Source: Thermoplasmatota archaeon
GTDB lineage: Archaea; Thermoplasmatota; Penumbrarchaeia; Penumbrarchaeales; Penumbrarchaeaceae
Length of the DNA stretch: 26,691 nt
Assembly: GCA_965234725.1 (NCBI GenBank)
Contig: CBDDUX010000020.1
Location: 1 to 26,691, forward strand
Reading direction: 5' to 3'
How positions within the stretch are numbered: the stretch's first letter is position 1; every line of letters begins with the position of its first letter. Positions 1 to 26,691 of this stretch are shown piece by piece. Below the pieces are notes generated by a model. The model was not told the DNA's origin and did not search any database. It saw only the letters and a program-made list of their open reading frames with translations. A program made the position numbers and the translations under genes.

Positions 1-544
1 TACCGAAGGGCCAGCGTACCTGATTCCGATTTAAAAAGTTAGTGAAGTACTGATATTTGATGACACCATAAGATGCCAGAGCATCAATCTGGTTGGAAAC
101 GCTCTTTACCACTTCAGTATCGGCTGGGTTGACGTTAATCCTTCCAAGGATGTCCTGGTTGGAAACTGGGATCTTCGATTCCTTGAGAACCCTGATAAGA
201 TTCTCATTGTGGAATCTGAATCCCGGACCTGGGTCTGATAAAGTGAGGTTCTGTGATCTGTTGATTTGATTTTCCAGTATCTCGATATACTTTTCAATAT
301 TCTTGGTCCTATTTTTCATCTTTTCATTCTCTGTTCGGAGCTGTTCATTCTCCTCGATTAATTTTTCCTTGATCTCTATATTTCCCAGAAGGTCCCCATT
401 GATCATAACCTCCATTGCTTGTATGACGAGTTTGGAGAGTGAAGTTTTTCTAGTTTCAGCGAATTCATTCCATCTATCCTTTTGCTCTTCAGATTTGAGG
501 TAGACGTCCACCCTCCTCTTTTTAATGGTTTCAGTCTTGTTCAT
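1..544 (-). CDS. Partial ORF (runs off window start): RHH-like N-terminus, coiled coil and possible winged-helix C-terminus; putative DNA-binding protein
   Basis: Manual translation from ATG at 544 has no stop down to base 1 (MNKTETIKKRRVDVYLKSEEQKDRWNEFAETRKTSLSKLVIQAME...IDALASYGVIKY...). Beta-strand/helix/helix pattern is RHH-like. TATA-like TTTTATTA at 567-574 suggests a leaderless mRNA. Not in the supplied ORF track. Confidence 0.7.
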   Translation of the reverse strand, partial: MNKTETIKKRRVDVYLKSEEQKDRWNEFAETRKTSLSKLVIQAMEVMINGDLLGNIEIKEKLIEENEQLRTENEKMKNRTKNIEKYIEILENQINRSQNLTLSDPGPGFRFHNENLIRVLKESKIPVSNQDILGRINVNPADTEVVKSVSNQIDALASYGVIKYQYFTNFLNRNQVRWPFG

Positions 545-594
545 GAGTATTCAATGATTATCTGGCTAATAAAAGTTACGGGTAAATATAAAAG

Positions 595-668
595 AGCCAC
601 CAGAGAGATTCGAACTCTCGACCTGCTGATTACAAGTCAGCCGCTCAACCGGGCTAAGCTATGGTGGC
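595..668 (-). tRNA. tRNA-Thr(UGU), CCA not encoded
   Basis: Reverse complement GCCACCATAGCTTAGCCCGGTTGAGCGGCTGACTTGTAATCAGCAGGTCGAGAGTTCGAATCTCTCTGGTGGCT folds as a cloverleaf: anticodon arm GCTGA-CTTGTAA-TCAGC, T-loop TTCGAAT. Confidence 0.96.
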
Positions 669-700
669 ATGTGTATTTTTGTGTGGATAACGGATTTTCC

Positions 701-715
701 TAAATAATCATTTGG
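701..715 (-). promoter_or_regulatory. Putative BRE/TATA promoter of tRNA-Thr
   Basis: Minus strand CCAAATGATTATTTA lies about 33-47 nt upstream of the tRNA. The same CCAAATGATT 10-mer precedes tRNA-Arg. Confidence 0.5.
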
Positions 716-737
716 GCTTTGAAATTCATTCTCAAGT

Positions 738-1787
738 TTATTTGAAGAGGTGCTCGTAATCGTCCCAAAGGCCCCTCTCCTTGATCCTTTTGATATATTC
801 CTTCTTGTATCCGGTCATGGACCTGTATCTCCATGATACCCATTTAGCGGGAGCAAAGAAGGTCCTGTATACCAATCGGGAAAGGACCGGATGGGGACTC
901 AGCCATTTCTCCAGATTGGATATTGTATCAGGATTAGCTGGCTCGAACGGGTCCTTCACATTCTCTATCTTCTCACCGGATAGGACCATTTCATTCAGAT
1001 CAAGAGGACCGCATCCTCTCTCATGAGCTGTCATTATATGTTTTATCTTCTTGTGATCGATGTCCATCACCCTGCAGGCAACCGAATCAGCTGCCACAGC
1101 GTTCGTAGCTGTAAGCAACAATCCAAGCTTCTTTGGAAGACCAGCAATGGGACCATCTGATTCCAGACCTATTCTTCCATCCATAACTATCAATCTGGGT
1201 TTAAGCAACAAACAGAAATCAGCCAGGGCTTGGTCGATCACCCCATGGTATTTCAACCTCAGATCGTCCGGAACACAACCGAAGTGATTTTTAAGTGTCA
1301 ATGTGACTCCAGTCAATTTATGTGTTTTAAAAACAGGCATTGAGGCAAAGACATCACAATCTACATAGGACTTCGGGACCTTGTATTCGTTGAAATCGAA
1401 TACCTTTCCTTTCAGGGGAAAGGACACGAACTCATCCTTCATGAAATTGACAACCTCGGCTCCAGCATCAACAGCTACATCCTGGATTCCACAACCGAGG
1501 AGGGCAGTCTCTGCACAGACTCTCTGGAGGTCCCCCTCTCCAACAATGACCTCCGCTCCGCGGTCCTTCAATATCTTAACAAAATCTGAGACGAGTTCCG
1601 GTGTTACGGTGATCCCGGGAAGATAATGGAAATGGGTCGCATTGACCTTGATAACTACCTTATTACCAGGTTTGACGATCTCCTTGAATCTTATGGCCTC
1701 CAGGCTCTTTTTCAACTTGGATGACATGTCATTATCATCGATCCTCCGGATATCCACCCTGGCCTTTTCTAAGGAGGTCATCGTCAT
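738..1787 (-). CDS. DUF362-family protein (putative Fe-S binding)
   Basis: Motifs VKPGNKVVIKVN, TxPELV, VIVGEG, PVFKTH, GVTLTLKNHFGC, DG-x6-GP and VAADSVA are typical of DUF362. Confidence 0.8.
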   Translation of the reverse strand: MTMTSLEKARVDIRRIDDNDMSSKLKKSLEAIRFKEIVKPGNKVVIKVNATHFHYLPGITVTPELVSDFVKILKDRGAEVIVGEGDLQRVCAETALLGCGIQDVAVDAGAEVVNFMKDEFVSFPLKGKVFDFNEYKVPKSYVDCDVFASMPVFKTHKLTGVTLTLKNHFGCVPDDLRLKYHGVIDQALADFCLLLKPRLIVMDGRIGLESDGPIAGLPKKLGLLLTATNAVAADSVACRVMDIDHKKIKHIMTAHERGCGPLDLNEMVLSGEKIENVKDPFEPANPDTISNLEKWLSPHPVLSRLVYRTFFAPAKWVSWRYRSMTGYKKEYIKRIKERGLWDDYEHLFK

Positions 1788-1832
1788 ATGTACATTTTTC
1801 AGGTATTAATAGAATATCATGGACGAGGTACA

Positions 1833-4106
1833 TTATTGCGGAGGACCTGATGATGTTCGATTCTTCTTTTTATACCGCCAATAAAATACAGCAAAACCTG
1901 CGGCGATCAGCAATATGACAATGATCAACCATGTCAAGTTCTGACTCTCTTTCTGTTCTGTATAAACCTCGTCTTGAGGTAATTCCAGCCCCTTCAGTTC
2001 GTAACTGTAGGTCTCGATCATAGGACCTGTTTCTGTGACCTCTCCTGGAAATATCGGAGCAAAGACGGCATTCAGAGGTCTGGTAAAATAAGAGCCATTC
2101 CCTTCAACATCGAATACAATGCTGATGTCATATTCAATTCTCATCTCCACGTAATTCACACCCTGGAATAGTCTTGGGACCTTCACACCCCTGCCAATGA
2201 TCCCGAACGTCCAGGTCTTCTCATTTCCGATCTGGATGTCCATTACATCAGGTCCGCCGTCGATCATTGACAATCTCGATTCATGGTCGGGATTTCCATC
2301 ACCATTGATATCGATGGTGAATGCGATATCTCCTCCCTGGAGGAGTGTTGAATCGATCCCGGAGTACATCATGGTCACAGTTGCAGAAGTCGCTCCATTG
2401 GGTATCTCAACATATTTCGTCTGGTTCACAAAAGAAAGTGGATTCATGTCCTGATCATTGTATCTGGAATATTCACCTGACCAGGTTACTTTAGCCTTGG
2501 TAGAGTTCAACCTTAGCTTTCCCTTCACTCCCTGTTCATCATAGACCTTGATGGCATCCCTTACATCGATCTTGCTGGGATCTGCACACATATCCCTCAA
2601 TCTTTCCAGTGTCAATGCAATACCCACAGCTCTTCTGGCATCCACAAGACCATACCCCTGGACATAGTCTATTGGTTTCCCATCCCATCCTGTAGAACTC
2701 GTATCTCCGGCGACATTCCCATTTTCAGGAGTAGGAGGCAGGAACCTGGCAGATGCCTCAAGGATCCATTCAGCCTCGTGGATCCTTGTGTTGGGATCTC
2801 CATACCAACCCTCTACATCAGGACCTGAATAATCCTCATGCAGGTCTGAAACCTTCATCGAGGGAGCCGCTTCCCACAACAAAGCTACCAATCCTGCAAC
2901 ATGTGGTGTGGACATGGATGTCCCGCTGATGGCCAGGTAATACGGGTTGGTATTTCCTCCAATATAGGAACCACTGCTGATGACCGTCCTCCTGGCCGCG
3001 GTCGACCAAATGCCCCTTCCAGGGGCGCCGATATCAGGATATGTATGGTTCAATCCAACCTTCCCTCGGGAAGAGAAATCCGTCACAGCGGATCCATCCC
3101 TTTCATAAGCCGCCACCATTATTCCGATCGGAGCATTTCCCTGACCTGATGTTGTCAATTCATTTCCTTCAGGATCATCTCGACCATCATTCCCGGCCGA
3201 CCAGGTTGAAACAACATTATTCTCGAATGTTATCTTATCGATTATCTGGGTAAGGACAGTGGAGGGATCATATTCCTCGACTGTAGAATGCCAGGAATTG
3301 GTCACCACTCTGATGTTGTAAGGATTGTTACCTGGCCTGGAGTGATCATAGACCCATTCCAGGCCCTGGAGGTAGCCATCTTCGAGGTTCGAGGAGGCTT
3401 CCTCGGGTAAAGAGACTGTTAGACCTATCAGATTTGCTCCGGGGGCGACTCCCCTCCTTGCACCTGCCGAAGCGTCACCATTTCCGGCAACGGTCCCTGC
3501 AACGTGGGTTCCATGCCCGTAATTGGTGTCAGTATTCTCCGCCTCGATCCAGATCCCGCCACCGGCATCAAACATGTTATGTATTGTCTTCTCACCGTAA
3601 TCAAGATCTGGATGTCCAGCATCGATCCCCGTATCAACGACACAGACGGTCACACCCTCTCCAGTTATTGGTGCATCGAATCCGCCCGGTCCATCGATGA
3701 CAGAGGCCCAGACCTGCGTGGCATTGATGACATGTGTTCCCATTTCCATATCATTGATCACCACATCATTGTTTTCAACATAGACCACTCTATGGTTTTC
3801 AAGTATTCTGTTCAAGAGATCCGGAGGTCCTTCGACAGATATCGCAGGGACCACATGGAACGTCCTTCTGATCGAAAATCCAATATCTTTGAGGAATTCG
3901 GCGTCATCTGAGTTTGGTCCATCTTTGAATTGGATGATATACGAGACCATTCCATTATCAGAGGTTCCCTGATAACTAAGATCTGAAGATATCCTTGACC
4001 TGATATTCAGATCCTGGGTCTCCCTTCCCTCTCCAACAGATAATGGAATTGCAAGAATCATCAACATTGATATCGCGATCAAGATCGCGGGAGAGAATCG
4101 GCCCAT
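1833..4106 (-). CDS. Membrane-anchored subtilisin-like S8 serine peptidase
   Basis: N-terminal signal peptide and propeptide; triad motifs VVDTGID, HGTHVAG, GTSMSTPHVAG; oxyanion SAGN; C-terminal TM helix followed by a basic tail. Confidence 0.93.
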   Translation of the reverse strand: MGRFSPAILIAISMLMILAIPLSVGEGRETQDLNIRSRISSDLSYQGTSDNGMVSYIIQFKDGPNSDDAEFLKDIGFSIRRTFHVVPAISVEGPPDLLNRILENHRVVYVENNDVVINDMEMGTHVINATQVWASVIDGPGGFDAPITGEGVTVCVVDTGIDAGHPDLDYGEKTIHNMFDAGGGIWIEAENTDTNYGHGTHVAGTVAGNGDASAGARRGVAPGANLIGLTVSLPEEASSNLEDGYLQGLEWVYDHSRPGNNPYNIRVVTNSWHSTVEEYDPSTVLTQIIDKITFENNVVSTWSAGNDGRDDPEGNELTTSGQGNAPIGIMVAAYERDGSAVTDFSSRGKVGLNHTYPDIGAPGRGIWSTAARRTVISSGSYIGGNTNPYYLAISGTSMSTPHVAGLVALLWEAAPSMKVSDLHEDYSGPDVEGWYGDPNTRIHEAEWILEASARFLPPTPENGNVAGDTSSTGWDGKPIDYVQGYGLVDARRAVGIALTLERLRDMCADPSKIDVRDAIKVYDEQGVKGKLRLNSTKAKVTWSGEYSRYNDQDMNPLSFVNQTKYVEIPNGATSATVTMMYSGIDSTLLQGGDIAFTIDINGDGNPDHESRLSMIDGGPDVMDIQIGNEKTWTFGIIGRGVKVPRLFQGVNYVEMRIEYDISIVFDVEGNGSYFTRPLNAVFAPIFPGEVTETGPMIETYSYELKGLELPQDEVYTEQKESQNLTWLIIVILLIAAGFAVFYWRYKKKNRTSSGPPQ

Positions 4107-4305
4107 GTCAAATCATATGACTTTGTCCTAATAAATCTTTTACATGACCAGTGTAATAATTACACCATCATGGACCGATCGATATTTCCAGATCGATATG
4201 GAAAGACCGATCGATTGTACTTCCTTAGAACTTCAAGTTCTTCCATAATTCCCTTAGAAAGTTACAAATATAGTTCTTCCAAGTACATTATTGTGGGGTA
4301 GTAAT

Positions 4306-7300
4306 ATGTCTGTAATAGAGGGTAAAGGACCTGTCACTGGAAGTTACACGCACAGATATTCTCTTTTTGCCATGGGATTGGTGGCTTTATTGATGTTTTC
4401 AATATTTCCACTTTCCAATGTAGGTGCGGAGAAGGAGACAATATCGGTTTTCACACCAAATGGAGGTGAGACATTGATCGCAGGGGGTCAGTATACCCTA
4501 AGGTGGACCATCTCCAATTCCGGAGGTTATATCGCCGTATCATATTCAACCTCTGGAGGGGAATCCTATGAGAATATCGACAGGATCACCAACAGTCCAT
4601 CCCACGGTTACGGTTGGATCGAATGGACGATTCCTCCGAATCTCAATTCGACCTCATGTCTTATCAAAGTGGTCTGGGTGGACTCATTATTTAAACCATA
4701 TACCGTAATAGCAGAGGATGTTTCGGATTCCAATTTCACCATTGAACCCGGGGTTTCAATGACGATAACAGATTCTCCTGATCTTGTGAGTTATGGCAGG
4801 TATCATTACTTGAAATGGAACCTATACGATCCACATGAAATGGTATCCGGTCTGATCATCGATTGGAGGATCGATGATGGCTCCGGTTGGTCATCCTGGG
4901 GCTCCCTTTCCTCATTCTATGATTGGTATGATCCGAACATGGGGTATATCTGGTGGACGCTCCCCAACTATATCCAGAGCGGATATGGTCAGATCAGGAT
5001 CCAGGCGATGTCAAATGGTAATGTCACCGTTCTTGCAACCGATACGACCGACACGTTCGATATAGTCTCTCCTGGAGTAACTTTGATCCAACCAGATGGT
5101 GGGGTAACCTTGGTTGCAGGGACGACCTACACCATCAAATGGAGGACCTCCCTCGATCCAGAGGAAGTGATCGTCAGTGTTCAGATCGATTATTCCACAA
5201 ATGGTGGATCTACCTGGAATGGTATAATCGGTGGAACGGCCAATGATTTCGAGCAGGATTGGACAGTCCCATCCATTGCCACAACTCAACTCAAGATCAG
5301 AGTCATTTCTCAATACGGAGAATGGTATTATCTTGACGAGGATGTCAGTTCGGGAATGAATACGATAATCCTGAACTCGAATATACCTTCTGTTACACTT
5401 ATCGATCCGAGCCCTCCTGTTGACGGTGGAGTTGTTATCGGGTCCGGAGAGACTTACCAGATCGTTTGGTCTCTAACTGGCTACTCCTCGATCACAGGTC
5501 TCAAGCTTGAATATTCCACCAACAATGGTTCAACCTACAATCTGATCGTTCATTATATTTCAAATTGGGCGATCCCTTATAATTGGGTGGCCCCTGCAGT
5601 AGACACATATGAAGCAAGGATAAGAGTGACCATAACTGCCTCTGGGTATTCAAACAAGGTCGCTGTTTCCAATCATGCTTTCTACATATTCGATACAATC
5701 GCGTTCAACCGGCCTCCGATTGCAATGGCAGGGCCTGATCAGACAGCGACTGAAGGAACACTTATTTACCTTGATGGATCGGCGTCATATGATCAAGATG
5801 GTGATACACTTATCTACAATTGGACCCAGATATCACCCTCCGCTAAGATCGCAGCTCTGAATGATAGGTATTCCATGAAACCTATCTTTACATCGGATCT
5901 GGAGGATTATCAGGTCACATACATCTTCGAGCTTAAAGTTACGGACGGATTTGAGCATAGTGACCCCCTCCTTTTCAACACTGACAGGGTCAGTGTTGTC
6001 GTAAATCCAATTCCTCCGGAAATAACATCGTTCACACCCGATACGGGTTGGACGGGGACAGATGTGACCATCTACGGGAATAATCTGAAAGGAGCAGAGA
6101 TAGTGATCGATGGTCAGGTGGTTGCAATAGTACCAAGAGAACCGGATCTGAATTTCCCCGATCCTGACCATACTTTCAAGTTCACGATATTCAGAGAGTT
6201 ATCGAACGGATCCCATCATATTGTTGCCAGGACCTCCATGGGTGAGATATCATCCGTCGACGAGATCGATATATTCCCTGTTCCACAATGGTTATATGAT
6301 AATGCTATTGGATTCCAGAACAATCATACAAACCATTACAGTTATCCATGGAATCCCGGTGGATCCGGAGTATACAGGGATGTATTCGGAAACCAGGTAT
6401 ATCTGAATCTCTGGATCTGTATTGGTCTTCCATATTGGACACCATGGTCTGGGTGGGGATGTTTGGGATATGAAATAGAACAGCCATTTGCTCCTGATCC
6501 TTTTGCGGCAATTCTGTATGCAGCAGCGTTCGATGATATTGGTGAAGATGGTGAATGTTTTGGAATGAGTACTTCTACACTGGAATATTATCACAACAAG
6601 GTTGATGAAGACGATTACGGACAAACTGTAACCGATTGGGATGAACTTGTCAGAGAAGGTGATTTTTTAAGGCATATCAGGATGAGGCAAGGCGCTCAGA
6701 TCAGTGCTGAGATCCTTCATTCCTACCTTGGAACACTGATAAATGGGCTGGTCCCATCTTCCGATTATACCGGAATGGGTCTGTTCATTAAAGCTGTCAA
6801 ACTCTCGATAGATACCGGTGAACTGGGGATAATGTCACTTATCGATGGTGGAGGCCATGCAGTGGTTCCCTATGCATATGAAGACAGGGATGGCAAGACA
6901 TACTTCTATGTGTATGATTCAAATAGACCAGGTTTCAAGGATCCTGCAGGTGCAAATTGGCAGGCACAGAATGGTGATAATGCAAATGATAGCCCACCTG
7001 TTGTTGTAATCGATAGGTCAGGTACATATTGGGATTGGTCCTTTGAATGGCCCGATGGTTCAACATGGGGTGATGATATTGGGATCGGTTTCGTTCCCTA
7101 CAGCTCCATCGTTGGTGACCGTACAATTCCGACATCAATAACAGGTATCATTGACCTGCTTGTAGGTTCTGCGACTTTCGATGTGGAGGACGAGAATGGA
7201 AACAGGTCAGGAGTAGATGAGAATGGAGAGATAGTCTGGGGTATAGAAGGGGCTGCTCCGCTTCCATTCTTCGGAGGTCCTGGGGACCTTCCGGATTCCT

Positions 7301-8616
7301 ACTTCCTTCCCGTTGGGAACTACACCACCCATATCTCTGGCACGGAAACAGGTATCTACAACTGGTCGGTTATCAATAACGGAACCTCCGCTTTCCAGGT
7401 GGAGAATGCGGAGGTCAATAAGGATTCCAACGATACGGTGGAACTGAACTTCCCGGAAGGAAATCCGTACCTCGGGGAAATGGTATATTCCTCGGACGAT
7501 GACATGAAAGTGTATGATGGAGGATTCATTCACAATTATGGTCCAAGTTATCGTACCTTCAAGATAAAGGGTGCAGAGTTGAGTGATGATGGTGAACATG
7601 GAGATGGGATACATTCCTTGAAAGCCACACCGGAATATGACGGTCTGATCTTTACCAATCTTGGTGGCGGGCCGACAACCTTCGATGTTGAATTCAGCAC
7701 AAATGTCATGAGCGAGGAAGTATGGAATGGTTCTGAAAGGCCGGAAACAGGATTCCTTCCAACTGCAACAAGGAGTGGAATAACGGTAGGACCCGGTGAA
7801 ACAGTGGTACTTAGGCCTTCGAAGTGGTGTAACCTCACTGGATCAATTGTCATACTCGAAGGTGAGACCGTTCCAGGCATCCCGACTAACCTGACCATTG
7901 TTCAGGTTGCAGGCCAGGTCGAGCTTGGTTGGAATGCACCTGAGATCGATGGCGGATGGCCAGTGGTAGGATATTACGTTTTCAGGGACAACGGTTCTGG
8001 AGTAATGGAGCTCATTGCTATTGCTGATGGGACATCCATTGTGGATATGGAAGTTCAAAGAGGTATCGACTACAATTACAGTGTGAGGGCTTTCAATGCT
8101 ATTGGAGAAGGTGAGATGTCACCATCTGTTCAGATAATCATACCCCTCCTTACAGCCCCATCTTCTCCCACGGACCTTTCCGCAGTATATCAAGAAGGCA
8201 AGGTTGCCCTTAGCTGGGGTGAACCTGAGGATGATGGTGGAAATGCCATCTTCGCTTATATCATTTTCAAAGGTGCGGGAACAGGTCCCATGGAAAACAT
8301 AGCTGAATTGGGAATGGTAAATGAATTCGAGGATGCTGATATCCAGAAGAACGAGACATACCGCTATCAGGTTGTGGCTGTAAATGATATTGGCCAGGGG
8401 GTAAGGACAGAGGAAGTTAGCATTTCGATACCCGCGGACCAACCAACGGATGATGATGACACCGATGACGATGACGGGGATGGGGGAGGAGATGAGGAGA
8501 ATGGTAACTCCTGGCTGCTCTACCTGATCATAGGTGTCATTGTGGTAGTAGGGATCATCATCCTTCTTGTATTCATGACCTCCAGGGGTAAGAAAGAGGA
8601 GGAATATGAGGAGTGA
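4306..8616 (+). CDS. Large modular cell-surface protein: signal peptide, about 4 Ig-like repeats, PKD-like domain, IPT/TIG domain, putative papain/C39-like Cys-His-Asp domain, 2x FN3, acidic linker, C-terminal TM anchor
   Basis: Repeats of the form P(N/D)GGxTLxAGxxYxxxW; NRPPIAMAGPDQ..LDGSASYD (PKD); PEITSFTPDTGWTGTDVTIYG (IPT); GECFGMS / GGHAVVPY / YVYDSN; PGIPTNL and PSSPTDL..W..P..DGG (FN3). ATG at 4306 preferred over TTG at 4291. Confidence 0.85.
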   Translation: MSVIEGKGPVTGSYTHRYSLFAMGLVALLMFSIFPLSNVGAEKETISVFTPNGGETLIAGGQYTLRWTISNSGGYIAVSYSTSGGESYENIDRITNSPSHGYGWIEWTIPPNLNSTSCLIKVVWVDSLFKPYTVIAEDVSDSNFTIEPGVSMTITDSPDLVSYGRYHYLKWNLYDPHEMVSGLIIDWRIDDGSGWSSWGSLSSFYDWYDPNMGYIWWTLPNYIQSGYGQIRIQAMSNGNVTVLATDTTDTFDIVSPGVTLIQPDGGVTLVAGTTYTIKWRTSLDPEEVIVSVQIDYSTNGGSTWNGIIGGTANDFEQDWTVPSIATTQLKIRVISQYGEWYYLDEDVSSGMNTIILNSNIPSVTLIDPSPPVDGGVVIGSGETYQIVWSLTGYSSITGLKLEYSTNNGSTYNLIVHYISNWAIPYNWVAPAVDTYEARIRVTITASGYSNKVAVSNHAFYIFDTIAFNRPPIAMAGPDQTATEGTLIYLDGSASYDQDGDTLIYNWTQISPSAKIAALNDRYSMKPIFTSDLEDYQVTYIFELKVTDGFEHSDPLLFNTDRVSVVVNPIPPEITSFTPDTGWTGTDVTIYGNNLKGAEIVIDGQVVAIVPREPDLNFPDPDHTFKFTIFRELSNGSHHIVARTSMGEISSVDEIDIFPVPQWLYDNAIGFQNNHTNHYSYPWNPGGSGVYRDVFGNQVYLNLWICIGLPYWTPWSGWGCLGYEIEQPFAPDPFAAILYAAAFDDIGEDGECFGMSTSTLEYYHNKVDEDDYGQTVTDWDELVREGDFLRHIRMRQGAQISAEILHSYLGTLINGLVPSSDYTGMGLFIKAVKLSIDTGELGIMSLIDGGGHAVVPYAYEDRDGKTYFYVYDSNRPGFKDPAGANWQAQNGDNANDSPPVVVIDRSGTYWDWSFEWPDGSTWGDDIGIGFVPYSSIVGDRTIPTSITGIIDLLVGSATFDVEDENGNRSGVDENGEIVWGIEGAAPLPFFGGPGDLPDSYFLPVGNYTTHISGTETGIYNWSVINNGTSAFQVENAEVNKDSNDTVELNFPEGNPYLGEMVYSSDDDMKVYDGGFIHNYGPSYRTFKIKGAELSDDGEHGDGIHSLKATPEYDGLIFTNLGGGPTTFDVEFSTNVMSEEVWNGSERPETGFLPTATRSGITVGPGETVVLRPSKWCNLTGSIVILEGETVPGIPTNLTIVQVAGQVELGWNAPEIDGGWPVVGYYVFRDNGSGVMELIAIADGTSIVDMEVQRGIDYNYSVRAFNAIGEGEMSPSVQIIIPLLTAPSSPTDLSAVYQEGKVALSWGEPEDDGGNAIFAYIIFKGAGTGPMENIAELGMVNEFEDADIQKNETYRYQVVAVNDIGQGVRTEEVSISIPADQPTDDDDTDDDDGDGGGDEENGNSWLLYLIIGVIVVVGIIILLVFMTSRGKKEEEYEE

Positions 8617-8631
8617 TCTTTATTGAATTGC

Positions 8632-8658
8632 CTCCCGGACATTCAATCTGTCCGGGAG
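8632..8658. terminator. Hairpin between convergent genes; putative terminator
   Basis: Perfect 10-bp inverted repeat CTCCCGGACA (8632-8641) / TGTCCGGGAG (8649-8658). Confidence 0.55.
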
Positions 8659-8666
8659 TTCATTTC

Positions 8667-9887
8667 TCATGTTGTATATTCAGCATTGATCCGGACGTAC
8701 TCATAAGAGAAGTCTGTACCCCATCCAACCGCACTTTCCATACCTTGATTCAGATCAATCAGGATCTTGATATTTGAGGACCGAAGCATCTGTTTGAGGC
8801 TCTTCTTGTTGAATTCCTTATAAGCTCCACCCTCCGCGACCTGGATCGGATTCCTGGACCCCATAAATATATCAACCTTTTCAGGATCGATGTTCACTCC
8901 TGACCTGCCCACTGCCGCAAGGATTCGTCCCCAATTGGGATCCCTGCCGAAAAGGGCGGTTTTAACCAAGTTTGAATTGGAAACCGTTCTGATGACCTTG
9001 CGGGCATCCGCCTGCGATACTGCGTTGACAACATTATATTCCACGAACTTGGTTGCACCTTCGCCATCAGAGACTATCGCTTTTGCCAGGTATTCACAGA
9101 GGTAGTTCAGATTATCTCGGAATATAATATAGTTCTCATTTTCGTCATCTATTATTTCATTTCCAGCAAGTCCGTTCGACATGACAGTAACCATGTCATT
9201 GGTGGAAGTATCACCATCCACTGTGATCATATTGAAGGATCTTTCAGTAGAGTAACTCAGGGCTTTATTAAGCAATGAAGGCTCGATCTTTGCATCACAT
9301 ACAATAAAGGCCAGCATTGTGGCCATATCCGGATGGATCATCCCGGCCCCCTTTGCGATACCTGCCATATTTACCATAACATCTCCCAATTGGAATCTTA
9401 TGAAACCCTCCTTTTGGAAAGTATCAGTTGTCATAATTGCATTTGCAACCATAGTTCCGCTTACCTTTCTATTGTTAAGATAACGAATGTTCTTCCTGAT
9501 CCCTTCCACCACCTTTTCCGTGGGAAATGGTACTCCGATAACACCCGTGGCACCGAATATCACATCTTGCTCCCTAATCCCAAGTTCTTCGGCAACTGTT
9601 TTCACGATCTTCACGGAGGATCTCATTCCATGTTCGCCGGTACATGCATTGGCATTTCCCGATGCCACGATGATAGCCTGGGCCCTGCCATCCGAGAGGT
9701 TTTCTCTGGTGAGGGTGACAGGAGCGGCAACGATCCTGTTCTTGGTATAGACACCGGCAGCTGATGCAGGAACTTCCGAAAAGATCAATGCAAGGTCCCT
9801 CCTCTTGGATTTTATTCCAACATGAGCTCCTCTTGCTTTGAATCCTCGAACGCTCGTGATGTTCATATTTTGAACTTTTGAATCCAT
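8667..9887 (-). CDS. argJ: Ornithine acetyltransferase / N-acetylglutamate synthase ArgJ
   Basis: SGNANACTG, MTTDT, KGAGMIHPDMATML (autocleavage Thr), DGDTSTND, DGEGATK, DPNWGR, YVRINAEYTT. Start placed at ATG 9887, just after the argC stop. Confidence 0.96.
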   Translation of the reverse strand: MDSKVQNMNITSVRGFKARGAHVGIKSKRRDLALIFSEVPASAAGVYTKNRIVAAPVTLTRENLSDGRAQAIIVASGNANACTGEHGMRSSVKIVKTVAEELGIREQDVIFGATGVIGVPFPTEKVVEGIRKNIRYLNNRKVSGTMVANAIMTTDTFQKEGFIRFQLGDVMVNMAGIAKGAGMIHPDMATMLAFIVCDAKIEPSLLNKALSYSTERSFNMITVDGDTSTNDMVTVMSNGLAGNEIIDDENENYIIFRDNLNYLCEYLAKAIVSDGEGATKFVEYNVVNAVSQADARKVIRTVSNSNLVKTALFGRDPNWGRILAAVGRSGVNIDPEKVDIFMGSRNPIQVAEGGAYKEFNKKSLKQMLRSSNIKILIDLNQGMESAVGWGTDFSYEYVRINAEYTT

Positions 9888-9897
9888 TTTGCATCCC

Positions 9898-10935
9898 TCA
9901 AGGTGTAATAGGAGGTGTAAGGAGCCCTTCTCCTTCATCGAATCCTCTCATCAAGTTCATATTCTGGACAGCCTGGCCGGATGCGCCCTTGACGAGATTA
10001 TCGATGGCGGTAACCGAGATCAGTCTGTTTGTCCTCTCATCAACATAGATGTGGATGTCACAGTAATTGGATCCTCTGACATCCCTGAGAGAGGGCGGAT
10101 TCTCCCTTATCCTGATGAACCTTTCATCAAGATAATGCTCGATCAAGGATTCATGGATCTCCTCTTTTGTCACATCTTCTTTAATTTGCGAGTACATGGT
10201 CGAAATTATGCCTCTATTGACCGGCAGGAGATGGGGAGTGAACTGTACGGATACAACTGAACCTGAATATATAGAGAGGGCATCCTCGATCTCCGGTGTA
10301 TGCCTGTGGGTCCCTATCCCATATGCCTTGAAATCCTCATTGACACTCGGAAAATGCGTCACCGGTTTTATCGAAGCCCCGGCTCCAGTGACGCCGGACT
10401 TGGAATCCACGATGATCCCGTTTTCAGATATCAGTTTGTCCTTGAGGAAAGGAGCAAGTCCCAGAATCGCAGAGGTAGGGTAGCAGCCGGGATTCGATAC
10501 GAACCTGGTTCCCCTGATGTTTTCTCTGAAGAGTTCCGGAAGACCGAAAACCGCTTCCTGGTTGAGTTCCGGACATGAATGTTCCGTCTCGTACCATTTT
10601 TCGTAATCATTGACAGAGGAAAGTCTGAAATCACCGGAAAGGTCCACGATCTGTACGTCTTCATCCCAAATTGAGGCCACATAGTTCATGGAAACCCTGT
10701 GCGGCAGTGCCAGAAAGACCAGGTCGATGTCCTCCAAATTCATCTCGCCTGACCTTATGAACCTAAGATCGGTCGTTCCCTCCAAATGGGGATAGATGTC
10801 GGTAATCATCTTTCCGGCGTTTTTCTCGGATGTGACCGCCGTGATCGAAACATTGTGATGCCCGGATAGTATCCTCATGAGTTCTGAACCTGTATAGCCA
10901 GAAGCTCCGACTATACCAACATTGATATCACTCAT
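9898..10935 (-). CDS. argC: N-acetyl-gamma-glutamyl-phosphate reductase ArgC
   Basis: GASGYTG Rossmann motif, FLALPH, DLSGDFR, NPGCYPT (catalytic Cys), HRHTPEI, IDNLVKGASGQAVQN. Confidence 0.97.
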   Translation of the reverse strand: MSDINVGIVGASGYTGSELMRILSGHHNVSITAVTSEKNAGKMITDIYPHLEGTTDLRFIRSGEMNLEDIDLVFLALPHRVSMNYVASIWDEDVQIVDLSGDFRLSSVNDYEKWYETEHSCPELNQEAVFGLPELFRENIRGTRFVSNPGCYPTSAILGLAPFLKDKLISENGIIVDSKSGVTGAGASIKPVTHFPSVNEDFKAYGIGTHRHTPEIEDALSIYSGSVVSVQFTPHLLPVNRGIISTMYSQIKEDVTKEEIHESLIEHYLDERFIRIRENPPSLRDVRGSNYCDIHIYVDERTNRLISVTAIDNLVKGASGQAVQNMNLMRGFDEGEGLLTPPITP

Positions 10936-12127
10936 TCTCGGAAACCTCCTCTAAGCAATCCAGGAACACTTCGAGCCCTTTTTTCAGGTCCTCTTCCGGA
11001 ATATTCAGCGGCGGCAGGAATCTCACTACATTACCCGCCGTGCAGTTGGCGAGTACTCCTCTTTCGAACATCATCTCAACCACTTTCTTTCCTTGGTCCT
11101 TGAGTTCCACTCCCAACATGAGACCCTTTCCTCTGACCTCTTTGACCATTTCGTTTTTTATGGTGCGGTCTCTCAGCATCTTGATGGTCCTCTCACCCAG
11201 TTCAGAAGCTCTTTGAGGGAGTTCTTCTTCCAAGATGGAAGAGACTGTGGCCAAAGAGGCTGTAGTCGCAAGCGGATTCCCTCCGAAAGTGGTTCCATGG
11301 TCGCCAGGACTAAACGCGGAGGCAACATTTTCCTTGGCAAGTAATGCTCCGATCGGGAATCCTCCTCCCAATGATTTTGCAATGGTGATGATATCAGGTT
11401 CCACATCAAATCCCTGGTATGCAAAGAAATGACCTGTCCTGCCCATACCGCATTGGATCTCATCGAATATTAGAAGTATTCCATTATCATCGCAGAGTCG
11501 TCTCAAGCTAACGAGATACTCCTCATCTGCAACATTGATCCCACCTTCACCCTGAATAGGTTCGATCATGATCGCACATGTCTCATTGTCCAATGCATTT
11601 GTAACTGCCTCTATATCATTGAAAGGAACTGTTTCAAAACCTTCGGGCAAAGGGTCGAATCCTTTGCTGTATTTTTTCTGACCAGTGGCGGTCATGGCCG
11701 CGATCGATCTTCCGTGGAATGAATCATCCATGGTGATGATCTTTCCTCCCTTTCCATGCTTGGATGCCCATTTTCTCGCCAGTTTCATGGCTCCCTCTAT
11801 CGCTTCCGTGCCTGAATTGCAGAAGAAGATCCGGTCCATGTCGCAGTTCTCGATCAGTGCCTGGGAAAGCAGTCCCTGGGATGCTATATAGTATAGATTC
11901 GAACAATGGATCAATTTGGCGGCCTGGTCCTGGATGGCTTTCACAACTCTGGGGTGGCAGTGCCCAACGCCGTTTACAGCAATTCCCGCAAGGAGGTCAA
12001 TATATTCCTTTCCATTGGAGTCCCAGACCTTGCTTCCCTTTCCTTCAACAAGAAGGACAGGCGTTCTTCCATATGTTCTCATATGATATTTTTCATCCAA
12101 TTCCTTGGTCATTTCTAGGCTATACAT
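10928..12127 (-). CDS. argD: Acetylornithine aminotransferase ArgD
   Basis: Class III aminotransferase motifs NSGTEA, FHGRS, EPIQGEGG, DEIQCGMGRTG, AKSLGGG (PLP Lys), HGTTFGGNP; operon context. Confidence 0.93.
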   Translation of the reverse strand: MYSLEMTKELDEKYHMRTYGRTPVLLVEGKGSKVWDSNGKEYIDLLAGIAVNGVGHCHPRVVKAIQDQAAKLIHCSNLYYIASQGLLSQALIENCDMDRIFFCNSGTEAIEGAMKLARKWASKHGKGGKIITMDDSFHGRSIAAMTATGQKKYSKGFDPLPEGFETVPFNDIEAVTNALDNETCAIMIEPIQGEGGINVADEEYLVSLRRLCDDNGILLIFDEIQCGMGRTGHFFAYQGFDVEPDIITIAKSLGGGFPIGALLAKENVASAFSPGDHGTTFGGNPLATTASLATVSSILEEELPQRASELGERTIKMLRDRTIKNEMVKEVRGKGLMLGVELKDQGKKVVEMMFERGVLANCTAGNVVRFLPPLNIPEEDLKKGLEVFLDCLEEVSENE

Positions 12128-12139
12128 TATATCATTTCC

Positions 12140-13030
12140 TCAAAGTCCCGGTCTTATCATTGTCCCCTCTTTACCTGGAAAGAGAAGGGAGAGAAGAAGC
12201 GAGTGGTCCTTTGTACCGTTAACTATGAAACCGAGGGAAACTCCATTATCCAGCGCTTTGATGGAAGATGTGATCTTCGGGATCATTCCTCCGCGTATCT
12301 GTATGTTGATCATCGTCTTTACCTGAGGTACATCTATGAAGTGAAGTATTGTGGAGGGATCCTTCGGATCTTCCATAAGTCCATCCACATCCGTCAGATA
12401 TACAATCATATCAGCCTTTATAGTCATCGCAACCTCAGCTGCAAGGACATCGGCATTGATGTTGAAATCCTGGTGATCGGTACTAATTCCTATAGGGGCA
12501 ATAACTGGAATATATCCTGTATCCGAAAGGGTTTCCAGTATGGATGGGTCTATACTCTCAACCTCGCCAACATGTCCCATATCTATTGGATCAAAGGTTC
12601 CTTCTCCAAGAACCTCTCTCAATAATTTTCTCGCGGTTATCAGTTTCGCATCCTTGCCGGATAATCCAACAGCTCTCCCGCCTTCACGATTGATGAGTTT
12701 TACTATTTGATTGTTCACCTTTCCGCAAAGAACCATCTCCACAACCTCAAGGGTGGCAAGGTCCGTCTTCCTCTGACCTCGAATGAACTCTGGTTTGAGA
12801 CCGACCCTTTCCATATGTTCAGAAATTGCAGGTCCCCCCCCATGCACAACTATCACATGCATTCCGATCAGATCGAGGAATACAAGGTCCTTCACTACCT
12901 TAATCTGGAGTGCCTCGTCTACCATTGCATTTCCACCATATTTTACGACGATCTTCTTTCCTTTCAATTGGATAAGATCAGGTATCATTTCAAAAAGATC
13001 CAAGTTATCAGTTGTTCGATTATTGTCCAT
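12140..13030 (-). CDS. argB: Acetylglutamate kinase ArgB
   Basis: VVKYGGNAM, VHGGGP, GLSGKD, NINAD, LTDVDG, GGMIPK. Confidence 0.96.
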   Translation of the reverse strand: MDNNRTTDNLDLFEMIPDLIQLKGKKIVVKYGGNAMVDEALQIKVVKDLVFLDLIGMHVIVVHGGGPAISEHMERVGLKPEFIRGQRKTDLATLEVVEMVLCGKVNNQIVKLINREGGRAVGLSGKDAKLITARKLLREVLGEGTFDPIDMGHVGEVESIDPSILETLSDTGYIPVIAPIGISTDHQDFNINADVLAAEVAMTIKADMIVYLTDVDGLMEDPKDPSTILHFIDVPQVKTMINIQIRGGMIPKITSSIKALDNGVSLGFIVNGTKDHSLLLSLLFPGKEGTMIRPGL

Positions 13031-13219
13031 TGTGAAAACTCCAGATGCATTATACTGATTTTTTCAGAGAAAATAAGAATAATGGAATGCTAAATCACTC
13101 ATTAATGTTCCAATGGTTCGGTTCATATTTAAATATTTGTAGTATGTTTTTCGGTCATTATGTAGTGCCGTAAGATTTCCCATGAACAAGGTTCAATATT
13201 ACCAATCCCCTTGACCCTC

Positions 13220-13573
13220 ATGTCAGGAATTTTCTTCTTATCAACAAGAAATCTTCTATCTATGGTCGAATTCTACAAGGAAAGGATCGGCATGGATGTC
13301 TGGTTGGAACAGGCGGACTGCATTATCTTTCAACATGGGAACCTTCTCCTTGGATTCTGTAAAAGAGACCATGCCGATACCGATGGAATGATCACATTCT
13401 TCTTTGATACAAATGATAAAGTGGACCAATTCTACAATAAGTTCAAAGAATCATCTGTAGGCCCCCCTAAGACCAACAAGAAGTACGGTATCTACCATTT
13501 CTTCTGCAAGGACCCCGAAGGAAGGGATGTTGAATTCCAGAGGTTCTTGACCTCTCCTTCATCACCCTGTTGA
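13220..13573 (+). CDS. VOC/glyoxalase-family protein
   Basis: FY---IG and FFCKDPEGRDVEF motifs; single-domain size. 3' end overlaps the convergent GNAT-fusion gene by 12 bp. Confidence 0.85.
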   Translation: MSGIFFLSTRNLLSMVEFYKERIGMDVWLEQADCIIFQHGNLLLGFCKRDHADTDGMITFFFDTNDKVDQFYNKFKESSVGPPKTNKKYGIYHFFCKDPEGRDVEFQRFLTSPSSPC

Positions 13574-15112
13574 TACCGTCGGATGATCCCTATCGAAAAC
13601 AAGTTCCAGAAGGATCTCGTTCATTTCAATTCCATTCAGAATGTGGCTTCCCCTCAGTTCACCCACTCTTCTGAAGCCGGATGATCCAAGGATCCTCAGT
13701 GACCTTTCATTTTCCTTCACAACCCTGGCAATGACCCTTCTTGCTTTGATCCGGTCTTTACACAATCTGAGTATTCCTTCGACCATGATACCACCCAGAC
13801 CCTTTCCCCTTTGGTCCTTTTCTCCTATGAGAAATGAAATTTCACAGGTCCTGTTCCATTTGGAGATATCATAGATCGAACCGAAACCGATCCTTTTACC
13901 ACCCTGTGTCTCAACGATCATATCAAGGTCATTATCATTCAGGAGCATGTTAAGGACAAGGTCTTCCCTTGTGAGTCTGATCTCAGGTTCATCCATAGTT
14001 CTGGCGATAACTGGATCGTTCATCCATCCAAGTATGGTTTCAATATCCTCAAGACCTACCTCTCTGAAGATCAAACCACCCTTCCTTGAATCGAATATCT
14101 TAGGTTTCTTCCTTGGTTGGGGTTTGAGTCCATATCTGGTTACGGCCTTTGAGAGGATCCTTTCTATCATTTCAGCATATGACATATCCATCTGGCGGCA
14201 GCTCCTGAAGAAACCACTATCCTCTCCTATGCCGGGATTTGGATTGACCTCAATTATGTATGGTTTACCATCACGGATCCTAATATCGACCCTCCCGTAA
14301 TCCTTCAGGCCAAGTGCTCTGTATGCATCTCTGGCGACAGATATGGTAAGTATTTCGATGTTCTTAGGGAGATCTGCTGGACAAACCCCTTTTGTCCCTT
14401 CATAACTTTTCGAACCTTCAGTCCATTTCGCATCGAAGTCAACGATATTTGGGGAAGTGGGATCCATTTCGAATAATATCTCAGAGAGGGGTAGGACCAT
14501 TATGTCAGAACCGTTGCCGATTATTGCAGCATTGATCTCTCTTCCATCTATGAACTCCTCCACGATGGCCGGTTGTTCGAAGGTCTCAATGATATGGTCT
14601 ATTCTCTTGAACAGCTCCAATTTATTATGAACCACAGATCCTTTGTCTATCCCAATGCTTGCATCCTCATGAAGAGGTTTGACAATAAGAGGGAATCTAA
14701 GTCTTGGATCGAGTTTCTGGGATGTTGCATGGAATACCTGATAATCTGGTGAAGGAAGATTGTTCGCTCTTAGAACCTGTTTCGTCCTGGCTTTGTCTAG
14801 ACAAAGGGAAAGAGTGAGCGGTCCGGATCCGGTATAAGGCATTCCCATTAGCTCGAAATAGGCTGCGATCCAGGATTCTCCTGAAGGGTCTCCCTGAAAG
14901 CTTTCACAAAGATTGAGAACGATATCTGCAGAATCCCGTTTTAATTTGCCGATAAGGTCGCTTGAGAAGTTCAATGGAATGATCTCAAAATCCTGTCCGA
15001 CTGATCCCAATACGGACCCCACCGTATTGATAATGTCATTGTCTGATACGGAATGCCCTTCTTTGACTTTCTCAGGATCATCCACCATGTTGTACAGTAA
15101 CAGTACTCTCAA
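13562..15112 (-). CDS. Ddl-like ATP-grasp ligase fused to a C-terminal RimJ/RimL-type GNAT acetyltransferase
   Basis: ATP-grasp: NLCE, PYTGS, DKARTK, FPLIVKP..EDASIGI, EEFIDGRE, RVDIR, IEVNPNPG. GNAT (approx. 13562-14080): QRGKGLG, NERSLRIL..SGF. TTG start with RBS GAGGTGAT (15116-15123) overlapping the upstream stop. Confidence 0.9.
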   Translation of the reverse strand: MRVLLLYNMVDDPEKVKEGHSVSDNDIINTVGSVLGSVGQDFEIIPLNFSSDLIGKLKRDSADIVLNLCESFQGDPSGESWIAAYFELMGMPYTGSGPLTLSLCLDKARTKQVLRANNLPSPDYQVFHATSQKLDPRLRFPLIVKPLHEDASIGIDKGSVVHNKLELFKRIDHIIETFEQPAIVEEFIDGREINAAIIGNGSDIMVLPLSEILFEMDPTSPNIVDFDAKWTEGSKSYEGTKGVCPADLPKNIEILTISVARDAYRALGLKDYGRVDIRIRDGKPYIIEVNPNPGIGEDSGFFRSCRQMDMSYAEMIERILSKAVTRYGLKPQPRKKPKIFDSRKGGLIFREVGLEDIETILGWMNDPVIARTMDEPEIRLTREDLVLNMLLNDNDLDMIVETQGGKRIGFGSIYDISKWNRTCEISFLIGEKDQRGKGLGGIMVEGILRLCKDRIKARRVIARVVKENERSLRILGSSGFRRVGELRGSHILNGIEMNEILLELVFDRDHPTVSTG

Positions 15113-15116
15113 GGGA

Positions 15117-17201
15117 TCACCTCATGGAAAGATTGTATCTTTTCAAGGCTGCATCCATTATGGCGGCGATGATATCATCATAGTCCATCCCGTCAGCAAA
15201 ACAGGCCCTTGTGAACCTTGAATTATCACTTCTATTAGGCATGAGGCCTGGAAGAGTGTTAACATCAAACACATTGGGAGTGTCGTTCGCGTCCAGTCTG
15301 AGATCTATCCTGCATAGGTCCGAGCATCCCAGCACCGAGAACGTATCCCTTGCAACCTTTTCGATCTTCTTTTTAAGGGCAGGCTTGAGATCAGCTGGAC
15401 ATATGACGGGGTCCTTGATGTTCGATGGGTTATCATAGATCCATTTCGCCTCATAAGAATCGAACCTGTTCAGTTCATCAGGAAGATGGGTGAAATCTAT
15501 CTCGATTATCGGAAGGACCTTTGGCCTGCTATTGCCCAGAAGTGCTACGGTGAACTCCCTTCCGCTTAGGTATTCCTCCACAAGAGCATTTTGCTTGTAT
15601 ATTTTGAGTACTTTGCTGACCTCTCTTCTGAGGGAATCCTGATCCCGGACCAGGGAAGAATCTGAAATTCCCACGCTCGAACCCTCTGCATCGGGTTTCA
15701 CGATCAACGGGAAATTCAGTAAAGAGTTCAACTTCTGGTTCGTGGACCTGAAGACCTGGAACTTGGGAGTGGGGATCCCATAATAGGTGAGTATCTCCTT
15801 TTTTCGACTTTTATTAAGTGTGATCGCCTGGGTCAGGACGCCTGATCCGGAATATGGAATGTTCATCATCTCAAGTATGGAAGGTATATGGGATTCCCTG
15901 GACTCCCCCTGGATCCCCTCCGCGATGTTGAAGATAAAATCCACATCTGCTTCCATCAGTCTTTCCATGAAGCCCTGATCAGCCTCAAGAAGAACAACAT
16001 CATATCCTATCCTGTCAAGGGATTTCCTAATGGCATCTATTGTTTCAATGTCATCATATTCTGCATACCTGTCCAACCTTTCTCCCTTTGCTGGTTCCTT
16101 CTTCAGGTTGAATGCGATCCCGACCTTCCTGATCCTTTTATTGGAAAGTTTCTTTTCGGGTTTTGTTCTTGTTCCTGGATATTTGAAAAGATGGTCCAGA
16201 TAATTGGTAACAATGACCTCATCAGGGGTTATCTCCTGGACATAATCCGGTGAGACGGGAACCTTTCCTCCGGGCCCATCGATAACAAAATGAGGCACAG
16301 CCAGACCTGATGTGAACCCTTGAAGCGCCTTCATTATTTCTATGCCCTTCTCCACTGGGGTCCTGAAGTGTTCAACGCCCTTTACAAGATCACATTGGTA
16401 GATGTAATATGGCCTGACCCTGTTCTTGAGGAGGGTCAGCATCAATTCCTTCATGGTCTCAGGATCGTCATTTACCCCCTTGAGAAGAACAGTCTGGCTC
16501 CCCAGTGGTATGCCTGCATCTGCTATCAAGGCCAATGCGACCTCGGTCTGTTTTGTGATCTCTCTGGGGTGGTTGAAGTGGATGTTCATGAATACAGGGT
16601 TGTACTTCGCTATCATCTTCACCAAATGGGGAGTGATCCGTTTCGGATTCACACAGGGCATTCGTGTACCCAACCTGATGATCTCAATGTGTGGGATGGA
16701 CCTGAGGTTTTCAAGTATCTGTTCAATTTCGGAATCGGTCCTCATCAATGGGTCCCCGCCGGAAACTATGACATCTCTTATCTCCTCGTGTTCTCGAATA
16801 TAATCTATAGCAGTCAAAATGGACTCCATGGGGATCTGGGATAATCTTCCGACCTTTCTCTTCCTCGTACAAAACCTGCAGTACATGGCACATTTCGAAC
16901 TGGCAAGAAGGAGGACCCTGTCGGGGTACTTGTGAACAAGGTAGGGGACAGGAGTGTTCTCCTCTTCTTTCAGAGGATCCTCCTCATTGAAATGGTCCTC
17001 CAGTTCCTGAATGTCCGGAATGCACTGTTTCCAAATAGGATCGTCCTTCTCTTCGACAAGGTCCATATAATAAGGTGTTACCTTCATGGGGTATCTTCTC
17101 TTAACCTTCTCTATCGATCTGCTATCTGCGCCAAGGTCGTCCAATTTTGACCCGGTGAGGTTCTTATGGTCACTGCTGATCTGTTGGGTTTCCACATCCA
17201 T
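15117..17201 (-). CDS. KamA-family radical SAM/PLP 2,3-aminomutase fused to a C-terminal Ddl-like ATP-grasp ligase
   Basis: HKYPDRV, CAMYCRFC (CX3CX2C) TRKR, SGGDP, HFNHP, QTVLLKGVND, YIYQCD, FVIDGPGGK (PLP Lys); then FNIAEG, PYSGS, FPLIVKP..EGSSVGI, EEYLSGRE, RIDLR, DVNTLPG. Start is ATG 17201 or GTG 17210. Confidence 0.92.
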   Translation of the reverse strand: MDVETQQISSDHKNLTGSKLDDLGADSRSIEKVKRRYPMKVTPYYMDLVEEKDDPIWKQCIPDIQELEDHFNEEDPLKEEENTPVPYLVHKYPDRVLLLASSKCAMYCRFCTRKRKVGRLSQIPMESILTAIDYIREHEEIRDVIVSGGDPLMRTDSEIEQILENLRSIPHIEIIRLGTRMPCVNPKRITPHLVKMIAKYNPVFMNIHFNHPREITKQTEVALALIADAGIPLGSQTVLLKGVNDDPETMKELMLTLLKNRVRPYYIYQCDLVKGVEHFRTPVEKGIEIMKALQGFTSGLAVPHFVIDGPGGKVPVSPDYVQEITPDEVIVTNYLDHLFKYPGTRTKPEKKLSNKRIRKVGIAFNLKKEPAKGERLDRYAEYDDIETIDAIRKSLDRIGYDVVLLEADQGFMERLMEADVDFIFNIAEGIQGESRESHIPSILEMMNIPYSGSGVLTQAITLNKSRKKEILTYYGIPTPKFQVFRSTNQKLNSLLNFPLIVKPDAEGSSVGISDSSLVRDQDSLRREVSKVLKIYKQNALVEEYLSGREFTVALLGNSRPKVLPIIEIDFTHLPDELNRFDSYEAKWIYDNPSNIKDPVICPADLKPALKKKIEKVARDTFSVLGCSDLCRIDLRLDANDTPNVFDVNTLPGLMPNRSDNSRFTRACFADGMDYDDIIAAIMDAALKRYNLSMR

Positions 17202-17212
17202 TATTATCACTA

Positions 17213-17470
17213 CTACCTTCCCAGCTGGTTCTGATGGAACCCGACTCCGACCATTAGCTGCTCCCTGGCTGCCTCGATGTCCTGGGGGAGAACGGTCGTT
17301 CTATTCGAATGCCGTGCGATGGAGACTGCTATCTCGGAGATCCTCTTACCGTAATCTTCGATACTGGTCCTGAGTTCCTCCTTTGACTGGTAACTGACCC
17401 TTATTGATGGGTCGGATTTCTTCAGCAGTCTTTCCATGGATGCCAGTGATATTTCAGTCAATTCAATCAT
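17213..17470 (-). CDS. Archaeal histone (HMf-type histone fold) with a C-terminal extension
   Basis: Aligns by eye to HMf: ExSLAxMERLLK, RVS, ARHxxRxT, DIExA. Likely true start is TTG at 17461 (MTEISLA) after an RBS-like GAGATGA. Confidence 0.88.
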   Translation of the reverse strand: MIELTEISLASMERLLKKSDPSIRVSYQSKEELRTSIEDYGKRISEIAVSIARHSNRTTVLPQDIEAAREQLMVGVGFHQNQLGR

Positions 17471-17487
17471 CTCTTTTTTAATCCATT

Positions 17488-17543
17488 TCAGGGTTTCTAT
17501 GCCCTTTAAAACCCTGACATGACGCTTCCTGTATTTATATATA
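17488..17543 (-). promoter_or_regulatory. Putative promoter of the histone operon with an inverted repeat over the predicted start site
   Basis: TATA-like TATATAAATA near 17532-17543; 9-bp inverted repeat TCAGGGTTT (17488-17496) / AAACCCTGA (17509-17517). Confidence 0.5.
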
Positions 17544-17803
17544 TTGTTTCAACTTATATGGTCCTTATTAAAATGAAATCAATGGATATGAATATAATTA
17601 AATCCATATTAACATTTAAACGAACTGAAAAAATCAAAAAATTTTTTATAGATATTAAAAATGTCATTATGGTCTTTTTATTAAATGAATACTTGCACGT
17701 ATCCGATTCCTTTTAACCTTTGTAAAAGGACCTTGAGATTATCTGAAGGATGTCTCCTCACTAACATCGGATCCAGGCGAGGTGTGGACCTGCTCCTTCT
17801 GCT

Positions 17804-17855
17804 TTCAAGGACCTTACAATCTGATATTGGATGGTACGTTCCAAAGGTCCTTGAA
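17804..17855 (-). terminator. Hairpin immediately downstream of the membrane-protein gene
   Basis: Perfect 12-bp inverted repeat TTCAAGGACCTT (17804-17815) / AAGGTCCTTGAA (17844-17855), 2 nt after the stop codon; 28-nt loop. Confidence 0.4.
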
Positions 17856-17857
17856 CT

Positions 17858-18628
17858 CTATTTCATCACCTTGTTGAGATCACTTTCAGTTACTTCATTT
17901 CCAAGCCATCGAACAAGTTCGCTAACTTCCATCGGTTTATTAGTTGAAACAGTATAGGTCCTGCCTTCTTTTGTGGTTATCCTAACTCCAAACCTGGAAT
18001 TTGAGATATACCCGGTACTACCATCCGAACCATGTTTGATCCCAAAACCCATGAAATCTCGCAAAGCATGGACTGAAACGGGTCTGATGTCCTCTATCTG
18101 GTCTATGCTCAACTTCTTTCCGGAAGGACCCCAGTGGAAATAAACTCGCTCATTATCAACTTCCAGGTCCAGTCTATGGAAAAGAACAGCGATCAATGCA
18201 ATGAATATGATCGTGGCAGCATTTGAGATTATCATCTCGATCATTAGTGTATCCCCGTTGATTATCGGTATGATAGATATTACGATCTGAATGACAACCA
18301 TCGTGAGGATAATCATTAAAAAGACCCATAGGAAAGGGACGCTGTCATTGATCTCCTTGATCGCAGGTTCCCTGATCTTAATGATCTCCCGTGTAAGATC
18401 ATTTTCCGTAATAGAACAAACCTTTCTATTCTTGATCCAGGGAAATGCCAGAATAAAAAAGAGCGGTAACAATGCTCCGACAACCCATATGCTCAGTGTG
18501 ATCCCGAGTAATCCTTCATATTCACTAATGAGCAGCATCGATCCGGTTATTAAGAGGGTGATGAAAATATAGATCCCGGTTGTTATCCACCTGATCCTGT
18601 TCCATTTAATTATTTGATCTCTATCCAA
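17858..18628 (-). CDS. Membrane protein (about 4 TM helices) with a C-terminal PH-like soluble domain
   Basis: Four hydrophobic segments; C-terminal pattern IxxIEDI..FMGFGIK..GVRITTKEGRTYTVSTNKP. RBS AGGTGAT links it to the upstream HTH gene. Confidence 0.7.
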   Translation of the reverse strand: MDRDQIIKWNRIRWITTGIYIFITLLITGSMLLISEYEGLLGITLSIWVVGALLPLFFILAFPWIKNRKVCSITENDLTREIIKIREPAIKEINDSVPFLWVFLMIILTMVVIQIVISIIPIINGDTLMIEMIISNAATIIFIALIAVLFHRLDLEVDNERVYFHWGPSGKKLSIDQIEDIRPVSVHALRDFMGFGIKHGSDGSTGYISNSRFGVRITTKEGRTYTVSTNKPMEVSELVRWLGNEVTESDLNKVMK

Positions 18629-18639
18629 TTTCAGATCAC

Positions 18640-19080
18640 CTAACCTTCGTACACTTTTTTTATTATCCCTCTAAAGGACGCTTCTTCTCTTGCATCTATA
18701 CCAAGAGAGGTTAACACGGTCTCTTTAAGGTCCTTCATCGTCGAGATCGCAAGGTCCCTTTCAGGATTTCCTGATTGATCGAAGAATATCCTGACCCTGT
18801 TGTTATAATCCAGTATCATGATGGAAGGAAGATTTCCGAGCTGAGGTGTGATGCCGATCAGAACCCCTCTTGAGGCATCGAACCATTCCACAAGTGCTCC
18901 ATTTGCTTGTGCGGTTTCAAGGAGTCTATACATGACATCCCTTTCATGCAATTTGATGGATTTGTTAACGGCCTGACGACTGATGTCATACTTCCTCGCT
19001 ATCTCGGATTGGATCATACCCCTTCTTTTCAGATCCCAGTATTTGAACTGCATCTCGGCCTTGGGTCCGCTTGCTACCAT
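18640..19080 (-). CDS. HTH DNA-binding protein, putative regulator
   Basis: N-terminal HTH GMIQSEIARKYDISRQAVNKSI. Confidence 0.75.
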   Translation of the reverse strand: MVASGPKAEMQFKYWDLKRRGMIQSEIARKYDISRQAVNKSIKLHERDVMYRLLETAQANGALVEWFDASRGVLIGITPQLGNLPSIMILDYNNRVRIFFDQSGNPERDLAISTMKDLKETVLTSLGIDAREEASFRGIIKKVYEG

Positions 19081-19231
19081 ATTGTCAACCTGTTAGTTCT
19101 TACAAAAGGACTATTGCCAATATAAACTTTCCTATTATTCGGGCATTTTCAAGGAATAACTCCAGCTGGATATAAAAATACTTAAATAAAAGAACCTTAA
19201 TCGGACCTCCCGCTTCAAGGAGTGTTAAGTC

Positions 19232-19690
19232 ATGGCAAGGATGCATGCGAGGAAGAGGGGTCAATCCTCTTCAAAGAAGCCGTACAGGACCGCAAGACCA
19301 GATTGGATAGAGATGGACAGGAAGTCCATTGAGAAGCACATTATCGATCTCTACAATAAAGGTTATTCCACATCCAGGATAGGCATCGTTCTCCGTGATA
19401 TCCACGGGGTCCCTGATGTGAAGACAGCCATTGGAGTATCCATGTATGATGTCCTTAAGCAGAACAAGATCAAGATGGATTATCCTGAGGACATGATCAA
19501 CCTTATGAGAAGGGCCGTCAGAATGCACAGGCACATGGATGAGAACCATAAGGATGTTCATAACAAGAGACAACTTCAGTTGACAGAGGCAAAGATCAGG
19601 AGACTTGTCAGATATTACGTGAAGAATGGTGTCCTGCCTGAGGGATGGTCCTACAAGCTCCACAACGCGAAATTAATTGTTGGTGAGTAA
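19232..19690 (+). CDS. rps15: 30S ribosomal protein S15 (uS15, archaeal type)
   Basis: MARMHARKRGQSSS, IGIVLRD.HGVP, PEDM.NL, KDVHNKR.L.L.EAKIRRLVRYY. Confidence 0.98.
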   Translation: MARMHARKRGQSSSKKPYRTARPDWIEMDRKSIEKHIIDLYNKGYSTSRIGIVLRDIHGVPDVKTAIGVSMYDVLKQNKIKMDYPEDMINLMRRAVRMHRHMDENHKDVHNKRQLQLTEAKIRRLVRYYVKNGVLPEGWSYKLHNAKLIVGE

Positions 19691-19752
19691 AGTAAGACAT
19701 AGCCTTTTAATAGCCTCTTTCATTATTTCCTCCTGATAATGGAGTGTGAAGG

Positions 19753-21147
19753 ATGGAAGATCCCCTTAAGTGGATGAAGGTACCCGCATCGATTACCGAA
19801 AGGATCGGAGAGGCCGGAGCTCTCGTGGATTCCACCAAAGGCGAGATCAGGATAGTGTCACATTACGATGGGGATGGGATATCATCAGCAGGGATCCTTT
19901 CCCGGGCAGTCCATAGATGTGGAAAGAAGTTCCATGCCACAATGACAAATGTCCTCACCGATGAGGATGTCAAGAATTTGGACCCTGGATTCGAACTCCT
20001 CATCCTGGCGGACATGGGTTCTTCCCAGGCTGACAGGGTATCTGAAAGATTGCTTGAAACTGGTTCCAGGGGGATAATCCTGGACCACCATAATGTGATA
20101 GGCAGGGAGAGGCCTTATTCCATCACAGATGGAAGTGGCATTGTAGAGGTCAATCCCCGTTTCCATGGGATCGATGGCACTTCGGGATGTTCCGGTTCAA
20201 CCCTTTCCTTTTTGCTGGCACTTGCTTTGGATCCAGGAAATGAGGACCTGTGCATTTTCTCACTTGCCGGTTCTTTGGCTGACAGGCAGCATGTTCCCCA
20301 GTATTCAGAATTGAATCTGGGGATAAGGAACCTGGCTGTGGAGAGGGGCTACCTCCAGTCGATCAAAGGCATGCCGTTCTCGGGAAGGTCCGTATTGGAA
20401 GCCATTCTGACATCGAACGATCCTTTCATCAAGGACATATCCGGGAATGAAGGATCCACCAATGATCTACTATTGGGCCTTGGGATCGATCCGGAAAGCA
20501 GACTCGAGGATCTGAAGGTTGATGAGGTCAAGAAATTACAATCCTTTGTCTATGTCCATCTTCTCAAGGAAGGTGTTTCCAAGGAAACGATACATGAACT
20601 GTTCAGGGAGAACCTGTTCTCCAAGAAATACGGTAATATCCAGGACCTTGCATATTCCATTGACACTTGCGGTAGAAGAGGAGAGATGGGAAAAGGCTTC
20701 AGAGTGGTTTGGGGTTCAATGGAAGCTTATGAGGAGGCTTTGAAGGACAGGTTCGATCAGAAGAGGACCATACAAACGCTTCTACTCAAGACAATGGAGG
20801 ATGGACTTATCGTCATGGACCATATTCAATGGTTGATGGTAGAGGAGGATACCCTTGCAGGGACCATAGCGGGTCTTTCGCATAATTATCTATTCGACCA
20901 CAACAAACCTGTTCTTGCTTTATCAAAGGGAGAGAACGGCAAGGTCAAGGTCTCAAGCCGTGGTAACAGGTCCCTATGCAAGAAAGGATTGGACCTTGGT
21001 GCGGTCATGAGGGAAGCCGGAAAGGCCTTTGGTGGAGGAGGTGGAGGCCATGATGTTGCAGCCGGAGGTTCCTTCATGGGAGAAAACCAGACGGATTATC
21101 TCAAGATGTGCGACAAGATGGTGGGTGAACAGCTTGGGACCAAGTGA
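19753..21147 (+). CDS. DHH-family phosphoesterase (RecJ/Cdc45-like) with DHHA1 domain
   Basis: HYDGDG, ADMG, LDHH, GGGGGHDVAAG; conserved archaeal position after rps15. Confidence 0.9.
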   Translation: MEDPLKWMKVPASITERIGEAGALVDSTKGEIRIVSHYDGDGISSAGILSRAVHRCGKKFHATMTNVLTDEDVKNLDPGFELLILADMGSSQADRVSERLLETGSRGIILDHHNVIGRERPYSITDGSGIVEVNPRFHGIDGTSGCSGSTLSFLLALALDPGNEDLCIFSLAGSLADRQHVPQYSELNLGIRNLAVERGYLQSIKGMPFSGRSVLEAILTSNDPFIKDISGNEGSTNDLLLGLGIDPESRLEDLKVDEVKKLQSFVYVHLLKEGVSKETIHELFRENLFSKKYGNIQDLAYSIDTCGRRGEMGKGFRVVWGSMEAYEEALKDRFDQKRTIQTLLLKTMEDGLIVMDHIQWLMVEEDTLAGTIAGLSHNYLFDHNKPVLALSKGENGKVKVSSRGNRSLCKKGLDLGAVMREAGKAFGGGGGGHDVAAGGSFMGENQTDYLKMCDKMVGEQLGTK

Positions 21148-21175
21148 TATTTCAGAGGAAAAGCTCTGTAATGAA

Positions 21176-21415
21176 GTGCCGATCAGGCTCAAGATAAGCG
21201 TCACCTTTGATTCCGAGTCAGATGCCAGGGCCGCAGGAGAAGCCCTGATGGTGGATGATGACGAATTTATCAAGACCACCATAGATGGAATATTTGTAAT
21301 AGCCGAGGTTTCATCTGAAAGCATTGGATCTGCCAGAAGGGCAGCAGATGATTGGATGGCCTGTCTTATTGCAACAAGGAAGGACCTCGAAAGGGATCGT
21401 ATTGGATCGAATTGA
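21176..21415 (+). CDS. pcc1: KEOPS complex subunit Pcc1
   Basis: 3' part of ORF 21029-21415 read from GTG 21176: short beta-alpha-beta-beta-alpha pattern (ALMVDD...SARRAADDW). rps15-DHH-pcc1 synteny is common in archaea. Confidence 0.75.
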   Translation: MPIRLKISVTFDSESDARAAGEALMVDDDEFIKTTIDGIFVIAEVSSESIGSARRAADDWMACLIATRKDLERDRIGSN

Positions 21416-21502
21416 TGGATCCCCTTTATTGGTGTTGGTTCTTTATACATTACCTGTATTGTCAATTTGGTAAGGTCCATATAGTTGAGGGAGGGAGAAG
21501 GG

Positions 21503-22105
21503 ATGATGGAAAATGACCCTGAAGAGGCCCGTATAAAGAAAAGGAAGACCTTCGGTCTCATCTCAATGATAGTTGGAATTCCAAATCTTATACTAGCATT
21601 GATCACAGCATTCGGTGGTCTGGGTCTGACCATCCTCATGGGTTTCTTGGCCTATGCCGCTATTACTGAAGATGGTGGTGAGGATACCATTAAAGCATTA
21701 TGCCTTGTTTTTTTGGTCATATTGTTTATTGCCCTATTGATATTGGCTTTGATCACGACTTTGGTATCCATCCTTTTTGCACTGGCAATTGGCGGGCAGA
21801 CAATAGGGGGTTACTATGCGATCAAAGGCATCAACTACGGAAGGTCCGTGGTCCTCATCTTTCTCGGATCCATCGCTGCCTTTCTTGCAGGGATCGGATT
21901 CTTTCTTGTAGGGGTCCTTTCCGATCCGAATACGGTAGGTATTGTCCTGATCTTTGGTATGGGTATTTTCGAAATATTGTCATTTTCCATTTCTATCCTC
22001 TGTGGGATCATGATACTGTCTACCAGGACCACTTTCATCAGAAAGGAGGACCGGTTGGACAGGATCAAGAAAAGGGTAAAAACTAGTAGAAAGAAAAGGA
22101 TCTAA
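21503..22105 (+). CDS. Hypothetical integral membrane protein
   Basis: Several long hydrophobic segments and a basic C-terminal tail; ATG 21503 preferred over TTG 21485. Confidence 0.7.
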   Translation: MMENDPEEARIKKRKTFGLISMIVGIPNLILALITAFGGLGLTILMGFLAYAAITEDGGEDTIKALCLVFLVILFIALLILALITTLVSILFALAIGGQTIGGYYAIKGINYGRSVVLIFLGSIAAFLAGIGFFLVGVLSDPNTVGIVLIFGMGIFEILSFSISILCGIMILSTRTTFIRKEDRLDRIKKRVKTSRKKRI

Positions 22106-22515
22106 GGTCTTGCTACGAGTTCGTTATCATAGAAAAGTGAATTGCTCACAGTTATCTTGACCTTGTAATAGGAACCGACCTGGAGGTCCATCCCCGAATC
22201 AACCTCCACATCTGTCCCCGCACCGATCTTCATTATAGGTATCGGAATTGTCGTACCATCGATCCTAAGGACCATTTTGGTCGTATTGAGAAATTCTCCT
22301 GAGATGATAGTAAATGTGATCTTGTCGCTCGATCCGTCCAATTTCACATTGAAAACATAAATATCGGCTCCATCAGAGCCATCATCTCTGTTGGAAGCAA
22401 ATCCTAAAAACCAAACTGCGGCCACACCTGCGACAACAAGTGTGATCCCAATGAGAATAATTATAGCCAGTATGGGGGAGACACCCTTGTTACCATCTAT
22501 AATCTTTCTCATCAA
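22102..22515 (-). CDS. Archaeal type IV pilin-like protein
   Basis: Class III signal peptide KG|VSPILAIIILIGITLVVAG. Confidence 0.88.
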   Translation of the reverse strand: MMRKIIDGNKGVSPILAIIILIGITLVVAGVAAVWFLGFASNRDDGSDGADIYVFNVKLDGSSDKITFTIISGEFLNTTKMVLRIDGTTIPIPIMKIGAGTDVEVDSGMDLQVGSYYKVKITVSNSLFYDNELVARP

Positions 22516-22560
22516 AAGTACCTATCAAGTATTACAATAAAAGAATTATGATGTAAAAAT

Positions 22561-22595
22561 AAATAAAAAAAAATAAGGGACCGTTAAGGTCCCTT
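22561..22595 (-). terminator. Hairpin plus poly-T terminator after the middle pilin
   Basis: 8-bp inverted repeat AAGGGACC (22575-22582) / GGTCCCTT (22588-22595), followed on the minus strand by a long T tract. Confidence 0.7.
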
Positions 22596-22608
22596 GATGG
22601 TTCATCGC

Positions 22609-23019
22609 TTAAGCCTTTGCGATGATATCGTTTTCCCAGACAACCTTGTTATCTGCGATGTTGATTATTTTTATATTGTATGAGTTTCCCACATCGAAAG
22701 TTACACTTCCGGTAAAAAGAGCTGTTTCACCAGCAGAGGATGAGGAATCTACAGTTGTTGTAAGCGGGTCCGTTCCATTCACAAGAACCTTATAGTCATC
22801 CCAGGAATATGTTCCTGAAATAACTTCAAGACTCAGTTCTTCTTCTGAATCATCAATAGTTCCCTTCAGATTCATTGTCTCTACAGTTCCACCGGAATCA
22901 TCGGTGAAGCTCTGTGCCCAAAGGAATACCACACCTGCAAGCACCACGGTGATCGCAACCATAAGGATCACAGCGATGACGGGTGATACGCCCATATCGT
23001 TTTTCTTCATTGCCTTCAT
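22609..23019 (-). CDS. Archaeal type IV pilin (probable major pilin)
   Basis: MG|VSPVIAVILMVAITVVLAGV; has its own TATA (TTTAAATA, 23074-23081), RBS GGAGGA and terminator. Confidence 0.9.
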   Translation of the reverse strand: MKAMKKNDMGVSPVIAVILMVAITVVLAGVVFLWAQSFTDDSGGTVETMNLKGTIDDSEEELSLEVISGTYSWDDYKVLVNGTDPLTTTVDSSSSAGETALFTGSVTFDVGNSYNIKIINIADNKVVWENDIIAKA

Positions 23020-23164
23020 GTTTAGTCCTCCGTGTCAGTCGAGCCGACACAAATGAACCATTTCGGTAATTGATATTTAAAGGTTAACGCATTATTTCCA
23101 ATCAAATGGGATGTTGATGGGATATCCCAAAACATAAATGGGACATCAAAAAGGGAATAATTCA

Positions 23165-23629
23165 TCATGGATATTTACAGATCAAAATGTCGTTGAAAAC
23201 GATCTTGTTCTGATCCAATGAGATGATCTTCAAAGTATAATGGGTCCCGACCTCTAAGAGCAATCCACCGGAAGGGTAATCGAAATGAGGGACATCGAAT
23301 ATCTCCATATCTCCGGCATTATCGATATTGGCAGTAACATTGAGCTCGATATCATCTATTTTGACACTGAACTGATCCCATTCGATCTTTCCATTCAATA
23401 ACTCAACAGTAAGTCTCTGGTCTGGATTGGTTCCACCGGTTGTAGTAAGGGAAGGTCTCACATGGAAGTATGAAGGTTCCCCCTGGGCCTGATTGGCAAA
23501 AGAAGAGGCCCATATGAAAACCACTCCGGCAAGGACCACTGTGATCGCAACCATCAATATGACCGCTATCACTGGTGAAACACCGATCAGGTCCTTTTTA
23601 TCTGTGGAGTGGTGCTGTAAGACCTTCAT
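23165..23629 (-). CDS. Archaeal type IV pilin-like protein
   Basis: IG|VSPVIAVILMVAITVVLAGV; C-terminal YxxKII...K(I/V)V..ND pattern shared with the neighbouring pilin. Confidence 0.88.
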   Translation of the reverse strand: MKVLQHHSTDKKDLIGVSPVIAVILMVAITVVLAGVVFIWASSFANQAQGEPSYFHVRPSLTTTGGTNPDQRLTVELLNGKIEWDQFSVKIDDIELNVTANIDNAGDMEIFDVPHFDYPSGGLLLEVGTHYTLKIISLDQNKIVFNDILICKYP

Positions 23630-23777
23630 ATTGATAATTTACTTGTTCGAGACTATTTAATCCTTATTGGATTATTATAGCTTCTTGATATCAAAGCCCG
23701 TGGACCTGCTTATTATAGCTTACGAAATTGAACAAATGGACAAGGGTATTATATATCAATAAGAAAATCAAGTCCCA

Positions 23778-24569
23778 ATGGTTGAGAAGGGGACCTTTTC
23801 ATGGAAAGGGTTCTATAATAATGAGAGGAAATTGAAGGCTGAAGAAATTAGCCGAAGGATAGAGGAACTTAAAGACATCAAGGACCAAGAAGTCCTGAAT
23901 GTCATTGAGAAAGGAGGGGTCCTCTCATTTCCTCATACAGTTCTAGAAGGGTCCCTCGACCCGGTTATCAGGACCGTAAAGGCCCTGATCGATTCGAAGA
24001 AGGACAAGGTTATCGCCCTTGCAGTAGTCCATTACGGGAACCACGGACCTTCTGATGAGTTCTCATTGGATACATTCCTCCATGTAATGGATAAGATGAA
24101 GAAGAGGTTTGATTTGGATCTCCCGGAAGTGGAAGCTCTCTATCCTCCCGACGACAAGTCTCCGTACAAGGACCTTGATGATAGAATGAACCGATCCATT
24201 GGAGATGCTGAAAAGATAATGGACAGGATCGATGGGTCCACGGCAATAGTAATGACAGGGGATATCTGCCATTACGGCAATTTCTACAAGAGGACCTCTG
24301 AAATGGAAGATTATCGGAAGCAGATCGATATTTGGGTTGAAGAATCCATGGACCTTCTCTATCACAAAGGGGACTATTTGAAATATCTTGGAGAAGTAAG
24401 GAAATCCGGAAATGATCAATTCAATCTTGCCATAATGGTAAAGCATCTTCTTGGTAAGGACCTTGATTATGAATTCTTCCAGAAGAAGATAACTGATTAT
24501 TCGAAGATACTGGATGAACCGCCTCCGGTCCTTGTGGCTTCTTACTTCTACGGTGTCTGGAAAAGATGA
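23778..24569 (+). CDS. Hypothetical protein, possibly MEMO1/LigB-like fold
   Basis: FPHT, VVH, EFS and TGDICHYG resemble MEMO1-family PH, H, EHS and SDxxHYG motifs. Confidence 0.55.
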   Translation: MVEKGTFSWKGFYNNERKLKAEEISRRIEELKDIKDQEVLNVIEKGGVLSFPHTVLEGSLDPVIRTVKALIDSKKDKVIALAVVHYGNHGPSDEFSLDTFLHVMDKMKKRFDLDLPEVEALYPPDDKSPYKDLDDRMNRSIGDAEKIMDRIDGSTAIVMTGDICHYGNFYKRTSEMEDYRKQIDIWVEESMDLLYHKGDYLKYLGEVRKSGNDQFNLAIMVKHLLGKDLDYEFFQKKITDYSKILDEPPPVLVASYFYGVWKR

Positions 24570-24590
24570 ACACCAATTGGTGAATCACGA

Positions 24591-24657
24591 TTCTAATCCC
24601 AAGACACACCTATGGGACCTACCGCTACACGATAGGTCATTGGCGCCCCGGATGGGA
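24591..24657 (-). repeat. Partial distal copy of the 143-bp unit, including 17 nt of the tRNA-Arg 3' end with CCA
   Basis: TTCTAATCCCAAGACACACC...TGGCGCCCCGGATGGGA matches the array unit with one mismatch. Confidence 0.9.
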
Positions 24658-24844
24658 GGGGTGGGATCGTAAAATAATTTACGATAAGCAAGATCCAACC
24701 CCTGAGATGAAAAACGATTTCAATTACCTATCATTATTTTTCATCGTGTATGATCATCTTTAGCTGATAATTCCATAACTTTGTGGATCGACGAACGGAA
24801 TTATCAGCGGGAAAGGGGCGCGCTTAAAATCAAAATGAAATCAA

Positions 24845-25436
24845 GCGCCCCGGATGGGATTCGACGCAGCTAACCCGCTTTGCGGCTCAGCGCGCCTGGA
24901 ACCGCAGAATAGGTGTGGCGGTTCCAGGACCAAGGTTCGAATCCCAAGACACACCTATGGGACCTACCGCTACACGATAGGTCATTGGCGCCCCGGATGG
25001 GATTCGACGCAGCTAACCCGCTTTGCGGCTCAGCGCGCCTGGAACCGCAGAATAGGTGTGGCGGTTCCAGGACCAAGGTTCGAATCCCAAGACACACCTA
25101 TGGGACCTACCGCTACACGATAGGTCATTGGCGCCCCGGATGGGATTCGACGCAGCTAACCCGCTTTGCGGCTCAGCGCGCCTGGAACCGCAGAATAGGT
25201 GTGGCGGTTCCAGGACCAAGGTTCGAATCCCAAGACACACCTATGGGACCTACCGCTATGCGATAGGTCATTGGCGCCCCGGATGGGATTCGACGCAGCT
25301 AACCCGCTTTGCGGCTCAGCGCGCCTGGAACCGCAGAATAGGTGTGGCGGTTCCAGGACCAAGGTTCGAATCCCAAGACACACCTATGGGACCTACCGCT
25401 ATGCGATAGGTCATTGGCGCCCCGGATGGGATTCGA
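24845..25436 (-). repeat. Tandem array of 4 x 143-bp tRNA-linked structured repeats
   Basis: Units start at 24845, 24988, 25131 and 25274; a fifth start at 25417 is the tRNA itself. Units are identical except for a CA/TG dinucleotide. Each carries 20-22 nt of the tRNA-Arg 3' end. Confidence 0.97.
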
Positions 25437-25491
25437 ACCCATGTCAAAAGCTCCGCAAGCTCTCAGGATATCCAGGCTACCCTACCGGGGC
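25415..25491 (-). tRNA. tRNA-Arg(GCG), CCA encoded
   Basis: Reverse complement GCCCCGGTAGGGTAGCCTGGATATCCTGAGAGCTTGCGGAGCTTTTGACATGGGTTCGAATCCCATCCGGGGCGCCA: acceptor GCCCCGG/CCGGGGC, anticodon loop TTGCGGA, T arm ATGGG-TTCGAAT-CCCAT. Confidence 0.95.
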
Positions 25492-25529
25492 ACTCATTGA
25501 AAAGCGGGAGTTGCCCTAAAGTAGAGGAT

Positions 25530-25545
25530 TATTAAAATCATTTGG
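25530..25545 (-). promoter_or_regulatory. Putative BRE/TATA promoter of tRNA-Arg
   Basis: Minus strand CCAAATGATTTTAATA about 39-54 nt upstream of the tRNA. Confidence 0.55.
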
Positions 25546-25676
25546 CCCATGATTATATATTGGACGTCCAGACAAGTGGAAAATTAGACCATTTATTTGG
25601 ATATAATGCACGAGTCCGAGAAATGGCTTCAAAGGTCTTGTTGAACCAGGATTGATACCTTTGAGGGGTGTTATCC

Positions 25677-26691
25677 TTGGATATTGATCATTTCATTTCA
25701 GGTGATCAGCATCCTATTGATCGATTAATAGAAGAGGTCTTGAAGCAGGATAGAATAGATTCTGCTAAAAAAGATATTCATAAATCGTCGATCGAGAACA
25801 AAAAATTGCATAAAGGAAATTCTGCTGTTTCAAGATTACTTCAATTATTCATTGAAAATCCAGATAAACAATACACACCTAATGAGATCACAGAAGAACA
25901 CCTTCGAATGAAATCGGGGACATGTCGGGCTCGGTTATCAGAACTATTTGAAGCGGGATACATTCGGAAGGTCTGGGATCCAGTACATTCAAGGTATCAT
26001 TATGGACTTTATGAATTGAATGTATCTGAACCCCTCATACATCCAGGAACAGCTCCCAGGTGTTTTCACGGTTACAAGATTCATTTAAAAAGGCCTTTGT
26101 ATCGAATTCCTTCTGGAAAAGGGAAAAATAAGGTTGTCCAGTGTTCCCCGGATGAGTTTCGGGCTCGGTTATATTCATCTGAAGTTCGCCAATTTATCAA
26201 GTTATCTGAGAAAGACACAAATTTGAATCATGCATGGGTATTCGAGGGATTTTGGAGAAAGAGGAGAATATCTGTCACTGTCCAACATGGTAATTCAAGT
26301 CTTATAGAAATTTGGTGTAAGGCCACGGAAAAACCCCTCGATATCGATGATTTCATTGAATATAATCGGATGTGGAATTGTGCCATTCCTGATATATGGG
26401 TAGAATCGACTCCTCTTGTTGTTCAACTTGGAATCAACCATGATATTCCTCGGGTTCTGATCGATGGTGTTCAACGATTGAAAGTCCAGGCTCTTCATGA
26501 ATACATGGTCCAGGCTTATAATAAAGATGGAGTTCTTCGGATCGAATCCCATATTAACAAGGCCATGCCACAAACGGCAGTTATGAGGGCCCTACAAGGA
26601 ACTGTTCTTGAAGTTAACTCATTCTTCGACCGTGTAGATCTATCGGTACTAGAGAAGCAGAATAAACAGCAATTCGACCGGATCAAGGACC
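25677..26691 (+). CDS. Partial ORF (runs off window end): winged HTH plus possible Rep_trans-like nickase domain
   Basis: Manual translation from TTG 25677 (RBS GAGGGGTG) is open for 338 codons. wHTH: YTPNEITEEHLRMKSGTCRARLSELFEAGYIRK. Later motifs QLGINHD, QAYNK, LRIESH. Not in the supplied ORF track. The ORF is well supported; the Rep call is tentative. Confidence 0.7.
   Translation, partial: MDIDHFISGDQHPIDRLIEEVLKQDRIDSAKKDIHKSSIENKKLHKGNSAVSRLLQLFIENPDKQYTPNEITEEHLRMKSGTCRARLSELFEAGYIRKVWDPVHSRYHYGLYELNVSEPLIHPGTAPRCFHGYKIHLKRPLYRIPSGKGKNKVVQCSPDEFRARLYSSEVRQFIKLSEKDTNLNHAWVFEGFWRKRRISVTVQHGNSSLIEIWCKATEKPLDIDDFIEYNRMWNCAIPDIWVESTPLVVQLGINHDIPRVLIDGVQRLKVQALHEYMVQAYNKDGVLRIESHINKAMPQTAVMRALQGTVLEVNSFFDRVDLSVLEKQNKQQFDRIKD

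Follow-up and report, generated by a model that had tools for sequence, protein, structure and literature searches.

The window analysed here is a stretch of 26,691 nucleotides from a Thermoplasmatota archaeon. All three open reading frames of a histone-led gene group are present on its minus strand, in the order histone, KamA::ATP-grasp fusion and ATP-grasp::GNAT fusion. The features of the locus are as follows.

17470 to 17213, minus strand: gene 1, the histone-fold gene (PF00808, NF043032), 85 aa counted from ATG, stop codon TAG at 17215-17213; alpha3 is extended by a conserved G-x-x-F-H-Q tail.
17210 to 15117, minus strand: gene 2, KamA::ATP-grasp, 697 aa from GTG at 17210, stop codon TGA at 15119-15117.
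16167 to 17129, minus strand: lysine 2,3-aminomutase (KamA) domain, fusion residues about 28-348 (TIGR00238).
15141 to 16037, minus strand: first Ddl-like ATP-grasp domain, fusion residues about 392-690 (PF07478, 127.8 bits).
15112 to 13562, minus strand: gene 3, ATP-grasp::GNAT, 516 aa, TTG start 4 nt past the gene 2 stop codon.
14138 to 14995, minus strand: second Ddl-like ATP-grasp domain, gene 3 residues about 40-325 (PF07478, 108.4 bits).
13655 to 14074, minus strand: GNAT N-acetyltransferase domain, gene 3 residues about 347-486 (PF13302, 63.2 bits).
17471 to 17857, minus strand: AT-rich spacer of 387 nt upstream of the histone gene, the sole sizeable non-coding stretch.
17489 to 17516, minus strand: perfect 8-bp inverted repeat within the spacer, 19 nt before the histone ATG.

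The layout proposed in a preliminary description of this DNA was confirmed in its open reading frames, its gaps of 2-11 nt and 4 nt and its ribosome site over a stop codon. Downstream of the histone stop codon, GTG (17210) follows 2 nt on and ATG (17201) 11 nt on, and GAGGTGATCC, a long Shine-Dalgarno match for gene 3, straddles the stop codon of gene 2. A TTG at 17461 provides an alternative start of gene 1, giving 82 aa, and is the start favoured by relatives. In those relatives, the histone stop codon either shares letters with the following start (ATGA or GTGA) or lies within about 36 nt of it, and GGAGG-type ribosome sites are located 5′ of the histone gene. Judged by the letters, the gaps and the Shine-Dalgarno match over the stop codon show the three genes to be one tightly, translationally coupled operon with the histone first, as had been proposed. 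A single promoter is predicted because the spacer at 17471-17857 is the only sizeable non-coding stretch; the spacer contains TATA-like boxes, which also occur upstream of the histone gene in relatives, and as the sole promoter space it fits expression of all three genes from one site. By eye, no operator-like motif common to six genomic contexts was seen upstream of the histone gene, and searches for known RNA families in the window and ten loci of the sister clade returned only tRNAs. The argB-argD-argC-argJ genes nearby rely on ArgJ and flank the histone–cassette unit only within the source genus; on both counts they were rejected as part of the system.

The product of gene 1 matched PF00808 at 33.5 bits (cut-off 21.4) and the NCBIfam archaea_histone family NF043032 at 58.3 bits (cut-off 50). 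Its AlphaFold2 model (mean pLDDT 89.4) has helices at residues 9-19, 27-54 and 62-83, i.e. the three-helix histone fold, and the top Foldseek matches of the model were 9qv5, 1ku5, 1b67 and 1a7w, with rmsd of 0.9-1.1 A. As modelled, the fold is of the canonical archaeal nucleosomal histone type. Gene 1 is evidently a real gene under strong purifying selection and no chance reading frame, because dN/dS was 0.06-0.12 wherever dS was unsaturated (six of the seven pairs computed) and because its relatives carry the ribosome sites noted above. In the histone-family alignment A4, conservation is highest in the L2 loop and alpha3 region (N-R-x-T-V-L-P-Q-D). We take the DNA contacts of HMfB to be R10, R19, K53 and T54. 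In alignments to 9qv5 and within A4, the equivalent of R10 is R or K in every family row, and R24 (the equivalent of R19), R57 and T59 are invariant in A4. With the exception of the K53-equivalent, which is T, N or S and hence not basic, the aligned residues suggest that the predicted DNA-contact loops are retained. Moreover, K30 is invariant and K17 nearly so, and past the point where alpha3 normally ends, G75, F78 and H79 of the tail are conserved. The tails vary, with K, R or G as the last residue, and no column holds a conserved Cys. Isoelectric points of the family histones range from 8.1 to 10.1. In the tree, the family members group as a single clade (SH-aLRT 99) whose long stem measures 0.82 changes per column, and a Thermoplasmatota histone is the closest canonical neighbour (SH-aLRT 91, 82 columns). 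The long stem and the extra conserved tail point to probable specialisation.

Genes 2 and 3 encode four enzyme domains. The Pfam content of gene 2 is Radical_SAM, LAM_C and Dala_Dala_lig_C, and that of gene 3 is Dala_Dala_lig_C and Acetyltransf_3. The KamA domain scored 297.1 bits against TIGR00238 (cut-off 199.2) and matched PDB 2A5H at E 7e-108, and the fusion is the only KamA match within the source genome. The radical SAM motif CxxxCxxC (C107, C111 and C114) is invariant in alignment A1, as are D274 and D311 of the fusion, which align to D293 and D330 of 2A5H, presumably the Asp pair that binds the epsilon-amino group of lysine. The domain thereby keeps the residues for lysine specificity, and the conservation of both positions supports the preliminary description's assignment of the enzyme as a putative lysine-type aminomutase. 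Both ligases match Ddl-type families, not RimK; known substrates of Ddl-type ligases are small molecules. The best Ddl model, NF002378, gave 194.5 bits for the first ligase and 163.8 bits for the second (cut-off 243), and all 25 Ddl and Van models listed per protein scored under their own cut-offs. A peptidoglycan-type Ddl function was rejected on these scores and because the host is an archaeon. For the GNAT domain, the best NCBIfam matches were PseH (50.9 bits), ArsN1 (41.4 bits) and AAC(6') (29.5 bits), all under cut-off; the RimL-type match reached only 22.3 bits, and there was no match to the AblB family at E <= 0.001. By these scores, the GNAT domain most nearly resembles small-molecule amine acetyltransferases.

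The histone family is discrete and rare, with four representatives among 1.84 billion. A survey of gene neighbourhoods, which the preliminary description had proposed, found the histone adjacency in other genomes as well: the histone lies directly upstream of the cassette, as its first cistron, in 11/11 loci found, and the association has survived both turnover of the flanks and transfer between orders. These loci span at least six unrelated genomic contexts with no flank ORF in common, and linkage persists down to about 50% histone identity. Within the source organism's family, 8 of 24 genomes have a PF00808 histone, in all eight cases directly upstream of the fusion gene, and the 24 genomes searched yielded no other histone. 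A profile of the histone family, searched against 401 genomes of the phylum, gave eight matches at 155-165 bits, all cassette-linked, and a next best score of 45. In metagenomes, both matches to histone-specific peptide patterns lay directly upstream of KamA::ATP-grasp (2/2). Conversely, the cassette was found within 1.5 kb of canonical histone genes in 0/24 loci, and no histone–enzyme fusion protein was present among 132 word-sharing candidates, a weak form of evidence. All histone-linked cassettes fall within one 21-row clade, which is compatible with a single origin. Together, the alignments, trees and neighbourhoods show the histone to belong to a small monophyletic variant family that, on this evidence, occurs nowhere but at the head of this cassette.

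The only clear cassette loss that could be examined within the histone-bearing group is in G001, a genome of the same genus (95% complete) with neither histone nor cassette. There, synteny runs through p146-S15-recJ, then an unrelated ORF of >821 aa, and then to the end of the contig; with the contig ending so near, no precise deletion leaving a clean empty site could be shown.

One linked copy comes from a genome titled Methanocellales (G401), which carries a canonical histone on another contig in addition to the cassette-linked one. A search of 31 genomes, comprising G401 and 30 relatives, found histones in 29, and the nearest relatives of G401 have an unfused cassette on contigs other than that of their histone. 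In tetranucleotide signature, the flanks of the cassette contig resemble the rest of G401 (r 0.88-0.96) and bear little resemblance to the Thermoplasmatota family (r 0.56-0.63). Grouping of the G401 KamA with the Methanocellales cassette was rejected by the AU test (p 0.0014). At 51% identity, the cassette-linked histone of G401 is the most divergent copy; the F-H-Q tail is missing from it, and none of ATG, GTG or TTG occurs where its start would be expected. Since G401 has its own canonical histone in addition to the cassette-linked copy, the trees and compositions indicate that histone and cassette moved as a whole unit between distant archaea of different orders. The histone sits between the promoter and the enzymes, so any transfer of a working operon carries the histone with it, and co-transfer is therefore weaker evidence of shared function.

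The enzymes themselves are, by their domain composition, a compact, doubly fused form of a widespread cassette of KamA, two Ddl-like ATP-grasp ligases and a GNAT. Among 80 genome loci surveyed, 27 had the fusion, 38 had at least two ATP-grasp genes beside KamA, and eight had the histone; most copies, including bacterial ones, are without it. What is new is the histone at the head of the cassette. Nearest to the linked copies is a sister clade of orthologous cassettes (64-70% identity) without histone, and more distant histone-less cassettes occur in bacteria. Histone was not found, in the searches made, in this sister clade or in twelve genomes of the source family. Comparison of linked with histone-less enzymes revealed no region specific to the linked copies, and only fusion residue 392 separates the two groups (D versus E or N). 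Some members of the sister clade have, where the histone gene would otherwise lie, a conserved leader of about 300 nt, which fits a swap of regulatory devices. RNAalifold predicted 24 pairs for this leader with only one compensatory change, so that any structure is no more than putative. Small ORFs were considered as an alternative first cistron upstream of histone-less cassettes, and their apparent conservation in six loci is better read as that of a non-coding leader.

In our judgement, the histone–cassette unit is very probably a real, selected and mobile entity. The chemistry would begin with KamA converting lysine to beta-lysine, which the two ATP-grasp ligases would ligate twice, and the GNAT might then acetylate an amine. 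We infer that the beta-lysine ends up in a small amide or peptide, for example a compatible solute or a polyamine-like cation, and that the histone is not the substrate of the enzymes but would act on DNA as the module's own partner. We tentatively favour, at somewhat under an even chance, the reading that the histone is the operon's built-in regulator. By analogy with HpyA at salt-responsive genes of Halobacterium, it would bind the promoter region of its own operon, and perhaps further sites, and might tune transcription to ionic state or product level. Against such a regulator, histones usually bind DNA without sequence specificity, and the sister clade shows that the cassette has no need of a histone. 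In addition, a first cistron with a strong ribosome site would be expected to give at least as much protein as the enzyme genes do, which is more in keeping with a structural protein or a substrate than with a typical repressor. The lack of a shared operator-like motif, the non-basic K53-equivalent and the divergence of the G401 copy count against the regulator as well.

A structural role is the rather unlikely alternative in which the histone is a co-induced chromatin partner, made alongside a beta-lysine-derived osmolyte or polycation, that compacts or protects DNA under the stress inducing the cassette (e.g. osmotic), with no operon-specific regulation. The canonical nucleosomal fold, at about 1 A from HMfA, HMfB, HPhA and HHoB, and the basic pI would suit such a protein, as would its standing as sole histone in a 97.65%-complete genome with no HU and one Alba, its place as first cistron with a strong ribosome site in relatives, and the osmolyte nature of the known AblA/AblB beta-lysine product. 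However, the Methanocellales genome already had a canonical histone when the variant arrived with the cassette, the twelve same-family genomes and the sister clade lack a histone in the searches made, and a nucleoid protein on the promoter of a biosynthetic operon is atypical: according to PMC11390915, nucleoid proteins of this kind are generally encoded in single-gene operons.

The preliminary description had proposed the histone as a possible target of the enzymes, or its tail as their carrier. In this reading, which we consider unlikely, the ligases would add beta-lysine and the GNAT acetyl to a histone lysine, the N-terminus or the tail, or the product would be built on the histone. ATP-grasp ligases and GNATs do modify proteins elsewhere (RimK, LysX, tubulin ligases and histone acetyltransferases), K30, K17 and the tail residues could offer conserved sites, the long stem of the family suggests a change of function, and a substrate moving with its enzymes would account for the strict linkage and joint transfer. 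Yet close orthologues in the sister clade work without histone, as do cassettes common in bacteria; a single enzyme column tells linked from histone-less copies; the ligases are of Ddl-type and not of the RimK/LysX-type; the GNAT looks like a small-molecule enzyme; the variable tails have neither an acidic carrier motif nor Cys; and no fused histone–enzyme protein was found. A predicted complex of the first ATP-grasp domain, ATP-grasp::GNAT and the histone scored 0.00 against a mark of 0.32, which speaks neither for nor against binding. Covalent modification of the histone by the cassette is disfavoured, and its specific form, in which the enzymes put beta-lysyl and/or acetyl groups on the module's own histone (on a lysine, the N-terminus or the G-x-x-F-H-Q tail) and act on another acceptor in histone-less lineages, seems improbable. 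The linkage may also be a frozen accident, in which a histone with an independent general role landed between the promoter and the first enzyme gene and cannot easily leave, although we regard this as quite unlikely. Its position there makes co-transfer automatic, the restriction to one 21-row clade allows a single origin, the enzymes of the sister clade show no visible change after loss of the histone, and the one examinable cassette loss, in G001, left a genome without both. But the histone did not outlive the cassette in G001, no family member occurs elsewhere (11/11 loci with context and the eight matching genomes among the 401 are linked), the linkage outlasts complete turnover of flanks in six contexts and divergence to about 50% identity, and the long stem with the extra conserved tail indicates specialisation. 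This DNA-binding-type protein appears to be tied to a metabolic pathway.

Any of these readings would widen the roles of prokaryotic histones, whether the variant proves to be an operon-specific regulator, a chromatin protein coupled to stress or a target of modification. To our knowledge, archaeal histone genes normally stand alone, and we know of no dedicated partner enzymes. The present variant is genetically dependent on a biosynthetic cassette in that it was never found without it, that no other histone was found in its lineage, within a phylum that rarely has histones, and that it was carried into another order along with the enzymes. If self-modification were true, archaea would have a writer-plus-histone module that is dedicated, genetically linked and able to move horizontally, and this would be the first example of an enzyme system whose task is to modify an archaeal histone. 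Moreover, the histone link gives a handle on the widespread beta-lysine cassette and its product.

The preliminary description knew of no account of this linkage, and none was found in the literature searched, which included passages of PMC11390915 and PMC13260811; the words aminomutase and Thermoplasma are absent from the main text of PMC11390915. In that paper (Schwab et al. 2024), RdgC histones are the first gene of conserved operons, and the operon conservation of RdgC and IHF histones is taken as suggesting functional coupling. Our variant resembles them, as they are described there, in lying consistently inside a conserved multi-gene operon, here as first cistron; their partners, however, are DNA-binding proteins (RdgC-like and IHF-like), whereas the partners here are four metabolic enzyme domains. 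In PMC8682779, HpyA of Halobacterium salinarum is described as the sole histone and a salt-responsive transcription regulator, not a DNA packer. The source histone is likewise an archaeal histone-fold protein and the sole histone of its organism, and its role as regulator is only proposed. We know of no report of HpyA sharing an operon with the genes under its control.

In the AblA/AblB pathway of methanogens, a lysine 2,3-aminomutase is followed via beta-lysine by a GNAT, and the product is the osmolyte N-epsilon-acetyl-beta-lysine. The present cassette has the same succession of a lysine-specific aminomutase and a GNAT; unlike that pathway, it adds two ATP-grasp ligases and its GNAT is without an AblB match. 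The fusion scored 436.9 bits against the AblA equivalog TIGR03820, under the cut-off of 525.4, and we know of no histone in abl operons. The carrier LysW has a zinc ribbon and an acidic tail at its C-terminus, and its ligase LysX belongs to the RimK type; for EF-P, the beta-lysine is made by EpmB, a member of the KamA family, and EpmA is a lysyl-tRNA-synthetase paralogue. Both pairs charge a small protein with an amino acid by means of an ATP-dependent ligase, but the acidic tail, zinc ribbon, RimK-type ligase and synthetase paralogue are all absent here. With tails ending in K, R or G, no conserved Cys and Ddl-type ligases, a LysW-type carrier was rejected.

Compared with HMfA, HMfB, HPhA and Asgard HHoB, the histone model gave TM-scores of 0.86-0.93 (target-normalised) over 65-67 columns. 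Its identity to these canonical archaeal histones is 31-37%, and the arginines and threonine of the L1/L2 loops are conserved. Unlike canonical histones, the variant stands on its long stem, has an alpha3 about 15 residues longer with a conserved tail, carries a K53-equivalent that is not basic, and is encoded by a gene that was never monocistronic.

Three open reading frames are arranged head to tail on the minus strand of the window, and the histone-led three-gene arrangement reported in the preliminary description was confirmed in every detail by reading frames, stop and start positions and family scores:

17470..17213, minus strand: gene 1, histone, open reading frame of 85 aa
17210..15117, minus strand: gene 2, KamA::ATP-grasp fusion, open reading frame of 697 aa
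15112..13562, minus strand: gene 3, ATP-grasp::GNAT fusion, open reading frame of 516 aa

The histone gene ends with a TAG stop (17215-17213), and gene 2 may start at GTG (17210) or ATG (17201). GAGGTGATCC straddles the TGA stop of gene 2 (15119-15117), ahead of the TTG start of gene 3 (15112). The sole space for a promoter is an AT-rich spacer of 387 nt (17471-17857). Within it lies a perfect inverted repeat (17489-17516) whose 8-bp arms are 12 nt apart, 19 nt 5′ of the histone ATG and 3′ of TATA-like boxes; it is partly kept in the closest relative, L051, and could be an operator or a 5′-leader hairpin.

In gene 2, a radical SAM enzyme of the KamA family (TIGR00238, 297.1 bits; cut-off 199.2) is joined to a Ddl-like ATP-grasp domain, and in gene 3 a second such domain is joined to a GNAT. 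The aminomutase domain aligns with Clostridium subterminale lysine 2,3-aminomutase (PDB 2A5H) at an E value of 7e-108, D274 and D311 corresponding to D293 and D330 of 2A5H, which bind the epsilon-amino group of lysine. This match, together with the invariance of both aspartates and of the CxxxCxxC motif across nine orthologues, makes beta-lysine a likely intermediate of the cassette. Both ligase domains scored under every Ddl cut-off. The best matches of the GNAT were the small-molecule amine acetyltransferases PseH, ArsN1 and AAC(6′), all under their own cut-offs, and a family profile search found no AblB match to this domain. In L051 (6099-7647, equal to L004:3596-5084), whose fusion is 93% identical, the ATP-grasp::GNAT match is split into two overlapping stretches whose frames differ, through a frameshift or an error of assembly.

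The neighbourhood survey of KamA::ATP-grasp homologues proposed in the preliminary description showed that histone adjacency recurs, in 11 distinct loci when seven named loci with scores identical to those of surveyed genomes are taken as the same records. Within the organism's family (24 genomes), the histone occurs in 8, every time directly upstream of the fusion gene; four have the cassette without the histone, 12 show neither, several of these being incomplete, and 0 of 24 has the histone without the cassette. Both metagenome contigs recovered by histone-specific peptide patterns also carry it directly upstream of KamA::ATP-grasp. Spacing across loci varies between an overlap of 4 nt and a gap of about 36 nt, and the flanks of the 11 loci form six groups with no common flank ORF within about 4 kb, the unit being intact throughout. 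As a control, a cassette gene lay within 1.5 kb of canonical histones in 0 of 24 loci.

The cassette itself is spread more widely. Among 80 species-genome loci retrieved with the fusion alignment, 27 have the KamA::ATP-grasp fusion, 38 have two or more ATP-grasp genes next to KamA (including Acidobacteriota, Aminicenantales, Victivallales and Desulfuromusa kysingii), and only eight have a histone; profile searches of every stop-to-stop ORF in 93 loci found no further histones. In the KamA-domain tree (54 rows), all histone-linked cassettes fall inside one 21-row clade (SH-aLRT 99), where nine of them group as sister to nine histone-less cassettes, a topology that leaves room for a single gain of the histone followed by loss. 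Fusions of the histone-less sister clade (L041, L043-L049) are 718-738 aa long, against 693-700 aa in other copies, and are extended at the C terminus by ~20-40 additional, poorly conserved residues.

Gene 1 scores above threshold as a histone with PF00808 (33.5 bits) and also with NF043032 (58.3 bits; cut-off 50). It is the sole histone of a genome 97.65% complete, in which one Alba and neither McrA nor HU were found. The variant-family profile scored 155-165 bits in 8 of 401 phylum genomes (next best 45 bits) and 119-156 bits in four of 1.84 billion cluster representatives (next 65.6 bits), and a word-based search of 5.8 billion clusters gave eight matches. Monophyly of the family has SH-aLRT support of 99, and its stem measures 0.82 changes per column. 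AlphaFold2 predicted a histone fold with high confidence (mean pLDDT 89.4); the top Foldseek matches of the model were archaeal nucleosomal histones at about 1 Å rmsd, and alpha3 in this model extends to residue 83 through the conserved tail seen in the family alignment. Residues of the L1/L2 loops, which like K53 we presume to contact DNA, are invariant or conservatively replaced, the K53 equivalent excepted. Any histone match was found in only 18 of the 401 phylum genomes, in line with the rarity of histones in this group stated in the available text of PMC13260811.

One histone-linked locus, L053, belongs to a Methanocellales-titled genome, G401. A search of G401 and 30 relatives found histones in 29 of these 31 genomes and the variant only in G401, where a different contig bears a canonical histone as well. 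In the nearest relatives of G401, the cassette is unfused (KamA 60-61% identical) and does not share a contig with the histone gene. Outside the unit, the L053 contig correlates in tetranucleotide usage with other G401 contigs at r 0.88-0.96, against r 0.56-0.63 with the Thermoplasmatota family, and misbinning is therefore unlikely. Moreover, an AU test, for a group named only after the tree was seen, rejected G401 KamA grouped with the Methanocellales cassette (p 0.0014). Together, the distribution of the variant, the contig signature and the AU test indicate that the histone travelled with the cassette enzymes between archaea, in either direction, although a gene between promoter and enzymes gets carried along automatically. 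The G401 copy is the most divergent of the family, has no F-H-Q tail (the conserved C-terminal G-x-x-F-H-Q extension) and lacks an ATG, GTG or TTG where its start would be expected; an in-frame ATT follows GGTGG. At L053:3650-7600 (G401 contig 1), two distinct genes encode the second ATP-grasp (333 aa) and the GNAT (180 aa), with PIN-domain, ornithine cyclodeaminase-family and RimK-like genes downstream.

Six histone-less loci of the sister clade have, ahead of KamA::ATP-grasp, a TATA-like box and then a leader of ~300 nt:

L047:3623-3899, L048:2157-2433, L049:137-413, L043:104-369, L045:2109-2373, L046:96-337: leader

A core of ~100 nt is conserved among the six; its motif is absent from all histone-linked loci, and no Rfam family matched at gathering score. 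Covariation is too thin to call a structure (24 predicted pairs, one compensatory). The leader may be cis-regulatory.

The histone-cassette operon is real, under selection and mobile. Histone dN/dS was 0.06-0.12 in 6 of 7 computed pairs, those with unsaturated dS. That the gene is a frozen accident seems quite improbable. The preliminary description had proposed that the enzymes modify the histone, use its C-terminal tail as carrier or precursor, or make a beta-lysine peptide acting with chromatin. Its histone-led operon stands; since orthologous enzymes work without a histone, the product of the cassette would rather be a small amide or peptide of beta-lysine, and a histone serving as covalent target or carrier is rather unlikely. 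The histone would act on DNA, because the DNA-contact loops are its best conserved part. It could do so as a co-induced chromatin protein, which we consider unlikely. Mobile modules often come with a regulator of their own, and in part of the sister clade the conserved leader sits in place of the histone gene. Together with the precedent for a regulator-type histone in HpyA (available text of PMC8682779), these points suggest an operon-borne regulator, a tentative reading that we favor without regarding it as probable.

According to the available text of Schwab et al. (PMC11390915), nucleoid-protein genes generally form single-gene operons, with two exceptions, RdgC histones and IHF histones, which are paired with DNA-binding proteins. 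In contrast, partners of the variant family are metabolic enzymes, making it a third case of operon-embedded histone. No paper among our literature search results linked a histone to an aminomutase or ATP-grasp operon; supplements of two histone surveys may list proteins of this family.

Other features of the window are as follows:

17858-18628: predicted membrane protein, 256 aa, between a Tfx-like gene (146 aa) and the promoter of the histone gene
13211-13573: glyoxalase-fold gene, convergent, separating the unit from the arginine operon
8667-13030: arginine operon argB, argD, argC, argJ, same strand as the unit, downstream
22102-23629: three tandem genes with archaeal type IV pilin N-terminal domains

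The membrane protein had no Pfam or NCBIfam match and is absent from the equivalent place in two same-genus relatives (L051, L063). The arginine operon adjoins the unit only within the genus of the window organism.

Follow-up and report, generated by a model that had tools for sequence, protein, structure and literature searches.

The window, that is, the whole stretch of 26,691 nt analysed here (contig CBDDUX010000020.1 of Thermoplasmatota archaeon GCA_965234725.1), carries a tRNA-Arg(GCG) gene followed by an array of tandem units, each of which closes with a copy of the end of that tRNA. The units belong to a family of cassettes that are small, non-coding and strongly structured, and that are located in tRNA trailers. 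Tentatively, and with almost as much confidence as doubt, the array is explained as a tandem amplification within a lineage-wide family of tRNA-anchored hairpin cassettes, which is analogous to the tRNA-linked repeats (TLRs) of E. coli and is probably transcribed by read-through from the tRNA promoter.

Structure of the tRNA-Arg(GCG) array

The tRNA-Arg(GCG) gene, with encoded CCA, was located at 25415-25491 on the minus strand by ARAGORN and was recognised by the Rfam tRNA model with 55.1 bits. Positions 55-76 of the tRNA have the sequence TCGAATCCCATCCGGGGCGCCA, which is repeated downstream, and Tandem Repeats Finder reported a repeat at 24845-25436 with a period of 143, 4.1 copies, 99% matches and a score of 1156. 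The original prediction of a tRNA-Arg followed by 143-bp units ending in the tRNA tail is thus confirmed by these programs. On the 3′ side of the gene there are four full 143-nt units of type A, then a type C module, and then a truncated type A unit. As had also been predicted, each full unit in tRNA sense is composed of 121 nt plus TCGAATCCCATCCGGGGCGCCA, except for unit 4, the distal one, which ends in GCGCTT; the stretch identical to the tRNA-Arg 3′ end measures 22 nt in each of units 1-3 but 20 nt in unit 4, and the four units are mutually 97-100% alike. The 15-mer TCCCATCCGGGGCGC occurs six times in the window, always on the minus strand, while 0.00 occurrences are expected (100 shuffles).

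All elements of the array lie on the minus strand, the same strand as the tRNA. Unit 1 (type A, 143 nt, 25272-25414; 125.1 bits with the covariance model R1) begins at the first base past the tRNA CCA. From the sequence and model R1, it is divided in tRNA sense into the trailer hairpin P0 (25390-25412), the 5′ strand of helix P1, which is an inverted copy of the T-loop and T-stem (25366-25375), the conserved junction ACCTTGGT (25358-25365), the hairpins P2 (25324-25357) and P3 (25294-25323), and finally the 3′ strand of P1 plus tail, equal to tRNA positions 55-76 (25272-25293). Unit 2 (type A, 25129-25271) is 100% identical to unit 1. Unit 3 (type A, 24986-25128) differs from units 1 and 2 in two neighbouring P0 bases (CA versus TG), and one of these changes replaces C-G by U-G in the tRNA-sense fold. 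Unit 4 (24843-24985) is as unit 3 but with GCGCTT for GCGCCA at its end; this end pairs with AAGCGCGCCCC of the adjoining type C module, and it is also present in the array of a congener.

The type C module (202 nt, 24641-24842) is of a second type and consists of a 5′ hairpin on the tRNA tail, a hairpin GATGAAAAAT...CGTTTTTCATC and a hairpin CAGGGG...CCCCT, and its 3′ end corresponds to tRNA positions 61-76 (a 17-nt copy, 24641-24657). Modules of this type are also found behind tRNA-Leu(GAG), Gly(GCC), Gly(CCC) and Glu(TTC), and that of the array has 92.1% identity to the congener's copy. It is followed by the truncated fifth type A unit (24586-24640, assigned from the repeat family and the sequence), which retains only P0 and the beginning of the inverted T-arm and is separated by about 20 nt from the stop codon of ORF 23778-24569, the adjacent gene; in the congener the truncated unit is longer and is kept through P2. 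The further 17-nt copy past unit 4 that had been predicted is therefore there, but the roughly 190 nt before it are a complete type C module and not spacer, nor is this copy the last element of the array, since the truncated fifth unit comes next.

Between tRNA-Arg and unit 1, and likewise within the model-matched parts of the units, no T run exceeds 2, so that the statement that no T-tract separates the tRNA from the array holds; the first T-rich stretch comes after unit 4. No AT-rich box was seen by eye in the units (62% G+C), and no ORF with a family match lies inside or adjoining the array. When 24000-26000 was searched with Rfam 15, the gathering score was reached by tRNA only; with E up to 1, no non-tRNA family appeared within the units, and of two weak matches of chance level, one overlapped the tRNA gene and the other the type C module. 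Judging from the sequence, the units may be co-transcribed with the tRNA and processed into 143-nt CCA-ended RNAs, which would be compatible with the lack of a T-tract and of an AT-rich box and with the tRNA-sense fold. In the single RNA run that had words in common with the stretch, no sequence aligned to it, a result that does not indicate silence.

Fold, covariation and strand

According to the model, the unit folds as a three-way junction closed by helix P1, in which the inverted copy of the T-loop and T-stem (tRNA positions 52-64) base-pairs to the direct 3′-end copy, which begins at position 55. Because P1 holds the direct copy of that tRNA's 3′ end, each cassette bears the tail of the tRNA it follows; only one to three P1 positions are truly tRNA-specific, since the near-universal T-loop palindrome makes up most of P1. 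Among the matches listed (59 distinct R1 matches), 33 have a direct copy that begins at position 55, and 39 an inverted copy that begins at position 52. The predicted fold of unit 3, the equivalent of unit 1, has -76.8 kcal/mol (z -6.65), while the antisense fold has -57 kcal/mol (z -2.57), and in six tRNA-Arg type A units from two genomes the tRNA-sense fold was better by 7.5-11.7 kcal/mol. Several type C units fold better antisense, that is, the strand bias is not common to all module types.

The helices are maintained through compensatory changes, which were found at 21 of 29 pairs in an alignment of 11 sequences. In the same 59 distinct R1 matches, among the matches listed, both sides changed at 25 of 29 pairs and 93.9% of cells were paired (71.8% in shuffles), values reached by 0 of 500 shuffles, and G-U cells (52) outnumbered A-C cells (18) in favour of the tRNA-sense strand; the R1 alignment behind these counts is model-fitted, a procedure that prefers G-U to A-C and raises the apparent pairing. 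The covariation score was 0.578, with at most 0.097 in slid controls.

Several other structural assignments were considered and rejected. The P2 loop (CACACCTAT) is complementary to the upstream ATAGGTGTG in this genome, but the complementarity is weaker in the congener, is lost in a Lys-type pair and possibly arose by chance, so a pseudoknot was not adopted. Similarly, a known ribozyme or RNA family was set aside with none at gathering score and with junction strands that, by eye, are unlike the hammerhead core; by-eye inspection of the borders for bulge-helix-bulge splicing found no such motif. As a separate observation, a nested 56-nt module aligns in either orientation (scores 68 and 56).

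Distribution behind tRNA genes and origin of the array

The family extends far beyond tRNA-Arg(GCG). A copy of the gene's own 3′ block within 1 kb downstream was found at 13 of the 40 tRNA genes of the genome, where 8 of the 40 have less than 100 nt of contig remaining downstream, and in a better-assembled congener such copies are present at 20 of 30 tRNA loci. Model R1 gave 13 matches in the genome, every one of them in a tRNA trailer, and it also matched in 24 of 24 genomes of the same family and in every one of the 25 other genomes that were sampled within the order; in a sample of the class, matches were found in 23/23 genomes of family f1, 2/2 of family f2 and 0/4 of family f7. Within the Thermoplasmatota the motif is also present in f4, while f3 and f6, like f7, gave none. 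For 19 checked matches at 19 loci of other genomes, a same-strand tRNA lies 5-170 nt upstream in every case, and 14 have at least 16 nt in common with the 3′ end of that tRNA. Altogether, at least 13 tRNA kinds have family members behind them, each with the tail of its own tRNA; the check that had been proposed, namely whether the unit follows other tRNAs with a correspondingly swapped 3′ end, is thus positive in the genome and order-wide. Behind tRNA-Arg(GCG) such a unit occurs in 10 of 14 related genomes, the copy tracking each genome's own tRNA tail, and it has been kept there in seven genera of f1 and one genus of f2, a family of the same order.

The occupancy of single tRNA genes is variable. 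Presence or absence differs between congeners at tRNA-Asp, Thr, Val, Lys and Met, the cassettes behind different tRNAs vary in number and order and are often truncated, and additional units adjoin the tRNA at tRNA-Gly(GCC) and, in genome G011, at tRNA-Arg. Of 62 family members, 19 are preceded within 45 nt by a run of at least five T, and such runs are about equally common after the modules (20/62), for which reason a terminator logic was rejected; with 19 of the 62 so preceded, read-through cannot be general.

At the same place, the congener (20 contigs) has two type A units, then type C, then truncated type A. The array has thus been inherited, while the number of units in it has changed. 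Type A units have 97-100% identity within a genome and 91-94% between the two genomes (88% for the flanking gene), that is to say, copies are more alike inside one genome than across genomes. Repeated integration is unnecessary for the array, because the congener shares the layout and the within-genome copies are near-identical, which fits unequal recombination. It is very improbable that one true unit was multiplied by the assembler. The genome is a 114-contig draft (97.65% complete), many of whose contigs stop at tRNA genes, the count of four comes from a short-read-type assembly, and none of the public-run contigs reaches across the whole array; the depth in run X1, which was 2,367.5 in the flank and 17,691-37,622 in bins fully inside a unit, cannot be read as a copy number. 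Even so, the assembly resolved distinct copies, because two bases distinguish the pair of units 1 and 2 from that of units 3 and 4, and unit 4 ends differently from the others; the two units of the 20-contig congener have differences of their own, the Thermoplasmatales record L155 has three motif copies at spacings of 144 and 345 nt, and several other genomes have tandem pairs of model matches, all of which argues against an artefact.

The cassettes could form a functional cellular array of small RNAs that derive from the tRNA transcript and serve, for instance, as a protein sponge or as a helper in tRNA maturation; such an array would be selected, amplified for dosage and non-mobile. This is considered unlikely. 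Universal presence in the sampled genomes of the order, long retention behind tRNA-Arg(GCG) across the seven genera of f1 and the one of f2, strong covariation and the preference for the tRNA-sense strand all speak for such an RNA, and there is a precedent in three E. coli TLRs behind 5S rRNA, which are described as small RNAs binding Hfq and CsrA in vitro (PMC8144298). What a fixed cellular gene explains poorly is the same core behind many tRNAs with swapped ends, in varying number and order and often truncated, together with the differences in presence at a given tRNA between close species, the T-tracts before about a third of the members, and an Rfam search in which no non-tRNA family reached the gathering score or appeared within the units.

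In a different explanation, judged clearly improbable, each unit is a miniature non-autonomous element that is moved by a tyrosine integrase acting in trans, with its att site in the T-loop. The array would then be the record of four integrations, in the manner of CIME-like tandem accretion, because each integration regenerates the att site. The T-loop is a classic place of integrase crossover in tRNA integration sites, and here the direct repeats start in the T-loop and run to the tRNA end; different cassette types are stacked, with extra ones adjoining the tRNA, congeners differ in the occupancy of the same tRNA, and among the seven PF00589 recombinase matches of the genome, three adjoin tRNA-Thr genes. 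However, the layout common to the congener and the homogenised copies of each genome fit amplification in place, and a double-stranded att site would have no use for P2, P3, their covariation or a strand bias. A dedicated integrase was rejected, with the tRNA-Thr-linked integrase in 3/37 genomes and a 390-aa integrase in 1/26, both sporadic, against cassettes in all 25 other sampled genomes of the order, in a profile that covers these two lineages out of the PF00589 matches and has the others, including any XerA, outside it. A double-stranded circle of 143 bp would in addition be a poor recombination substrate. The 19-nt core pattern gave a single match in 2.9 million viral contigs, antisense of a phage tRNA-Ile gene, and a viral carrier was rejected with it. 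Consequently, the repeated integration by an integrase that had been proposed is not upheld by the shared layout, the near-identical copies and the sporadic occurrence of the two tested lineages, and the accompanying idea of decoy att sites found no support.

In the searches carried out, neither an integrase nor a casposase nor an HUH transposase was distributed like the family, and no enzyme for the insertion came to light. An origin from casposons was rejected, the Cas1 matches lying on other contigs and the element end beside tRNA-Leu(CAG) being unlike the units, and an HUH transposase was rejected because PF01797 has no match in the 97.65% complete genome. One reverse transcriptase gene is present; as a general origin, reverse transcription from mature tRNA was nevertheless discarded, given that the CCA of gene and copies is inconsistent both ways and that the inverted copies also pair with trailer bases past the tRNA end.

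For the tentatively preferred reading, an amplified cassette of a tRNA-anchored family, the following course is proposed. New cassettes would enter beside the tRNA where the T-loop sequence is near-palindromic, either by recombination or by template switching; this is the sole sequence common to all target sites and both cassette borders. They would be read through from the tRNA promoter, and would act or be selected as the tRNA-sense single strand. The four copies at tRNA-Arg(GCG) would have arisen from unequal recombination between the repeated tails rather than from four separate integrations.

Whatever its origin, one covarying RNA-like motif stands behind most tRNA genes of an archaeal order, each copy fitted to its tRNA. 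Gain, loss and amplification can be measured between close species, and hundreds of natural variants bear on the role of the structure and its spread to new tRNAs. The mechanism, if found, would be either a new class of tRNA-linked small RNA or a new mode of DNA insertion at tRNA genes. In practical terms, the repeats break assemblies at tRNA genes and yield spurious ORFs.

Comparison with known systems

Integrons offer a resemblance by inference: like attC sites, the junctions would be sites conserved in structure and biased in strand that bound arrayed cassettes, with proximal entry of new ones. It is speculated, as an idea to which only a small probability is given, that tRNA genes are the docking sites of an integron-like cassette system, in which the R1 junction would be an attC-like site recognised by structure as a folded single strand with crossover in the T-loop. 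If this were true, the 143-nt units would represent cassettes that are empty, and the E. coli TLRs would have come about in the same way; in a variant of this idea, enzyme-free template switching would take place at the universal T-loop palindrome during replication. Integrons would differ in several respects: the integrase searches gave no IntI-type integrase beside the arrays, a GTTRRRY core seems to be absent here, and many tRNA genes take the place of one attI.

With the integrative elements at tRNA genes and with CIMEs, which are integrase-less derivatives of such elements, the cassettes have in common the tRNA 3′-end copies as bounds, the stacking at one tRNA and the intact tRNA. In contrast to CIMEs, the archaeal units are 120-220 nt long and gene-less, they contain an inverted target copy and covarying hairpins, and no integrase tracks them. 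Family 2 casposons insert at tRNA 3′ ends, so that the target is alike, and a Cas1 gene does lie beside tRNA-Leu(CAG) in the genome; but the units have neither Cas1 nor terminal inverted repeats like those at the end of the tRNA-Leu(CAG) element, and their repeats measure 16-51 nt, whereas the target duplication of casposons is 14-15 bp. The hairpin elements derived from IS200/IS605 (PATEs) need a Y1 HUH transposase and make no target duplication, whereas here PF01797 is absent and 20-22 nt are duplicated.

The closest likeness in plan is with the TLRs. Behind E. coli tRNA genes, repeats that end in the tRNA tail were recognised as early as 1978, and they are described as still unexplained (PMC8144298). 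The same source counts 22 repeats spread over ten loci, each locus having one to five, and states their function as unknown (PMC8144298). A unit of this kind lies behind a tRNA or rRNA gene, and its 3′ end is identical to the last 18-19 nt of the upstream tRNA. The literature found concerns E. coli only, in keeping with the expectation that such units are uncharacterised in archaea. The trailer of E. coli tyrV contains three full 178-nt units, each with the tRNA-Tyr tail at its end, and a 10-nt inverted copy of the tail closes a predicted multi-hairpin fold with the direct copy; the parallel drawn earlier with E. coli tyrT is therefore well founded, these units having the same plan of tail plus inverted copy in a predicted closing stem. 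The 178-bp units behind tyrT-tyrV give rise to the small RNA RttR; in the E. coli record this RNA (rttR) is annotated over the first unit, and Rfam holds an RtT family.

As in the TLRs, the units of the array are directly behind the tRNA and on the same strand, the ends in both cases being the last 18-22 nt of the tRNA, and their number, four full units, falls within the range of one to five. In both, inverted and direct copies of the tRNA end form the closing stem, and a plan shared by the bacterial and archaeal cases, in which these copies close a set of hairpins, is suggested. By analogy, the cassettes would be the archaeal counterpart of the E. coli TLRs. This likeness does not imply common descent: the plan alone is shared, with no sequence likeness seen between the archaeal and E. 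coli units, and the E. coli units fold slightly better antisense. What distinguishes the archaeal cassettes is that the direct copy is taken from T-loop position 55, that the inverted copy is the T-loop palindrome itself, and that a single covarying three-way junction is used behind at least 13 tRNA species and at the majority of tRNA loci in a genome.

Array behind tRNA-Arg(GCG)

The tRNA-Arg(GCG) gene, called by both ARAGORN and Rfam, lies on the minus strand at 25415–25491, and its CCA is encoded. Unit 1 (25272–25414) adjoins the tRNA without a gap and is followed on the same strand by unit 2 (25129–25271), which is identical to it, unit 3 (24986–25128) and unit 4 (24843–24985), all read from the sequence; two adjacent bases distinguish units 3 and 4 from units 1 and 2. 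Each unit consists of 121 nt plus tRNA positions 55–76 (TCGAATCCCATCCGGGGCGCCA), except that unit 4 ends in GCGCTT, and Tandem Repeats Finder gives a period of 143 nt over 24845–25436 (4.1 copies, 99% matches, score 1156). That is to say, the original prediction of a tRNA-Arg with 143-nt units, each closing with the tRNA 3′ end and the most distal full one ending in GCGCTT, was borne out by the two tRNA searches, the repeat search and the sequence. A 15-mer from the tail is present at six places in the window, against an expectation of none. The 17-nt tail copy that had been pointed out at 24641–24657 was also recovered, and it is the 3′ end of a 202-nt module of a second type (type C; 24641–24842, minus strand), so that the stretch of some 190 nt behind unit 4 is a complete module, not previously recognised as such. 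Behind this copy a fifth, truncated unit (24586–24640, minus strand) could be read, about 20 nt from where the neighbouring gene has its stop codon. The reported lack of a T-tract terminator between tRNA and array held as well: neither between the tRNA and unit 1 nor within the modelled part of the units does a T run exceed 2.

Four overlapping ORFs of 89–117 aa cross the array on the plus strand, opposite to the tRNA (24854–25519); since 143 is not a multiple of 3, they shift frame at each unit, and they are most likely spurious. Elsewhere in the window (13562–17210, minus strand), two large fusion ORFs stand beside the argJ-argC-argD-argB cluster, one of 697 aa that joins a radical-SAM part resembling lysine-2,3-aminomutase to an ATP-grasp part, and one of 516 aa that joins ATP-grasp to a GNAT acetyltransferase.

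Predicted fold, covariation and strand preference

In the tRNA sense, the unit as RNA is predicted to fold at −76.8 kcal/mol (z −6.65), with none of 200 shuffles as good; for the other strand the value is only −57 kcal/mol (z −2.57). The predicted fold consists of a trailer hairpin (P0) and a three-way junction, which is closed by helix P1 and holds the hairpins P2 and P3. P1 is formed by TGGGATTCGA, near the 5′ end, and TCGAATCCCA, in the tail copy; because it pairs with the tail copy, its 5′ strand is an inverted copy of the T-loop and T-stem of the unit's own tRNA. P1 and P2 are linked by the conserved single strand ACCTTGGT. The last 12 nt (acceptor 3′ strand and CCA) are unpaired in the consensus fold and weakly paired via G-U pairs in the fold of this unit itself. 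In addition, a trailer motif of approximately ATCCTATYG, the 5′ arm of P0, directly follows the tRNA end or a tail copy at many loci, regardless of the tRNA.

The plan of closing helix and three-way junction is common to types A (the unit) and B, and 11 units from seven genomes served to build a covariance model of it, R1. In an alignment of 11 sequences, compensatory changes are found in 21 of the 29 predicted pairs. A larger test used 62 R1 matches (59 distinct) in an alignment fitted to the model, so that its numbers lean towards structure: 93.9% of the cells are paired against 71.8% in shuffles, both sides have changed in 25 of 29 pairs, compensated cells number 359 against 99 expected, G-U cells number 52 against 18 A-C cells, and none of 500 shuffles reaches any observed pairing or covariation measure. 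The covariation score is 0.578, and at most 0.097 when the partners are slid.

The six type A units behind tRNA-Arg in two genomes fold 7.5–11.7 kcal/mol better in the tRNA sense, with 5–6 G-U pairs against none; of the 51 units of every type in the two genomes, 35 are more stable as the sense strand. A number of type C and related modules fold better antisense to the tRNA, the opposite of type A; the units behind tRNA-Glu(CTC), for instance, reach −61 kcal/mol antisense against −47 in sense, and G-U pairs are numerous in their antisense fold. Since type C units often prefer antisense, the strand signal is a property of type A and not of all cassettes.

Distribution, inheritance and turnover

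Among the 40 tRNAs found by ARAGORN in this genome, 11 have an exact 14-nt tail copy within 1.5 kb downstream; if one mismatch is allowed in a 13-nt tail block, 13 have such a block within 1 kb. For eight of the 40, less than 100 nt of contig is left downstream, and breaks between contigs are therefore frequent at tRNAs. The modules belong to at least three recurring types, the order of their combination varying among loci. R1 has 13 matches here, all in tRNA trailers: 11 behind tRNAs called by ARAGORN, another where contig C69 begins, and the last next to a tRNA-Ser-like sequence uncalled by it. All 24 genomes of the same family have R1 matches (2 to 25 per genome). In a class sample of 37 genomes, R1 is positive in families f1 (23/23), f2 (2/2), f4 (1/1) and f8 (1/2), gives weak single matches only in f5 and f9, and has no match in f3 (0/1), f6 (0/1) or f7 (0/4). 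For 19 matches at 19 loci of other genomes, a same-strand tRNA lies 5–170 nt upstream in every case, covering 13 tRNA species, and at least 16 nt are shared with its 3′ end in 14. The suggestion that the unit might follow other tRNAs with a matching 3′ end, here and in relatives, thus proved right by R1 and by the tail-copy counts. A 19-nt core pattern occurs in 40 stretches among 185,579 species genomes, 32 of them in Thermoplasmatota/Thermoplasmata/Thermoplasmatales MAGs; the other eight, in assorted bacteria, are within the estimate of about 17 chance matches for that pattern length.

The direct copy begins at tRNA position 55 in 33 of 59 evaluable matches, and the inverted copy at 52 in 39 of 59. 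Whether the T-loop reads TTCGAAT or TTCAAAT, the inverted copy mirrors it (pair 30–272: C-G in 36, U-A in 16), and P1 is truly tRNA-specific at only one to three positions, because most of it is the near-universal T-loop palindrome.

A congener assembled in 20 contigs has two type A units behind the identical tRNA, with GCGCTT again at the end of the second; next come the same type C module and then the truncated unit, of which more is preserved than here. The layout is therefore inherited. Unit identity is 97–100% within this genome, 97% within the congener and 91–94% between them, where the type C module shares 92% and the flanking gene 88%. Changed copy number together with likeness within each genome is, on the sequences compared, the signature of unequal recombination or conversion, with which the variant order a-a-b-b also fits. 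Moreover, among 14 related genomes whose tRNA-Arg(GCG) locus was read, 10 have such a unit there (seven genera of the family and one genus of a second family), and the tail copy tracks each genome's own tRNA tail.

At other loci, congeners differ in the presence or number of cassettes, namely at tRNA-Asp, Thr(TGT), Thr(CGT), Val(GAC), Lys, Met, Gly(TCC), Leu(CAA) and Glu(CTC). What remains at tRNA-Asp in this genome is the trailer with the inverted T-arm, and the congener has a full unit in addition to the same end piece; a truncated unit of such kind often terminates arrays. The extra units at tRNA-Gly(GCC) of the congener adjoin the tRNA. In the related genome G011, a unit orthologous to that of G005 is displaced to third place, and its inverted T-arm is split at the T-stem/T-loop border (60/61) by a 56-nt two-hairpin insertion (locus L042), the homologue of which stands at the same border in the direct copy behind tRNA-Gly(TCC) of this genome (contig C63, near 68013). 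T-arm-like sequence seems to attract insertions at both loop borders, 54/55 and 60/61. In other genera (G006, locus L040 1080–1500; G007, G012 and G022), tandem units also lie 5′ of tRNA-Arg; with their sequence partly N, they consist of a promoter-like region and the first ~24 nt of the tRNA, then a hairpin, and mirror the 3′ cassettes.

Origin of the array and known systems

The preferred but tentative reading of the array is a tandemly amplified member of a family of tRNA-anchored hairpin cassettes, of the kind of the tRNA-linked repeats (TLRs) of E. coli. Its place in the family, the structure and range of that family and the change in copy number are established by the comparisons above. 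The array, inherited at tRNA-Arg(GCG), would have been raised in copy number by unequal recombination; its units are probably transcribed by read-through from the tRNA promoter, probably constrained as the tRNA-sense strand, and may serve some function, and new cassettes may enter at the T-loop palindrome, whether through recombination or through template switching. A purely cellular RNA gene is less likely, and an assembly artefact is very improbable. In public runs, 89% of sampled words of the stretch are present in one DNA run and about a quarter in three others; their contigs, none spanning the whole array, have junctions that agree with the assembly. Nothing from the single RNA run aligned to the stretch, which is no sign of silence.

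Repeated integration driven by an integrase is more doubtful than a cellular RNA gene. PF00589 is matched seven times in the genome and Cas1 twice, and one reverse transcriptase is present. Three tRNA-Thr genes are followed by a small ORF. Behind tRNA-Thr(TGT), which lies in the window (594–668, minus strand), it is a 181-aa ORF (2–544, minus strand) running off the contig and 45% identical to a 173-aa ORF; on two other contigs, the latter stands between tRNA-Thr(GGT) or tRNA-Thr(CGT) and a 310-aa tyrosine integrase. A further copy of these tRNA-Thr tails could not be found in the assembly. The 310-aa integrase is present in 3 of 37 related genomes and a 390-aa integrase pair in 1 of 26. Just downstream of tRNA-Leu(CAG) (contig C59, 1–2456; locus L017) lie a 407-aa Cas1 gene and a 315-aa ORF, probably a casposon, whose tRNA-tail-side end recurs on contig C55 beside a tRNA-Leu(TAG) fragment; as a source of the cassettes it was rejected, its ends being unlike the units. 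No Y1 transposase was found in the genome, and no enzyme tested is distributed like the cassettes, the recombinases profiled being the 310-aa and 390-aa integrases.

A literature search, covering sources other than subscription journals, found nothing on such repeats in archaea, in agreement with the original prediction. Integrative elements, CIMEs, casposons, IS200/IS605 derivatives and integron attC sites each match the cassettes in part and fail elsewhere. According to PMC8144298, the 22 TLRs of E. coli are spread over ten loci with one to five at each, all of them closing with 18–19 nt of the upstream tRNA or rRNA, and a function is given there for none except three units behind 5S rRNA, which bind Hfq and CsrA in vitro. 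The K-12 tyrV trailer was read as three full 178-nt units, each with a 10-nt inverted tail copy that closes a predicted multi-hairpin fold with the direct copy, and the K-12 record annotates the small RNA rttR over the first. The E. coli TLRs are the closest match of the archaeal cassettes: the plan is the same, with an inverted and a direct tail copy closing the hairpins, but their sequences are unrelated, and the cassettes of the archaea form a far more pervasive family.
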